Assembly: GCA_965230295.1 (NCBI GenBank) | Contig: OZ246001.1 | Location: 3,392,001 to 3,456,000 of the forward strand | Length of the DNA stretch: 64,000 bases | Origin: Marinicella sp. | GTDB lineage: Bacteria > Pseudomonadota > Gammaproteobacteria > Xanthomonadales > Marinicellaceae | Reading direction: 5' to 3' | Part shown: in pieces, positions 1 through 64,000 of the stretch | Numbering within the stretch: position 1 is the first letter of the stretch | How the letters are laid out: each line of letters opens with the position of its first letter | Translations under genes and position numbers: made by a program | Notes under the pieces: model-generated | What the model was told of the DNA's origin: nothing | The model's input: only the letters and a program-made list of their open reading frames with translations | Databases searched by the model: none

Positions 1-1
1 C

Positions 2-400
2 AAAACCATCATCTTGTCTACCCATATCCTGGAAGAGGTGCATGCAGTTTGTGATCGTGCTTTGGTCATCGCTGGCGGTGTCTTGGTTGCAGATAACACA
101 CCAGCTGAAATGGAAAACATGTCCAGATACCATCATGCAGTGAGCTTCGTTTCCGACTTGGATACTGATTTATTGAATAAAATCAAAAATATGGATTGTG
201 TACTTGATGTAAATTATGATTCAAGGTTAAAGGAAACCACCGTGTTTCCAACACAAGGTTTGTTTATCTTCGATGAAATCAGTGAATTTTTAAGAAAAGA
301 ATCCATCCAGGTTAAAAGTCTGAAAATGGAAGCCGGTCGGTTGGATGAGGTATTTCGTAACATCACCCAAAATGTCGGTGAAAGGGAGGTGGTGAAATGA
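2..400 (+). CDS. ABC transporter ATP-binding subunit, GldA-like (5'-truncated by window)
   Basis: Frame open from window edge: KTIILSTHILEEV (ABC H-loop), then a C-terminal domain ending LDEVFRNIT; stop overlaps next start (ATGA). Confidence 0.85.
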   Translation, partial: KTIILSTHILEEVHAVCDRALVIAGGVLVADNTPAEMENMSRYHHAVSFVSDLDTDLLNKIKNMDCVLDVNYDSRLKETTVFPTQGLFIFDEISEFLRKESIQVKSLKMEAGRLDEVFRNITQNVGEREVVK

Positions 401-1131
401 GTCCTATAAGAACCATTGTTAAAAGAGAGTTACAGAGCTATTTCGCGACGCCTATTGCTTATGTCTTTATTGTGATATTTTTGATCATGAGTGGGGTGTT
501 TGGCTTTTATTTTGGTAATTTATATGAAAGGGGTCAGGCTGACCTCATTCCATTTTTCAACTTCCATCCCTGGTTGTATTTATTTTTGGTGCCTGCAGTG
601 GCTATGCGATTGTGGTCTGAAGAACGTAACAGTGGCAACATTGAATTGTTGATGACTCTACCTGTTAATAAAATGGATTGGGTTGTTGGAAAATTTTTGG
701 CCGCGTGGTTGTTCATAGGTCTGGCACTGTTGCTGACGTTCCCTATGGTTGTTTCCATCAATTATTTAGGTAACCCAGACAATGGGTTGATTGTGGCCAG
801 TTATTTTGGCAGTTTCTTACTGGCTGGTGGATTTTTGGCCATTGGCAGTTGTCTGTCAGCAGCCACAAAAAACCAGGTGATAGCATTCATCTTGACAGTG
901 GTGATTTGCTTTTTGTTCCTGCTTTCCGGGTTTCCCATGGTGCTGAACTTCTGCAAACTGTTTTTACCACAAGTGATGGTTGACGCCATTGCCTCAACCA
1001 GCTTTCTGACCCATTTCGACTCAATCACCAAAGGTGTTTTGGATTTAGGGGATTTATGTTATTTCGGCATTGTTATTGGTTTGTGGTTGTACGCCACAGC
1101 GTTAGTTATTGATATGAAAAAGGCAGATTAA
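397..1131 (+). CDS. ABC-2 permease, GldF-like
   Basis: RELQSYFATPIAY and MRLWSEERNSGNIELLMTLP motifs; about 6 TM helices. Confidence 0.88.
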   Translation: MSPIRTIVKRELQSYFATPIAYVFIVIFLIMSGVFGFYFGNLYERGQADLIPFFNFHPWLYLFLVPAVAMRLWSEERNSGNIELLMTLPVNKMDWVVGKFLAAWLFIGLALLLTFPMVVSINYLGNPDNGLIVASYFGSFLLAGGFLAIGSCLSAATKNQVIAFILTVVICFLFLLSGFPMVLNFCKLFLPQVMVDAIASTSFLTHFDSITKGVLDLGDLCYFGIVIGLWLYATALVIDMKKAD

Positions 1132-1133
1132 TC

Positions 1134-2981
1134 ATGCAAAAACAAGCACATAAAACACAATTATTTATGATGGCCGCCATATTCTTGTTGGCTGCCGTTG
1201 TCATCAGCCAAAGTGGTTTGTTCTCTAGGCTGCGAGTCGATTTGACGGAAAACAACTTATTCACTTTGAACGACGGAACCATCAATATATTGAAGGATAT
1301 TGATGAAAACATCCATTTGCGGTTGTTTTATTCTGATCAAGCCACTGAAAACATTCCAATGCTGAGGACATATCACCGCCGGGTGGTTGATTTCCTTCAG
1401 GAACTGGAACGTTATGGTTCCGGGAAATTGACTGTTACCATGATCGATCCAGTGACTTTTTCAGAAGAAGAGGACCAGGCATCACAATATGGCTTGCAAG
1501 CCTTACCTGTTGGGGAGGGTGGTGAAAATGTCTTTTTTGGCATTGCTGGAACCAACGCCATCGATGCCGTTGAAGTCATCCCGTTCCTGCAACCAGATCG
1601 TGAGGCCTTTCTTGAATATGATTTGGCCCAATTGATTTACAACTTGAATAACCCAGCCAAACGCACAGTGGGTGTTATGAGCGACTTGTCGTTGTTAGGA
1701 AGTTTCGATCCACAAACCGGTCAAATTCCAGGGCAAATCATATTTGAGCAGTTGAAAGAAATGTACAATGTGGTTCCTGTGGCTACGGATACCTCAAGCA
1801 TCGGTGATGTCGACTTGTTGTTGGTGGTTCATCCAAAAAACCTGACTGAATCCACACTGTTTGCCATTGATCAATTTGTCATGAATGGCGGCAGACTGAT
1901 GGTCTTTGTTGACCCCATGGCCCAATCAGAAGAAGTGCCTGCAGATCCTCAGAACCCAATGGCCCAACTCCAGGCTGATCGATCATCTGGTTTGGCCGTA
2001 CTGTTTCATGCTTGGGGTGTTGGGTTTGATAAAACCAAGGTGTTGTTAGACAACCAGCACGCCGTATCAATTCAAGCAGCTCAAGGACAAACCATCAGAC
2101 ATTTGGGAATCAATTCGTGGACTCAAAATAACATGAATCAAGATGACATTGTGACTTCTGACCTGTCTTCGCTCAACACGGCGTTGGCCGGGACATTGAC
2201 CAGCAGCACTGATAATTTGTTGCCGATTTTAACCACTTCAGAACAAACCATGTTAACCAGCAATGATGCGATGTCATTGTTGTATAACCCCAATGTTTTG
2301 TTCCAAAACTTCCAGCCAGAAGATCAATCTCATGTCATTGTAGCCAGGATCAAAGGTGCATTGAACAGTGCTTTCCCAAGCGGAATCGAAGGGCAAACAG
2401 AAGTTTTGTCACAAGTTGAGCAACCACAAGTGGTGATATTTGCCGATGTTGATGTTTTGTTTGACCGCATGTGGGTGCGGGCACAAAACTTTTTTGGCAG
2501 GCAGATTTACTCGAATTTCGCTGACAACGGGTCATTAATCAATAACTTGATTGACAACATGACCGGCAGTGCTGATTTGATTCAAGTGCGGGCCAGGGGA
2601 ACTTCAAACAGACCTTTTGATAAAGTACAAGAGATCAAACGGGTCAGTGAGCAAAAATACCGAGAAACTGAAAGCCAACTGCTGCAGCAGCTTCGTGAGA
2701 CAGAAAATAAATTGAATGAATTGCAACGCATCAAAGGTCAAGAAAACCAATTGATCATCAGCCAGGAGCAACAACAGGAAATCAACCGCTTTAAGCAACG
2801 AAAACTTGAAGTGCGAAAAAGCCTCAGAGAAGTCAAACGTAATCTGAACAAAGACATTGAAGCATTGGGCACTCAATTGAAGTTCATTAACATCGCATTG
2901 GTGCCCATATTACTCACGGCATTGATTGTCTTTTTATCTTGGAGAAAATCAAAACGTAAGGAGCGTCAGTATGTTAAGTAA
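1134..2981 (+). CDS. GldG-family ABC auxiliary protein
   Basis: RVDLTENNLFTL, LEYDL and IDQFVMNGGRLMVFVDP motifs; N- and C-terminal TM helices and a coiled coil. Confidence 0.88.
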   Translation: MQKQAHKTQLFMMAAIFLLAAVVISQSGLFSRLRVDLTENNLFTLNDGTINILKDIDENIHLRLFYSDQATENIPMLRTYHRRVVDFLQELERYGSGKLTVTMIDPVTFSEEEDQASQYGLQALPVGEGGENVFFGIAGTNAIDAVEVIPFLQPDREAFLEYDLAQLIYNLNNPAKRTVGVMSDLSLLGSFDPQTGQIPGQIIFEQLKEMYNVVPVATDTSSIGDVDLLLVVHPKNLTESTLFAIDQFVMNGGRLMVFVDPMAQSEEVPADPQNPMAQLQADRSSGLAVLFHAWGVGFDKTKVLLDNQHAVSIQAAQGQTIRHLGINSWTQNNMNQDDIVTSDLSSLNTALAGTLTSSTDNLLPILTTSEQTMLTSNDAMSLLYNPNVLFQNFQPEDQSHVIVARIKGALNSAFPSGIEGQTEVLSQVEQPQVVIFADVDVLFDRMWVRAQNFFGRQIYSNFADNGSLINNLIDNMTGSADLIQVRARGTSNRPFDKVQEIKRVSEQKYRETESQLLQQLRETENKLNELQRIKGQENQLIISQEQQQEINRFKQRKLEVRKSLREVKRNLNKDIEALGTQLKFINIALVPILLTALIVFLSWRKSKRKERQYVK

Positions 2982-3942
2982 CATGAAAGTACTGCTTGTT
3001 TTACTGGTAGTCATCGCTGGTTTGGCATTTTGGGTTTTAAAAGACAATCAAGAGCCCAATGAAAATCAGCCACTGATTCCAGAGTGGCAAGGCAAAAGTG
3101 ATGCAATGGCAAAAGTCAATCGGGTTGTCATCAGTCAAGCAGGAGAGCAAATTGAATTGCAACAATCGGGGAATCGATGGGTACTCAATGGAGGTTTTTA
3201 TGCTTCCATAGATCCATTGTTCAGCCTGCTTCAATCATTCAAAAATGCTGAAATTGTGGAGGCCAAAACTGCCAACCCTGATAACCATGCCCAGATCGAA
3301 CTGTCAGATGATGATTTGAAAGTTGAGTTTTTCAGTGACCAGGGATCTGATGCCTTTCATGTGGGTAAGAAAACGGCGTCAGGCCTGACATTTCTACGCC
3401 TCGAAGGTGAGGATCAGACTTATACAGTTAAAGCACTTGATGCCATTGTTTTCAATCAAGATAACTGGCAATTAAAAACGGTATTGGATATAAGTGACGA
3501 GCAAATTCAATCCATTCTGATAAGCACAGCTGAAGGCAGTGAAGTTGATGTCAGTAGAAACTCCGAAGATGGAAATTTTGAGATCAACAATTTAGCAGAA
3601 GGATTTCAACTAAAGGCTGATGCATCATTGAATCAATTGGCCAATGGCTTATCGAGGTTAATGATTGATGCGGCTGTGCCATTAGATGTGGTGGAAGAAG
3701 AACTGAAAGTCGATGCCAAATATCAATTGGTCAATGGTCAGGAAATCATCATCAAGGTACACCAAAAAGAAGATGGGCATTTCTTGGTCATTGAATCTGA
3801 CCAATATCCGGAGTATGCAGCATGGATGATGAAAATTGCTGACTATAAATTCAATGCATTTAACCGCAGTCTTTCTGAATTCATAGAACCTGTAGATGCT
3901 TCACCAATTGATGAAAAATCTGAGGACGCTTCTATTGAATAA
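2971..3942 (+). CDS. DUF4340-type periplasmic protein of the Gld-like ABC operon
   Basis: ATG at 2971 after AAGGAG; N-terminal anchor; usual fourth gene of GldAFG-like operons. Confidence 0.7.
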   Translation: MLSNMKVLLVLLVVIAGLAFWVLKDNQEPNENQPLIPEWQGKSDAMAKVNRVVISQAGEQIELQQSGNRWVLNGGFYASIDPLFSLLQSFKNAEIVEAKTANPDNHAQIELSDDDLKVEFFSDQGSDAFHVGKKTASGLTFLRLEGEDQTYTVKALDAIVFNQDNWQLKTVLDISDEQIQSILISTAEGSEVDVSRNSEDGNFEINNLAEGFQLKADASLNQLANGLSRLMIDAAVPLDVVEEELKVDAKYQLVNGQEIIIKVHQKEDGHFLVIESDQYPEYAAWMMKIADYKFNAFNRSLSEFIEPVDASPIDEKSEDASIE

Positions 3943-4318
3943 AAAGGCATTTTACTTGGTGGTGGCAGCTGTTTATGGACTGACAGCTGTTGCCATGGGT
4001 GCTATGGGTTCTCATGTGTTTGGTTTGCAGCATGGTACCGAACAATACACTTTATTTCAAACGGCTTTTCTCTATCAGATCATTCATGCATTGTTGTTGA
4101 TCTGGATTGTTTCTCAATTGGATGAAGGACCTTGGGTCAGGTATGCAGCAGCAGCTGTTTCATTGGGCGTACTGCTGTTTTGTGGCGGTCTATATGTGCT
4201 GGTTTTTTATGGTAAATCCACACTCTCTTTTTTGACACCAGTGGGTGGCAGTTTAATTATTTTGGCTTGGCTTAATTTGGTCATCCATGGATTTTTGAAG
4301 TTCAAAGACCGGCCTTAA
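3896..4318 (+). CDS. DUF423 (YgdD/TMEM256) membrane protein
   Basis: GAMGSH, YQIIHA, LFCGGLY and TPVGG motifs; start uncertain. Confidence 0.85.
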   Translation: MLHQLMKNLRTLLLNKKAFYLVVAAVYGLTAVAMGAMGSHVFGLQHGTEQYTLFQTAFLYQIIHALLLIWIVSQLDEGPWVRYAAAAVSLGVLLFCGGLYVLVFYGKSTLSFLTPVGGSLIILAWLNLVIHGFLKFKDRP

Positions 4319-4516
4319 TTCAGTCAAAATGATTGAATTGGTGCGGTCATACGGCTTGATTACCTGATTATACATAACTGTAGTATTATCATTAAAAAAT
4401 TGTTATTTCTGATTGGTTGGCATTCAGAATAGTCAATAATTTGCCAACAATGTCACAAACAGAGCCTTATTATCAGATAAAATTAATTGGATACTCACTT
4501 TAATTTTAGGAACTCG

Positions 4517-6340
4517 ATGAAAAAGAATATAGCAAGAAGACGGCTCCTGGCCGGTACTGCAGCGTCTGCATTGCTGGCTGCATTACCTTCATCAGGCCTG
4601 GTGATCAATGGTGTCAAACGTACATCAACTCCAAGGCCTAATAAAATAGCATCAGCCATCAAAGCTGCTAGTTTACCTCAGCAGCGTTTTTCACATATGG
4701 TTTATAGCAGGCTTGGGTATGGTATCACGCCAGGCGTGTTTGACCATGTTAGGTGGCTTGCTTTGGGTTCTGATGACACCCAGCGTTTATCAAATTTTGT
4801 GTCGCAACAACTGGCTGGTGGGGTCGATGGACCGTTAGATACCCGTATCAATCAGGCTGGTAACTATGCGACTTTGAATAAAAGTTTAACATTGATGTGG
4901 AACCACCACCACGTGAATCCTGGTTCAGGATTGCGCAGCTCATCCCGACCCAGGTATGAAATGCAGCGGTTAAAATTTCTTCGTGCGACCTATTCAATAT
5001 TTCCATTGAGAGAACGAATAGCAGATTTTTGGCACAACCATTTCAGTCTCAATGGTGACAGTTTTTATGCGAGATCAACCTTGACCAGTTGGGATCGTGA
5101 TGTGATCAGAACTCACATGTTAGGAAACTTCCAAAACTTCTTGTTGGCAACTTCCAGGCATCCTGCGATGTTGTATTATTTAGATAACTATAACAACTCT
5201 GTAACAGAGCCCAATGAAAATTATGCCCGTGAATTATTTGAATTACATACCTTAGGTGCTGAGAATTATTATGGGTTGGCCGATCAAAACACCGTACCGA
5301 CGATTCAAGTTCCTGAACGCGGCGGTCCTTGGTCTACTGATGGCATCATACAGGAGTTTTATGTAGACAATGATGTTTACGAGGCGACACGATGTTTGAC
5401 TGGATGGCGTGTTAATGACTCAAGTAGCACAGGCGATAATGGCTTGTTTTTGTATGATGATGATCGACATGATCGTTTTCAAAAATCTGTACTCTACAGT
5501 GGACAGACCAACATACCAGCCAATCAAGGTGTGGATGATGGCTTAGATGTGATCAAATTGCTGGCCAGACATCCAGGCACCGCCAAGCACATAGCTGGAA
5601 AATTGGCTCGTTTCTTCATCTCTGATGATCCGCCACAGTCAGTTATTGATGATGTGGCTGATGTGTTCTATCAGAACAGGAATGCCAATGATCAATTGCA
5701 TCAAGTGTTTACTGCCTTGTTCAATCACCCGGAATTTGCCAACCCAGCCAATTGGCAATCAAAATTAAAGCGCCCATTTGATACCGTGGTTTCTGCCATG
5801 CGCGCGTTGCAAACCAATTTCACCATTAAACCAGATGAAGACAACAGCAATAATCTAGAGTGGAGAATGGATGATACAGGGCATTATCCTTTTGAATGGC
5901 AGCCACCTGATGGTTATCCCGTTCAGTCTAGTTATTGGATGAGTTCAACTGCATTGATTCAAACTTGGAAGACAGTGGATTGGCTGATTGACAGAAATTA
6001 CAATTCTGGCACTTATCTCTCACCTGTCAGGCAACAAACAGTGACTTATTTCACAGCGAATCCAGGAACCATGACACCAGAAAACTTACTGTCGTGGTGG
6101 ATGACTAAAATATTCAACTTGGCGCCGGCTGGTGGTTGGGTAGGAGATCCCGTGTTTGAAGACATTCTTGAGTTCCTCACCCAAAGACCGCCTGACAACC
6201 TCAGTTTCCCCAGTTGGCCAAGAGGTAAAGCAGTGATCGTCTCAGACTTAACTGACAACACATGGCCATACCGTTGGCATGAACGCTTGCGCGGAACGGT
6301 GAGTTTGATTTTGGCCTCGCCTTACTTTATGCAACGATAA
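4517..6340 (+). CDS. DUF1800 family protein, Tat-exported
   Basis: RRRLL Tat signal; FWHNHF, HPAMLYYLDN and NENYARELFELHTLG motifs; ATG 4517 after AGGA. Confidence 0.88.
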   Translation: MKKNIARRRLLAGTAASALLAALPSSGLVINGVKRTSTPRPNKIASAIKAASLPQQRFSHMVYSRLGYGITPGVFDHVRWLALGSDDTQRLSNFVSQQLAGGVDGPLDTRINQAGNYATLNKSLTLMWNHHHVNPGSGLRSSSRPRYEMQRLKFLRATYSIFPLRERIADFWHNHFSLNGDSFYARSTLTSWDRDVIRTHMLGNFQNFLLATSRHPAMLYYLDNYNNSVTEPNENYARELFELHTLGAENYYGLADQNTVPTIQVPERGGPWSTDGIIQEFYVDNDVYEATRCLTGWRVNDSSSTGDNGLFLYDDDRHDRFQKSVLYSGQTNIPANQGVDDGLDVIKLLARHPGTAKHIAGKLARFFISDDPPQSVIDDVADVFYQNRNANDQLHQVFTALFNHPEFANPANWQSKLKRPFDTVVSAMRALQTNFTIKPDEDNSNNLEWRMDDTGHYPFEWQPPDGYPVQSSYWMSSTALIQTWKTVDWLIDRNYNSGTYLSPVRQQTVTYFTANPGTMTPENLLSWWMTKIFNLAPAGGWVGDPVFEDILEFLTQRPPDNLSFPSWPRGKAVIVSDLTDNTWPYRWHERLRGTVSLILASPYFMQR

Positions 6341-6353
6341 CGGGAGCAATGAT

Positions 6354-7637
6354 ATGAAAAAAATGAATCGAAGAGCTTTTTTACAATCAACCGCTGCCTT
6401 AAGTGCATTTTCAGGTATTAATATTGCCCGTGCAGGTGGCTCATCTCCCAGTAACCAGCCCATCATCATTGATTTATTCATGCGTGGGGGTATGGATGGT
6501 TTGAATGTCATCCCGCCGGTTTCTGGCCCTAACAGAACATTTTATGAGCAGTTAAGACCCAATATACAAGTACCATTGAATGGCAGTAACAGCGTGATCA
6601 ACGTGGGTGAAGCCATGGGTTTTCATCCTGCAGCAACAGGCTTAAGGGATATGTATGTGGCGGGTGACATGGCCATCATTCATGGCACTGGTTTGCCTCA
6701 AGAAAATGTCACCAGAAGTCATTTTGATGCCATGAAATTGCGTGAATTGGGTACCCCGGCCAGTATCTCAACAACCAGTGGTTGGCTGACTCGACATCTT
6801 GAGTCTACACCGCATATAACCGGTTCTGAAATCATTCCGGTACTGGTTTCAAATGATTCAAATCCGATCAGTCTTCAGGCTTACTTTAATGCATTGACTG
6901 TTGATCAGGTGGGTGGCTATCACCCGAATTCCGGAGATTATGGTGATACACACGCTCAAGCCATTGGCAAAATGTATCAAGGGAACAGTGCATTGGATTT
7001 ATCTGTCAGTGGCGCCATGGACACCTTGTCAATCATATCGGCTTTGGATTTGAATAATTACGTGCCAGCCGGTGGAGCCAATTACCCCAATTCATCCTTT
7101 GGTGATCAGCTGATGTTAATCGCCCAATTGATTAAAGAGGACCTCAACATCAATGTGGCCACAGCAGACCTGGGTGGTTGGGATACCCACAATGGCCAAG
7201 GTGATGGCGGCGGTGGTAGTTTCTACGGAAGGGTTGAAAACATGTCAAATGCAGTCAGAGCGCTTTGGCAAGATTTGAATGCATCTGGACTCGGTGACCA
7301 AGTGACCATTGTTGTTCACAGTGAATTTGGCAGACGAGCCAGACAAAATGGCCAGGGTGGCAGCGGCACTGATCATGGATCTGGAAATGTGATGTTTGTG
7401 ATTGGTGGCAAAATCAACGGTGGCCAATCATATGGACAATTTGTTGGGCTTTCAAATGAGCAATTATTTGGTGGTGAAGACATCGCTCCTGTTGTTGACT
7501 TTAGGCGTGTCTATGCCACGATATTGCAACAAATACTGGGTAATTCCGACATCAATTATGTGTTCCCAGGTTACGACAACCATGTCAATATGGGTTTTGC
7601 TCCCAGTGATTTGATATTCTCATCTAATTTTGATTGA
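6354..7637 (+). CDS. DUF1501 family protein, Tat-exported
   Basis: NRRAFL Tat signal; MRGGMDGLN, RSHF, GGWDTH, SEFGR and GTDHG motifs. Confidence 0.9.
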   Translation: MKKMNRRAFLQSTAALSAFSGINIARAGGSSPSNQPIIIDLFMRGGMDGLNVIPPVSGPNRTFYEQLRPNIQVPLNGSNSVINVGEAMGFHPAATGLRDMYVAGDMAIIHGTGLPQENVTRSHFDAMKLRELGTPASISTTSGWLTRHLESTPHITGSEIIPVLVSNDSNPISLQAYFNALTVDQVGGYHPNSGDYGDTHAQAIGKMYQGNSALDLSVSGAMDTLSIISALDLNNYVPAGGANYPNSSFGDQLMLIAQLIKEDLNINVATADLGGWDTHNGQGDGGGGSFYGRVENMSNAVRALWQDLNASGLGDQVTIVVHSEFGRRARQNGQGGSGTDHGSGNVMFVIGGKINGGQSYGQFVGLSNEQLFGGEDIAPVVDFRRVYATILQQILGNSDINYVFPGYDNHVNMGFAPSDLIFSSNFD

Positions 7638-7655
7638 ATGATGAGTAGAAGGCAT

Positions 7656-7688
7656 AAAAAAAGGCGATATGGAAATATCGCCTTTTTT
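7656..7688. terminator. Bidirectional intrinsic terminator
   Basis: A-tract, GGCGATAT-GGAA-ATATCGCC hairpin, T-tract, between convergent genes. Confidence 0.85.
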
Positions 7689-7701
7689 GGTTTTAAGTCA
7701 T

Positions 7702-8868
7702 TCAGAAAAATTCATCGTAGACTTGTTTGAATGCTTGTAAGGCCAAATCCAGATCATTTTTTGAATGGGCAGCTGATATTTGTAACCTGATGCGGGCTTT
7801 GCCTTTAGGTACCACAGGAAAACTGAAGCCTATGCAATAAATACCTAGTTCCAACAATCTGTCGGCCATTTCTTTGGCCAATTTGGCGTCACCCAACATG
7901 ATGGGGGTGATTGGGTGCGTTTCACCTGATACGGTATAACCCAATTCGACGATTTTCTTACGAAAATAGGCCGTGTTTTCAGCCAATTGATCACGCAGTG
8001 CGGTTGAATCGGAAATCAATTCGAAAACCTTGATGCTGGCAGCCACCAGCGGTGGTGGTAATGTGTTAGAAAACAGATAAGGTCGCGATCGTTGCCTGAG
8101 TAACTCAATGATTTCTTTTTTGCCAGTGGTGAAGCCGCCTGATCCGCCACCTAATGCTTTGCCTAGTGTTGATGTGAAGACATCAATCTTATCCATCACA
8201 CCAGCCAGTTCAGCGGATCCACGACCAGTGGGTCCGATGAACCCGGTGGCATGAGAATCATCAACCACCACCATGGCATCATATTTTTCAGCCAGATCAG
8301 TGATGGTTCTTAAGTCAGCTATGGTGCCATCCATACTGAATACACCATCGGTGACAATCAATCTTTGTTTGCAATCTTGCGTATCAATCAGAATCTGCTC
8401 CAAAGCTGTCATATCACTGTTTTTGTAACGATGACGTTGTGCTTTACACAAACGAACACCATCAATGATTGATGCATGATTCAACTCGTCGCTGATAACG
8501 GCGTCGTCTTGATCTAAAATGGTTTCGAATAGACCACCATTGGCATCAAAACAGGAAGTGTAAAGGATGGTGTCTTCGGTGCCAAAAAAATCACTGATTT
8601 TTTGCTCCAATTCTTTGTGTAAATCTTGTGTGCCACATATGAATCGCACCGATGCCATACCAAACCCATGGGTGTCCAAGGCTTTTTTGGCTGCTTTAAT
8701 GATCGCAGGGTGGTCGGCCAATGCCAAGTAGTTGTTGGCACAAAAATTGATGACATTTTGCCCGCCTGGTAACTCAATGTGTGATGATTGAGGGCTGGTG
8801 ATGATGCGCTCTGATTTATACAGGCCGTCATCTTTGATGGTTTGAATGATCTCAGAATAATTTTTCAT
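7702..8868 (-). CDS. kbl: Glycine C-acetyltransferase (2-amino-3-ketobutyrate CoA ligase)
   Basis: [17 protein letters not shown] and TLGKALGG (PLP lysine) motifs; adjacent to tdh; alternative TTG start at 8880. Confidence 0.95.
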
Positions 8869-8876
8869 GTTTGGTC

Positions 8877-9899
8877 TCAATCCCAGCTACAAACAACTTT
8901 ACCGCATTGGCCTGATGACATCAGGTCAAAACCGGTCTGAAAGTCGTCGATGTGAATTTCATGGGTAAGGGCTTTTTCAAGTGGAAAGCCAGATAACAGC
9001 AATTGGGTCATTTTGTACCACGTTTCATACATTTTCCTTCCAGTGATGCCTTTGACTGACAAGCCTTTGAAAATGATGTTGTCCCAATTGATTTGTGTGC
9101 TGTCAGGCAGCATGCCGAGTAGGGTAATCTTGCCGCCGTTGTACATGCTGTCGAGCATGTCGTTGAAAGCCAATGGGTTGCCAGACATTTCCATGCCCAA
9201 ATCAAAGCCAGTGATGTCCATTTCGGCCATTACATCTGAGAGTTTTTCTTTGGCCACATTGACACAGCGGGTTGCCCCCATAGACTTGGCCAATTCTAGG
9301 CGATAATCATTGACATCAGTAATCACAACATTCCTGGCACCCACATGTTTACAAATACCTGTGGCTATGATGCCTATCGGTCCGGCACCGGTTATTAAAA
9401 CGTCTTCACCCACCATGTCATATTCAAGTGCACAATGTGCGGCGTTACCAAATGGATCGAAAAAGGCTGCTAATTTTGACGGGATGCTGTCTGACACCGG
9501 CCAAAGATTTTGAACTGGCATGGTGATGTATTCAGCAAAGGCGCCATTTCTGTTGACCCCAATGCCTTGGGTGTTGGGGCACAAATGTGGTGTACCAGCA
9601 CGACAGTTTCGGCACACGCCACATACAATGTGACCTTCTGCACTGACTCGCTGGCCTATATCATAGCCATTGACTTCACTGCCCATCTCAACGATATGAC
9701 CAACAAACTCATGACCAATCACCAAGGGTGGTTTGATGACTTTGGCAGACCATTCATCCCATTTATAAATATGTAAATCAGTGCCACAAATGGCGGTTTT
9801 TTCAACTTTGATTAAGACGTCATTATGTCCCATATAAGGCATGTCTACATCTTCCATCCAAATACCTGTTTCAGGATGTTTTTTTACCAGTGCTTTCAT
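8877..9899 (-). CDS. tdh: L-threonine 3-dehydrogenase
   Basis: [27 protein letters not shown] and GAGPIG motifs. Confidence 0.96.
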
Positions 9900-10015
9900 T
9901 TTTTATTTGATTTGCATTTTGAGCCGCCTGCATCAAAACAGACGGCTTATGTTGAAGAGGTTTGTATTATAAACTGATTTGGTTGGTTGTACGATATGTG
10001 TCAGTTAATGTGCAC

Positions 10016-11671
10016 TTATTCTCTGAGGTCTTTCCGCAGAATTTTACCCACATTGGTTTTGGGTAAATCGTCTCTGAACTCAACCAATTTGGGTACTTTG
10101 TAGCCAGTTAAATGGGCTCTGCAATGCTCAATCACATCCTGTTCAGTCATTTCGTCTGAGCTCTTGACCACAAAAAGTTTAACGATTTCACCTGATTTAT
10201 CATCTTGAATACCAATCGCCGCACATTCAATGATGTGATCATTCAAGCAAGCAGCATCTTCTATTTCATTGGGATAGACATTGAAACCGGAAACCAAGAT
10301 CATGTCTTTTTTGCGATCAACAATCTTGAAGTAACCTTTTTCATCCATGACGGCCACATCGCCGGTTTTAAGCCAGCCATCTACAATGGTTTTTTCAGTT
10401 TCTTCGGGCCTGTTCAAGTAACCCAACATCACTTGTGGGCCCCTGATACACAATTCGCCGGCTTCTCCGATGGGCAATGGATTGCCATCATCATCTTGGA
10501 TTTGGCAATCTGTCGATGGAATCGGTAAGCCAATGGTGCCATTGTATGCTTCCATGGGTACCTTATTTACACAGGCTGCGGGAGATGTTTCAGTCAATCC
10601 ATAGGCTTCAGCCAATGTCACCCCAGTCACTTGTTTCCAACGTGTGGCGGTGTCTTTCTGAACGGCCATGCCGCCACCCAAAGTGAATTTAAATGATGAA
10701 AAATCAATGTCGGCAAAACCAGGGGTGTTAAGCAGGCCATTGAATAATGTGTTGACCCCTGTCAAAACAGTGAATTTATGCTGAGAAAGTTCTTTAACAA
10801 ACCCCGGCATGTCTCTTGGGTTGGTGATCAAAATGTTCTTGGCACCATATTGACAAAAAGACAAACAATTGGCCGTCAATGCAAAGATGTGATACAGCGG
10901 CAATGCGGTGATCACAATTTCTTCGCCATAGGCTATTTCACTGGATATCCACAATGTGGTTTGTGTGACATTGGCCACCATGTTTTTGTTGGTCAGCATG
11001 GCACCTTTAGAAACGCCAGTTGTACCACCGGTGTATTGCAGGAATGCGATGTCATCCAACTGACGACTCACAGGGGTGTATGTCATTGAATTACCGGCTT
11101 TCAGTGCTGCTTTGAAGCTGATAGAACCTGGTAATTCAAAGGGCGGTACCATTTTTTTAACCCGTTTGATCATGAAGTCCATGATGGCGCCTTTCAAGCC
11201 ACCAATCATTTCACCAATGGTGGCGGTAATGACCTTTTCTACGCCGGTTTCAGACACCACTTCTGCCAGAGTACAAGCTGTGTTTTCGATCACAATGATG
11301 GCTTTGGCGCCTGAATCATTGAGTTGGTGCTTCAATTCACGTGGGGTATACAACGGGTTGACGTTGGTAACAACCATACCAGCACGTAAGATGGCCAATA
11401 CTGCAATTGGGTATTGCAATACATTGGGCATCATGATGGCAATGGCATCACCTGTTTTGAATTGACTTTGTAGGTATGCAGCCAATTGTTGGCTGTATTG
11501 GTCCAATTCACTGTAAGTAATGGCTTTACCAAAATTTACATAGGCATCACTGTCAGTGTATTTCTCACAGGCATCTATCATCATGTCTGCGACTGAATTG
11601 AATGGTAACTCACCGACTTCTGCAGGCACGCCTGGTTGGTATTCTTTGAGCCAAGGTCTTTCTATTGTCAT
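10016..11671 (-). CDS. fadD: Long-chain fatty acid-CoA ligase
   Basis: YTGGTTGVSKG, YGLTETSP and LPKTNVGKILR motifs. Confidence 0.9.
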   Translation of the reverse strand: MTIERPWLKEYQPGVPAEVGELPFNSVADMMIDACEKYTDSDAYVNFGKAITYSELDQYSQQLAAYLQSQFKTGDAIAIMMPNVLQYPIAVLAILRAGMVVTNVNPLYTPRELKHQLNDSGAKAIIVIENTACTLAEVVSETGVEKVITATIGEMIGGLKGAIMDFMIKRVKKMVPPFELPGSISFKAALKAGNSMTYTPVSRQLDDIAFLQYTGGTTGVSKGAMLTNKNMVANVTQTTLWISSEIAYGEEIVITALPLYHIFALTANCLSFCQYGAKNILITNPRDMPGFVKELSQHKFTVLTGVNTLFNGLLNTPGFADIDFSSFKFTLGGGMAVQKDTATRWKQVTGVTLAEAYGLTETSPAACVNKVPMEAYNGTIGLPIPSTDCQIQDDDGNPLPIGEAGELCIRGPQVMLGYLNRPEETEKTIVDGWLKTGDVAVMDEKGYFKIVDRKKDMILVSGFNVYPNEIEDAACLNDHIIECAAIGIQDDKSGEIVKLFVVKSSDEMTEQDVIEHCRAHLTGYKVPKLVEFRDDLPKTNVGKILRKDLRE

Positions 11672-11895
11672 AGCACCCCTTATTAATTATCAGATATTAA
11701 TGGTCAAGAGACATGTGTAATGGTTTCATTGGTGCACCATTTGACTTCAGTCCCCACTGAAATAAACATAAAAAATAGTTTAAATATCATCAACCTTGAG
11801 GATCTAATCAAGGTGTAATAATTGCTTATCATGATAAATGTTTTTATGACTTTTATCTACCAATTTGATAGACTTTAAACCCACCTTTAACAAAA

Positions 11896-13746
11896 ATGCA
11901 TATGGAATCTGAACTTTTGGTAAATACATTACAACCACATGCCTTGGGTGTTTTGATATTGACTTTGGTGGCTTTGATTCTGTTCGCCAATGACAGAATT
12001 CCACTGCAAACTTCCAGTTTGTTTGTGTTGTGTGCTTTGATTCTGGGGTTTCATGTCTACCCATACCAGCTCAGTGACGGCACCGTATTTCCGATCAAAA
12101 CATTCTTTTTAGGCTTTGGTAATGAAGCATTGATTGCTGTTTGTGCTTTGATGGTAGCTGGTCAAGCTTTGGTGCGTACTGGCGCCATGGAACCCATTGG
12201 TCGTTATTTAGCCAAAATTTGGAAGGTCAGCCCATCCTTGTCTTTGCTGTTAACACTGATCACAGGTGCTGTTCTCAGTGCCTTTGTTAACAACACGCCG
12301 ATTGTGGTGCTGTTGTTACCGGTATTGATCAGTGTGTCATTGCGAACTGGTCAATCATCAGCCGGAACCTTAATGCCGATGGGACTGGCAACGTTGTTGG
12401 GTGGTATGGCAACCACCATCGGTACATCCACAAATTTACTGGTGGTCAAGGTGGCTGAAGGGCTGGGTGTACCAGAGTTCAGTATGTTTGATTTCACTTT
12501 CCCGGTGGCAATCACTGGTGTGGTGGCCATTCTGTATTTGTGGCTGGTTGTTCCCAAGATTATTCCTGACCGCACACCGCCTTTGAAAGACACTTCACCC
12601 AGGGTTTTTTCCGCAGAAATCAAAGTCAACGATGGGGCTTTTGCAGATGGTAAGAACTTAGCAGAAATCAGGGATAAAGTGGATGGCAAGATATCGATCC
12701 AGCGCATTGTAAGGGGAGAGTCACTGTCGATTGCAACTTTACCTGATGTGGTGATAAAAGCCGGTGATCGTCTGATGGTTTCTGACACTGCCGATAACTT
12801 GCGTGAATATGAAATAGAATTGGGTGGTTCATTGTATACAGGTGAACACCAGGTGGATGAATCGCACCCATTGTCAGCTGGTGATCAATCGATTGCAGAG
12901 TTGGTGATTACTTCTGGCTCACTGTTAGATCGTGTCAGGGTTGGTGACTCAAGATTAAACAGTAAATATGGCTTGACCCTGTTGGCTGTGCATTCACAAG
13001 GAAAGGAAACCACTGCCACCACCAAAGGCATGGATGACTTGATTTTTAGGCCTGGGGATGTGTTGTTGGTTCAGGGTACGCACAATGCCATTCAAGAAGT
13101 TAAGCGAACAGGTTCATTGTTGGTTTTAGATGGTGGTGAAGAATTGCCACATACCAAAAAAGCACCTTTGGCACTGGCTGTTATGGCGGGAGTGGTTGGG
13201 TTGGCTGCATTTAATGTGGTGCCCATTTCTATCAGTGCGGTGATTGGCTGTTTTGTGTTGATTGCTACTGGATGCTTGCGTTGGCGTGATGCCACCCATG
13301 CATTAAGTGCACAAGTGATATTTATTATTGTTGCTTCATTGGCATTAGGGGCTGCTTTGATGGCCACCGGTGGCGCAGATTACTTGGCCAATTTGTTCGT
13401 GGTTTCTACATCTGGGTTCGCCCCTGGTGTGGTACTGGGTATTTTGATGTTCTCCATGGCCATCATGACCAACGTGATTTCAAACAACGCGGCTGCTGTG
13501 ATTGGTACACCCATTGCAGTCAGTATTGCTCAACGATTGGGCATGCCGGTTGAACCGTTTGTGTTGGCTGTGTTGTTCGGAGCAAACTTAAGTTATGCCA
13601 CACCGATGGCGTACCAAACAAATTTACTGGTTATGAATGCCGGAGGCTATAAGTTTGTGGATTTCGTTAAAGTGGGTGTTCCTTTGACCATCATAACCTG
13701 GGCCATGTTAACGGGTATGCTGACGTGGATTTACCAATTATATTAG
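11896..13746 (+). CDS. SLC13/CitMHS-type permease with two TrkA-C domains
   Basis: SAFVNNTP, GTSTNL, SNNAAA and TPMAYQTN motifs; central soluble domain. Confidence 0.85.
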   Translation: MHMESELLVNTLQPHALGVLILTLVALILFANDRIPLQTSSLFVLCALILGFHVYPYQLSDGTVFPIKTFFLGFGNEALIAVCALMVAGQALVRTGAMEPIGRYLAKIWKVSPSLSLLLTLITGAVLSAFVNNTPIVVLLLPVLISVSLRTGQSSAGTLMPMGLATLLGGMATTIGTSTNLLVVKVAEGLGVPEFSMFDFTFPVAITGVVAILYLWLVVPKIIPDRTPPLKDTSPRVFSAEIKVNDGAFADGKNLAEIRDKVDGKISIQRIVRGESLSIATLPDVVIKAGDRLMVSDTADNLREYEIELGGSLYTGEHQVDESHPLSAGDQSIAELVITSGSLLDRVRVGDSRLNSKYGLTLLAVHSQGKETTATTKGMDDLIFRPGDVLLVQGTHNAIQEVKRTGSLLVLDGGEELPHTKKAPLALAVMAGVVGLAAFNVVPISISAVIGCFVLIATGCLRWRDATHALSAQVIFIIVASLALGAALMATGGADYLANLFVVSTSGFAPGVVLGILMFSMAIMTNVISNNAAAVIGTPIAVSIAQRLGMPVEPFVLAVLFGANLSYATPMAYQTNLLVMNAGGYKFVDFVKVGVPLTIITWAMLTGMLTWIYQLY

Positions 13747-13793
13747 AATAGTAAAACGTACAATTATCTATATCAACAACAAAGAGGAAGACT

Positions 13794-15713
13794 ATGGGTG
13801 AACAAAACATATCAAGGGGTGGAGACAATGAAGCCAAGAGGTTGTTTACTCGTGCTGTATTGAATGACCTGCGGGCCCTTGAGTTAATGATTGAAAAAGG
13901 CTTGATTGAGTCAGGTGCTCGTCGAATTGGTGCGGAACAAGAAATGTTTATCACCAACAATGATTACAGCCCCAATTTAACTGCACTGAATATCCTTGAT
14001 GACATCAAAGATGATCGATTCACCAATGAAATAGCCCTGTTCAATATTGAAGCCAATTTAACACCCAGGCGCTTCCAGGCCAAATGCCTCAGTGAAATGG
14101 AAGAAGAAATCAAAGAGGTGGTTTCTATCGCTAAAAGACATGCCAAGGACCATGACTCTCGAATCATTTTAGCCGGTATCTTGCCGACGTTAAGACAACT
14201 TGACCTCACTATGGACAGCATCACGCCGGTAGACCGATACTATGAATTGAATGATCGATTGAAAGAAATTCGGGGTTCTGATTTCAGGATGGATATTCGT
14301 GGCGTTGATGAGTTGTCAGTGACCCATGATAATTTTTTGTTGGAAGCCATGAACACCAGTTTTCAGGTTCATTTTCAGGTCAGCGGCAATGAATTTGTTG
14401 ATATGTATAATTTATCTCAAGCGGTGACAGGACCTTTGATGGCAGTGGCAGTGAACTCCGGCTTGATTCATCACTATCGATTGTGGCATGAATCACGCAT
14501 TGCTGTTTTTCAAAACTCCATAGACACGCGCTCAACAACTCACCAGAAAAGGGGTACGCAACCGCGGGTTCATTTTGGTAATGAATGGATTGAAAGTATT
14601 GTGGATGTTTTCAGGGATGATATTTCAAGATTTTCCGTGGTACTGACTTCTGAGTTTGAAGAAGACCCTGTGGGTATGGTGAATGCTGGAATCATGCCCA
14701 AATTGAAAGCATTGATGTTGCATAATGGGACCGTATACCGATGGAACCGACCTTGTTATGGGGTTAAGGACAACATCCCACATTTACGTATTGAAAACAG
14801 GGTTTTGCCTTCAGGTCCTTCAATGATTGATGAAGTGGCCAATTCAGCGTTTTATTTTGGGTTAATGTCTGGCATGAGTCAAAAAATTCCAGACATCACC
14901 AAAGCACTGCGGTTTTCTAATGCCCGCAATAACTTTTTACAAGCGTGCCGCACAGGACTCGAATGCCATTTTAACTGGATCGATGGAGAAAGCATCTCTG
15001 CCACCAGGCTGATCAAAGAAGAGTTGTTACCCATAGCAGAATCTGGTTTGAAGTCAGCAGGTATTGATGCCGGTGACATTGAACGGTATTTAGGCACCAT
15101 TGAAAAACGGGTTGATAGCAAGCAAACTGGTGCCAGGTGGGCCATCAAGTCCATCACTGAAATGGACGAAGAGATCCACCCGGATGAAAAAGTCAGGTCG
15201 GTGGTTGCTGAAATGCACCACCAGCAAAAAACAGACAACCCGATCCATGAGTGGCCTTTGGCATCGGCTGAAAGGCGTACTGACTGGCGAGCCGGATTCA
15301 TGTTAGTGGGGCAATTCATGACCACCAAGTTGTTAACAGTTAGACCTGATGATTCTATGGATCTTGCGGCCAGCATCATGGATTGGAAACGGGTCAGACA
15401 TGTGCCCGTTGAAAACGACGAAGGTGAATTGGTTGGCCTGGTTTCACACCGGTCTATCATCAAGAAAATTGTCGACGGAGATGATCATGAAGCCACAGCC
15501 ATCAGTGAAATCATGAATGATCAACTCATTTTTGCACACCCAAAAACAACTACAGTTGAAGCCATACAAATCATGCGTGAGCAGCGGGTCAGTTGTTTGC
15601 CAGTGGTTGAAAATGGTAAATTGGTTGGAGTCATCACTGAATATGATTTGATCAAAGTTGCCAGCCATGTGTTGGAAGCTGACTTAAAAGCCTATAAGGA
15701 CAAATTAGAATAA
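13794..15713 (+). CDS. Glutamate-cysteine ligase (GCS2)-family protein fused to a CBS pair
   Basis: GAEQEM, NTSFQVH, WNRP and HLRIENRVLP motifs; C-terminal CBS domains (VRHVPV, VSCLPVV). Confidence 0.8.
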   Translation: MGEQNISRGGDNEAKRLFTRAVLNDLRALELMIEKGLIESGARRIGAEQEMFITNNDYSPNLTALNILDDIKDDRFTNEIALFNIEANLTPRRFQAKCLSEMEEEIKEVVSIAKRHAKDHDSRIILAGILPTLRQLDLTMDSITPVDRYYELNDRLKEIRGSDFRMDIRGVDELSVTHDNFLLEAMNTSFQVHFQVSGNEFVDMYNLSQAVTGPLMAVAVNSGLIHHYRLWHESRIAVFQNSIDTRSTTHQKRGTQPRVHFGNEWIESIVDVFRDDISRFSVVLTSEFEEDPVGMVNAGIMPKLKALMLHNGTVYRWNRPCYGVKDNIPHLRIENRVLPSGPSMIDEVANSAFYFGLMSGMSQKIPDITKALRFSNARNNFLQACRTGLECHFNWIDGESISATRLIKEELLPIAESGLKSAGIDAGDIERYLGTIEKRVDSKQTGARWAIKSITEMDEEIHPDEKVRSVVAEMHHQQKTDNPIHEWPLASAERRTDWRAGFMLVGQFMTTKLLTVRPDDSMDLAASIMDWKRVRHVPVENDEGELVGLVSHRSIIKKIVDGDDHEATAISEIMNDQLIFAHPKTTTVEAIQIMREQRVSCLPVVENGKLVGVITEYDLIKVASHVLEADLKAYKDKLE

Positions 15714-15938
15714 CAAGATAAGTCACAGGCCTGGCTTTACAACCCTTGATTTGCTCCAGTTAACTGAACCACATGTGAATGAATGGTATTAATTACCCCG
15801 TTTTTTGAATAGCTGGTGATAAGCTGTTTATAAGAATGGTCGAAAATCTTTGGTAATTGATTTAGAATATTGCCTACAAACTCGTACAAAATGAAACATT
15901 AAAACCCACCCCTATCAGTAAAACCTTCGAAATCACCT

Positions 15939-18900
15939 ATGAAATTTATTATCTTTTCAGCCACTGTGCTGCTATCAACCACATCAATATCAAGCTCATT
16001 TGAGGTGATTAAGCATTCTGTTCATGCCAATGATGAGTTAAACAAAAGCTCTGAAAGAAAAACACTGGTTCTCAATGCCGGTGAATTTGACCCTTTGTAT
16101 GAGCAGTTAATTCACCGATCCTTGGTAGAAAAAAGTGACAGACAAAGCCCATATGGCTTGGTGCAAATTCATGCCAATGATTCACAAGGATTGGCGAATA
16201 TTGAATCTATGGGCGCACAAGTTTTGGGTTATTTACCGCATGACACCTATTTAGTTAAGTGGGGTGCAGTTGAAAGGAATCAAATCATGTCATCAGACAT
16301 GTTTCGTTACACAGGTGATTACAGCAACGCCTATAAGTTCAATGCCGGCTTATGGAGTCAAGCCAAATCACTGGGAATTAATGATGCTCCCCAGGCTGTG
16401 ACCATCGATTTGTTTGGCTTTCCGGGTGTGCCTGTTTCAAGAATAGAACAAACTCTAATGAAAGTCATGGCGGATGCTGTTATTGAATCCAGTCGGGACC
16501 TCAATAACATGCCATATGTGAAACTAACTTTGCAAGGGGATGTGGCCTCTAATATCCTACAGCTGGCTAACACGGTTGATGTCATGTGGATGACTATGCA
16601 TGTTCAGGATAAGATTTTGAATATCGATTCAGTTGGACCCATTCAATCTAACAACCCGGAAATTACCCAAGCCACCATTTGGGACAAAGGACTGATTGGT
16701 ACAGGTCAGGTTGTAGCTGTTGTTGACAGTGGGTTAGACAGAAACCAAGATTTTTTCTCACAATACGACACCGGTTCTGGAGCGGTGACTAAAAAGTACA
16801 CAGACGCCAGCAGCCCTCCAGTAGGGGAGGTGGGAACGATCAATGCCGATCATAAGGTGATTGCTTATTATGTTCAGCCAGGTGCATCTGCTTATGATGA
16901 CGATTCCCAATGTGGCGAAGATGGTACACCCTCTGGATTTCACGGGACACATGTCACAGGAACTGTTGCCGGGGATGCCGGAACTCCTGCCAATTCAAGT
17001 GCTGCTAATTATGATGAAGGCGATGGTATGGCACCGCATGCACAAATTCTCTTTCAAGACATTGGCAACACCCAGTCCGGTTGCTTAACAGCTGGAAGTA
17101 CTCGCTATGAAATGCACCTGCAAGCAGCAAAATCAGGGGCCTCAATTTCATCCAACAGTTATGGCGGAGATGCTGAAAACAGTTCAAGTGAAGGTTACTT
17201 TTTTGGTGATTATCAAGTAGATTTAGCCAGTTATGAATTAGAAGACCTGTTGATTGTTGTGTCGGCTGGGAACAGCGGTATAAGGGCCCTATCACATCCT
17301 GGACATGCAAAAAACGCGGTAACTGTGGGTGCTTTGGGTCATGGTGATTCAACCACGGCAGCATCATTTTCATCGCGAGGGTTTGCCTTTGATGACCGCG
17401 TAAAACCTGATGTGATGGCACCTGGTGTTGGTATCTTTTCTGCCGAAGGTAATTTAGACAATTCAGTACCGCCTGCCGGAGTCAACAATGGTATTACGCC
17501 TAAGAATGGAACGTCTATGGCGACTCCGACTGTTTCAGGAGGCCTGGCGTTGATGCGACAGTATTTCACAGATGGCTTTTATCCGTCAGGAGCTAAAAAC
17601 AATGACGATCAGCTTGAACCCTCAGGTTCACTGCTAAAATCCACCTTACTGAACGGCACCTTACTGAACAGCCGAGCCCCATCAGTGGATCAAGGCTGGG
17701 GTCGTATATTCTTGGACAATAACTTGTATTTTGCTGGAGACTCAAAAGCATTGCGAGTTTGGGATTTACCGAATGCGGATGGTTTGAGCACTGGTGAATC
17801 ATTCAGCTTTGAAGTCAATGTACCTGCAGGTGAAGCATTCAGGGCCACGTTGACTTGGTTTGATCCTCCACCGTTGGTCCAATCTGGAAAAGCTTTGGTC
17901 AACGATTTAGATTTAGAAGTCAGGTTCAATGGAAAAGTTTACATGGGTAATGATTTGTTTGGCAGCGTATCCCAAGAGGGAGGATCGGCTGATACCCTTA
18001 ACAATGTGGAACAATTTCATTTGCCGAACCCTGAACCTGGCATTTATGAAGTTGTTGTGAAAGGGTCTCAAGTGAATGGTACGAGTGCAGGGTCTCAGAC
18101 TCAGAAACAAGGTTTTGCCTTGGTGACATCTCAAGGCCAATGCAGTTCCCAAGTCGGTGCGGCACCACAAATCACATTAACCGAATCCAGTGAGTTACGG
18201 CCTGTGGTTAACATTGATCCATTAAGCAATGTGACAGATTACCAAATTTATAAAAAACCAGGTGGTTGTGATGTCCCTAACTCAAAATTCAGATTCATCG
18301 GTCAAGCCAGCGGATCTGCAGGGGACATTTCATTCACTGATTTCAACACACTCCCAAACGAGATTTATGGCTATGCAGTCAAAGCCGTGGATGCCTGTGG
18401 TGAAGGTCAATTCAGCAGTTGTCTAGAAATTCAATCGAACGCTCAGTGTTCATTGAAACCAGCATTCAACACCAGTTCTTTGAATGTGAAATCTACCGGG
18501 TATGAAGGCTGTTCAGTTAATTTGGCATGGGAAGCTGGTCAAAATCAATGCCAGGCCGGAAGTGCTGTGAAATACAATATTTACCGTTCGTTGCAAGCAG
18601 ATTTCCAACAAAGTGACAACAACAGGATTGCACAAGGCGTCTCTCGTTTGGATTATAACGATCACACGGTTGAAAACAATCAGACCTATTACTACAAAGT
18701 GACTGCGGTAGATGACATTGGCAACGAATCTTTTCAGGTGAGTAGTTTAAGCGTTTTTACCACAGGTGATGATTTTTCATCTACAGGTACCTATGTTGAT
18801 GATCCTGATTCAACCACTTTTGCTACGCTACGAAATCCATGGAGAATTACCAGTTTCCGCAGTACTACAGGAAGCCAAAGTTTTCATAATGCCGAAGATG

Positions 18901-20105
18901 GCAAAAGATATTTGCCTAATACCTGCGCATACATGACGTTACCAGAAATTGAAATTCAAGCAGGTCAATCGACTTTGACTTATGATGCTGCCTACAACGT
19001 AGAAGAGTATTGGGACGGTGTGGTGGTCCAAATATCGACCAATGGTGGTGAAACCTGGTCAGACTTGCCTCCTGATGGCGGTTACCCTTCTGATTTCAGG
19101 GATACAGCACCACAAGGCACCCCAATCAATGCCTGTGGTTTTCCAGCTACCCAAGGTGCCTTCAATGGAGCACAAAACACGTTTGCTCCATTCACGACTG
19201 ATTTATCTGCCTATGCAGGTGAATCAGTGATCATTCGGTGGGGGTTTTCATCTGATGAAGCTTCTGAAGAACCTGGCTTTTATCTGGACAACATTCAGAT
19301 AGGCAATGCCAGTGCGCCAGGTGTGTGCGAGGTCAAAACGATCACCAAAGACACCGCCGGACCCTGGTTTAACCCTGATCAATCTGGTCATGGTTTTTTC
19401 CTTGAAATTTCTGATGGTGGAACTGGTAACCCAGAGCGTATTACTGGTTATTGGTATGCCTATTTAGATGGAGAGCCCAGGTGGTTGTTAGGCACAGGAC
19501 TGACCAATGGCAACAGCGCAACCATTGATATGTTGGTCACATCAGGTGGGATATCGCCCCCTAATTTTGATCCAAGTGCTATAGAAGTCACCCCATGGGG
19601 GGACTTGACCTTTGACTTCAGTAGCCCAACTGAAGGCCTTATCACTTGGAGCAGCAGCATCCCCGGCTTTGGTTCTGGAAGCATGCCTATCGCCAAATTG
19701 GCAAACATCAGTGATTCGCCGAAAGCTTGCCTGAGCGGCTCTTACAGTGATCCTGCGCAACCAGGACACGGTTATGTGATTGAAGTCATTGGTGCTACCG
19801 GTGCCGAATCGGTGTTGATGACCTGGTACAGTTATGACAATGATGGCAATCAAATTTGGTTGATTGGTTCCGGTGCATTGAACGGTACATCAGCCACTAT
19901 ACCAGTCAGTGTGTTCAGTGGTGCCGACTTTCCGCCACAATTTGATCCCAATGATGTCATGGGTCAGCAGTGGGGTGTACTGGAGCTTGATTTCAGTGTA
20001 TTGAATTCATTGGGTGTGTCTTGGCAAGCTGATTTACCAGGGTACTCTGATGGTCAAGTCACCGCTGCAAAATTAACAGAATTGAAAGGCAGATCCTGTT
20101 TCTGA
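15939..20105 (+). CDS. Secreted multidomain S8 subtilase (Kp43-like)
   Basis: Catalytic triad VVDSG / HGTHVTGT / GTSMATP; signal peptide; PPC-like, FN3-like and jelly-roll modules; two C-terminal repeats. Confidence 0.92.
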   Translation: MKFIIFSATVLLSTTSISSSFEVIKHSVHANDELNKSSERKTLVLNAGEFDPLYEQLIHRSLVEKSDRQSPYGLVQIHANDSQGLANIESMGAQVLGYLPHDTYLVKWGAVERNQIMSSDMFRYTGDYSNAYKFNAGLWSQAKSLGINDAPQAVTIDLFGFPGVPVSRIEQTLMKVMADAVIESSRDLNNMPYVKLTLQGDVASNILQLANTVDVMWMTMHVQDKILNIDSVGPIQSNNPEITQATIWDKGLIGTGQVVAVVDSGLDRNQDFFSQYDTGSGAVTKKYTDASSPPVGEVGTINADHKVIAYYVQPGASAYDDDSQCGEDGTPSGFHGTHVTGTVAGDAGTPANSSAANYDEGDGMAPHAQILFQDIGNTQSGCLTAGSTRYEMHLQAAKSGASISSNSYGGDAENSSSEGYFFGDYQVDLASYELEDLLIVVSAGNSGIRALSHPGHAKNAVTVGALGHGDSTTAASFSSRGFAFDDRVKPDVMAPGVGIFSAEGNLDNSVPPAGVNNGITPKNGTSMATPTVSGGLALMRQYFTDGFYPSGAKNNDDQLEPSGSLLKSTLLNGTLLNSRAPSVDQGWGRIFLDNNLYFAGDSKALRVWDLPNADGLSTGESFSFEVNVPAGEAFRATLTWFDPPPLVQSGKALVNDLDLEVRFNGKVYMGNDLFGSVSQEGGSADTLNNVEQFHLPNPEPGIYEVVVKGSQVNGTSAGSQTQKQGFALVTSQGQCSSQVGAAPQITLTESSELRPVVNIDPLSNVTDYQIYKKPGGCDVPNSKFRFIGQASGSAGDISFTDFNTLPNEIYGYAVKAVDACGEGQFSSCLEIQSNAQCSLKPAFNTSSLNVKSTGYEGCSVNLAWEAGQNQCQAGSAVKYNIYRSLQADFQQSDNNRIAQGVSRLDYNDHTVENNQTYYYKVTAVDDIGNESFQVSSLSVFTTGDDFSSTGTYVDDPDSTTFATLRNPWRITSFRSTTGSQSFHNAEDGKRYLPNTCAYMTLPEIEIQAGQSTLTYDAAYNVEEYWDGVVVQISTNGGETWSDLPPDGGYPSDFRDTAPQGTPINACGFPATQGAFNGAQNTFAPFTTDLSAYAGESVIIRWGFSSDEASEEPGFYLDNIQIGNASAPGVCEVKTITKDTAGPWFNPDQSGHGFFLEISDGGTGNPERITGYWYAYLDGEPRWLLGTGLTNGNSATIDMLVTSGGISPPNFDPSAIEVTPWGDLTFDFSSPTEGLITWSSSIPGFGSGSMPIAKLANISDSPKACLSGSYSDPAQPGHGYVIEVIGATGAESVLMTWYSYDNDGNQIWLIGSGALNGTSATIPVSVFSGADFPPQFDPNDVMGQQWGVLELDFSVLNSLGVSWQADLPGYSDGQVTAAKLTELKGRSCF

Positions 20106-20150
20106 TTCAAAGCAATCAATCAAAGACTGTTGCAAGAAATTATTCATGCA

Positions 20151-20618
20151 TCAGTCTTTTTTTGTGTATTCCATGTAATAATCACTGCGTTGGTATTCAG
20201 AATCAAACGGGTAGGGTAATTTTACAAAGCCAAACCGTTCATACAATTTGATCGCTGGCTGTAGCGAGGAATGAGTTTCCAGGTATAGTTTTTTACCATT
20301 CAGCTTTTTAAATTCCTCAATACAAGAATGCATCAGAACAGCGCCAATACCGCGGGCTTGAAAATCTCTTGTGACGGCCATTTTTGCCAACTCAATTTCG
20401 CCTGCACCATGGTGCTTAAGTGCCACACAACCCACCACTTGCTCACCGATGTTGGCATAAATGATTTGTCCGCCCTGGACAACGATTTCATCCGGGTGTG
20501 ACAACATGTATTCATCTATGGGTTCAATGGCAAAATATTTCTTTAGCCACTCTTCATTAAGTCTTTTGAAATGAGGGCCTAATTGGCTGTTGTGAGTCTG
20601 CGTGGTTACTTCTTGCAC
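20151..20618 (-). CDS. GNAT N-acetyltransferase
   Basis: ELAKMAV, QARGIG and AIKLYERFGF motifs. Confidence 0.88.
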   Translation of the reverse strand: MQEVTTQTHNSQLGPHFKRLNEEWLKKYFAIEPIDEYMLSHPDEIVVQGGQIIYANIGEQVVGCVALKHHGAGEIELAKMAVTRDFQARGIGAVLMHSCIEEFKKLNGKKLYLETHSSLQPAIKLYERFGFVKLPYPFDSEYQRSDYYMEYTKKD

Positions 20619-20676
20619 TGAATTTTCTGTTTAGATTTGATGTATAATTATTCATTTTAAATGATGGACGGTCAAT

Positions 20677-21786
20677 ATGGGAATCTGGGATAAATTATTC
20701 GGTGAATTGGTAGACGTGATTGAGTGGACAGATGACACACAACACACTTTGGTCTATCGATTCCCACGTTATGGAAATGAAATTAAAAACGGTGCTATGT
20801 TAACAGTTCGTGAAGGCCAAATGGCGGTTTTGGTTAATGAGGGAGAAGTGGCCGATGTATTTGAGCCTGGCTTGTATGAACTCAGTACCGCGAACATCCC
20901 CATTTTGTCGTCTTTACAAGGTTGGAAACATGGTTTTGAAAGTCCATTCAAAGCAGAAGTTTATTTCTTCAACACCAAAGTTTTTACTGACATGAAATGG
21001 GGGCTTAGAAACCCATTGATTTTGCGTGATCGAGAATTTGGGGTGATCAGAATCAGGGCCTTTGGGAGTTATGCTTTTCGCATCAACGATCCCCATAAAA
21101 TGATGTCTGAAATAGTGGGCACTGATGGCCATTTCGTCTTAGAGGAGATCATAGGTCAGTTGAAGAACCTGGTGGTGACTGGGTTTGCTAAAGTACTGAG
21201 TGAATCGGGTGTTCCAGTCTTGGATTTGGCGGCCAGTTATGATGACCTCGGTCAGTTTTTGACCAGTCAAATTCAACCGATGTTCAATGAATATGGGCTC
21301 AAACTAGAAACCATGTTGGTCGAAAATGTTTCCGTTCCAGAATCTGTTGAAAAAGCGCTGGATGAACGTGCCAGTTCCATTGCTGTGGGTGATTTGAATC
21401 GATTCACACGTTATCAACAAGCGCAATCAATGCGGGATGCAGCTAACAATCAATCCGGCGCAGCAGGCGGTGGAATGGCCATGGGCATGGGGTTTGGAAT
21501 GGCACAATCTTTTGGTCAAGCATTGGCTAAGGGTGATGACACTGACCCCTTGCAACCACCTCCTACGCCACAACAAGTTAAAGAGGTTAAACATTATTTT
21601 GTCATTGTTGATGGTAAACGGGTTGGGCCCATTAATTTAGCTGCGGTGGCAGAAATGGTGGCCCATGATCAAATCAATGCTGATACCCTGATGTGGACTG
21701 CTGGTTTGAATGATTGGACTGCGGCAGAGGGTATGTCAGAGGTGCAACAACTGCTCAACAACCAACCACCAAAAATGCCTGAGTAG
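20677..21786 (+). CDS. SPFH-domain protein (YdjI-like) with C-terminal GYF_2 domain
   Basis: LTVREGQ, PFKAEVYF and RAFGSY motifs; C-terminal RVGP...TLMWTAGLNDW. Confidence 0.85.
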   Translation: MGIWDKLFGELVDVIEWTDDTQHTLVYRFPRYGNEIKNGAMLTVREGQMAVLVNEGEVADVFEPGLYELSTANIPILSSLQGWKHGFESPFKAEVYFFNTKVFTDMKWGLRNPLILRDREFGVIRIRAFGSYAFRINDPHKMMSEIVGTDGHFVLEEIIGQLKNLVVTGFAKVLSESGVPVLDLAASYDDLGQFLTSQIQPMFNEYGLKLETMLVENVSVPESVEKALDERASSIAVGDLNRFTRYQQAQSMRDAANNQSGAAGGGMAMGMGFGMAQSFGQALAKGDDTDPLQPPPTPQQVKEVKHYFVIVDGKRVGPINLAAVAEMVAHDQINADTLMWTAGLNDWTAAEGMSEVQQLLNNQPPKMPE

Positions 21787-21800
21787 TCACTCAACCCAAC

Positions 21801-22886
21801 ATGATTTCTTACACACACTTTAAATGTAACCAGTGTGGTTCTGACTTGGACTATGCCATTGGCTTGCACTCTTTAAAATGTGTCAGCTGTGGTGAAGTGG
21901 ATCCCATAGAAGCATCACCTTTGGACATGTATTTGGCCCATGATTACAAATCTGCCATCAGTGATCTCAGCTACTTTGATCCCAAAACAGTCAGTCATGA
22001 ACTGAATTGTGAAAACTGTGGCGCCAATTTCATGTTGCCGACCAATGTGCATGCTGAGGAATGTCCTTATTGTGATTTGAATGTTGTGGTACCAGTGGAG
22101 TTATCAAGAAAGCTGAAACCAGATGGGGTGATTCCATTCGAAATAAAGCAACATCAGGCAGAAGCCTCATTCAAAAAGTGGATCAGTGGATTGTGGTTTG
22201 CTCCCAATGCCTTGAAAAGGAAAGCCATCCAAGCACAATCCATTGTGGGTTCATACATGCCGATGTGGGCCTTTGATGCAGAGGTAGACAGTCGTTATAC
22301 CGGAGAACGTGGTGATAATTATCACACGACTGTTCGTGTTCCTACCCAGGTGAATGGAAAAACAGTCATGAAAACCAGAACTGTGGTAAAAATAAAATGG
22401 CGGTATCGTTCAGGGCAAGTCCACAACAGCTTTGATGATGTGATGACCCTGGGTAGCACCACCTTACCAGTTAAATTTCAGCGTTTTTTATCCGATTGGG
22501 ATTTATATAAAACACAGAACTACAATGAAAAATACCTCAGTGGATTCAGGTCTGAGCTCTATCAAATTGGTTTGCCCGAAGCGTTTAAAATGGCCAAAGA
22601 TGTCATGCAATTCACCATCAGGGCCACCGTCAGACATGACATCGGAGGTGATCATCAAAGGATTCACCAGGTTGATTCGACCTATCGACAAGTCGGGTTT
22701 AAATTGTTGCTGGCCCCAATGTGGATTTCAGCGTTTAACTTCAACAAGAAATCTTACCGTTATGTGATCAATGGACAAAATGGCAAAGCACATGGTGAAC
22801 GACCTTACAGTATTTTCAAAATAGTTGGCTTTGCGTTGACCGTGATTTCTGTGGTTGGGGTCGGGTTCATGCTTTTTAATCGATGA
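21801..22886 (+). CDS. Zinc-ribbon membrane protein (YdjG-like)
   Basis: Four CxxC pairs, PDGVIPF, INGQNGKAHGERP and a C-terminal TM; adjacent to the SPFH gene. Confidence 0.75.
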   Translation: MISYTHFKCNQCGSDLDYAIGLHSLKCVSCGEVDPIEASPLDMYLAHDYKSAISDLSYFDPKTVSHELNCENCGANFMLPTNVHAEECPYCDLNVVVPVELSRKLKPDGVIPFEIKQHQAEASFKKWISGLWFAPNALKRKAIQAQSIVGSYMPMWAFDAEVDSRYTGERGDNYHTTVRVPTQVNGKTVMKTRTVVKIKWRYRSGQVHNSFDDVMTLGSTTLPVKFQRFLSDWDLYKTQNYNEKYLSGFRSELYQIGLPEAFKMAKDVMQFTIRATVRHDIGGDHQRIHQVDSTYRQVGFKLLLAPMWISAFNFNKKSYRYVINGQNGKAHGERPYSIFKIVGFALTVISVVGVGFMLFNR

Positions 22887-23041
22887 TTCTGTGGTCTCAG
22901 TCAATCAAGCCGGATTGATATGAACAATAAAATCTATAGGAATACTGAAAATGATGGCTTAAATGCGATAGACAAGACCTTCAACAAGCATTAAACTTAG
23001 CATATGTTCAATAACGATCAAGGTGTTTAAAAAAAACCTTA

Positions 23042-23887
23042 ATGACAGAAGACCAGAGTAGGAAAGATTCTGATCAGGATAATCAGAAGTCATGGTTAAG
23101 CAAATTAGCCAATCTTTTTACGGATGAACCACAAAATCGCGACGACCTCATTCATATATTACATGAAGCTTATAACAACCATTTGGTTGATATTGATGCT
23201 TTGAATATGATGAAAGGTGCCTTAAAAGTATCAGAGTTACAAGTTCGTCAAGTGATGGTTCCCAGGGCCCAAATGGTCGTGATTCCACAAACATCAGACA
23301 TTGAGGATGTTTTGCCCATCATCGTTGAGTCAGGACACTCCCGATTTCCAGTCGTTGGAGAAGATAAAGATGAACTGGAAGGCATTTTATTGGCCAAAGA
23401 TGTATTGAAGTCATTTGTAAAAGATGAAGATGATTTTAATTTACGGCAAATCATTCGACCCGCAGTGGTGATTCCAGAATCAAAACAGGTCAATATCCTT
23501 TTGAATGAATTCAGAACGACACGCAATCACATGGCCATCATCATTGATGAATATGGTGGTGTTGCTGGTTTGGTGACCATTGAAGACATTTTGGAAGAAA
23601 TTGTCGGTGAAATTGATGATGAATACGATGATCAAGAAGATCCATATGTGATGAACGTGAGTGACCAGCTATACCGCATCAATGCCTTGACCACCATTAC
23701 AGAGTTCAACGAGCAATTCAAGTTTGATTTTGATGACACCGAATATGACACCATTGGCGGATTGGTTGCCAGTGAAGCAGGGCGGTTACCAGAAACCGGT
23801 GAGTTGATTGAAGTGGCTGATCTGACATTCAAGGTGATCAAAGCAGACAAACGCCGCATTGAATTCGTTGAAGTAGACTTAAGTTAG
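23042..23887 (+). CDS. corC: Mg/Co efflux-associated CBS protein CorC
   Basis: ESGHSRFPV, DEYGGVAGLVTIEDILEEIVGEI and DTIGG motifs. Confidence 0.9.
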   Translation: MTEDQSRKDSDQDNQKSWLSKLANLFTDEPQNRDDLIHILHEAYNNHLVDIDALNMMKGALKVSELQVRQVMVPRAQMVVIPQTSDIEDVLPIIVESGHSRFPVVGEDKDELEGILLAKDVLKSFVKDEDDFNLRQIIRPAVVIPESKQVNILLNEFRTTRNHMAIIIDEYGGVAGLVTIEDILEEIVGEIDDEYDDQEDPYVMNVSDQLYRINALTTITEFNEQFKFDFDDTEYDTIGGLVASEAGRLPETGELIEVADLTFKVIKADKRRIEFVEVDLS

Positions 23888-23888
23888 T

Positions 23889-24950
23889 TTGAAACGTCTG
23901 TTGATATCAGTCTTTCTGGTTTTTGTTGGCTTTTCAAGTGCAGCCAAAACCGTGCGATTGATCACCATTGGGCCGGGCGATGCTTTTTGGTCAGCTTTTG
24001 GTCATACGGCCATCGCCATTGACGACGAAGTTTATGGTTTTGGTTATTTCAGTTTTGATCTTGATATCATTAAATCCTTCGTTTCAAACAGCATGATGTA
24101 TGAACTGGGTGTCAGCGAAATCAATTATGAAGCCAATCTGGCTGAGCAGCAAAACAGAACTTTCAGTTATATTGATCTTGAATTGAGTGAAGAACAAACC
24201 AGTCAACTGGCTGATTTTCTTGACTGGCATTATTTGCCAGAAAACCAAACTTACCGTTACGATTACTTCTTGAATAATTGTTCAACCAAAATTCGTGATT
24301 TACTGATTTTGGCATGGCCCAATGATTTCGAGCAAAACAGTCAGGAATTAACTGACAGCAGTTATTTCGAACAAACCTTTCCAGCCAAACACCAAGGGTT
24401 GATGAACTTAGGATTGGCTGTGGGTTATGGGTGGGAAGCTTACCAGCAAAGAAACCATTGGGAGTTGATGGCTTTTCCGGTTTATCTTGAACAACAAGTG
24501 GTGAAAATGGCCGCTGAAAAAACAACACACCGCCAGGTTGTGTATGAAACCATACCGAGTCGCTCAATGGAATACCTGATTAAAACCCATTGGGCATTGA
24601 TTGCCTATGTGTTGTTTTGGATCTTGATCCTCATGCCCAGGTCGAATCAAGTGGCCACCAAAAGCTGGTTTATTTGGCACGGCTTGATAGGTTGGGGTTT
24701 GATGGGATTGTGGTTTCTGACGCCACATTCGGCGGCGGACTGGAATGTCAATGTGTTGTTGTTTTCACCCTTTGGGTTATTTATTTTGTTTTCAGAGAAA
24801 AGCAAGCACTTTATATACCCTGGCTGGGTGTTGTGGCTGCTGTTCAGTGTCTACCTCAATGCATGGTATTTAATTCCCATGCTACTGCCTGCTTTTATGG
24901 CCATGCGCAACTTAAGTGCTGATAGGCAATCTACAGTTAAGGCTCAATGA
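23889..24950 (+). CDS. DUF4105 / Lnb-type lipoprotein N-acyltransferase-like membrane protein
   Basis: LITIGPG, FGHTAI and YRYDYFLNNCSTKIRD motifs; C-terminal TM bundle; TTG start 2 nt after corC stop. Confidence 0.75.
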   Translation: MKRLLISVFLVFVGFSSAAKTVRLITIGPGDAFWSAFGHTAIAIDDEVYGFGYFSFDLDIIKSFVSNSMMYELGVSEINYEANLAEQQNRTFSYIDLELSEEQTSQLADFLDWHYLPENQTYRYDYFLNNCSTKIRDLLILAWPNDFEQNSQELTDSSYFEQTFPAKHQGLMNLGLAVGYGWEAYQQRNHWELMAFPVYLEQQVVKMAAEKTTHRQVVYETIPSRSMEYLIKTHWALIAYVLFWILILMPRSNQVATKSWFIWHGLIGWGLMGLWFLTPHSAADWNVNVLLFSPFGLFILFSEKSKHFIYPGWVLWLLFSVYLNAWYLIPMLLPAFMAMRNLSADRQSTVKAQ

Positions 24951-25524
24951 ATTTAACCTGGCCTTTACTGACATTTTGTAATGATACTTTGAATGGCTTC
25001 AACTCTTTAACAGGTAAGCTAACTTCACACTGCATACCTGACACATTGAAGTCCTGATTGTTGGCTTTGCCACCGAAGTCTTCTGCCACTTTAAACAATT
25101 GCTGGCTGTACTCAAAAGGTATTTGTATCAGTAATGTAGCCAACGGAACATGTTCTTTAAAGGGGGCATTCTGTAGGTTTTTAGCGATGGTTCCACCATA
25201 GGCCCTGGCCAAACCGCCGGTGCCTAATTTAATACCGCCATAATAGCGAATAACGAGTGCACCAATGTAATCGAAACCAGCACCGTCTATGGCAGCGAGT
25301 ATTGGTTTTCCAGCAGTGCCTGAAGGTTCACCGTCATCATTGAACCGGTATTCATTACCTATGCGGTAAGCCCAACAGTTATGAGTGGCAGTTAAATCCT
25401 GGTGTTCTGTCAGGGAATGAAAAAAATCTTCTGGTGTTTCTATGTGAAAACAAACACCAATGAAAGTACTTTTTTTGATCAGTTCTTCATTGGTGTTGTT
25501 GGCAGTGATGACTTTAGAGGTCAA
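24937..25524 (-). CDS. IMPACT/YigZ family protein
   Basis: IKKSTF, ATHNCWAY, DDGEPSGTAG and RYYGGIKLGTGGL motifs; TTG 25524 chosen to avoid a long overlap. Confidence 0.88.
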   Translation of the reverse strand: MTSKVITANNTNEELIKKSTFIGVCFHIETPEDFFHSLTEHQDLTATHNCWAYRIGNEYRFNDDGEPSGTAGKPILAAIDGAGFDYIGALVIRYYGGIKLGTGGLARAYGGTIAKNLQNAPFKEHVPLATLLIQIPFEYSQQLFKVAEDFGGKANNQDFNVSGMQCEVSLPVKELKPFKVSLQNVSKGQVKFIEP

Positions 25525-25948
25525 GATACTCAGATGGTATGGCAGTATTCGGGAATGCTTTGTCCATGAAAGCCACAATTCTCTTAACCATGTCCGTGTT
25601 ACCGTCCTTGCCAAATTTTTCCAGCGCCTTTAATGCTTGATCAGCTGTTTGGTATCGCATGGCTAATTGCATGTTGCTGCGGGCCACTTCTTTCAATGCC
25701 TTCTTGTCTTCTTCTGTAGGCATCAAAAATGGTTCGGGTGGAACGGTATCTTCTTTGGCCTGGGTTGTGGCCATGACTTCAGCTGGTTTGGTCTCAACAG
25801 CAGGTTGAACTTCTGTGACCACTGCAGCCGGCTCAGTAACTGTTTCGGCTTCATTTGCACCAAAAAACTTCCATCCCAAAGCCGCTGCAAACAAAACGCC
25901 TGCAATGATTAAAAATGGCACCAGCACTGATTTTGATTGGGTAGACAT
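25514..25948 (-). CDS. Hypothetical membrane-anchored protein
   Basis: GAGGA RBS, N-terminal TM and a Thr/Glu/Pro-rich linker. Confidence 0.65.
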   Translation of the reverse strand: MSTQSKSVLVPFLIIAGVLFAAALGWKFFGANEAETVTEPAAVVTEVQPAVETKPAEVMATTQAKEDTVPPEPFLMPTEEDKKALKEVARSNMQLAMRYQTADQALKALEKFGKDGNTDMVKRIVAFMDKAFPNTAIPSEYLDL

Positions 25949-25994
25949 ATATAAATCCTCAATAGTAAATTATGATTTGCTGCGATTAGATTGT

Positions 25995-28847
<2,853 letters not shown>

Positions 28848-28890
28848 ATATTATCTTTCAAGTAGCACCACATAAGAGGCTTACATAAAC

Positions 28891-30441
28891 ATGGACATCA
28901 AACACAGCAAAATCCTGATCCTGGATTATGGATCACAGTACACACAGTTAATTGCTCGCAGGGTCAGGGAACTCAATGTGTATTGTGAAATATATGCATG
29001 GGATGCAGGCACCGACGCCATCAAAGCATTTGATCCTCAGGGCATCATTTTATCGGGCGGTCCTGAATCAGTGCACATGGAGGACGCCCCTACATTGAAT
29101 GAAGTGGTTTTGGAATTGGATGTGCCTGTGTTGGGTGTTTGCTATGGCATGCAATTACTCAATCAATATTATGGCGGAGAAGTCGAAGGTTCCGAAGAGA
29201 AAGAATTTGGTTATGCCCAAGTCAACATGACAGGGGAATCAATACTGTTTGACCGGATCGACAAACAACAATTGGATGTGTGGATGAGCCATGGTGATAA
29301 AGTCAAATCACTGGCATCTGTTTTTCATTCCATTGCCCACACCAGTTCCACCCCTTATGCCGCTTGCGAACACAAGGATTTACCCGTTTACGGGGTCCAG
29401 TTTCATCCAGAAGTTGAGCACACAGCTGACGGCAGAGAGATCTTGGGGCAGTTCGTCCACCACATTTGTGGTTGTGAAGAGTTGTGGAGCACCGATAACA
29501 TCATCGACACCCATGTTGACAACATCCGTGCATTGGTGGGTGATGAAAAAGTGCTGTTGGGATTGTCTGGTGGTGTGGACTCTTCAGTGGTGGCAGCCTT
29601 GATGCACAAAGCCATTGGTCAACAGTTGGTTTGTGTGTTTGTGGATACTGGTTTGTTGCGTTTTCAGGAAGGCGATCAAGTGATGCAAACCATGGCGGAA
29701 AAAATGGACATCAATGTCATCCGTGTCAATGCACAAGAGCGCTATTTCAAAGCGCTGGCAGGTGAAACAGACCCCGAACGTAAACGCAAGATCATTGGCG
29801 AGTTGTTCATTCGTATATTTGAACAGCAAGCCAAAGAATTGGATGACATCAAATGGTTGGCCCAAGGGACCATTTACCCGGATGTGATTGAATCTGCCGC
29901 ATCCAGTACCGGGAAAGCCCATGTGATTAAATCACATCACAATGTAGGCGGCTTGCCGGATGACTTGGCTTTAAAGTTGATCGAACCATTAAAAGACTTG
30001 TTCAAGGATGAAGTGCGTAAACTGGGGGTCAATCTCGGCTTGGCTCCAGAAATGGTTTACCGACACCCATTCCCGGGTCCTGGGCTGGGTGTTCGTATCT
30101 TGGGTGAAGTCAAGGCAGAATACGCTGAAACATTGGCCAAAGCTGATCACATTTTTATCGAAGAGTTGCGTCAACATGGGCTGTATGACAAAACCAGCCA
30201 AGCATTTGCAGTATTTTTACCCGTCAAGTCTGTTGGAGTGGTGGGAGATGCCAGACGATATGAATACGTCATTGCCTTACGTGCAGTGGAAACCATCGAT
30301 TTCATGACTGCCCGGTGGGCACACCTACCCTATGAGTTTATCGACTTGGTTTCTCGTAGGATAATCAATGAGATAGATAAGGTATCTCGAGTAGTTTATG
30401 ATGTTTCTAGCAAGCCACCTGCGACCATTGAATGGGAATAG
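28891..30441 (+). CDS. guaA: GMP synthase (glutamine-hydrolysing)
   Basis: GVCYGMQ, QFHPEV, SGGVDS and KPPATIEWE motifs. Confidence 0.97.
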
Positions 30442-30923
30442 AACCCATTTCTAGAGATGAGTCTTACATGGAGCTGGCCTTGGCCCAGGCTCGAATGGCT
30501 GCAGCGGCTGGTGAAGTACCTGTGGGTGCTGTGGTGGTTTTGAATGAAGAAGTCATTGCGGCCGCTCATAACCAAGTCATTTCTCAAAATAACCCGACTG
30601 CCCATGCTGAAATTTTGGCTTTGCAGCAAGCGGGCCAACAGATTGGTAATTACCGTTTAATCAACTGTGAATTGTTTGTCACCCTAGAACCCTGTACGAT
30701 GTGTGCCGGGGCTTGTGTTCATGGCCGAATCAAACGTCTGGTATATGGAGCAAAGGATCCAAAAACAGGCAGCATTGAAAGTGTTGGTCAGGTATTGGCC
30801 GCACCATACAACAACCATCATGTTGATTCATTAGGGGGGGTCCTGCGAGGGCCATGCAGTCAATTATTAACCCGCTTTTTTGCTGCCAGAAGGGCAGAAC
30901 AGAAAGCCAAAAAACTCAAGTGA
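30432..30923 (+). CDS. tadA: tRNA adenosine(34) deaminase
   Basis: EVPVGAV, TAHAE and TLEPCTMC motifs. Confidence 0.93.
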
Positions 30924-31596
30924 TCACAGATTGGGTGTAGACCCAGTAGGTCATGCCATTGTGGATGATGTGAGCAAGCAAAGCAGGCACAACACTGCCT
31001 GAACGTACAGTTATCCATGCATAAATCAAGCCAATAACAAATAAACTGAAGAACGCTGGCCAACTCCAGTGAATCAGCGCAAAGAGCAACGCGCTCAAAC
31101 CAGCAGCCAGCCAAAAATTGAACGATTCATTCATTTTTCTGAACAGCAAGCCCCTGAACACGAACTCTTCAAACACAGGTGCAAAAATCACACTGCTGAG
31201 CAAAACAGATGAATCTGCATAGTTTAGATTAGCCAATCTCCATTGGATAATCTGGGCGTTTATATCGGTGCTAAAAACCATTGAATTCAATAAGTGGTCA
31301 AACCACCAAAACCCCAAGCCAATAATCACTGCATTCAATGCCCAGATGGGGCGAAATTCTAAAATCCCCAAAGTGGTTTTTACTTCGGCTTTGAACAATC
31401 TAATGAGTAACAACAGCCACAAGGTGGATGATGTGAAAAACCACAAAGCAGGGGTGATCTGAGAATCATGTGGGAGATGGGCCATCAGTCCAATAAACAA
31501 AACGGACCAAACAAGCAGACAAACCACCACCCAAATGGTTCGTTGTATTGACAATGACTGATGAATTGGACTTAACTCAGCTGTTAATTTGTTCAA
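30916..31596 (-). CDS. CPBP (CAAX/Abi) intramembrane metalloprotease
   Basis: EEFVFRG, FALIH and HIIHN motifs. Confidence 0.88.
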   Translation of the reverse strand: MNKLTAELSPIHQSLSIQRTIWVVVCLLVWSVLFIGLMAHLPHDSQITPALWFFTSSTLWLLLLIRLFKAEVKTTLGILEFRPIWALNAVIIGLGFWWFDHLLNSMVFSTDINAQIIQWRLANLNYADSSVLLSSVIFAPVFEEFVFRGLLFRKMNESFNFWLAAGLSALLFALIHWSWPAFFSLFVIGLIYAWITVRSGSVVPALLAHIIHNGMTYWVYTQSVIT

Positions 31597-32291
31597 CGAC
31601 TTGAGGCATTGACGTAACTACTGGTGCTGTTATGAGAACGGTTGTTAACTGATGCCGTTCGGTTCAGGGTGCGTTGATATCTTTTGAATAAAATTTTAAC
31701 CCTTCGAACATATTCTTTGGTTTCCGGGAATGGCGGAATGGTGCGTCCATATTTTTCTACGGCGGTTTCTCCTGAATTATAGGCCGCTAAATAGACGTCA
31801 ATGGTGCTGTAAGTATTTTTTAAATGTTTCAAATAAGCTGCGCCGCCATTGATGTTTTGTGCCGGATCGTAGGGATTAGTCACTTGATAAGTTTTTTGTG
31901 TCAATGGCATCAATTGCATCAACCCCTGTGCTCCGGCGGAGGAAACCGCTTTGGGTTTGAAGGCTGATTCGGCATGAATAACCGCTTTGAGCAAAGCTTC
32001 TTGTAATTGATGTTTCTTGGCTGCCGTGGCTATTTCGTGGTTGAATTTGTCTACAATCAAAGGGGTGGTATTCCAGTTGATTGAATTTCTCCAGGCAGCA
32101 CATTCAGGACATCTGACATTCAGAATGGAATAAGATTTTCCAGCAGGCTTTTTTGATGAATAGTGTATAATTCCCTGTTTATCAACATGCTTGTAAACTT
32201 TCAGGTTTTTACTGGCAACCGCCAGATGAGAAAACAGCAACAGTATGACTGTCAAAGTAAAGCATGTAGTTTGAGATCGATCAAATAACAT
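31593..32291 (-). CDS. Lytic transglycosylase (SLT) with DUF4124-like N-terminus
   Basis: AESAF, GAQGLMQLMP, AAYNSG and PPFPET motifs; N-terminal VYKHVDKQGIIHYS. Confidence 0.88.
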   Translation of the reverse strand: MLFDRSQTTCFTLTVILLLFSHLAVASKNLKVYKHVDKQGIIHYSSKKPAGKSYSILNVRCPECAAWRNSINWNTTPLIVDKFNHEIATAAKKHQLQEALLKAVIHAESAFKPKAVSSAGAQGLMQLMPLTQKTYQVTNPYDPAQNINGGAAYLKHLKNTYSTIDVYLAAYNSGETAVEKYGRTIPPFPETKEYVRRVKILFKRYQRTLNRTASVNNRSHNSTSSYVNASSR

Positions 32292-32381
32292 ATATGAGTA
32301 AAAAACAGGTTTATGAAACATCAAATTATAAATAAATCAAAGGCTTTAAACAAACTGATGAAGCCATTTATTAGCCTTGAA

Positions 32382-32765
32382 ATGAAGAAAAAAGCACTAT
32401 TTACGCTTATTTTGGCTGTTTTGACTGTTTTATCAGGCTGTGGTTCACCAGGTGCGACAAAAATTGACGACAACACTTTTTACCAACTAGAAGCTGATGT
32501 GGAGACAGTGGTTAATTCATCGGTGGCAGATGCTGCACCGCTAGAGATCAAAGGCATACAACAAAAACTCCAAATGGCTAAAAAAGCCAAAGCAGATCGT
32601 GACCGCCGGTCAGAAGCACAGTTCACAGAACAAATATATGCAGATATCAAAGTGGCTAAACTTCGGGCAGAGCTCAACATGAAAAACAACACGTTGTTAG
32701 ACAAACGAGACCAGGTTTCATCTGCACAAGTTTATTTATTAGAGTTAGAGGAGCGATTGAAATGA
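32382..32765 (+). CDS. DUF4398-like lipoprotein
   Basis: Lipobox LSGC; helical; directly upstream of an OmpA-family gene. Confidence 0.65.
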   Translation: MKKKALFTLILAVLTVLSGCGSPGATKIDDNTFYQLEADVETVVNSSVADAAPLEIKGIQQKLQMAKKAKADRDRRSEAQFTEQIYADIKVAKLRAELNMKNNTLLDKRDQVSSAQVYLLELEERLK

Positions 32766-33730
32766 AAAAGTTAATCCTCTTACTGGTTATATGTGGTGTT
32801 ACACCATTGAGTTGGGCAGCTAAAAAGAACTTAGAGTTAGAAGCCTTGCGCATCGAATTTGATAATTTCATCACTGAAACCAAGTATAAACCTTATGCCA
32901 AAGCAGAGAAATCTGCGGCCAAAACAGCCATTGAAGCATTGTATAACCAGCGCGGCAAAGTCAAAGAGCATGCTGTTTATATGGCCAGACACCACCTGAC
33001 CATTGCTAAAATGGTGGCGGAATCTCAGTATTTGGATGGCCAAATTCAAACTGAAGATGACCTGATGGATCAGCTCAATATTGAAATTTTGAAGACAGAA
33101 GCCACAGTTGCCAGATTAGAGGCGGATCGAGCCCAATTGTTACTGAGCTTACAGGCAGAGGAAGTCGAAAGAGAGCGCTTAGAAAAACAAAAAGCTTTGG
33201 AGTTGGCTTCGCAAATTGCCAATGAAAAAGAAATGACACAAGCTGAACTGGCAGCGGCCAAAGAATATGCCAAAGCGCAGGAAAAAGTAGCTGAGTTAGC
33301 CAAACAGGAAGCTGACTTGGCCTTTGAAGAAATTGATGCACTGCGCAGACAATTGGAATCCTTGGCTTCACGTGAGACAGCCGATGGATTGGTGATGACT
33401 TTGGGTGATTTTGTGTTTGATTCAGCTTCAGCCAACATCAAGCAAGCGGCAGTTAATAATTTCACCAAAGTACTTGATTTCATTGATGGCTATCCAGACC
33501 GTAACATACGCATAGAAGGGCATACAGATTCATCTGGCAGTGATTCTTTCAACTTGAATTTATCTCAAAAAAGGGCAGATGCCGTGAAAGAACTGCTGGT
33601 TGATTATGGCATCATCTCTTCCAGAATTGAAGCCATTGGAATGGGAGAATCCTTACCAGTAGCCGATAACAATACGGAAGCAGGTAAAGCCAAAAATCGC
33701 CGCGTGGACATCATCATACTGAATAAATAA
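32762..33730 (+). CDS. OmpA-family peptidoglycan-binding protein with coiled coil
   Basis: EGHTDS, NLSQKRA and NRRVDI motifs. Confidence 0.9.
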   Translation: MKKLILLLVICGVTPLSWAAKKNLELEALRIEFDNFITETKYKPYAKAEKSAAKTAIEALYNQRGKVKEHAVYMARHHLTIAKMVAESQYLDGQIQTEDDLMDQLNIEILKTEATVARLEADRAQLLLSLQAEEVERERLEKQKALELASQIANEKEMTQAELAAAKEYAKAQEKVAELAKQEADLAFEEIDALRRQLESLASRETADGLVMTLGDFVFDSASANIKQAAVNNFTKVLDFIDGYPDRNIRIEGHTDSSGSDSFNLNLSQKRADAVKELLVDYGIISSRIEAIGMGESLPVADNNTEAGKAKNRRVDIIILNK

Positions 33731-33754
33731 TAAAACTTACATTTAGGGGCACAC

Positions 33755-35131
33755 ATGCAAGTAGTTAACTCCGTGTTAGACCTGATCGGTCGCACGCCTA
33801 TGGTTAAAGTCAACCACTTAGACACCGGTCTATGTAATCTATATCTGAAATTGGAGAACATGAATCCTGGCGGCTCGATCAAAGACCGCATCGGCATGTC
33901 TATGATCGAAGAAGCAGAGAAAGCGGGCCAAATAAAACCAGGTGATACCTTGGTAGAAGGCACAGCTGGTAATACCGGCATTGGACTGGCTTTGGTTGCT
34001 GCACAAAAAGGCTACAAACTTATTCTGGTCATTCCGGACAAAATGAGTAAGGAAAAAATCTTCAACCTCAAAGCCATGGGTGCTGAGATTGTTTTGACTC
34101 GTTCTGATGTGGCCAAAGGACATCCACAATATTATCAGGACCTGGCAGCAACCATTGCGGAAGATACGCCAGGTGCTTATTTCATCAATCAGTTTGCTAA
34201 CCCCAACAATCCCAAAGCGCATTATCAAACCACAGCACCTGAGATCTTTGAGCAATTGAATGATCAAGTGGATGCCATTGTTTTTGGTGTTGGATCCAGC
34301 GGTACAGTGACCGGACTCAGCCAGTATGTCAAAGAGCACCACCCCAGCACTGAATTGATTTTGGCTGACCCGGTGGGCAGTATTTTGGCTCAGTACATCA
34401 ACGAAGGCGTACTCAGTGAGGACAGTGGCAGCTGGAAAGTAGAAGGTATTGGTGAGGACTTTCTGCCCAGTATCAGTGATTTTACCCATGTCACCAAAGC
34501 TTATGCTGTCAGTGACCAGGAAAGTTTTGCTGCTGGTCGTGAATTGCTTTGTAAGGAGGGCATTTTAGGTGGCTCTTCAACCGGTACCTTGATGCAAGCA
34601 GCTTTGAATTACTGTCAGGAAGCCACCGAGCCTAAGAATGTGGTGGTCTTTGTTTGTGACACCGGAAATAAATACCTGTCCAAAATGTACAACGACTATT
34701 GGATGATGGACAACGGTTACATTGAAACCAAACAGTATGGTGATTTACGTGATCTTATTTCCAGACCTTATCAGTCAAACGACACCATTGTGATGCGCCC
34801 CAATGAAACGTTGGCAACCGTATATCAACGCATGAAGCTCTATGATGTATCACAAATGCCAGTGATGGAAGGTGATCAAATTGTCGGTATCATTGATGAA
34901 TCTGATGTGTTGATGAAAGTATTCGAAAATGCCCAGGCTTTTGATGACACGGTGGCGACAGCCATGACCAGTAACCTGGAGTTTCTGAGCATCAAAACCC
35001 CATTAGACCAGTTGATGCCTATTTTTGATGAAGGCAAAGTGGCCATTGTGAAAGAAAATGATCAATTCCTGGGTCTGATAACGCGCATTGATTTACTCAA
35101 TTACCTCAGAAGGGTTGATATCAACCAATGA
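33755..35131 (+). CDS. Cystathionine beta-synthase (PLP domain plus CBS pair)
   Basis: NPGGSIKDR, GNTG, VEGIG and KYLSKMYND motifs; C-terminal CBS domains. Confidence 0.88.
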   Translation: MQVVNSVLDLIGRTPMVKVNHLDTGLCNLYLKLENMNPGGSIKDRIGMSMIEEAEKAGQIKPGDTLVEGTAGNTGIGLALVAAQKGYKLILVIPDKMSKEKIFNLKAMGAEIVLTRSDVAKGHPQYYQDLAATIAEDTPGAYFINQFANPNNPKAHYQTTAPEIFEQLNDQVDAIVFGVGSSGTVTGLSQYVKEHHPSTELILADPVGSILAQYINEGVLSEDSGSWKVEGIGEDFLPSISDFTHVTKAYAVSDQESFAAGRELLCKEGILGGSSTGTLMQAALNYCQEATEPKNVVVFVCDTGNKYLSKMYNDYWMMDNGYIETKQYGDLRDLISRPYQSNDTIVMRPNETLATVYQRMKLYDVSQMPVMEGDQIVGIIDESDVLMKVFENAQAFDDTVATAMTSNLEFLSIKTPLDQLMPIFDEGKVAIVKENDQFLGLITRIDLLNYLRRVDINQ

Positions 35132-35179
35132 AACCAAATATCTGGTCCACAAAATAAAATCTTGAGCCACTGAATTGAC

Positions 35180-36358
35180 ATGAAAAACAACGAATACAAA
35201 AAAGACAAAGCCTATAAAGGCTTGCAAACCAAAGCCATCCATGCAGGACAATTTGTGGATGAAACCACTGGGGCAGTGATGCCACCCATTTACACCACGT
35301 CTACCTACGTACAGAGCAGCCCTGGTAAACACCAGGGTTTTGAGTATTCGCGGTCGCACAATCCGACACGCTTTGCATATGAACGTGCTGTGGCAGCCAT
35401 GGAAAATGGTACCCATGGGTTTGCTTTTGCTTCAGGAATGGCGGCCACTTCAACGATCATTGAATTGTTAGACTCAGGCGATCATGTGATCGCCATGGAT
35501 GATTTGTATGGCGGGACCAACCGCTTGTTTCGCATGGTGAGAAAGCGCACTGCGAATTTGGACTTTGATTATGTGGATTTGACTCAAGAAATTGATAATC
35601 TGGATCAATTCCTCAAAGCCAACAGCAAAATGATTTGGGTGGAAACCCCAACCAATCCGATGCTGAAAGTGGTAGATATCGAAAAGATTGTGGCCTTTGC
35701 TCAACAGCATGGCTTGTTGACAGTGGTGGACAACACTTTTGCGTCTCCATACCTGCAAAACCCTTTGGACATGGGCGTGGATTTGGTGATGCATTCGGCC
35801 ACCAAATTCATCAATGGCCATTCTGATATGGTCGGTGGATTTGTGGCGGTGAATGACCACGAACTGGCAGAACAGGTGGGCTTTTTACAAAATGCCATTG
35901 GTGGAGTGGCTGGACCTTTTGATGCCTATCAAGCACTGCGCGGATTCAAGACATTGCCTTTGCGCATGGAAAAACACTGTCAAAATGCCCAAACCATTGC
36001 CGAGTGGTTAGAAAATGACCCTCGAGTGGAAAAAGTGATTTACCCGGGCTTACCTTCTCACCCGCAACATGAGCTGGCTAAAAAACAAATGCGTGGTTTT
36101 GGTGGCATCATCACAGTACTGATCAAAGGTGGTGTAGAAGAAACCGCTGCCATGATGGAAAAATGTCACCTATTCGCTTTGGCTGAGTCCTTGGGCGGTA
36201 TCGAGTCATTGATCAACCACCCCGCCATCATGACCCATGCATCAGTCCCAGCTGAGCAACGCGCGCAAATTGGTATCACCGATAATTTGGTGCGGTTGTC
36301 CGTCGGCATCGAAGATGTCGAAGACCTGATAGAAGAATTGGATCACGCATTGGGCTGA
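35180..36358 (+). CDS. Cystathionine gamma-lyase/synthase
   Basis: YSRSHNPTR, ETPTNP, HSATKFINGHSD and AESLGG motifs. Confidence 0.9.
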   Translation: MKNNEYKKDKAYKGLQTKAIHAGQFVDETTGAVMPPIYTTSTYVQSSPGKHQGFEYSRSHNPTRFAYERAVAAMENGTHGFAFASGMAATSTIIELLDSGDHVIAMDDLYGGTNRLFRMVRKRTANLDFDYVDLTQEIDNLDQFLKANSKMIWVETPTNPMLKVVDIEKIVAFAQQHGLLTVVDNTFASPYLQNPLDMGVDLVMHSATKFINGHSDMVGGFVAVNDHELAEQVGFLQNAIGGVAGPFDAYQALRGFKTLPLRMEKHCQNAQTIAEWLENDPRVEKVIYPGLPSHPQHELAKKQMRGFGGIITVLIKGGVEETAAMMEKCHLFALAESLGGIESLINHPAIMTHASVPAEQRAQIGITDNLVRLSVGIEDVEDLIEELDHALG

Positions 36359-36367
36359 TTCAATCCT

Positions 36368-36432
36368 GTTATTCCGACTAGAGAAAAACAGAAACAGTCA
36401 TTCCGACCGAGCAGTGCGAGTGGAGGAATCTC
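36368..36432. repeat. REP-like GTCATTCC palindromic repeat plus a partial upstream copy
   Basis: GTTATTCCGACTAGAG at 36368 and GTCATTCCGACCGAG...GGAGGAATCTC at 36397-36432. Confidence 0.55.
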
Positions 36433-36460
36433 CTAACGGATTGAACAAACATAATCTGCC

Positions 36461-36489
36461 GTCATCCTCGGGCTTGACCCGGGGATCCA
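36461..36489 (+). repeat. REP-like palindrome, left arm of an inverted pair
   Basis: GTCATCCTCGGG-CTTGA-CCCGGGGATCCA hairpin. Confidence 0.7.
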
Positions 36490-36563
36490 TTTTTTAATGC
36501 TTAAGATTAAATATGAGGCTATTAATTAAAGCATGATATTTTAATTAGGATAAGCTTAATGAA

Positions 36564-37010
36564 ATGATTAAATATACCTTAATATTTATATTCTATTTGA
36601 TTGAGATTGATGCTTGCGAGATTGATCAATACATTGCTCCAATGACTACAACTGAACTGATACTTAAAGAAAAGAAAGGTCTCAGTGGTACAACCGGTGC
36701 TGTGATGATTCAATGGAGATTTGATGCATGCGAGATTCTTACTTCTGGCTATAACCTCTTAAATGATACAGAAAAAGCACTAGAAGATGAATGTCAAAAC
36801 GTTACTTTGATAACCTCTAACACTGAAACACACTATTTATCACAGGCCGATTCGTCAATAAAAGGAAGTTTACACCCTGATTTAGTAACAATGGCATGGA
36901 TGAGAAATGAAAAAACTAACCTTTACGTTAATGATGGATTAACAAGTGGTAAATTGATATATGACGGTTATGGAAATAAAGGCAAAACTTTAACTGAGTG
37001 TATGGATTAA
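36564..37010 (+). CDS. Hypothetical secreted protein, AT-rich
   Basis: 148-aa ORF with a signal-like N-terminus and four Cys; visibly AT-richer than neighbours. Confidence 0.6.
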   Translation: MIKYTLIFIFYLIEIDACEIDQYIAPMTTTELILKEKKGLSGTTGAVMIQWRFDACEILTSGYNLLNDTEKALEDECQNVTLITSNTETHYLSQADSSIKGSLHPDLVTMAWMRNEKTNLYVNDGLTSGKLIYDGYGNKGKTLTECMD

Positions 37011-37050
37011 TCTATCTTTTAACACAAGTACTTGTGGTGATTTAATGCAA

Positions 37051-37101
37051 TGGATTCCCGGTTCACCAAAAGTAGGTTCTTTAATGGAGAACGAGGATAA
37101 C
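37051..37101 (-). repeat. Degenerate inverted copy of the 36461 palindrome
   Basis: TGGATTCCCGGTTCA-[insert]-CGAGGATAAC versus expected TGGATCCCCGGGTCA-AGCC-CGAGGATGAC. Confidence 0.55.
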
Positions 37102-37138
37102 TAAATTCAGGGATTACTTTTAAACGAATGTCCAAATA

Positions 37139-37690
37139 TTACTCAGTATATTCTTCGATCAACTCGATATTTAAATGATAAGCAGCTGTGGCTAAATCAT
37201 GGGATTTAATTGAGGTGGTGAGCAGTCCTGAAAAATCAAATGGTTCGTAAATTTTCTCCAAGCTGAAACCATTCTTATAGACCCCGAAAAGCGTTTGATT
37301 GGGTGGTGGGGGCGGGTAATGTATACAAGCCCCAAAGTAAGGAACGATAAAAAACTCTGTTGTTTTATCGCCTTCAATGGAGACAGGTACAATAAACCCT
37401 GGTATTTTGATGTTTTTATTGTTCAGAGACTCTACGATGTTGGTTGATGTAAGTGCTCTCTGATATTCATCGTCTGCAGCCAGCATCAATGAATTGAATA
37501 CCTGATTTGAAATGTCATCCTGAGCGCTACCTTCAGGAATATTGAATAATTCTTCTGGCGGGTTGTACAAAGCATTCATGTCATCATGGGGCATTAAATC
37601 AACCCACTGAATTCTTTTAAATTTTTCTGTTTCAGCCATGATGGCGTTTGTGAATATCAGCGTGAACAAGATAAATTTTATTTTATTCAT
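37139..37690 (-). CDS. DUF3299 protein (component of Zrg-type zinc ABC systems)
   Basis: WVDLMP, IPGFIVP and VPYFGACIHYPPPPPNQ motifs. Confidence 0.9.
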   Translation of the reverse strand: MNKIKFILFTLIFTNAIMAETEKFKRIQWVDLMPHDDMNALYNPPEELFNIPEGSAQDDISNQVFNSLMLAADDEYQRALTSTNIVESLNNKNIKIPGFIVPVSIEGDKTTEFFIVPYFGACIHYPPPPPNQTLFGVYKNGFSLEKIYEPFDFSGLLTTSIKSHDLATAAYHLNIELIEEYTE

Positions 37691-37711
37691 GGTACGTGGG
37701 CTTTGAAATGT

Positions 37712-37728
37712 GTGATATATTGTATCAC
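37712..37728. promoter_or_regulatory. Zur-type operator 1
   Basis: GTGATA-TATTG-TATCAC in the divergent DUF3299/ABC ATPase gap. Confidence 0.75.
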
Positions 37729-37810
37729 TTTTTTATGGGCCTGAATCAAAGCTTGTTTTAAATATATAGAGCCTTCGAATGCCATCAAGTTAAACAGTCA
37801 TCATTCAGTC

Positions 37811-38470
37811 ATGATAAAAATAGATAATTTAAAGTTTCGTTACAACAATCAGGAAACTGATACCATTAACATTCCATCTTGGCACATCAAACATGAAGAC
37901 ATTGTTTTTCTATCAGGTCATTCTGGTTCTGGGAAGTCTACCCTAATTAACATTTTGGCTGGACTGCTCAATCCTGACCATGGAACAGTTGGTATTGATG
38001 GCACTTCTATTGAGCGATTAAAGCCAAAACTAAAAAACAGGTTCAGGGCCAACCACATTGGCCTGATCAGTCAACAATTCAACTTAATTCCGTACTTGAG
38101 CGTGTTTGAAAACATCAACTTAGCCCATTCATTTCAAAATGGGAAGAATGCTGATTTAACCAATGATGTGAAAGTTTTGATGGATAAGTTAAAGTTACAG
38201 CCTTCTTTGTTGTACAACAGGGCCAGTGAACTCAGTATAGGTCAACAACAGCGAGTGGCGATTATCCGAGCCATGATTAACAAGCCCAAATTGCTGTTGG
38301 CAGATGAACCCACTTCGGCACTTGACCACCAAGCTAAATTCAGTTTCATTGAATTGCTCAACAGCACTGCAGTGAAACACCAAATGACACTCCTGTTCAT
38401 CAGTCATGATGTGACATTAAAAAGATACTTTCCTACTACTGTTGATATGGAGCAAATCAATGTTGTTTAA
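37811..38470 (+). CDS. ABC ATPase (LolD/MacB-like, Zrg-type)
   Basis: GHSGSGKST, LSIGQQQRV and LLADEPT motifs. Confidence 0.9.
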   Translation: MIKIDNLKFRYNNQETDTINIPSWHIKHEDIVFLSGHSGSGKSTLINILAGLLNPDHGTVGIDGTSIERLKPKLKNRFRANHIGLISQQFNLIPYLSVFENINLAHSFQNGKNADLTNDVKVLMDKLKLQPSLLYNRASELSIGQQQRVAIIRAMINKPKLLLADEPTSALDHQAKFSFIELLNSTAVKHQMTLLFISHDVTLKRYFPTTVDMEQINVV

Positions 38471-39707
38471 TTTGGCTTTTAAGAGCTTGCTCAACAGAAA
38501 GTCAGCAGTGATTTTGACTGTAGTCTCCATAACTGTGGGCATCTTGTTATTGATTTCATTTTCATTCATCAAAGATCAAGTCAGAACCAGTTTTTCAAAA
38601 ACCATCAATGGTATAGATTTGATCGTAGGGAGCAAAACCAGTGACATCAATTTATTGCTTTATTCAGTATTTCATGTAGGTTCTGCGACAAACAATATCA
38701 GTTGGGATGGTTATCAAAAACTCAAAAATGATCAATCAGTGTCTTGGGCCATACCAATTTCCTTGGGTGATTCACACGCCGGTTACCGCGTCATAGGAAC
38801 CAGTGATGCTTATCTGAAGCATTATCGATTTGGTAATAAGCAAGCCATGAACTTTGAGCAGGGGGAATGGTTCATTCACCCTTTTGATATTGTATTGGGT
38901 CAAGAAGTGGCTGAAAAATTGAATTACCAGGTCGGTGATTTGATTTCACTTTCTCACGGAGTCAGCAAAACCAGTTTTAAAAAACATGATCAAATCGGGT
39001 TTAAAGTTACGGGTATACTGAATAACACCGGCACCCCCATTGATCAATCTCTGTTCGTTTCTTTAACAGGTTTAGAAGCCGTCCACTTGAATTGGCCAAA
39101 AACTGAACCCGAGCAACAGCACTTGATTCAATATATTGAAGAAAACGGATTGCAACCTAAATCAATTACAGCAACGTTTCTGGCCCTTAAAAACAAGTCA
39201 TCCACTTTTGTAGTACAAAGAAAAATTAATCAAAACAGTGATGAACCCTTACAAGCCGTTTTACCAGGGGTTGCGTTAGCCCAACTGTGGAACTTGTCTA
39301 AAATGTTTGAACAATCACTTTGGTTGGTAGGCGTCTTGGTATTTGTTACCACCATTATCGGTATGATCAATATGCTGATTGTTTCTTTGCAATCGCGAAA
39401 AAAAGAATTGGCTCTTCTCAGAATCATTGGAGCCAGTCCAATGTATTGTTTTCTGCTGGTGCAAATTGAATCTTTTTTGGTCGTATTAACAGCCATCTTA
39501 ATGGCCTTGGCATTTGGCTATCTTATCTTTTGGCTTTTGGGCGACTGGTTCGGTACTCAATATGGCATTTACGTTGATTTACAGTCATACTTAAGTATCG
39601 ATTTACTGATCATATTTGCTGTTTTATCCTTGGCATCAATCATCTTGGTTTGTATTCCTGCCACTATGTTTTATCGGCAATCTATTGTAAAAAACATCAA
39701 TCACTGA
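38460..39707 (+). CDS. ABC permease (FtsX/MacB-like, Zrg-type)
   Basis: DLIVG, LLLYSVFH, PISLGDSHAGYRVIGT and GTPID motifs. Confidence 0.88.
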   Translation: MLFNLAFKSLLNRKSAVILTVVSITVGILLLISFSFIKDQVRTSFSKTINGIDLIVGSKTSDINLLLYSVFHVGSATNNISWDGYQKLKNDQSVSWAIPISLGDSHAGYRVIGTSDAYLKHYRFGNKQAMNFEQGEWFIHPFDIVLGQEVAEKLNYQVGDLISLSHGVSKTSFKKHDQIGFKVTGILNNTGTPIDQSLFVSLTGLEAVHLNWPKTEPEQQHLIQYIEENGLQPKSITATFLALKNKSSTFVVQRKINQNSDEPLQAVLPGVALAQLWNLSKMFEQSLWLVGVLVFVTTIIGMINMLIVSLQSRKKELALLRIIGASPMYCFLLVQIESFLVVLTAILMALAFGYLIFWLLGDWFGTQYGIYVDLQSYLSIDLLIIFAVLSLASIILVCIPATMFYRQSIVKNINH

Positions 39708-39724
39708 TTTAATTTATGTTTTTG

Positions 39725-39743
39725 AATGATATAATGTATCATT
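39725..39743. promoter_or_regulatory. Zur-type operator 2, overlapping an extended -10
   Basis: AATGATA-TAATG-TATCATT containing TGnTATAAT; upstream of the merC-zrgA-zur-COG0523 run. Confidence 0.8.
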
Positions 39744-39759
39744 TTAAAGATGGTTTTAT

Positions 39760-40131
39760 ATGACATTAGATAAAGATTATTTGGGTGTCTTTGTGTCTGG
39801 TCTTTGCCTGATTCACTGCATTGCAGGCCCCTTGTTACTGGCTTTTGGGGCCACATCAATTGGATTGACCTTGTTTGAAGATGAACGGATTCACCTGTTT
39901 TTAGTCGTCCCGATTTTTTTCTTGGCCGTTTGGAGCATACCAAAAGGGACCAAAGCCCATCACCATCCCTTACCTGCGATTGCAGGTACAGCAGGCATCA
40001 TCTGTCTATTTGCGGGACTCATGCTGGAAGAATTGGAATTGATACTGACCGTTACAGCCACAGTCCTGTTGATATTTGCCCACTTGTCCAACAAATGGTT
40101 GTTAACGCAAGCAGTGGGTTATGACCAGTAA
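39760..40131 (+). CDS. MerC-domain membrane protein, copy 1
   Basis: DK...SGLCLIHC motif, 4 TM helices, terminal AHxxN. Confidence 0.85.
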   Translation: MTLDKDYLGVFVSGLCLIHCIAGPLLLAFGATSIGLTLFEDERIHLFLVVPIFFLAVWSIPKGTKAHHHPLPAIAGTAGIICLFAGLMLEELELILTVTATVLLIFAHLSNKWLLTQAVGYDQ

Positions 40132-40141
40132 TTGAATAACA

Positions 40142-40687
40142 ATGAAGTCAAGAATAGTCATCATTATTTTGTTGTTGGTGTTTGTAAAGAATTTACAAGC
40201 CGGTGGCGCTCATGTTCACGGACATGCCCGCATGACCATAGTTTTGGACGGTGAAACCTTACAGGTAACAATCATTTTTGCAGCCCATGATTTGCTGGGG
40301 TTTGAACATGCACCCAATACGCCAGAAGAGCAGCAATTGATTGATGCCGCTGTGGCGGAATTAGAAAACAATCAATCATGGTTGGTCTTAAGTGGCGGGG
40401 CATGTAACACACAGTCAGTACAAATTGTGAACCCTTTTCATCATCTAGGTCATGAACATCATGGTGCCAATGAACATGACCACAATCATGCGTCTCAAAC
40501 CTTTCATTACGATTTTGAACTCGCCATTAAATATGAATGTGAAAAACCAGCTGAATTAGACAGTTTAACGGTTAAAATACATCAAAAGTACGATGCCATC
40601 AGAGAGTTAGAGGTTCAATGGTTGGTTGATGATAAACAAGGTTTGACCCATGTAACCCCAGATCAAGCCACGGTGAAGTTTAAATGA
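40142..40687 (+). CDS. zrgA: DUF2796 His-rich periplasmic zinc-binding protein
   Basis: AHVHG and GFEHAP motifs, His-rich loop, signal peptide. Confidence 0.85.
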   Translation: MKSRIVIIILLLVFVKNLQAGGAHVHGHARMTIVLDGETLQVTIIFAAHDLLGFEHAPNTPEEQQLIDAAVAELENNQSWLVLSGGACNTQSVQIVNPFHHLGHEHHGANEHDHNHASQTFHYDFELAIKYECEKPAELDSLTVKIHQKYDAIRELEVQWLVDDKQGLTHVTPDQATVKFK

Positions 40688-41151
40688 ATACATCTGCAGT
40701 CAATAATATTTTGAGTAGAGCCGAAGTCAAGTGCAAGGAATCCGGTGCCAAGTTAACTGAAAAAAGAAAACTGGTTTTACGTCAATTGATCGAAACCAAC
40801 AAACTGTTGTCAGCATACGAAATTGTTGACCGGATGAAAACCCGATCGGAAAGAAGCATGCCTGCCATGTCTGTGTATCGCATACTCGATTTTCTAGAGT
40901 CAGCCAGCTTGGTCCACAAAATTGAATCTCAAAACAAATATGTAGCTTGTCGACATATCCAATGTGATCATCAACATCAATCGGCTCAATTCCTCATTTG
41001 TCAAAGCTGTGATTATGTGCGTGAAATTAATTTGAATCACATTGTGCTGGAAGACGTCCAAAGATTGGCTGAAATGGAAGATTTCAATCTTGAATTTTCA
41101 GTGATGGAGTTTAATGGTTTGTGTCACAACTGCCAACAAACGAACGCATAA
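40684..41151 (+). CDS. zur: Fur-family regulator, Zur subtype
   Basis: SAYEI, SVYRILDFL, HKIES..KYVAC, FLICQSC and GLCHNC motifs; zinc-gene context. Confidence 0.85.
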   Translation: MNTSAVNNILSRAEVKCKESGAKLTEKRKLVLRQLIETNKLLSAYEIVDRMKTRSERSMPAMSVYRILDFLESASLVHKIESQNKYVACRHIQCDHQHQSAQFLICQSCDYVREINLNHIVLEDVQRLAEMEDFNLEFSVMEFNGLCHNCQQTNA

Positions 41152-41179
41152 TATTCACTGATCATTCCAGGAGTCCTTT

Positions 41180-42214
41180 GTGCAGTCAAAAATAAGGCAT
41201 GTACCAACCAACATCATCACTGGATTTTTAGGCACAGGTAAGACATCCACAATACAGCATTTACTTTCATTTAAACCTGAAAATGAAAGGTGGGCTGTCT
41301 TGGTTAACGAGTTTGGTACAGTAGGTATCGATGCATCATTGTATCAAAACAGACACACTGAGTCCGGCGGCATATATGTACGAGAGGTCCCAGGGGGTTG
41401 TATGTGTTGTGTTTCGGGCTTACCCATGCAAATTGCACTGAATGTATTGTTGAAGCTCTCAAACCCCCATCGCCTGTTGATTGAGCCGAGTGGTTTGGGA
41501 CACCCCGTTGAAGTGGTTTCTATGTTGATGTCTGAACACTACCAAGAAGTTTTAGATATACAAAAAATCATTACATTGGTGGACCCACAACATTTCATAC
41601 AAGAAAAGTACTTTAGCCATGAAACATATCAACAACAGTTGTATATAGCTGACACCTGGGTCATCAATAAAACTGATAAGGCATCGGTACAGCAAATGGA
41701 GGCATTTGAACAAAAGCTGTTTCAAGTTTCGCCTAAACCGGAGAACCAGTTTCACACTAGGTTTGGCCAAATTAATCTTGATTCACTGAATGGCAAAACT
41801 GGCTTTCAAGCTAATGATAAAGTCAATGTTCATGGTAGGAAAGACGTGGTTGATGAAATTCCTGATCAGCCAAATATTCCACCAGACAAAGGGTTTTTAA
41901 AATCCAGTCGATTTGATGAGGGTTATCATGGAACCAGTTGGCGCTATCTAAAAAACATTAAATTCAGTAGATCCTTGTTGCTGGATTGGATTAAAAGTAT
42001 CGAGGCAGAAAGAATCAAAGGTGTTTTTAATACCAATGTGGGAGTGATTGGTTTAAATGTTTTACAAGGTCAAATGCAAATCATTGATTTTGCTGATTGT
42101 GCTGAATCAAAACTGGAAATCATTTCTAAAGACATTAACCCAAGCTGGGATGTAGAACTGGCTGCCTGTGTCATTAAAAATGAAACCAGAACTGTTGTAC
42201 AAGCCTGTAGTTGA
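41180..42214 (+). CDS. COG0523/CobW-family G3E GTPase metallochaperone
   Basis: GFLGTGKT, NEFG, GCMCC, EPSGLGHP and NKTD motifs. Confidence 0.92.
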   Translation: MQSKIRHVPTNIITGFLGTGKTSTIQHLLSFKPENERWAVLVNEFGTVGIDASLYQNRHTESGGIYVREVPGGCMCCVSGLPMQIALNVLLKLSNPHRLLIEPSGLGHPVEVVSMLMSEHYQEVLDIQKIITLVDPQHFIQEKYFSHETYQQQLYIADTWVINKTDKASVQQMEAFEQKLFQVSPKPENQFHTRFGQINLDSLNGKTGFQANDKVNVHGRKDVVDEIPDQPNIPPDKGFLKSSRFDEGYHGTSWRYLKNIKFSRSLLLDWIKSIEAERIKGVFNTNVGVIGLNVLQGQMQIIDFADCAESKLEIISKDINPSWDVELAACVIKNETRTVVQACS

Positions 42215-42444
42215 TCTCTGAATTAAAGATGATCAACTCAACAATGAGTGGCCCAACAACCCAATCTGAAAGGTTGATGGTGTTGATACCCTAAGGAGAA
42301 TGGTATCGTCGGACTCTTTCAAGGCCTCAAAACGTAAATTGCTTTTGATTTCGATACATGCTTTACCATCGCTTGTTGAAGGGTTTTTCAATTAATCAAT
42401 TAAAACCAACACATAAAAACATATTTAGATTTATTAATTCACAG

Positions 42445-42467
42445 AAAATGATATAATGTATCATTTT
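42445..42467. promoter_or_regulatory. Zur-type operator 3, overlapping an extended -10
   Basis: AAAATGATA-TAATG-TATCATTTT with perfect 9-bp arms. Confidence 0.8.
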
Positions 42468-42477
42468 GGGATTGTTC

Positions 42478-42837
42478 ATGGTTGTTGATAAAGATGTGGT
42501 AGGCGCATTTATTTCAGGCATTTGTTTGGTTCATTGTTTGTTAGGGCCCATTCTTATCTTGTTGGGTGTGGCTTCTTTGGGTCATGCACACACAGATGAA
42601 AAAGCCTTCCATTTTATATTGCTAGTTCCCATACTTATGGTGGCTGCCTGGAGTTTACCCAAAGGCTTGAAAAAACATCACCAACCAATACCTGCAATAT
42701 TGGCTGTTGCAGGAATTTTGCTCTTAATGATTGGATTGGTGTTCATTGAATTAAGCTTAATTTTTTCTGTTTTTGGTTCATTGTCTTTGTTGGTTGCACA
42801 TATATATAACCGTCAGTTGATGAACAAACAGCGATGA
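42478..42837 (+). CDS. MerC-domain membrane protein, copy 2
   Basis: DKD...SGICLVHC and AHIYN motifs; paralog of 39760. Confidence 0.85.
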   Translation: MVVDKDVVGAFISGICLVHCLLGPILILLGVASLGHAHTDEKAFHFILLVPILMVAAWSLPKGLKKHHQPIPAILAVAGILLLMIGLVFIELSLIFSVFGSLSLLVAHIYNRQLMNKQR

Positions 42838-42861
42838 GTGCAGAAGTTTTTCAAAAAATTA

Positions 42862-42878
42862 ATGATATGTTGTATCAT
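42862..42878. promoter_or_regulatory. Zur-type operator 4
   Basis: ATGATA-TGTTG-TATCAT upstream of the M1 peptidase. Confidence 0.72.
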
Positions 42879-43065
42879 GTTGCAGCTGATATGAGCGTTA
42901 CATTGTGGGCTTTATTGGTTATTGATAATTATTAATGTATAGAGGGAAGCACTTGGCAGGCATGTCAGCAAGTGTTCCATTCTAAAAAAATCTTATTCAC
43001 AACACATGACATCAACTTGGTCCAAAAAAGTAAGACTGATACCCATGTTGATGAGGAGCATTGAA

Positions 43066-45507
43066 TTGAAAAACTCATTTATTTTATTGTTGCTGTTCAC
43101 ATTATCTGTTTTCGATACATCTGCAGCAGTTAAGCAGACCAAAGGCGACTTTGTTGACAAGTTCAGACAGTTAGACGAAATTCTTCCCACCCCAAATCGA
43201 TACAGAAATGCTGCGGGAGAACCTGGCATCGCTTATTGGCAACAACAAGTGGACTATGTGATTGATGTCAAGCTGAATGAGCAACAACGAAAAATCAACG
43301 CTGATCAAACAGTGACTTACCACAACAATTCACCCTATACATTGAAATACTTGTGGCTGCAACTGGATCAGAATCGATTCAAGCCTGATTCGATTGCGGA
43401 AAGAACCGCCGAATTTGGAGGCATTGGTCGGCGCGGACCCACCACCAAAAAAGTAACTGATGAAGCACCAGCAGCCATCAGCCTGGGAGAATTGCGCAGA
43501 CAACAATGGCTGTCTGATCATGAACCTGGCTATCAGTTTCAAACTGTTCAAGACACCAGTGGAAATGACTTGAATTACATAATTGTCGATTCGCAAATGC
43601 GAATTGATTTACCCGCAAGCCTTAAACCTGGTCAGCAGTTTCAGTTTAAGTTGGGTTACAGTTACCAAATTTTAGAAGAAAATGCTGTTTCGGCCCGTGC
43701 CGGTTACGAACATTTTCCTGATGACGAGCGCAAAGGCGGTAATGATATTTTCTTGCTGGCTCAATGGTTCCCTCGGTTGCAAGCCTACAGTGATTATGAA
43801 GCTTGGCACAACAAACCATTTTTGGGCCGAGGTGAATTCACCCTGGAATTTGGTGATTATGAAGTCAACATCACTGTACCTGCTGACCACATCGTTTCAT
43901 CTACAGGTACCTTGCAAAATGCAAATGATGTGTTGACCCAGAAGCAGTTGGATCGTTTAGAACAAGCCAAAACTGCCAAGAGACCTGTCTTTATCGTCAC
44001 TGCTGAAGAAGCTTTGAAAAATGAAAAAGCCGGAACCAAAGACAAAAAAACATGGCAATTCAAGGCTGATAACGTGAGGGATTTCGCATGGGCCTCCTCT
44101 AGAAAGTTCATGTGGGATGCCAAAGGTTATCAACAAGAAAGTGCTGAATACCCATTGGTGATGGCCATGTCCTTTTATCCCAAAGAAGGTGGAGATCTTT
44201 GGAAAAAATATTCGACCGAAGCAGTGATCCACACCATGGATGTGTATTCACGGTTTTCATTTGATTATCCTTATCCTGTGGCTCAAAGTGTAAACGGACC
44301 CGTGGGTGGCATGGAATACCCAATGATCACATTCAACGGTCCAAGAACCACGTGGCATGAAGATGGTTCAAGAACGTACACTTTGGCTGAAAAACGATTT
44401 TTGATTGGGGTCGTTATCCATGAAATCGGCCACATTTACTTTCCCATGATTGTCAATTCAGATGAACGTCAGTGGACTTGGATGGATGAAGGCATCAACA
44501 GCTTTTTAGATGGGGTAGCAGGGCGCGAATGGGATCCTGACATCCCTTGGGGTGTAGAACCCAGAGACATTGTAGATTACATGAAATCTGAGGTACAGGT
44601 CCCGATCATGACCCAGTCTGACAGTGTACTCAAATTGGGGCCCAATGCTTATACCAAGCCGGCTGCGGCATTGAACATATTGAGAGAAGTTGTACTAGGC
44701 AGGGAGTTGTTTGATTTTGCCTTGCGTGAATTCTCTCAAAGGTGGCAGTTCAAACGGCCTACACCAGCTGACTTTTTTAGAACCATGGAAGAAGCTTCAG
44801 GCGTTGACCTGGATTGGTTTTGGCACGGGTGGTTCTACACCACTGACCATGTAGATATTTCGATTGATAAAGTCTATCAGCTGCGCATCGATACCCAAAA
44901 CCCAGACATTGATTTTGATCGACAAAGACAACAAGAAGCAGACAAACCCACCTCGTTATTTGTGGAGCGTAATAGACAAGAGGGTAAACGTCTGTGGGTT
45001 GAGTTAAACCCTGATGTTAATGACTTTTACGACAAAAATGACCGATTTACTGTGACCAACAAAGAGCGCAATGAATACCGCCAGAAGATGGCAGATTTGG
45101 AGCTTAAAGAAAGGGAAACCCTGGCCAGGGCAGTCAAAGAAGACTTCAATTATTATGTGATTGATTTTTCCAACCAGGGCGGGTTGGTCATGCCTATTTT
45201 ATTGGAACTGACATATGCCGATGATACCAAGGAAATGATGTATATTCCTGCAGAGATTTGGCGGCGGTCGCCCCATGCTGTCAGTAAACTGATCATTACC
45301 CATCGTGAAGTGAAATCCCTAACGGTTGACCCCCAGTGGGAAACTGCAGATGTTGATATTGAAAACAACCATTATCCACGCAGAATCATCCCGTCAAGGA
45401 TTGAAGCGTTCAAGAAGGAAAAACAAACTGAACCTGAACACAGAGATATCATGCATGACATCAAAACCAAAGCCAAAGACCCCGAAACCAAAAAAAAGAA
45501 GAAGTGA
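43066..45507 (+). CDS. Secreted M1-family zinc aminopeptidase
   Basis: GGMEYP and HEIGH-x18-E (WMDEG) motifs; TTG 43066 follows GAGGAG and gives a clean signal peptide. Confidence 0.9.
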   Translation: MKNSFILLLLFTLSVFDTSAAVKQTKGDFVDKFRQLDEILPTPNRYRNAAGEPGIAYWQQQVDYVIDVKLNEQQRKINADQTVTYHNNSPYTLKYLWLQLDQNRFKPDSIAERTAEFGGIGRRGPTTKKVTDEAPAAISLGELRRQQWLSDHEPGYQFQTVQDTSGNDLNYIIVDSQMRIDLPASLKPGQQFQFKLGYSYQILEENAVSARAGYEHFPDDERKGGNDIFLLAQWFPRLQAYSDYEAWHNKPFLGRGEFTLEFGDYEVNITVPADHIVSSTGTLQNANDVLTQKQLDRLEQAKTAKRPVFIVTAEEALKNEKAGTKDKKTWQFKADNVRDFAWASSRKFMWDAKGYQQESAEYPLVMAMSFYPKEGGDLWKKYSTEAVIHTMDVYSRFSFDYPYPVAQSVNGPVGGMEYPMITFNGPRTTWHEDGSRTYTLAEKRFLIGVVIHEIGHIYFPMIVNSDERQWTWMDEGINSFLDGVAGREWDPDIPWGVEPRDIVDYMKSEVQVPIMTQSDSVLKLGPNAYTKPAAALNILREVVLGRELFDFALREFSQRWQFKRPTPADFFRTMEEASGVDLDWFWHGWFYTTDHVDISIDKVYQLRIDTQNPDIDFDRQRQQEADKPTSLFVERNRQEGKRLWVELNPDVNDFYDKNDRFTVTNKERNEYRQKMADLELKERETLARAVKEDFNYYVIDFSNQGGLVMPILLELTYADDTKEMMYIPAEIWRRSPHAVSKLIITHREVKSLTVDPQWETADVDIENNHYPRRIIPSRIEAFKKEKQTEPEHRDIMHDIKTKAKDPETKKKKK

Positions 45508-45511
45508 TTGA

Positions 45512-46030
45512 ATGAAAGTACAGTTAGTAAGGAATTTTATGGTAATGGTGTGTTCCTTGAGTGTTTCAACGCTTGCCATGTCACACCAAATGAAAGAATC
45601 CATTTCAGTGATGACTTTCAACCAGAATTCTGGGCTGGTTGAAATCGCCCACAGGATTTATGTGCATGATGCGGAAGTTGTGTTGAAGCACATATCCGAC
45701 CTCAACAGGGATTTGCTGACTGATCATCAGGCACAAAATGATTTTGTACAATACATCGTCAATCACTTTTCAGTGAAATTTGATTCGGTTCCATTGGCTT
45801 TGAAATTATTGGGGCTGGAGATAGAAGGGCAGCATATTTGGATTTACCAGGAATATCCATACTCGGTAAAACCCAATTTCATTTCGGTCAATTATAATGC
45901 CATGATGGATTTATGGCCTGACCAACGGCATGTGATCAACATTGAAGGCCTGGGTTCTGTCAGATCAATGCAGCTACTGAGCGATGATTTCAGTCAAGTT
46001 ATCGATTTAGGAACAGTAAATACTGAGTAA
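45512..46030 (+). CDS. DUF6702-like secreted protein
   Basis: Signal peptide followed by His; EIAHRIYVHDAE; coupled to the M1 gene. Confidence 0.65.
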   Translation: MKVQLVRNFMVMVCSLSVSTLAMSHQMKESISVMTFNQNSGLVEIAHRIYVHDAEVVLKHISDLNRDLLTDHQAQNDFVQYIVNHFSVKFDSVPLALKLLGLEIEGQHIWIYQEYPYSVKPNFISVNYNAMMDLWPDQRHVINIEGLGSVRSMQLLSDDFSQVIDLGTVNTE

Positions 46031-46308
46031 ATGGCTGTTGTTGGTTTTTATTTTTCAGCCATCAAGGTTTTAGTCATGCTGGTGGTCAGCCCACAAAAAC
46101 GACTAACAACGCAGAGGGGGGGAAAATTGGAACCAGCCCATGGTTAAGTCTGAAATCCACACACGCGGAGTTATTCACCACATGTTTTGCGCCTTGATTG
46201 CGGTGATTTCAACCTTAACAGTGGTCATTCAGTCAGAATTTACAGGCCCCCAATAGGCCAATAGTCACGATTGTGTTGTATGCATTGGATAACCCTTCAC
46301 ACACACAG

Positions 46309-46325
46309 AAGATATGTTGTATCAT
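46309..46325. promoter_or_regulatory. Zur-type operator 5
   Basis: AAGATA-TGTTG-TATCAT, one mismatch from operator 4; upstream of the M3 peptidase. Confidence 0.65.
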
Positions 46326-46402
46326 CTATCAACTTTGAAAGTCTGTGTGGATATATACAGTCGTTTAATTGACAATTTATTCAACACCGTTATGAGGTTA
46401 AC

Positions 46403-48580
46403 ATGAAAAAAAATATACTGTGGGCACTTTTGATTGCCTTTCTATTCACCGCTTGTGCAGAACAAGAAGCTGTTGAAACACAACCAATTGTTGAAAATCA
46501 AGTAGAAGTACAAGAGGTCATTGCGGTTGCCAACCCGTTTGACCAAAAATGGGATACACCTTTCCAAATTCCTCCGTTTGATCAAATCAAAGATGAGCAT
46601 TACTTGCCAGCAGTTAACAAAGGCATAGACATCTTAAAGAAAGAAATCAACGCCATCACCATCAATGAAGAGGCGCCTTCTTTTGAAAACACCATTGTGG
46701 CATTAGAGCAGTCCGGTAAAGATGTCAGTCGTGTGATGCGTGTCTTTGGTAACATCACTGGTACCGATACCAATGATCAACTCAAAGCTTTACAGGTACA
46801 AATTTATCCCATGTTAACCAGAGAAACCGATGCCATTGTGTTGAATGATGCCTTATACCAACGTGTTGATGAAGTTTATCAAAATCGAGAGTCGCTGGGA
46901 TTGGATCAACAAGATGCCAGGTTGTTGGAATTGGTACACTTGGGCTTCATCCGAGCGGGTGCTTCTTTGGATGATGTATCCAAAGCACGATTGAAAGAAA
47001 TCAATGCTGAAATTTCTTCATTAACCACCAATTTTGCCCAAAATTTATTGGCTGAAACGAAATCTTTTGAAATGGTGGTTACCGATGAAGCGCAACTGAA
47101 AGGTTTGTCAGATCAGATGATCAGTGCCGCGAAAAGCAAAGCTGAAAGTAAAGACAAAGAAAACGCCTGGGTATTTGGTCTGGATAGGTCAACTTATGAA
47201 GGCTTCATGACATTTTCTGAAAACCGTGAGTTACGAAAAATCATGTTTGATGGTTACCGTGCCAGAGGTGCCAATGGCAATGATAATGACAACCGTGATT
47301 TGGTCATGAAAATCTCTAAGTTGAGGGCTGAAAGGGCTCGGTTATTAGGCTATGAAAGTCACGCCCATTATCAACTTGAAACTCGCATGGCCAAAACCCC
47401 TGAAAACACCGAAGCTTTCCTGATGGAAGTCTGGAAGCCCGGCTTAGCCAGAGCCAACCAGGAAAAAGCTGAAATGCAAGCCATCATCGATGAAGAAGGC
47501 CATGATTTTGAGTTGGCTGGACATGATTGGTGGCATTATGCCGAAAAATTACGCGGCAAAAAATATGCCTTTGATGAATCCCAGGTTAAACCTTATTTTG
47601 AATTGAATAATGTGATCAATGGCGCCTTCCATGTGGCCAATGAACTGTTTGGCTTGACATTCACTGAACTGAAAGACACACCCCGATGGCATCCCAACGT
47701 TAAAGTATATGATGTCAGAGGTGAAGATGGGCAACATCTGGGGGCGTTCATGGCAGATTTTTACAGCCGTGATTCAAAACGTGGTGGTGCCTGGATGAGC
47801 TCGTTCAGACTGGCATCATCGGTTGATGGCAAAGTTGTTCGACCTATCATCACCAATAACCTCAATGTGACTCCGCCTGCCGAGGGAGACCCCACCTTAT
47901 TGAGCTTCAATGAAGTCAATACTTTGTTCCATGAATTTGGTCATGGCTTACATGGTTTGATGACCGAAGCCCGCTATGAAAGGTATGCGGGCACCAGCGG
48001 CAGTCCCAGAGATTTCACTGAGTTTCCGGCTCAATTTCTTGAGCATTATGCAGCTGCACCTGAAGTGCTGCCTATTTATGCCAAACATTATCAAACTGGT
48101 GAAGTGATTCCTGCTGAATTACTGGAGAAACTACAGGCTTCAAGAACACATAATCAGGGGTTTAAGACCACTGAATTTATTGCTGCTTCTTTGCTAGATT
48201 TGGCTTGGCACAAAATGAATTTTGATGAATTGAAACAAATCACGGATGCCGATGTTTTTGAAAATGAGACATTGACAGAATATGGTTTGTTGGGCGAGAT
48301 TGGCCCTCGTTACAAGAGTACATATTTTGCGCACATCTTTTCATCGCCCAATGGTTATTCAGCTGGATACTACGCCTACTTGTGGTCTGAGATATTGGAC
48401 GCCGATGGGTTTACAGCTTTCCGTGAAGCTGGTGACATCTATGATGAAACCCTGGCCAATCGAATTGCAGATCACGTTTACAAAGCCGGCGGTAGAGAGC
48501 CAGCTGATGAACTATATAGAAAATTTAGATTGAAAGATCCCACCATCGAACCATTATTGAAGATTCGTGGTTTGGACTAA
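46403..48580 (+). CDS. M3 peptidase (dipeptidyl carboxypeptidase-like) lipoprotein
   Basis: Lipobox FTAC; KRGGAWM, FHEFGHGLH and GYSAGYYAY motifs. Confidence 0.92.
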   Translation: MKKNILWALLIAFLFTACAEQEAVETQPIVENQVEVQEVIAVANPFDQKWDTPFQIPPFDQIKDEHYLPAVNKGIDILKKEINAITINEEAPSFENTIVALEQSGKDVSRVMRVFGNITGTDTNDQLKALQVQIYPMLTRETDAIVLNDALYQRVDEVYQNRESLGLDQQDARLLELVHLGFIRAGASLDDVSKARLKEINAEISSLTTNFAQNLLAETKSFEMVVTDEAQLKGLSDQMISAAKSKAESKDKENAWVFGLDRSTYEGFMTFSENRELRKIMFDGYRARGANGNDNDNRDLVMKISKLRAERARLLGYESHAHYQLETRMAKTPENTEAFLMEVWKPGLARANQEKAEMQAIIDEEGHDFELAGHDWWHYAEKLRGKKYAFDESQVKPYFELNNVINGAFHVANELFGLTFTELKDTPRWHPNVKVYDVRGEDGQHLGAFMADFYSRDSKRGGAWMSSFRLASSVDGKVVRPIITNNLNVTPPAEGDPTLLSFNEVNTLFHEFGHGLHGLMTEARYERYAGTSGSPRDFTEFPAQFLEHYAAAPEVLPIYAKHYQTGEVIPAELLEKLQASRTHNQGFKTTEFIAASLLDLAWHKMNFDELKQITDADVFENETLTEYGLLGEIGPRYKSTYFAHIFSSPNGYSAGYYAYLWSEILDADGFTAFREAGDIYDETLANRIADHVYKAGGREPADELYRKFRLKDPTIEPLLKIRGLD

Positions 48581-48602
48581 AAACTAATCTTGCATCAAAA
48601 TC

Positions 48603-48635
48603 AAAAAACCACCTCACTGTGAGGTGGTTTTTTTT
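48603..48635. terminator. Bidirectional intrinsic terminator
   Basis: AAAAAACCACCTCA-CTG-TGAGGTGGTTTTTTTT between convergent genes. Confidence 0.88.
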
Positions 48636-48658
48636 ATGCATTGTTTTATGTTTTTGAT

Positions 48659-49429
48659 TTACATCATTCGCTCAATCACCCAATAACAACCCAAAGCGCC
48701 AATCATCAGGCTGCCTGGGACCACAACCAATGAACGGTACTTCGTTTTTTTCATGAATTTAAACAGCAATAAAAACACCACTGTGGCAAAACCCAATTGA
48801 CCAATTTCAACACCCAGGTTAAAACCGAGTAGGGCGCTGAAAAAATGCCCCCCCGGAATGCCCAAGTCGCTCAAAGCACCCGCAAATCCCAAGCCATGTA
48901 ACAAGCCAAAAGCGAACACCAATGCATAGCGCCTCATGCCAGCTGTTTGTTTCATGAAAATGTTCTCAAATGCCACAAAGGCTATAGAAAAGGCGATGGC
49001 CACTTCAATCCAGATACCTTGAAGCACAATAACCCCCATCACACTGAGAATCAACGTCACACTGTGCGCCAAGGTGAACAGTGAGATTTGTATGATCAAT
49101 TGCCTGAATGTGGCAGCTGATAACAGCAAAGCCAAAACAAAGGCCAAATGATCCAGACCCATGGGAATGATGTGTTCAACCCCTAATTGGGTATACAACA
49201 CGAAGGTACTGAATGGTGATCGATCCAATTCAATTTCTGGTAAACCTTCACCCTCAATCGTATTGCTTGCTCGATCCAATTCTGCCAATTGAGCGCACAG
49301 CATGGGATCCATTTCTGCTTCTTGGCAAAAGTCGTCTTCAGGATGACTCCAACCATCACATAACAATAGCATCATGATGATCAATGTTAAGTATTTAATC
49401 ATTGCAAGTGATTTGGACCAGTCAGTCAT
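48659..49429 (-). CDS. HupE/UreJ-family metal transporter-like protein
   Basis: GVEHI..GLDH, FTLAHSVTL, FGLLHGLGFA and FNLGVEIGQ motifs; start may be 49402. Confidence 0.88.
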   Translation of the reverse strand: MTDWSKSLAMIKYLTLIIMMLLLCDGWSHPEDDFCQEAEMDPMLCAQLAELDRASNTIEGEGLPEIELDRSPFSTFVLYTQLGVEHIIPMGLDHLAFVLALLLSAATFRQLIIQISLFTLAHSVTLILSVMGVIVLQGIWIEVAIAFSIAFVAFENIFMKQTAGMRRYALVFAFGLLHGLGFAGALSDLGIPGGHFFSALLGFNLGVEIGQLGFATVVFLLLFKFMKKTKYRSLVVVPGSLMIGALGCYWVIERMM

Positions 49430-49524
49430 AGGGCGGTTGTTCTACAGCACGGGAAGTTTGAGCCGATAGACTAGATGAAATTTCCTATGAAAGCAAGGGC
49501 TTAATGTCATTAAAAATTGAATTT

Positions 49525-49962
49525 GGAAAGCTGCTGAGCAGCTTGACCGGCCAAGCCGGTTAGGCAGTGAGTGGAATAAAGGTGGTTTTGCGAAGCAAAG
49601 AAACCTCATGTGAATGGCGTTATAGCACAGGCAATGAAAGTTGGGCGGTTTTATCGAAGATAAAGAAGCCCGATTTGAATGCCGTAGTGCGTGCGAGGTA
49701 GCAAGTCATGTTCGCCTCGGCAGCTACCGCATCGATCCCCAGGACGGGGTGAATGCAGAAAATTGTTGGGAACAATTCCTGCCTGCTATCGCTGCATACT
49801 TACATCCATGTAAGCAGCCATTTTCACTTTTGTCTGGAACAGGCATGCAGTGCGAAGCAACTGCTCAGACAATAGTCTGTAAAGGTCGGTTTATTTGCGC
49901 AGCAAATATGAAGACCTGTCAGACCATGAACCAGAATGAAGCCCCAAGAAAATTCCTTAAAT
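49525..49962 (+). repeat. Structured non-coding repeat (MITE/REPIN-like), left copy with nested hairpin inserts
   Basis: 49822-49962 matches the reverse complement of 59684-59824 at 138/141; outer 24 bp GGAAAGCTGCTGAGCAGCTTGACC is identical. Confidence 0.9.
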
Positions 49963-50052
49963 CACGCATTGTATTTTTTTTAAATTTATTTTGAGCCGTT
50001 TCACGCCTCTTCTCCGAATCTGTAGTTAATCACTACAAAACGGGAGCAGGCA

Positions 50053-50697
50053 GTGCAATTCAAATCTAACTTATTATTCTTGGTATTCAGCTTGACGTTG
50101 GTTGCTTGTGGGGGAAGCAGCAACTACCGTCCGGTTGATAATGTGTCAGGTCGCCCCACCACTTATGTCGACCCGGGATCACGCGGCGTTGTCAGTGGTG
50201 TGGGGGTGGAGTCACAGGACATCTTGTCGATGACTGAACAAATGATGCGCAGCATCATCTCCAGCGGTATTCTTAACAATCGCACCAGGCCGCCTCGAAT
50301 CATCATGGACGCAGCCTTCTTTGAAAACCAAAGCGCCCAAGCCATCAATAAAAACCTGATAGTTGACCGTTTAAGAACTGGGTTGATCCGTGCTTCGCAA
50401 GGTCGAATGATGTTTGTTGCCAGACAAAACATCGCGATGGTTGAAAAAGAGCGCCAGTTAAAACGTGCAGGCACGGTTGACCAGGGATCTGCAGGGTTGA
50501 CCAAAGCCACAGCAGGAGGAGATTACCGTTTAACTGGCAGCATCAAGTCTTTAGATGCCAGAGATCGTTACACTGGAGCCATTCAACGCTATTCACAAAT
50601 CACCTTTGAATTGGTTGATTTGGAATACGGCACCATCGTTTGGGCCGATGATTTTGAATTTTCCAAATTCGCTCAAGACGACGCGATTTACCGCTAG
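50053..50697 (+). CDS. LpoB/CsgG-like lipoprotein
   Basis: Lipobox LVAC; FVARQNIAMVEKERQL, DYRLTGSI and FELVDLEYGTIVWAD motifs. Confidence 0.75.
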   Translation: MQFKSNLLFLVFSLTLVACGGSSNYRPVDNVSGRPTTYVDPGSRGVVSGVGVESQDILSMTEQMMRSIISSGILNNRTRPPRIIMDAAFFENQSAQAINKNLIVDRLRTGLIRASQGRMMFVARQNIAMVEKERQLKRAGTVDQGSAGLTKATAGGDYRLTGSIKSLDARDRYTGAIQRYSQITFELVDLEYGTIVWADDFEFSKFAQDDAIYR

Positions 50698-50703
50698 GAG
50701 GTT

Positions 50704-51966
50704 GTGATGAAAAGCAGTGTTGTGTTGTTGTTGATATTTGGGTTATTGGGATGCAGCTCAGCACCTAAGTATGCCTACGAACAGTCTGTCGCTGAAGACC
50801 AGTTGAATGTCTTTATGCAAGGAAAACCAGGGCATTATCGGCCCTATTTTGAGGTGTATCTCAGACAAGGTGCCCGCAACAGTGTTCTCAATGAAACGCG
50901 AATAGGCTTATTGGCTTTACAAAATGGTGATGAAGATTTGGCTGCTTGGTTGTTTGATCGAGCCATCAACAAAATTGAATCCATCTATGCCAACAACAAA
51001 ACCGCCAAAAAGGCCCGTTCAAAGTTTAAGAAAGAAGAACTCAAAGACTTTAAAGGTGAACCCTATGAACGTGCCATGGCCTATTTTTACCGAGGTCTGA
51101 TTTACTTAAAAAATGACGATTTCGAGAATGCCCGAGCCAGTATGTTGGGTGGCTTGCTGCACGATTCCATGGCTGAAGACCAAACTTACGAACAAGATTT
51201 TGCGAGTCATTTTTATCTGGCTGGTTGGGCCTCCTATTGCAACAATAACCCGTCTCAAGCAGATGATTACTTCAGCCAAGCACAAGAATTAAATGCCGCA
51301 TTACAGCCTCCTCAAACAGGACAAAACCTGCTTATTCTGGCCACCTCAGGTTTGGGTCCCAGTAAATTCAGAAAAGGTAAATACAATGAATTGATGGCAT
51401 TTGATACCAGCAGCATACAAAGCGCAGCAGGCATCAAACGCCCTGTGATCTATCAAAACAATCAAACCCTGTACTTTGCCACTGCGGAGAACATCCACTG
51501 GCAAGCCACAACTCGTGGTGGCCGCACCATTGATGTGATCAACCAAGGCAAAGCTGTTTTCAAGGACAACACCGATCAGATGGGTTCAGCCTTAACCAGT
51601 ACCGGCTCTACATTGATGAACACTGGATTGAGTCAAAACAACCGAAAACTGGGCAATGCCGGTGCGGTCATGGCCTTGTTTGGTTTGGTGTCAAAAGGAG
51701 TGTCAAAAGCAACCAAACCAACGGCAGACATCAGGTATTGGGATAATTTGCCGGCATTCGTCTATACCAGCGTGACCAACAAACAAGCGTTGCGTTCAGC
51801 CAGCCCCCAATTACATTTTGTTGATGCCCTTAAACAAAATCAGCAAGACATGACACCCGAATTGCTGAAAGTCATGCAGCACAGTTTGGAAACAGATGAT
51901 AGCTGTGATGTGCTGTATGTTCACAGTGACCCAGGCTATCTGAGTTACCGCCACATTAACCAATAA
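50704..51966 (+). CDS. COG3014-like TPR lipoprotein
   Basis: Lipobox LLGC; FKGEPYERAM, DDFENARA and ADIRYWDNLP motifs. Confidence 0.7.
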   Translation: MMKSSVVLLLIFGLLGCSSAPKYAYEQSVAEDQLNVFMQGKPGHYRPYFEVYLRQGARNSVLNETRIGLLALQNGDEDLAAWLFDRAINKIESIYANNKTAKKARSKFKKEELKDFKGEPYERAMAYFYRGLIYLKNDDFENARASMLGGLLHDSMAEDQTYEQDFASHFYLAGWASYCNNNPSQADDYFSQAQELNAALQPPQTGQNLLILATSGLGPSKFRKGKYNELMAFDTSSIQSAAGIKRPVIYQNNQTLYFATAENIHWQATTRGGRTIDVINQGKAVFKDNTDQMGSALTSTGSTLMNTGLSQNNRKLGNAGAVMALFGLVSKGVSKATKPTADIRYWDNLPAFVYTSVTNKQALRSASPQLHFVDALKQNQQDMTPELLKVMQHSLETDDSCDVLYVHSDPGYLSYRHINQ

Positions 51967-51977
51967 AGAGGTGCCTT

Positions 51978-52460
51978 ATGAGATTATTCATTGCTATCAC
52001 GATTTTAGTATTATTAAGTGGTTGTGCGTCTAAACCGAGACAAGCCCCGCCAGTGACATTTCCAACCTGTGATTTTACCCATGCACCACACGGCTCTGCA
52101 CCCAGAGGTTATGGAGCTTTGGTACCAGCCATCAAAGGCACCATGCACCCAATTGCCTTATCAACGGTCAGTATCACCGATACAGCCTTGTTGCGACGCA
52201 TCGTGGTACAGGACGTCAAAGCCATGCGCAGTCAATCTGAACAACTCAATGTTTTCGCTCGCATTGTGAACTGTACTGACTATCCAATCATCTTAGAAGC
52301 AAGAACCCAATACTTGGATGCCAACCAAGTCATCGCTGAACCTGTGACACAGTGGAAGCGGATTTACTTACCAGCCAGGACCATAGGTAACTATCAAGAA
52401 GCATCGATCAGGCAGCCCATGCCAGACACTTTCTTGATTGAACTGCGAGAACAATTATGA
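51978..52460 (+). CDS. YcfL/DUF1425-like lipoprotein
   Basis: Lipobox LSGC; NCTDYP.ILEARTQYLD...W; operon context. Confidence 0.65.
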   Translation: MRLFIAITILVLLSGCASKPRQAPPVTFPTCDFTHAPHGSAPRGYGALVPAIKGTMHPIALSTVSITDTALLRRIVVQDVKAMRSQSEQLNVFARIVNCTDYPIILEARTQYLDANQVIAEPVTQWKRIYLPARTIGNYQEASIRQPMPDTFLIELREQL

Positions 52461-53365
52461 AAACACCATTTCTTTTAATGATTTGCTGGTCAGCTTTGAG
52501 TTTTGCGCAACACCGCAATGACTTACCACCGGTGTTGTCCCAACAAGACAATCAGTCTGCTCATTTACAGTACGCCAACGAACCCTACCGAATCACAGTT
52601 AGCCCAGCAATGGGACAACAATACCGTGCTATGGGAAGTCCAAAAATACTGTTATTACTGGGCAGAAAGCTTGGCAGTGAATTATCAGAGTGGCAGGCCG
52701 ACACCCGTGACACCATAACCACCATGAATCGGGCTTATCAAGGCACTCATCAAGCCAAAGACAGCCGAGACACTCATCGGATGACGGAAAAACGCAAAGT
52801 CATCAGCGTCAATGTGACGCCAGGCATGCAGGCATTTTACAAGGGCTTTACTGACTACATGCAAGCTGCCAACATCGGTATGGTCAGTTATGATTCAATT
52901 GTCAGACAAACACAGAGAAAGAATGAATTAACTGGTACCATTGATCGCAGCACTGACTTTCGGGAAGTGGAAGCCGATGCCATCCTCAATCAGGTTGATG
53001 TTTTGGTTGAAATCATGGATGCGGGATCCGTAACCGTACTGGGTCAACGAATAGATAGGGTACAAGTCAATGTCACACGCATGGATACCTTTGAGACTTT
53101 GTCACAACATGTCGGGCAAGGACCTGAATATTATGAAGTCAAAGAACAATGGGTGGCTGGTGATGCAGGCTATGAACAATTGAAAACAGTGGTATTACAT
53201 CATGCAGATGTGGGTTTTCAGTTGGCAGAAACAATGCTCTCGAAAGCCTTATTGCGGCCCTACAAACCACGCACTCAGAACACGACTGTTATCAATCAAT
53301 CCAAAACACCTATCAAGAAGAAAAAGCGGGTGTTGCCACCCAAAGGCAATGTCCCAAGAGAGTGA
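52457..53365 (+). CDS. Hypothetical secreted protein
   Basis: Signal peptide (LSFA), ATGA coupling to the upstream gene, basic C-terminal tail. Confidence 0.7.
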   Translation: MKTPFLLMICWSALSFAQHRNDLPPVLSQQDNQSAHLQYANEPYRITVSPAMGQQYRAMGSPKILLLLGRKLGSELSEWQADTRDTITTMNRAYQGTHQAKDSRDTHRMTEKRKVISVNVTPGMQAFYKGFTDYMQAANIGMVSYDSIVRQTQRKNELTGTIDRSTDFREVEADAILNQVDVLVEIMDAGSVTVLGQRIDRVQVNVTRMDTFETLSQHVGQGPEYYEVKEQWVAGDAGYEQLKTVVLHHADVGFQLAETMLSKALLRPYKPRTQNTTVINQSKTPIKKKKRVLPPKGNVPRE

Positions 53366-56300
53366 ACATGATCAACAGAACCTGTCTTTGTTTGTTGTTA
53401 CTACTTGGTCTGACATTGAACTGTCAAGTTCAAGCCAGCAGCGAAAGAGAACAAGAAATCGATGCGATCAAAACACAATTGAAAAAAAATCGCAGCGATT
53501 GGTGGAAACTTTCCGGTAAGATTCAACACCATTTAGACAATAAGGTCACCAATGTGGCTGATCGAAAACTGATCGGATTGGCAAAAATATTGGGTCGTCA
53601 ACAACAATTGAATGAAGATTTGGCGGCTTTGGAAGCAGAGCGAGCAGACGCATTCAAACGCTGGCAAAAGGAACATCCCACCAAAACCCGTGAAGATTGG
53701 CGCACAAGTGGTGCTGAATGGGCAGCCAATACCCGCATCAATGAGCGCGTGAATCAGATCTGGAGCCAATACATCAGAGATCAAGAAAATTACCGCCATC
53801 GGGTGCTGCCAGGTAAAGACGGAGAGTTGGCTGATCTGCAGTGGCAACAAGATGTTTTGTTGGACCAAAGGCGCCGGTTGATAGAACAGTTGAAACGTTT
53901 AGAAGCCATGACCGACGATGCTTATTTGCGACAAAAAGCCCCGATAATTGGCGCCAAGCCACTGCAGCTAGAATTGTTGGGCAACAGTGTCAGACATGTT
54001 AAAGGGGGGAAGCCTGAAGCCGTTAAATTTGTCATCAGTGGTGGAAAACTACCCATGGTTATGGCGTACCGCAATGCCAAGGGGACACTCAGTTACTTCA
54101 ATGTTGATCGGCGGGGCCAACATGAAGTGGTCATGAATTTTACCGGTGCAGACCAAAGTGGTATGCGCATTTTCCGGCTTGAGGACAATGATTTTCCCAG
54201 GAGCTTTCAATCATTCACCGTTTCCTTCATGGTGCTTGATGAGGGCAAGAAAGCTCCAGATAAAGCCACTCCAAGTGGAAAACCAGGCCCCACACCGACA
54301 CCAGTCGGCATATCTGGTACCAGCACATCGGTTGCTGATCGTGATGGTGACGGGGTTCCCGATGATCAGGACAACTGTCCAGATGTTTACAACCCATCCC
54401 AGGCAGACAGCGATCATGATGGTGAAGGTGATGCCTGCGAGCCACAACCTAAAAAGCCGGCAGATCCGATTCCGCCGCTGTCAGTTGAGTTCACCTGTGG
54501 CAAAGCATTTGAGTTGTCGCCCAATGATGTGTTGTACCCCAAAACCTGTTATGTGGTCGTTCGCAACGCACCCACAACCCATGAAAAGGTCCAACTGAAA
54601 GCCATCTATGATGAAAAACTGCTTGATGTGATTTTTGATGAACAAGCCGAACAAGCCAAATACCCAGAAAACAAATTCTTATTGATCATCAGAACTTTGG
54701 TCACAGCACCACCTACCTTAACGACCTTAACTTTAGTGGTCAGGCAAGGGGGGCAAGAAGTGGTTAAATACATAGATGTGTTGATTTTGTTACCTGAGCA
54801 GGAACCCAGTTCTGGTTCGGGTATCCGACCAGCTGCGGATGTGGCGGCAGGTTCTGGGGGTGCATTTTGTGTTTGGCGTTATAAATCATTTGGCGATCTG
54901 CCAAAATGTTTCAACATTGTTACTGCACAATGTGACAACACCAAATATGCCGGAAAGACCCGGTTTGAATTGGTGGGCAATAACATGACAGCAGAAGAGG
55001 CGGCATTCCGTGCGTTTCAACTCAGTCCATACAAAGGAGATGCCTATGGGTGTCACGCCCAGCAGACTCAGCCTCCGGTGATCAAAGACCGTGATCATGA
55101 TGGTGTATCAGATGACGAAGACAATTGTCCGGATCACCCCAATCCGTATCAACAAAACAGCGACCAAAATCCTGCCGGAGATGTGTGTCAACCCCCACAA
55201 CCAGAACCAGTACCTGACCCCGAACCAACCACAGACAAGCCAACCCAGGATCCTGTAACAGAGGCAGATTGTTCGGCATACCCGGGAACTGTTTCTGTCT
55301 GGCATGAAGCCACTCAATCGGCCGGGTGTGTATGCCCAGGCAATGATGATTGGTCAGATGCCCTACAACGTTGTGCTTCGGATACAGAGGATCAAATAGC
55401 CAACACTGACTGTCGTGGTTATGGGCCACAATCCATAGCTCAATGGGATCAGGCCAGTCAACAAGTGATGTGCGCATGTATGGCAGGTTATGAATTTGAT
55501 GTGACAGATCAGTGTGTGCCAGTCAGTCAAACAGGTCCTTGTGAAGCGTATCCAGGCACAGAATGGGCCAATGGGCAATGCCAATGTCCAGGCCTGTTGG
55601 AATGGTCAGACAGTCAAGGTCAATGCTTACCTTTGGCTGATCTGGCCAGTCATGACATCAATTGCACCGCGTACCCCGGAACGGCTGCGATGTGGGATTC
55701 AGCGCAAGGACAATGGCGCTGTCAATGTGTTGGCACCAAAAAATGGTCTGCAACTTTAGGAACATGTGCTTATCCTGAAGATGAACAAGTGGCAGCCACC
55801 GATTGTTCAAACTATCCAGACACGACGGCTGAATATGATGCCTTCACAGGAGGGGTGTTGTGCCGTTGTAACCAAGCGGGTCTGGTCTTGTCTAAGAGTC
55901 AAGGAAAATGTATGGCACCTGTGGCCGCTGCGGTGGCCGATCATGATTGCAGTGCCTTTGGGATCGGGGCCCAAGCCATGATCAGTTCAACCAACAGAAC
56001 ACCACATTGTGAGTGTGTCAGTGGCTATCACATGAATGCAGCAGGAACTTCATGCTTGGCCGATTCTGGTGCAGGCACAGTGGTCGGACAAGAACCCACC
56101 AGTCCCCCTGATGTGGTCAAGGATGGTACATGTGATGCATTAACACGTGCTGGCAGCAATGCAGCTGAACGGCATCGATTTAACATGGTGGGCAAGACCC
56201 AGTTGAGTCTGACCTATGAAACATTCACCGCCGAAGATAATGTGCGGGTTTTGAATGCAGCAGAGCAATTGCTGTGGCAATCTGGATGTGTAGGCACCGA

Positions 56301-56421
56301 TGGCAATGCCATAAAAGTGATCAATTTATCTCCAGGAACCACAGAAATATTCATCGATATCCATCCCAATTGTGCCGGTGACACCAGCACCAAATGGAAT
56401 TTTACGGCATCCTGTCAGTGA
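53362..56421 (+). CDS. Large secreted Cys-rich protein with thrombospondin type-3 and EGF-like repeats
   Basis: Signal peptide, coiled coil, two DxDxDG..D..DNCP...NP.Q blocks and six 4-Cys repeats. Confidence 0.8.
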   Translation: MNMINRTCLCLLLLLGLTLNCQVQASSEREQEIDAIKTQLKKNRSDWWKLSGKIQHHLDNKVTNVADRKLIGLAKILGRQQQLNEDLAALEAERADAFKRWQKEHPTKTREDWRTSGAEWAANTRINERVNQIWSQYIRDQENYRHRVLPGKDGELADLQWQQDVLLDQRRRLIEQLKRLEAMTDDAYLRQKAPIIGAKPLQLELLGNSVRHVKGGKPEAVKFVISGGKLPMVMAYRNAKGTLSYFNVDRRGQHEVVMNFTGADQSGMRIFRLEDNDFPRSFQSFTVSFMVLDEGKKAPDKATPSGKPGPTPTPVGISGTSTSVADRDGDGVPDDQDNCPDVYNPSQADSDHDGEGDACEPQPKKPADPIPPLSVEFTCGKAFELSPNDVLYPKTCYVVVRNAPTTHEKVQLKAIYDEKLLDVIFDEQAEQAKYPENKFLLIIRTLVTAPPTLTTLTLVVRQGGQEVVKYIDVLILLPEQEPSSGSGIRPAADVAAGSGGAFCVWRYKSFGDLPKCFNIVTAQCDNTKYAGKTRFELVGNNMTAEEAAFRAFQLSPYKGDAYGCHAQQTQPPVIKDRDHDGVSDDEDNCPDHPNPYQQNSDQNPAGDVCQPPQPEPVPDPEPTTDKPTQDPVTEADCSAYPGTVSVWHEATQSAGCVCPGNDDWSDALQRCASDTEDQIANTDCRGYGPQSIAQWDQASQQVMCACMAGYEFDVTDQCVPVSQTGPCEAYPGTEWANGQCQCPGLLEWSDSQGQCLPLADLASHDINCTAYPGTAAMWDSAQGQWRCQCVGTKKWSATLGTCAYPEDEQVAATDCSNYPDTTAEYDAFTGGVLCRCNQAGLVLSKSQGKCMAPVAAAVADHDCSAFGIGAQAMISSTNRTPHCECVSGYHMNAAGTSCLADSGAGTVVGQEPTSPPDVVKDGTCDALTRAGSNAAERHRFNMVGKTQLSLTYETFTAEDNVRVLNAAEQLLWQSGCVGTDGNAIKVINLSPGTTEIFIDIHPNCAGDTSTKWNFTASCQ

Positions 56422-59113
56422 TTTTTTGCAGCAGGGTCATGCATTTTTTGGTGAGGAAATTGGCTGACCCTTTTTTGTTATGCAAGGTGTCACAGGCTTG
56501 GCGGGTCAATGGTTCATCAGGTTGATTTTGAATGAACTTGACCATCGACAAGGCATAGTTGGTTTCGCCCAACAGCCAATGATCTGGTGGTAGTTTTTGT
56601 TGTCTGATGTCCAATGCCTGTTGGATCAATTGGCGTCCTGCTTCCAAATCTCCCAATGCCACCTTGGCTCGACCCAGGCCCAAATAACTGTAAGACAGGT
56701 AAAGGTGATCTGCAGGTAAGGTTTTTTGACGTATTTCTAATGATTTTTGTAACATGTCATGGGCTTGTTGAAATTCATTCAACTCTAACAAGGTATTGGC
56801 CATGTTGGTGTACACCGAAGCCGTTTGAGGATGATCGACACCACGGGCAGCAATGATGGGGTCACTGATGTCCTGATAAATGGTGATGGCTTTGGAAAAT
56901 TCTGCATTTTCATGGTAAACCATGGCCAAATTATTCCAGGCATCATTGATTCTCATGTGACCCGGTTCCAAAGTCAGCTGCCTGATTTCCAGAGCTTGTT
57001 GCAAATAGGGCAGTGCCTCATTGGGTCTACCTGCATCGTTGAGGAGTAATCCCATGTTAGTCAGCGACTGGGCTTGCTCTGGGTGTGCAGTGGTAAATAT
57101 TTGATCACGAAGATCAATGGCTTGTAGGAAAAATTGCTCACCCCTTTCCAGATTCCCTTGCATATAGTTAGCCAATCCCAGGTTGTTGATATTGGTTGCA
57201 TAGTCGGTATCTAAAATAGGTAAGGGTTTGTCGCCCCACAGACTTTCTCTGATTTGTTTGGTTTCCAGTAAGATTTCTTCGACTTGCTGGTATTTGCCTT
57301 GCCTGAAATAAACAGCAGTCAAATCATTCAAGCTTTGGGCATATAGCTTGTGGTTTCTGCCGTACAGTTGTTCGTGGAGTTCAGTGGCCTCTGTACCCAA
57401 TTGTTCAGCCTCGGCAAAGGCACCTTGCAGCATTTTGACCCGTCCCAATCGGCTTAACACAGATGCGATACCCTCTTGATTGTCTTCCGCATTGACTTGG
57501 TACATTTCGAGAGACTTCCTGAGCCAAGATTCCGCCACATCATGATGGGCCATCATGCGTTGATTCTCACCGAGCATCAACATGCCTTTGGCTAACGCAG
57601 ATGGAGTTTGATCAGGCAAGCTGGTTCTTATGGCATGGGCATCTTCGAGTACTTGTTGTGCCGTGTTGAAGTTGCCAAGATTTTGATAGGTGTGGGCAAT
57701 TTCTTCGAGCAATTCTGCTTCAACCTCGGTTGGCGTGGTGAAAGTATCCCTGACTTGCTGCAAGCCCATATCCAACACTTCAGTCGCGGTCAATTCTTGC
57801 CCGGGTTGTTTGTTTGGGTTAGCTACATTGAACACGTCAACCAACAAGTCTTTCACTGTTATGGCTTTGTCTCGCTCTGCAGACAGGGCTTGGTTATGTA
57901 AATCAGTCATGTACGCAAAGACACCAAGCATGATGGCAATAGACGCGGTGAAAAACATCAATAATTTATGTCGCCTGACATAAGAACTCACCCGATATGA
58001 CAGGGTTGATGGCCGAGCCTCGATACAATAACCGTTTTTATATTTGTGTAAATCATCTGCAAGGGCTTGAGCGGTTTGGTAACGATCCTCAGGTTTGACC
58101 TTCAACGCCTTGGCCACAATGAATTGTAAGTCAGAGCTGTAAACGCGATTTAATTGCCCATAACTGCTGTTTGTATGATGGATCAATTGCTCAATATGTG
58201 GTTTTTGACTGTTCAGAATGTGCCATTGTTGAGTCAACAATGGCCAATGGTGTTTTGCTTTCTCAATTTGATCAGGTGACAACTGAAACAGCAGCTCAAA
58301 CAACAATTGCCCCAACTGGTGAATGTCTGTGGAGGTGATGATTTTTTCACCTTGGTCGTGTTCAGGTGTTTTGTAATCAACTGAGTAACCTTTGATTTCA
58401 TCATGGTGTTGGTGCATCATTCTGGCGATACCAAAATCCAGCAACTTCACTTCCCCATCTTCATTGACCATGATGTTTGATGGCTTGATGTCACCATGAA
58501 TAACCAAATGCTGGTGTGCATATTGTATGGCATTGAGCACCTGACTGAATAATTTCAAGCGTGCAGATAAGGACAAGCGCTTGTTCTGGCAATAGCTCAC
58601 AATATCTGTACCTTTGACCAGTTCCATCACAAAATAGGGTTGACCGGCTGAGGTGGTGCCCGAATCATACAGTTGAACAATGTTGGGGTGAATCAAGCTG
58701 GCCAGAATTTCTTTTTCATGGGCGAATAGGGCTTGATTGTGATCAAAATTCAGATCAATGGGCATCATCTTGATGATCACTTCTCGCTCAAACTCACCAT
58801 CAGCTCGTTGGGCCAGGAAAATACTGCCCATACCACCTTGTTTTATGAGATTTTTGATTTGGTATGGGCCGATATGAAAACCTCTGAAGCAATGTTCTTC
58901 GATTTCATTCAATTGGGTTTGAGAGATGTCATTCTCAAGTGTGGCAAAAAAATCTTCAGAAGCCAGTTCATGGGCTAACAACTGATCCACTTGTTGCCGC
59001 AAAACCATATCTTCTCCACAGGCTTCAGCTAGGAATGTTTGCTGTTCTTCGCCAGATAACTCTGCTGCCTGCAGAAAAATTTCCATGACTTGTTCGGATG
59101 GGCCATGACTCAT
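56402..59113 (-). CDS. Membrane Ser/Thr protein kinase with periplasmic TPR array
   Basis: GGMG, VIIK, HPNI, HGDIKPSN and DFG motifs; one TM; many TPRs. Confidence 0.92.
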   Translation of the reverse strand: MSHGPSEQVMEIFLQAAELSGEEQQTFLAEACGEDMVLRQQVDQLLAHELASEDFFATLENDISQTQLNEIEEHCFRGFHIGPYQIKNLIKQGGMGSIFLAQRADGEFEREVIIKMMPIDLNFDHNQALFAHEKEILASLIHPNIVQLYDSGTTSAGQPYFVMELVKGTDIVSYCQNKRLSLSARLKLFSQVLNAIQYAHQHLVIHGDIKPSNIMVNEDGEVKLLDFGIARMMHQHHDEIKGYSVDYKTPEHDQGEKIITSTDIHQLGQLLFELLFQLSPDQIEKAKHHWPLLTQQWHILNSQKPHIEQLIHHTNSSYGQLNRVYSSDLQFIVAKALKVKPEDRYQTAQALADDLHKYKNGYCIEARPSTLSYRVSSYVRRHKLLMFFTASIAIMLGVFAYMTDLHNQALSAERDKAITVKDLLVDVFNVANPNKQPGQELTATEVLDMGLQQVRDTFTTPTEVEAELLEEIAHTYQNLGNFNTAQQVLEDAHAIRTSLPDQTPSALAKGMLMLGENQRMMAHHDVAESWLRKSLEMYQVNAEDNQEGIASVLSRLGRVKMLQGAFAEAEQLGTEATELHEQLYGRNHKLYAQSLNDLTAVYFRQGKYQQVEEILLETKQIRESLWGDKPLPILDTDYATNINNLGLANYMQGNLERGEQFFLQAIDLRDQIFTTAHPEQAQSLTNMGLLLNDAGRPNEALPYLQQALEIRQLTLEPGHMRINDAWNNLAMVYHENAEFSKAITIYQDISDPIIAARGVDHPQTASVYTNMANTLLELNEFQQAHDMLQKSLEIRQKTLPADHLYLSYSYLGLGRAKVALGDLEAGRQLIQQALDIRQQKLPPDHWLLGETNYALSMVKFIQNQPDEPLTRQACDTLHNKKGSANFLTKKCMTLLQKITDRMP

Positions 59114-59616
59114 GTCGATAGCCTTTGGAACAGCAGGGTTTTAGCCATTGTCCAGTCTCGTTTTACTGTTGCCAAAGAGATGCCCAATGCTTCTGCTGTT
59201 TCAGGTAAGGTTAAGCCGCCAAAGAATCGACAAGTAACCGTATCAGCCAGGCGTTTGTTTTCTTGTTCAAGATTCGATAACGCTTCTTCCAAAGCCAAAA
59301 TATCTTGGCTGCGGCTGGCAGACACCAAATCGACTTGATCAAGGGTTAATTCATTGCTGAATGCGCCTCGTTTTTTTGCACTCCAAATACGGGCATTGTC
59401 AATAATGATGTTCCTCATGGCGACAGATGTGAGGTAAAACAACTCATTTTTATTGGCAACTTCAGTGTTGTTTTTAATCAAATTTAGATAGGCTTCATGA
59501 ACGATGCTGCGCGTTCCAAGATTATTCTTACTGTACACACGACTGCGCTGAACACGAGCCAGGCGCTTAAGGTCGTCATAGATCTCAGGCAGTAGTTTAT
59601 CCAGTTCTTGTGCCAA
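59110..59616 (-). CDS. ECF sigma factor of the kinase-associated type (EcfK/EcfP-like)
   Basis: IYDDLKRLAR, VHEAYL, MRNIIID.AR...AKKRG, RFFGGL and TVKRDW motifs; stop overlaps the kinase start. Confidence 0.9.
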   Translation of the reverse strand: MAQELDKLLPEIYDDLKRLARVQRSRVYSKNNLGTRSIVHEAYLNLIKNNTEVANKNELFYLTSVAMRNIIIDNARIWSAKKRGAFSNELTLDQVDLVSASRSQDILALEEALSNLEQENKRLADTVTCRFFGGLTLPETAEALGISLATVKRDWTMAKTLLFQRLST

Positions 59617-59683
59617 TAAAAATTCCCCAATGATTGTTTATTTTTCTATTATTATAAAATCGAATGGGTGGTGCGTGTAAATT

Positions 59684-59923
59684 ATTTAAGGGATGTTCTT
59701 GGGGCTTCATTCTGGTTCATGGTCTGACAGGTCTTCATATTTGCTGCGCAAATAAACCGACCTTTACAGACTATTGTCTGAGCAGTTGCTTCGCACTGCA
59801 TGCCTGTTCCTGACAAAAGTGAAAGCGTCCACTGCGAACATAGCATACTACCTCGCGCTCTTCGCCTCTGATTCGCTACGCTCACCAACCGTCTCAGCGG
59901 GTCAAGCTGCTCAGCAGCTTTCC
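59684..59923 (-). repeat. Structured non-coding repeat, right (inverted) copy
   Basis: Reverse complement shares the 24-bp outer end, the GCGAGGTAG..ATGTTCGC segment and the 141-bp core with 49525-49962. Confidence 0.9.
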
Positions 59924-59949
59924 CTTGTTGGTTTTACAACACCAGCTGC

Positions 59950-61779
59950 TTATTGATTGGCTTTGGGGTGCAGAAAATCATAGATGGTTTGTGCCATTTT
60001 ATTGCTGATCCCGGATACTTGACTGATGTCTTCAAGGCTGGCCTTGTTCAGGCCTTGAATACCCCCGAAATGCTTCAGGATCTGATTGCGACGTTTTTGA
60101 CCAACTCCTGGAATGTCTTCTAAAGTTGAAGTGGTGCGCGATTTTTTATAGGCCTTGCGATGGCTCTTGATGGCAAAGCGATGGGCTTCATCACGAATGA
60201 ATTGAATCATCAATGACAACAAACCATGACTTTCCGGTTTGATGAACTGCTTGGTTTCAGGTAAATAAATGCGTTCTTCTCCGGCCGTGCGGTGATCATC
60301 CTTGGTCACTCCTATGACCCTGATTTCAGTGATGTTGTGTTCGGCCAGAATGGCCAGTGCTTGGTTGACTTGTCCTTTGCCTCCATCAATGACAAAAGCA
60401 TCAGGAAACCCCAGTTTGCTTTTCTGAATGCTGGCCAGGCGTTTCTCAATCACTTGCCTCATGGCCGCATAATCATCAGCTGCAGTGATGTTTTCCATGA
60501 TGTATTGACGGTATTGCTTTTTAACGGCGCCTTGCTCATCAAACACCACACATGAAGCTCTTGTGTGTTCGCCCATCTGATGGCTGATGTCAAAGCACTC
60601 AACGCGTTTAGGCACTTCATCAAAACCCAATTCAGAGACCCACAAAGCCCATTTGTTTTGCCAGGTTTGGTATTTGTTGGCCTTGATGGTGAGGGCATTG
60701 TTCATGTTTTCTTCGGTTTGTTTCAGCAATTTCAAGCGATTGCCTCTGGGTTTGGAGGTGAGAAACACCTTCTTTCCCTTGATGGCGCTGAGGATGTCAG
60801 CCATTTCATTTTTGTCACTGGGGTCGATGTTACTCAGGATAGCGTCAGCAGTGATCTGATCGTCATAGTATAAACCCATGAATGCATATAAAAAATCTGG
60901 CAAAGGAGTCTCTTTAGGTGTGGCTGGATAGTGATTTCGGTAGCCCATGAATTGTCCATTTCGCACAGTGCCAACAGTGGCGATATACAAATTACCTTGC
61001 TGGTTAACGGTGATTAAATCAAAGTTATCTTCCGGCAACAGTTCTACCGATTGTTTTGACTGGATCATGCGAATGGCTTTGATTTGATCACGAATGCTGG
61101 CCGCTTGTTCATATTGTTGTGCTTCTGCCGCGGCTTCCATTTTGGTCATCAATGAGTCAACCACTTGATTGGATTTGCCTTCGATGAAGTCAAAGGTGTA
61201 TTGCAGTTGTTGTTGATAATCCTCCTGGCTCACATAGCCGACACATGGGGCCGTACAGCGATTGATTTGGTGTTGTAAACAAGGTCTGGATCGATTTTGA
61301 TAGGTACTGTTGTTACATTGTCTGACTTTGAATACTTTTTGTAAGAAATGCAACGAATTGCGGACATAGGCGGCACTGGGAAATGGTCCAAAGAATCGCC
61401 CTTTGGCTTGTTTTTTTCCTCGACGAAACTCTAACAAAGGAAATTCATCGACACCTTCTGAACAATAAATATAGGGATACGACTTGCCGTCTTTGAGCAG
61501 GACGTTATATCTAGGGTTGTGTTTTTTGATCAGTTGATTTTCCAGCAGCAAAGCTTCTGCTTCTGATCGTGTGATGTGAAAGGCCATGTGGTCAATGGCA
61601 GCGACCAGGGCCATGGTTTTGTTGTCTTTGGCCTTACCTGTAAAGTAACTGCCCACCCGGTTTTTCAGGACCCGTGCTTTGCCCACATAAATGACTTCAT
61701 CAGCGGCGTCAAACATTTGGTAAACACCAGGAGATTTGGGTAAGTTTTTAACAAACTTTTTGTGGTCAAATGCCGCCAT
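59950..61779 (-). CDS. uvrC: Excinuclease ABC subunit C
   Basis: GVY...YVGKA GIY-YIG domain, ECFDISH, IDGGKGQ, RDEAHRFA and HhH motifs. Confidence 0.96.
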   Translation of the reverse strand: MAAFDHKKFVKNLPKSPGVYQMFDAADEVIYVGKARVLKNRVGSYFTGKAKDNKTMALVAAIDHMAFHITRSEAEALLLENQLIKKHNPRYNVLLKDGKSYPYIYCSEGVDEFPLLEFRRGKKQAKGRFFGPFPSAAYVRNSLHFLQKVFKVRQCNNSTYQNRSRPCLQHQINRCTAPCVGYVSQEDYQQQLQYTFDFIEGKSNQVVDSLMTKMEAAAEAQQYEQAASIRDQIKAIRMIQSKQSVELLPEDNFDLITVNQQGNLYIATVGTVRNGQFMGYRNHYPATPKETPLPDFLYAFMGLYYDDQITADAILSNIDPSDKNEMADILSAIKGKKVFLTSKPRGNRLKLLKQTEENMNNALTIKANKYQTWQNKWALWVSELGFDEVPKRVECFDISHQMGEHTRASCVVFDEQGAVKKQYRQYIMENITAADDYAAMRQVIEKRLASIQKSKLGFPDAFVIDGGKGQVNQALAILAEHNITEIRVIGVTKDDHRTAGEERIYLPETKQFIKPESHGLLSLMIQFIRDEAHRFAIKSHRKAYKKSRTTSTLEDIPGVGQKRRNQILKHFGGIQGLNKASLEDISQVSGISNKMAQTIYDFLHPKANQ

Positions 61780-61784
61780 CCAGA

Positions 61785-62198
61785 TTACAAATTGGCTTCA
61801 ACCCAACCAGATTCTCCATTGCTGTATTGTTCGTTTTTCCAAATAGGTACTTCGGCTTTGGTTTGGTTCAAAATATACTCACAAGCTTCAAATGCGGCTT
61901 TGCGGTGGTTGGCAGAGACACCTACCCACACCGCCATATCTCCAACTTTCAATTCACCAACACGGTGGCAACAACAGGCCTCATTGATGTCAAATTTTTT
62001 CATCGCGTTGTTGATGATTTGTTGGCCTACTTTTACAGCCAGCTTTTCATGGGCTTCATAATGCAGTTCAACGACGTCTTTGTTTTCATTGTGGTTGCGA
62101 ACCCAGCCTTCAAAACAAACGAAACCGCCGCTTTTCGGGTTTGTGGTTTGGGCTTTAAGTGCTTCAGGGTCAATGGGTAGTTTGCTTAAAGTAAACAT
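61785..62198 (-). CDS. moaE: Molybdopterin synthase catalytic subunit
   Basis: FEGWVRN, HRVG.L, HRKAAF and PIWKNE motifs. Confidence 0.93.
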   Translation of the reverse strand: MFTLSKLPIDPEALKAQTTNPKSGGFVCFEGWVRNHNENKDVVELHYEAHEKLAVKVGQQIINNAMKKFDINEACCCHRVGELKVGDMAVWVGVSANHRKAAFEACEYILNQTKAEVPIWKNEQYSNGESGWVEANL

Positions 62199-62438
62199 TC
62201 ATCCTCCTGCAGCTGGTGGGAACAGTCCAATCACATCATTGGCTGCAACTGTGACATGCCAATCACTGAATTCATCATTCAAAATCGGTTTGATGACAGC
62301 TTGGCTTGGTTCAACCTGATGCGATTGGCACAATTCAAGATAGATGCCCTCAATGGTCTTTTGTTCGGTGTCGAACTGGATGATGCTGTTATTAAATTGC
62401 GCTTTCAAACGCCCATAGAGTTCTATTTTTATTTGCAT
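62199..62438 (-). CDS. moaD: Molybdopterin synthase sulfur carrier
   Basis: 79 aa ending FPPAAGG; moa operon context. Confidence 0.88.
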   Translation of the reverse strand: MQIKIELYGRLKAQFNNSIIQFDTEQKTIEGIYLELCQSHQVEPSQAVIKPILNDEFSDWHVTVAANDVIGLFPPAAGG

Positions 62439-62920
62439 GGCAGTTCTGCAGTGTAGGTGGATTTACCACCCGTTTTACTGATCAATTTGGTTTCACAGAT
62501 GGTGATGTTGTGGCTCATGGCTTTACACATGTCATATATCGTCAATGCAGCCACTGAGGCTCCTGTCAAAGCTTCCATTTCAACACCAGTTTTTGAATTG
62601 ATTTTGCATTCACAACGGATGACAACATCCTGGTTATGATCAGATTGAATGTTGATTTTGCAGTTCTCAATGGCTATGGGATGACAGAAAGGGATCAGTT
62701 CATGGGTTTTTTTTGCGGCCATCACCCCGGCGATGATTGCGGTTTGAAACACCGGTCCTTTTTTGCTCTGAATATCACCGTTTTGAAACATCTTTTTGAT
62801 GTTCTCAGGTAGCTTGACCGTGGTTTCAGCCACGGCCAATCGGGTGGTCACATTTTTATCACTGACATCCACCATGGTGGGTTGGTTATTACTGTCCAAG
62901 TGAGTGAGTTCGTTTGCCAT
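62429..62920 (-). CDS. moaC: Cyclic pyranopterin monophosphate synthase
   Basis: MVDVSDK, LIPFCH, TGVEMEAL and YDMCKA motifs. Confidence 0.95.
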   Translation of the reverse strand: MANELTHLDSNNQPTMVDVSDKNVTTRLAVAETTVKLPENIKKMFQNGDIQSKKGPVFQTAIIAGVMAAKKTHELIPFCHPIAIENCKINIQSDHNQDVVIRCECKINSKTGVEMEALTGASVAALTIYDMCKAMSHNITICETKLISKTGGKSTYTAELPCK

Positions 62921-62922
62921 AA

Positions 62923-63930
62923 CTATCCCCCGATCACAAACATTTCGATTTTTGGCCTGGCATGCTTTTGCAGCTCAGTTCTTTTCATTGAATACTGATC
63001 TTTGCGTTGTTGCCAAATTTGTGCGACTTGATTTTGTAACGCCAGAGGTTGTTCTAAATAGGGCTTGATGTTGTGGCCCTGGTCGCTGAATAAACAGGTG
63101 TAAATGTGACCATTGGTACCGAGTCTGGCTCGATTGCAATCGCCACAAAACGGCTGGCTGATTGATGAGATTAACCCAAACTCTCCTGATCCATCATCGA
63201 AAGAATAGCGGTTGGCGACCTCGCCTGGAGCTGTGGGTTCCTCTGTTGAAAATTGCCATTTCTTTTCGATCAGGTTCAAGACCTGTTTGGATTCAAAAAC
63301 TTTTCCTGATTCCCATTGGTTGATGTTTCCTACATCCATGAATTCTATGAATCTGGGTACCACTCGAGACCCTCTGAAGTAATCAAGTATGGGGATGATT
63401 TGGTCTTCGTTGACATCTTTTTGTACCACACAATTCAGTTTGATTTTTTTAATGGCACTTTGTTCGCATAATTTAATGATGCGCAACAATTCCTTCACCT
63501 GGTAATTGGTGCCAGTGATTTGTTCAAACAATTTTTGTTCTATGGCATCCATACTGATGGTGATGCGGTCCAGACCAGCGGCAATCAGAGGCTCCAGGTG
63601 GGGTTCAAGTAAGGCAGCGTTGGTGGTTAAGGCCACGTCGTTGATGCCATCAATGGCTTTGAGTCTGCGAACCAAATCAGGCACTTTTTTGCGCAGCAGT
63701 GGTTCTCCACCGGTTAACCTGATTTTATTGACCCCGACTAAGGCAAAAGCTTCAACAGTGGTGATGATTTCATCAAAACTCAGGTGATTTTCAGGTCGGC
63801 TTTGTTGGCGCATGACATCCACATGTTCGGCGGGCAAGCAATAGCGACAACGGAATTGACAGCGGTCAGTCAAAGAGATACGCAAGTCTCTGACCGTTCT
63901 ACCCAGTTGATCTGTGGTGTTATGATTCAT
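62923..63930 (-). CDS. moaA: GTP 3',8-cyclase
   Basis: LRISLTDRCQFRCRYC, TGGEP and FCGDCNR motifs, C-terminal IGG; start 63930 or 63939. Confidence 0.95.
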   Translation of the reverse strand: MNHNTTDQLGRTVRDLRISLTDRCQFRCRYCLPAEHVDVMRQQSRPENHLSFDEIITTVEAFALVGVNKIRLTGGEPLLRKKVPDLVRRLKAIDGINDVALTTNAALLEPHLEPLIAAGLDRITISMDAIEQKLFEQITGTNYQVKELLRIIKLCEQSAIKKIKLNCVVQKDVNEDQIIPILDYFRGSRVVPRFIEFMDVGNINQWESGKVFESKQVLNLIEKKWQFSTEEPTAPGEVANRYSFDDGSGEFGLISSISQPFCGDCNRARLGTNGHIYTCLFSDQGHNIKPYLEQPLALQNQVAQIWQQRKDQYSMKRTELQKHARPKIEMFVIGG

Positions 63931-64000
63931 GGTATGCATTCAATAATTGTTGCCAGTTTTCTTTCAAGTCATGATCACAGCTTTTACCTGATTCTTTTTC
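63920..64000 (-). CDS. 3' end of an unidentified upstream gene (window-truncated)
   Basis: Open frame EKESGKSCDHDLKENWQQLLNAYHES* whose stop overlaps the moaA start. Confidence 0.35.
   Translation of the reverse strand, partial: EKESGKSCDHDLKENWQQLLNAYHES

Follow-up and report, generated by a model that had tools for sequence, protein, structure and literature searches.

Structured intergenic repeats and the Marinicella family

REP, ERIC and BOX repeats have been familiar for decades, and both the way they spread and the purpose of their folds are mostly unsettled. REP, BIME and REPIN elements, together with RAYT, are intergenic hairpin repeats of high copy number that form mosaics and tandem arrays, and single-stranded DNA is their suspected substrate. 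IS200/IS605 elements and their palindrome-associated derivatives have neither terminal inverted repeats nor target duplications, carry hairpins near both ends, and show an orientation linked to replication. ERIC/IRU, BOX and NIME/dRS3 are structured intergenic repeats of about 100-150 nt that grow longer through blocks at set internal positions or through differing numbers of modules; they are highly conserved between species, and their function is debated. Integron attC sites are imperfect hairpins recognised on a single DNA strand, and in chromosomal integrons the placement of the recombining strand is biased relative to replication. Primase-dependent single-stranded DNA origins (ssi), such as those of phage G4 and RSF1010 (ssiA), measure about 140 nt and form several hairpins on one strand; their G-N-A mini-hairpins are poorly bound by SSB (PMC13037366).

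The repeat family described here, from a Marinicella genome, has points in common with each of these systems. It is a genus-specific bacterial interspersed structured repeat with an unusual asymmetry of strand and replication, and it lacks the tested features of the known families. In its hairpin basis and freedom from duplications it is closest to REP/BIME or IS200/IS605-derived elements, and in modularity to ERIC, BOX and NIME. Unlike REP, which is built of inverted pairs of 20-40-nt palindromes with a GTAG/CGTC tag, its unit is a 149-nt fold of three domains with a long-range helix. With ERIC/IRU, pneumococcal BOX and Neisseria NIME/dRS3 it shares a modular build with fixed internal block sites, whereas its sequence is unrelated, its fold belongs to one strand and has numerous G.A motifs and triloops, no long inverted repeat forms its ends, and its orientation tracks replication. 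The copies are scattered over 87 loci and do not form cassette arrays, which tells against the analogy with attC sites proposed in the initial annotation. Their ends also have no GTTRRRY-type R and L core boxes, the R''/L''-L'/R' cores of attC are not found, and the hairpins carry a symmetric 3x3 internal loop, not extrahelical bases. The likeness to single-stranded DNA origins is one of architecture, and unlike those sites the family comprises about a hundred chromosomal copies.

Two copies in the analysed window

The window, meaning the whole 64,000-nt stretch of DNA that was analysed, holds two copies of the element (Table 1). The left copy lies in the 623 nt of intergenic DNA that separate a HupE/UreJ gene from a gene for an LpoB-like lipoprotein, and the right copy sits between uvrC and an ECF sigma-factor gene. 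Together they form an inverted repeat of a partial region, 141 nt at 98% identity and 37 nt at 89%. The boundaries of the left copy are well marked: genome-wide BLAST coverage in the 4.0-Mb genome rises from 1 to more than 60 at 49525 and falls back at 49958, and contigs have loose ends at both positions, confirming the element ends and its multi-copy nature.

Table 1. Features of the two element copies and neighbouring genes (window coordinates)
Feature	Position	Strand	Basis
HupE/UreJ gene	48659-49429	minus	
Left copy, mosaic element of 434 nt, rearranged long form	49525-49958	plus	BLAST coverage edges, head/tail motif pairing, contig loose ends
P1 head hairpin, stem AGCTGC/GCAGCT, loop TGA, closed by GG..CC	49525-49549	plus	consensus helix 1
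Hairpin 1, chimera of the module a hairpin fused to the module b 3' flank	49580-49606	plus	size-class alignment, unit sequences
Module c, imperfect hairpin of about 65 nt; tip is hairpin 2 (49643-49671)	49624-49692	plus	size-class alignment, unit sequences
Scaffold core with 5' strand of long-range helix P3 (ATGTTC, 49708-49713)	49693-49716	plus	covariation
Optional module e, about 100 nt, in internal loop past P3 5' strand	49717-49819	plus	block presence/absence between size classes
Optional module f, 94 nt, replaces P4 3' arm (7 nt, AAAAGTG)	49841-49934	plus	size-class alignment
3' terminal segment: P3 3' strand (49948-49953) and terminal TCCTT	49935-49958	plus	tail-end matches, P3 covariation
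LpoB-like lipoprotein gene	50053-50697	plus	
Right copy, 236-nt class (149-nt scaffold plus module f)	59688-59923	minus	inverted repeat, head/tail scan, covariance model
Hairpin 3 of right copy	59729-59763	minus	
GCGTAGC mini-hairpin, tip of P2, right copy	59875-59881	minus	

The left copy is a patchwork of scaffold and modules. At its first hairpin it lacks about 190 nt that longer copies have, among them the 3' strand of P2, the second domain. Module c bears in its outer stem the tandem G.A motif T-G-A-A/T-G-A-A, and its hairpin occurs 21 times within full elements and twice outside them, plus one one-base variant. Module e is present in about 23-25 copies in the genome. Module f holds the GCGAAGC mini-hairpin (49852-49858) and hairpin 3 (49883-49917); this hairpin is found 35 times within full elements and 6 times outside, and a contig joint from 49841 to 49933 bears the letters of the short form at the module f site. 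The 3' strand of P3 in the left copy has one mismatch. Against a covariance model of the family (R1), the right copy scores E 3.7e-24 at the place corresponding to 59779-59923 of the window, while the left copy matches over its first 86 nt only (E 3.2e-6), because its P2 3' strand is deleted. The right copy thus has the complete scaffold (P1, P2, P3-P4) with sharp ends and the left copy part of it. We read the left copy as a product of deletion or recombination, and its activity may have been lost.

Recurrence and variation of the hairpin module

The initial annotation had described, in the left copy, a hairpin of the order stem, G-G-T, stem, triloop, stem, G-A-A, stem, and all three instances are present in the sequence (49580-49606, 49643-49671 and 49883-49917). 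The GCGAAGC mini-hairpin and, in the right copy, both GCGTAGC and the third hairpin were likewise located. Folded singly as DNA, the three hairpins deviate from shuffled sequences by z of -1.8, -2.3 and -3.3 on the top strand and by -2.1, -2.6 and -3.5 on the bottom strand; as RNA, the top-strand values are -2.3, -3.4 and -3.4. Since the lone hairpins beat shuffles only modestly and their complements fold equally well, they are not significant individually, and nearest-neighbour energies of individual copies separate neither top from bottom strand nor DNA from RNA. The hairpin evidence rests on recurrence.

That recurrence is extensive. A scan for the pairing pattern gives 243 matches on both strands, whereas three shuffled sequences of 1 Mb give 3-5 per Mb on each strand. 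Within 67 full elements lie 113 of the 243, all on the head-to-tail strand and none antisense. A sequence-only profile search with nhmmer, a test that is partly circular because its 14 seeds derive from the pairing scan, returns 141 units, of which 102 are distinct and 81 have both anchors; it was used because a motif scan of the anchors with no requirement for pairing was too noisy (1297 matches). In the 81 both-anchor units the stems vary and yet stay paired, as had been proposed, in 229/243 cells of the outer stem and 439/466 of the inner (about 94% each), with more than 10 different fully paired inner stems. The loops turned out less constant than claimed. The triloop, described as invariant, is GAA in 37 units, AAA in 20, GTA in 6 and something else in 18, and the 5' side of the internal loop shows a preference only, with GGT in 52/81 and GAT in 29/81. 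Full units are imperfect hairpins of about 65 nt with an additional T-G-A-A/T-G-A-A tandem G.A motif in the outer stem. The further instances anticipated by the annotation were found in number across the genome, where the same hairpin pieces also occur in tandem arrays with periods of 104-122 nt.

Size classes and modular growth

BLAST of the spacer against the whole genome marks the 87 loci mentioned above. In a mismatch-tolerant (Hamming) scan, the 67 full elements each combine a head of 37 nt and a tail of 25 nt. The scan adds 2 lone heads and 44 extra tails, for 111 tails overall; it supersedes an earlier fuzzy-regex scan that undercounted (11 heads, 17 tails). The full elements fall into discrete sizes between 149 and 633 nt, with 14 copies of 149 nt, 7 each of 236 and 633 nt, 4 of 356 nt, 3 of 420 nt and others, and identity inside size classes within the genome is 91-97%.

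Alignment of one copy per size (13 sizes) resolves a constant 149-nt scaffold and optional blocks at fixed places. In the second domain, a block of about 120 nt stands in for the tip, and one or two units of about 64 nt occupy the 3' internal loop. Directly past the 5' strand of the long-range helix lies a block of 66 nt or about 100 nt, and a 94-nt block takes the tip of the last hairpin, replacing its 7-nt 3' arm. Most optional blocks bear one hairpin of the kind first noticed in the window; the block of about 100 nt (module e) has none. The optional modules project from scaffold loops, which fits nested growth that spares the structure and bears out the suggestion that the repeat grew by nested insertion of hairpins. 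Solo palindromes number only 3 or 4 in the genome. They were considered as target sites; being rare, and with a head type that co-varies with the interior subfamily, they are likelier derivatives or relics.

A covarying fold on one strand

The 149-nt scaffold is composed of a 5' hairpin (P1), an irregular hairpin domain rich in G.A and G.T (P2), and a long 3' hairpin with long-range helix closure (P3-P4). Covariation was assessed by aligning 38 copies drawn from 11 genomes, 19 from congeners and 19 from diverged subfamilies of the own genome. Of 40 consensus pairs, 24 show compensatory changes, and 97.6% of cells are paired. Helix P1 has compensatory changes in 7/8 pairs. The long-range helix P3 (columns 88-93 paired to 173-178), which connects the middle of the element with its 3' end, has them in 5/6, for example A-U in 31 copies and G-C in 7, or U-A in 27 and C-G in 10. 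In a shuffle control 0/500 reached the observed value on any of five measures, and sliding the partners lowers pairing to 37-43%. These results uphold, at the level of the whole scaffold, the proposal that selection acts on a single-strand fold.

The fold is confined to the head-to-tail strand. With RNA parameters the consensus energy is -31.0 kcal/mol for the top strand and -10.0 for its reverse complement, and with DNA parameters -11.3 and -5.1 kcal/mol. One-sided departures from pairing are G.T in 33 cases and A.C in 7, and two further G.T wobble pairs occur in 38/38 and 37/38 copies. A short helix with two such near-invariant wobbles would be weak as DNA.

Whether DNA or RNA is the acting molecule has to be weighed against these data. 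Under an RNA reading, the elements would be transcribed within neighbouring messages or alone and serve as a stabiliser, a processing or termination signal, or a protein-binding small-RNA module, their copy number recording past mobility. We regard this as unlikely, though it has real attractions: the strand-specific covariation tolerates G.U, as the two wobbles and the 33 departures illustrate; the optional stems at fixed loops resemble the expansion segments of structured RNAs; and the RNA consensus energy is about -31 kcal/mol. Placement is also exclusively intergenic, with 18/67 copies between convergent genes compared with 264/1632 background spacers, and 11/67 between divergent genes compared with 433/1632. 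The loops, however, are triloops, not the GNRA or UNCG tetraloops that PMC13037366 gives as customary in RNA. Neither window copy contains a sigma-70 promoter-like site, no conserved upstream promoter was detected in the flanks, and no terminator-like site falls inside the window copies, the single match (59927-59946, plus strand) being outside the element. Rfam gave no match at gathering score across the 64-kb window; at E up to 10, the region 49300-50200 returned two weak unrelated matches, both outside the element. A link to a known Rfam family, which would have told against the initial annotation, was therefore sought and not found.

Orientation relative to replication and genes

The cumulative GC skew of the chromosome has its minimum at 1,719,421 and its maximum at 3,857,364, with dnaA at 1,721,237, 1.8 kb from the minimum. 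On this map the head-to-tail strand of the 67 full elements coincides with the lagging strand in 51 and with the leading strand in 16 (p 2e-5, a value that overstates significance because the copies are interrelated). The lagging-to-leading ratio is 14:0 in the 149-nt class, 7:0 in the 633-nt class, 76:35 for all 111 tails and 25:19 for the 44 more diverged tails. By comparison, the RAYT-associated REP family of the same genome divides 15:15 and has no replication bias. That the bias peaks in the most uniform classes suggests that insertion bias is likelier than slow differential loss.

Neighbouring genes do not account for this orientation. With genes called crudely, as ORFs of at least 100 aa chosen greedily, elements between co-directional genes on the leading strand divide 19:6 (lagging to leading) and those between co-directional genes on the lagging strand 11:2. 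Relative to such genes, 17 elements have the fold on the sense strand and 21 on the antisense strand, which, with an orientation that follows replication and runs mostly head-on to it, counts against the RNA reading. In the own genome, then, element orientation is tied to replication and not to neighbouring genes. In four other genomes, the local GC skew of 40 fetched 20-kb regions was used as the guide; of 43 copies, which lie in 38 of the regions, 25 are lagging-like and 18 are not, a difference that is not significant; the individual ratios are 15:8 in G023, 4:5 in G001, 3:5 in G002 and 3:0 in G014, where handles of this form denote congeneric genomes. Local skew concurs with the replichore in 110/111 cases of the own genome.

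These data favour DNA rather than RNA as the acting molecule, and we infer that the fold acts as single-stranded DNA. The replication polarity and the lack of a link to the sense of neighbouring genes speak for it. PMC13037366 describes G-N-A mini-hairpins as far stabler in DNA than in RNA and as present at single-stranded DNA priming sites, and triloops and G.A motifs are reported to be especially stable in DNA (PMC13037366, PMC3201870). One aspect of the polarity weighs on the other side. The folded strand has the lagging-strand sequence, and hence is the leading-strand template, in 51/67 elements. The leading-strand template is rarely single-stranded, which counts against a reading based on a single-stranded DNA fold.

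Element ends, flanks and signs of mobility

The element ends are sharp, with GGAAAG at the head and TCCTT at the tail, and the flanks of different copies are unrelated. In the left flank C stands at -4 in 52/67 copies, followed by three A/T-rich variable bases, and the right flank is A/T-rich with T as its third base in 46/67. C at -4 recurs in 14/19 copies from other species, as read by eye from printed flanks.

A conventional MITE, a miniature inverted-repeat element mobilised by a DDE enzyme, would also be short, non-coding, abundant and intergenic, and the ends show a 6-nt imperfect terminal inverted match (GGAAAG/CATTCC). No longer terminal inverted repeat was found, however, and no target-site duplication appeared for lengths of 3-6 nt at any offset, the best being 6/67, so that the pair of features that marks DDE-type elements is not seen here. 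Among own-strand head matches no head-tail pair encloses a gene, since only one head lacks a tail within 700 nt, and extending its search to 8 kb revealed none. Long-range covariation and strand asymmetry would moreover be unexpected if terminal repeats were the recognised feature, and this explanation is hardly credible.

Direct signs of movement were sought at orthologous sites. In G003 the spacer between uvrC and the sigma-factor gene measures 132 nt, compared with 357 nt here, and has no element; at about 70% likeness it is too diverged for an insertion junction to be read. At a second locus, tried in G001, the neighbours are rearranged and there is no clean empty site, and contigs joining across an empty site were not seen. 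As no exact empty site was obtained, we infer both the element junction and its mobility. One copy from G001 shares 94-98% identity with copies in G002, G014, G016, G011 and G009, while the flanking DNA of the same query is mostly 75-85% identical, with one 295-nt stretch at 97% in G002. Near-identical copies amid diverged flanks point to cross-species exchange or very strong constraint.

Candidate mobilising enzymes

The initial annotation had likened the fold to the ends of HUH transposons, and a REP/BIME-like family moved by a Y1 HUH enzyme (RAYT or IS200/IS605 TnpA) has several points in its favour. The elements are based on hairpins, with neither long terminal inverted repeats nor target duplications; they are mosaic and sometimes tandem; and the genome encodes one RAYT-like protein. 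A target of low information with a conserved C also recalls E. coli TnpA-REP, which PMC3333891 describes as having low target and cleavage specificity and cutting at C|T only. The three bases past the conserved C, however, differ between near-identical copies.

Genomic context does not support the analogy. The RAYT-like gene (genome 1669261-1669824) is the only Y1 gene in the genome and is flanked by its own unrelated 21-nt REP, present in about 30 copies; no element copy flanks it, the nearest lying about 10 kb away, so the tagged palindrome beside a RAYT gene that characterises a REPtron is not what this family shows. Repeat and Y1 gene do not co-occur across genomes, as they do in REP/RAYT systems. 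Y1 genes occur in 16/24 Marinicella genomes, but were not found in the element-rich G021 (99% complete), G019 and G016; they do occur in four genomes that yielded no match to the element, G007, G012, G017 and G020. TnpB (PF01385, PF07282) has 0 matches in the own genome, and reverse transcriptase and IS110 likewise gave none there. No cognate TnpA/TnpB element sharing the ends was found, and the flank lacks the constant tetra- or pentanucleotide of IS200/IS605. Finally, the folded strand is mostly the leading-strand template, opposite to the rule for IS608-type elements, which use the lagging-strand template according to PMC3333891. Mobilisation probably does not depend on a Y1 HUH transposase, and we consider this explanation very unlikely.

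Another candidate arose from the TCCTT end, a recognition site of poxvirus-type topoisomerase IB. The enzyme (PF01028) is encoded in only 1/24 genomes, G007, which gave no element match, and was set aside.

Distribution across genomes

In the own genome the covariance model R1 finds 106 matches at E<=0.001, among which the 19 own copies of the seed alignment match by construction, and it finds 0 in 140 other gammaproteobacterial genomes (one per family). BLAST detects pieces in 18/23 congeners and in 0/17 genomes of other genera; 5/23 congeners gave no match and several just one. The scaffold is complete end to end, at 75-86% identity, in 19/20 loci fetched from 11 other Marinicella genomes, the 19 coming from 10 of them. 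An exact 22-mer of the tail is found in 75 stretches of a species-representative collection, all from Marinicella or from gammaproteobacterial, proteobacterial or Lysobacterales assemblies. Plasmid and phage collections held no similar DNA, and the titles and abstract openings of the publications on Marinicella genomes or repeats among the matches listed do not mention the repeat. In the genomes searched, the family is restricted to the genus Marinicella. Within it, copy number and subfamilies vary between species, and a 137-nt tail of module f is near-specific to this genome.

This distribution bears on the possibility that the copies are DNA structural sites used by the host, maintained by selection and disseminated through recombination or transformation, for instance as single-stranded DNA priming or restart signals, SSB-excluding punctuation, or sites for nucleoid or replication proteins. 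A three-domain fold of about 150 nt with G-N-A mini-hairpins does resemble primase-dependent origins, as PMC13037366 depicts them. The replication-polarised orientation, the strong conservation between species and the failure to find a transposase partner fit such a role as well. Yet the elements are dispensable, as 5/23 congeners lack a match and several have only one; G003 has an empty orthologous site; species differ in copy number and subfamilies; the module f tail is near-specific to this genome; and G001 and G002 show no orientation bias. Host use of this kind is quite unlikely.

Proposed mechanism and significance

The explanation that we regard as best, and to which we give about an even chance of being right, is a genus-specific mobile element, non-coding and non-autonomous, that relies on a fold of single-stranded DNA. 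The fold would be a cis-acting feature used by a putative trans-acting enzyme to copy or move the element during replication. In new copies the folded strand would become the nascent lagging strand, equivalent to the leading-strand template, and insertion would take place beside a target of the form C-W-W-W / W-W-T-W. Hairpin modules of about 64-100 nt are accreted in the scaffold loops.

A bolder version, which is quite unlikely, holds that the family represents a new class of mobile DNA defined by its fold and not by a transposase: an SSB-resistant single-stranded DNA of G.A motifs and triloops, inserted at forks, accreting modules and passing naked between species. Host replication enzymes would join or copy the 149-nt three-domain structure into the nascent lagging strand at forks, modules of about 64 nt would accrete into its own loops, and the element would spread between Marinicella species as naked non-coding DNA.

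Irrespective of mechanism, the family offers handles on how such repeats spread, namely a covarying fold on one strand, discrete modular growth and a strong replication polarity in the youngest classes. Different species carry near-identical copies, and no searched transposase or recombinase family accompanies the element. Marinicella is culturable, and the question is therefore amenable to experiment. If the fold acts as RNA, the family would constitute a new large structured RNA family. If it acts as DNA, structure-dependent single-strand transposition would extend beyond HUH elements and integrons.

Partial and variant forms of the element

The 5′ head hairpin of the mosaic repeat also occurs alone in the Marinicella genome, at four sites and as a perfect or near-perfect palindrome. 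These solo palindromes consist of a 10-bp stem with a 3-nt loop; three belong to the main subfamily and one to a second subfamily. They may represent relics, internal deletions or ancestral hairpins.

Variation also affects the tip of the last hairpin, where a second block, unrelated to module f (the optional 94-nt insert at this position), takes the place of that module at four loci. A G-G-T/GAA hairpin is present in this alternative block too. Five tandem arrays are composed of two motifs that also make up the element, namely a GGTTGG...TCAGAG domain and a G-R-T/GAA hairpin.

Locations of element-related and neighboring features (genome coordinates refer to contig G000:C1)
Feature	Location	Details
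Solo head-hairpin palindromes	genome 902117, 1199636, 2341473, 3169469	
Alternative tip block	genome 701206-701372, 759737-759884, 1049323-1049393, 2855432-2855581	first locus: inverted pair of two element tails, face to face
Tandem arrays	genome 2890230-2890850, 1488800-1489170, 2177480-2177730, 761780-762122, 1313017-1313526	periods 104-122 nt, 3 to 6 units
RAYT-like Y1 transposase gene	genome 1669261-1669824	187 aa, outside the window
Zeta-pan RNA match	window 49301-49345	minus strand
Gene cluster	window 50053-59616	
CACGC/CGAAT motifs	window 49995-50030	also kept in G003
	window 59640-59675	minus strand

Other repeats and a weak RNA match

The genome encodes a single RAYT-like transposase, whose gene carries a 21-nt REP in inverted copies on both sides. 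This REP numbers about 30 copies in the genome, with no bias between replication strands (15:15), and the sequence is also present in another Marinicella genome (G003). In a stretch of G003 upstream of the LpoB-like gene (L043:1250-1350), a distinct short tandem repeat comprises three copies of an approximately 43-nt unit; the stretch also contains a hairpin identical to one in module e, an optional block of the window's element. The Zeta-pan RNA family gives a weak hit within the HupE/UreJ coding region, scoring 21.4 bits (E 0.3) where the gathering score is 56.7; chance is its most likely explanation.

Gene cluster between the two copies

In the window, the two element copies lie in opposite orientation on either side of a 10-kb cluster. 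On its plus strand are genes for an LpoB-like lipoprotein and a TPR protein, two genes whose products have no Pfam family, and one for a thrombospondin-type-3-repeat protein of 1019 aa. In the opposing direction, the gene for an ECF sigma factor comes first and that for a Ser/Thr kinase-TPR protein of 903 aa second. Gene order is unchanged in G003, at about 70% identity. Directly downstream of each element copy lies one of two loosely similar motifs, CACGC and CGAAT separated by about 10 nt; one precedes the lipoprotein operon and the other the sigma-factor gene. These motifs may represent an ECF-type promoter that serves both the sigma gene and the operon it targets.
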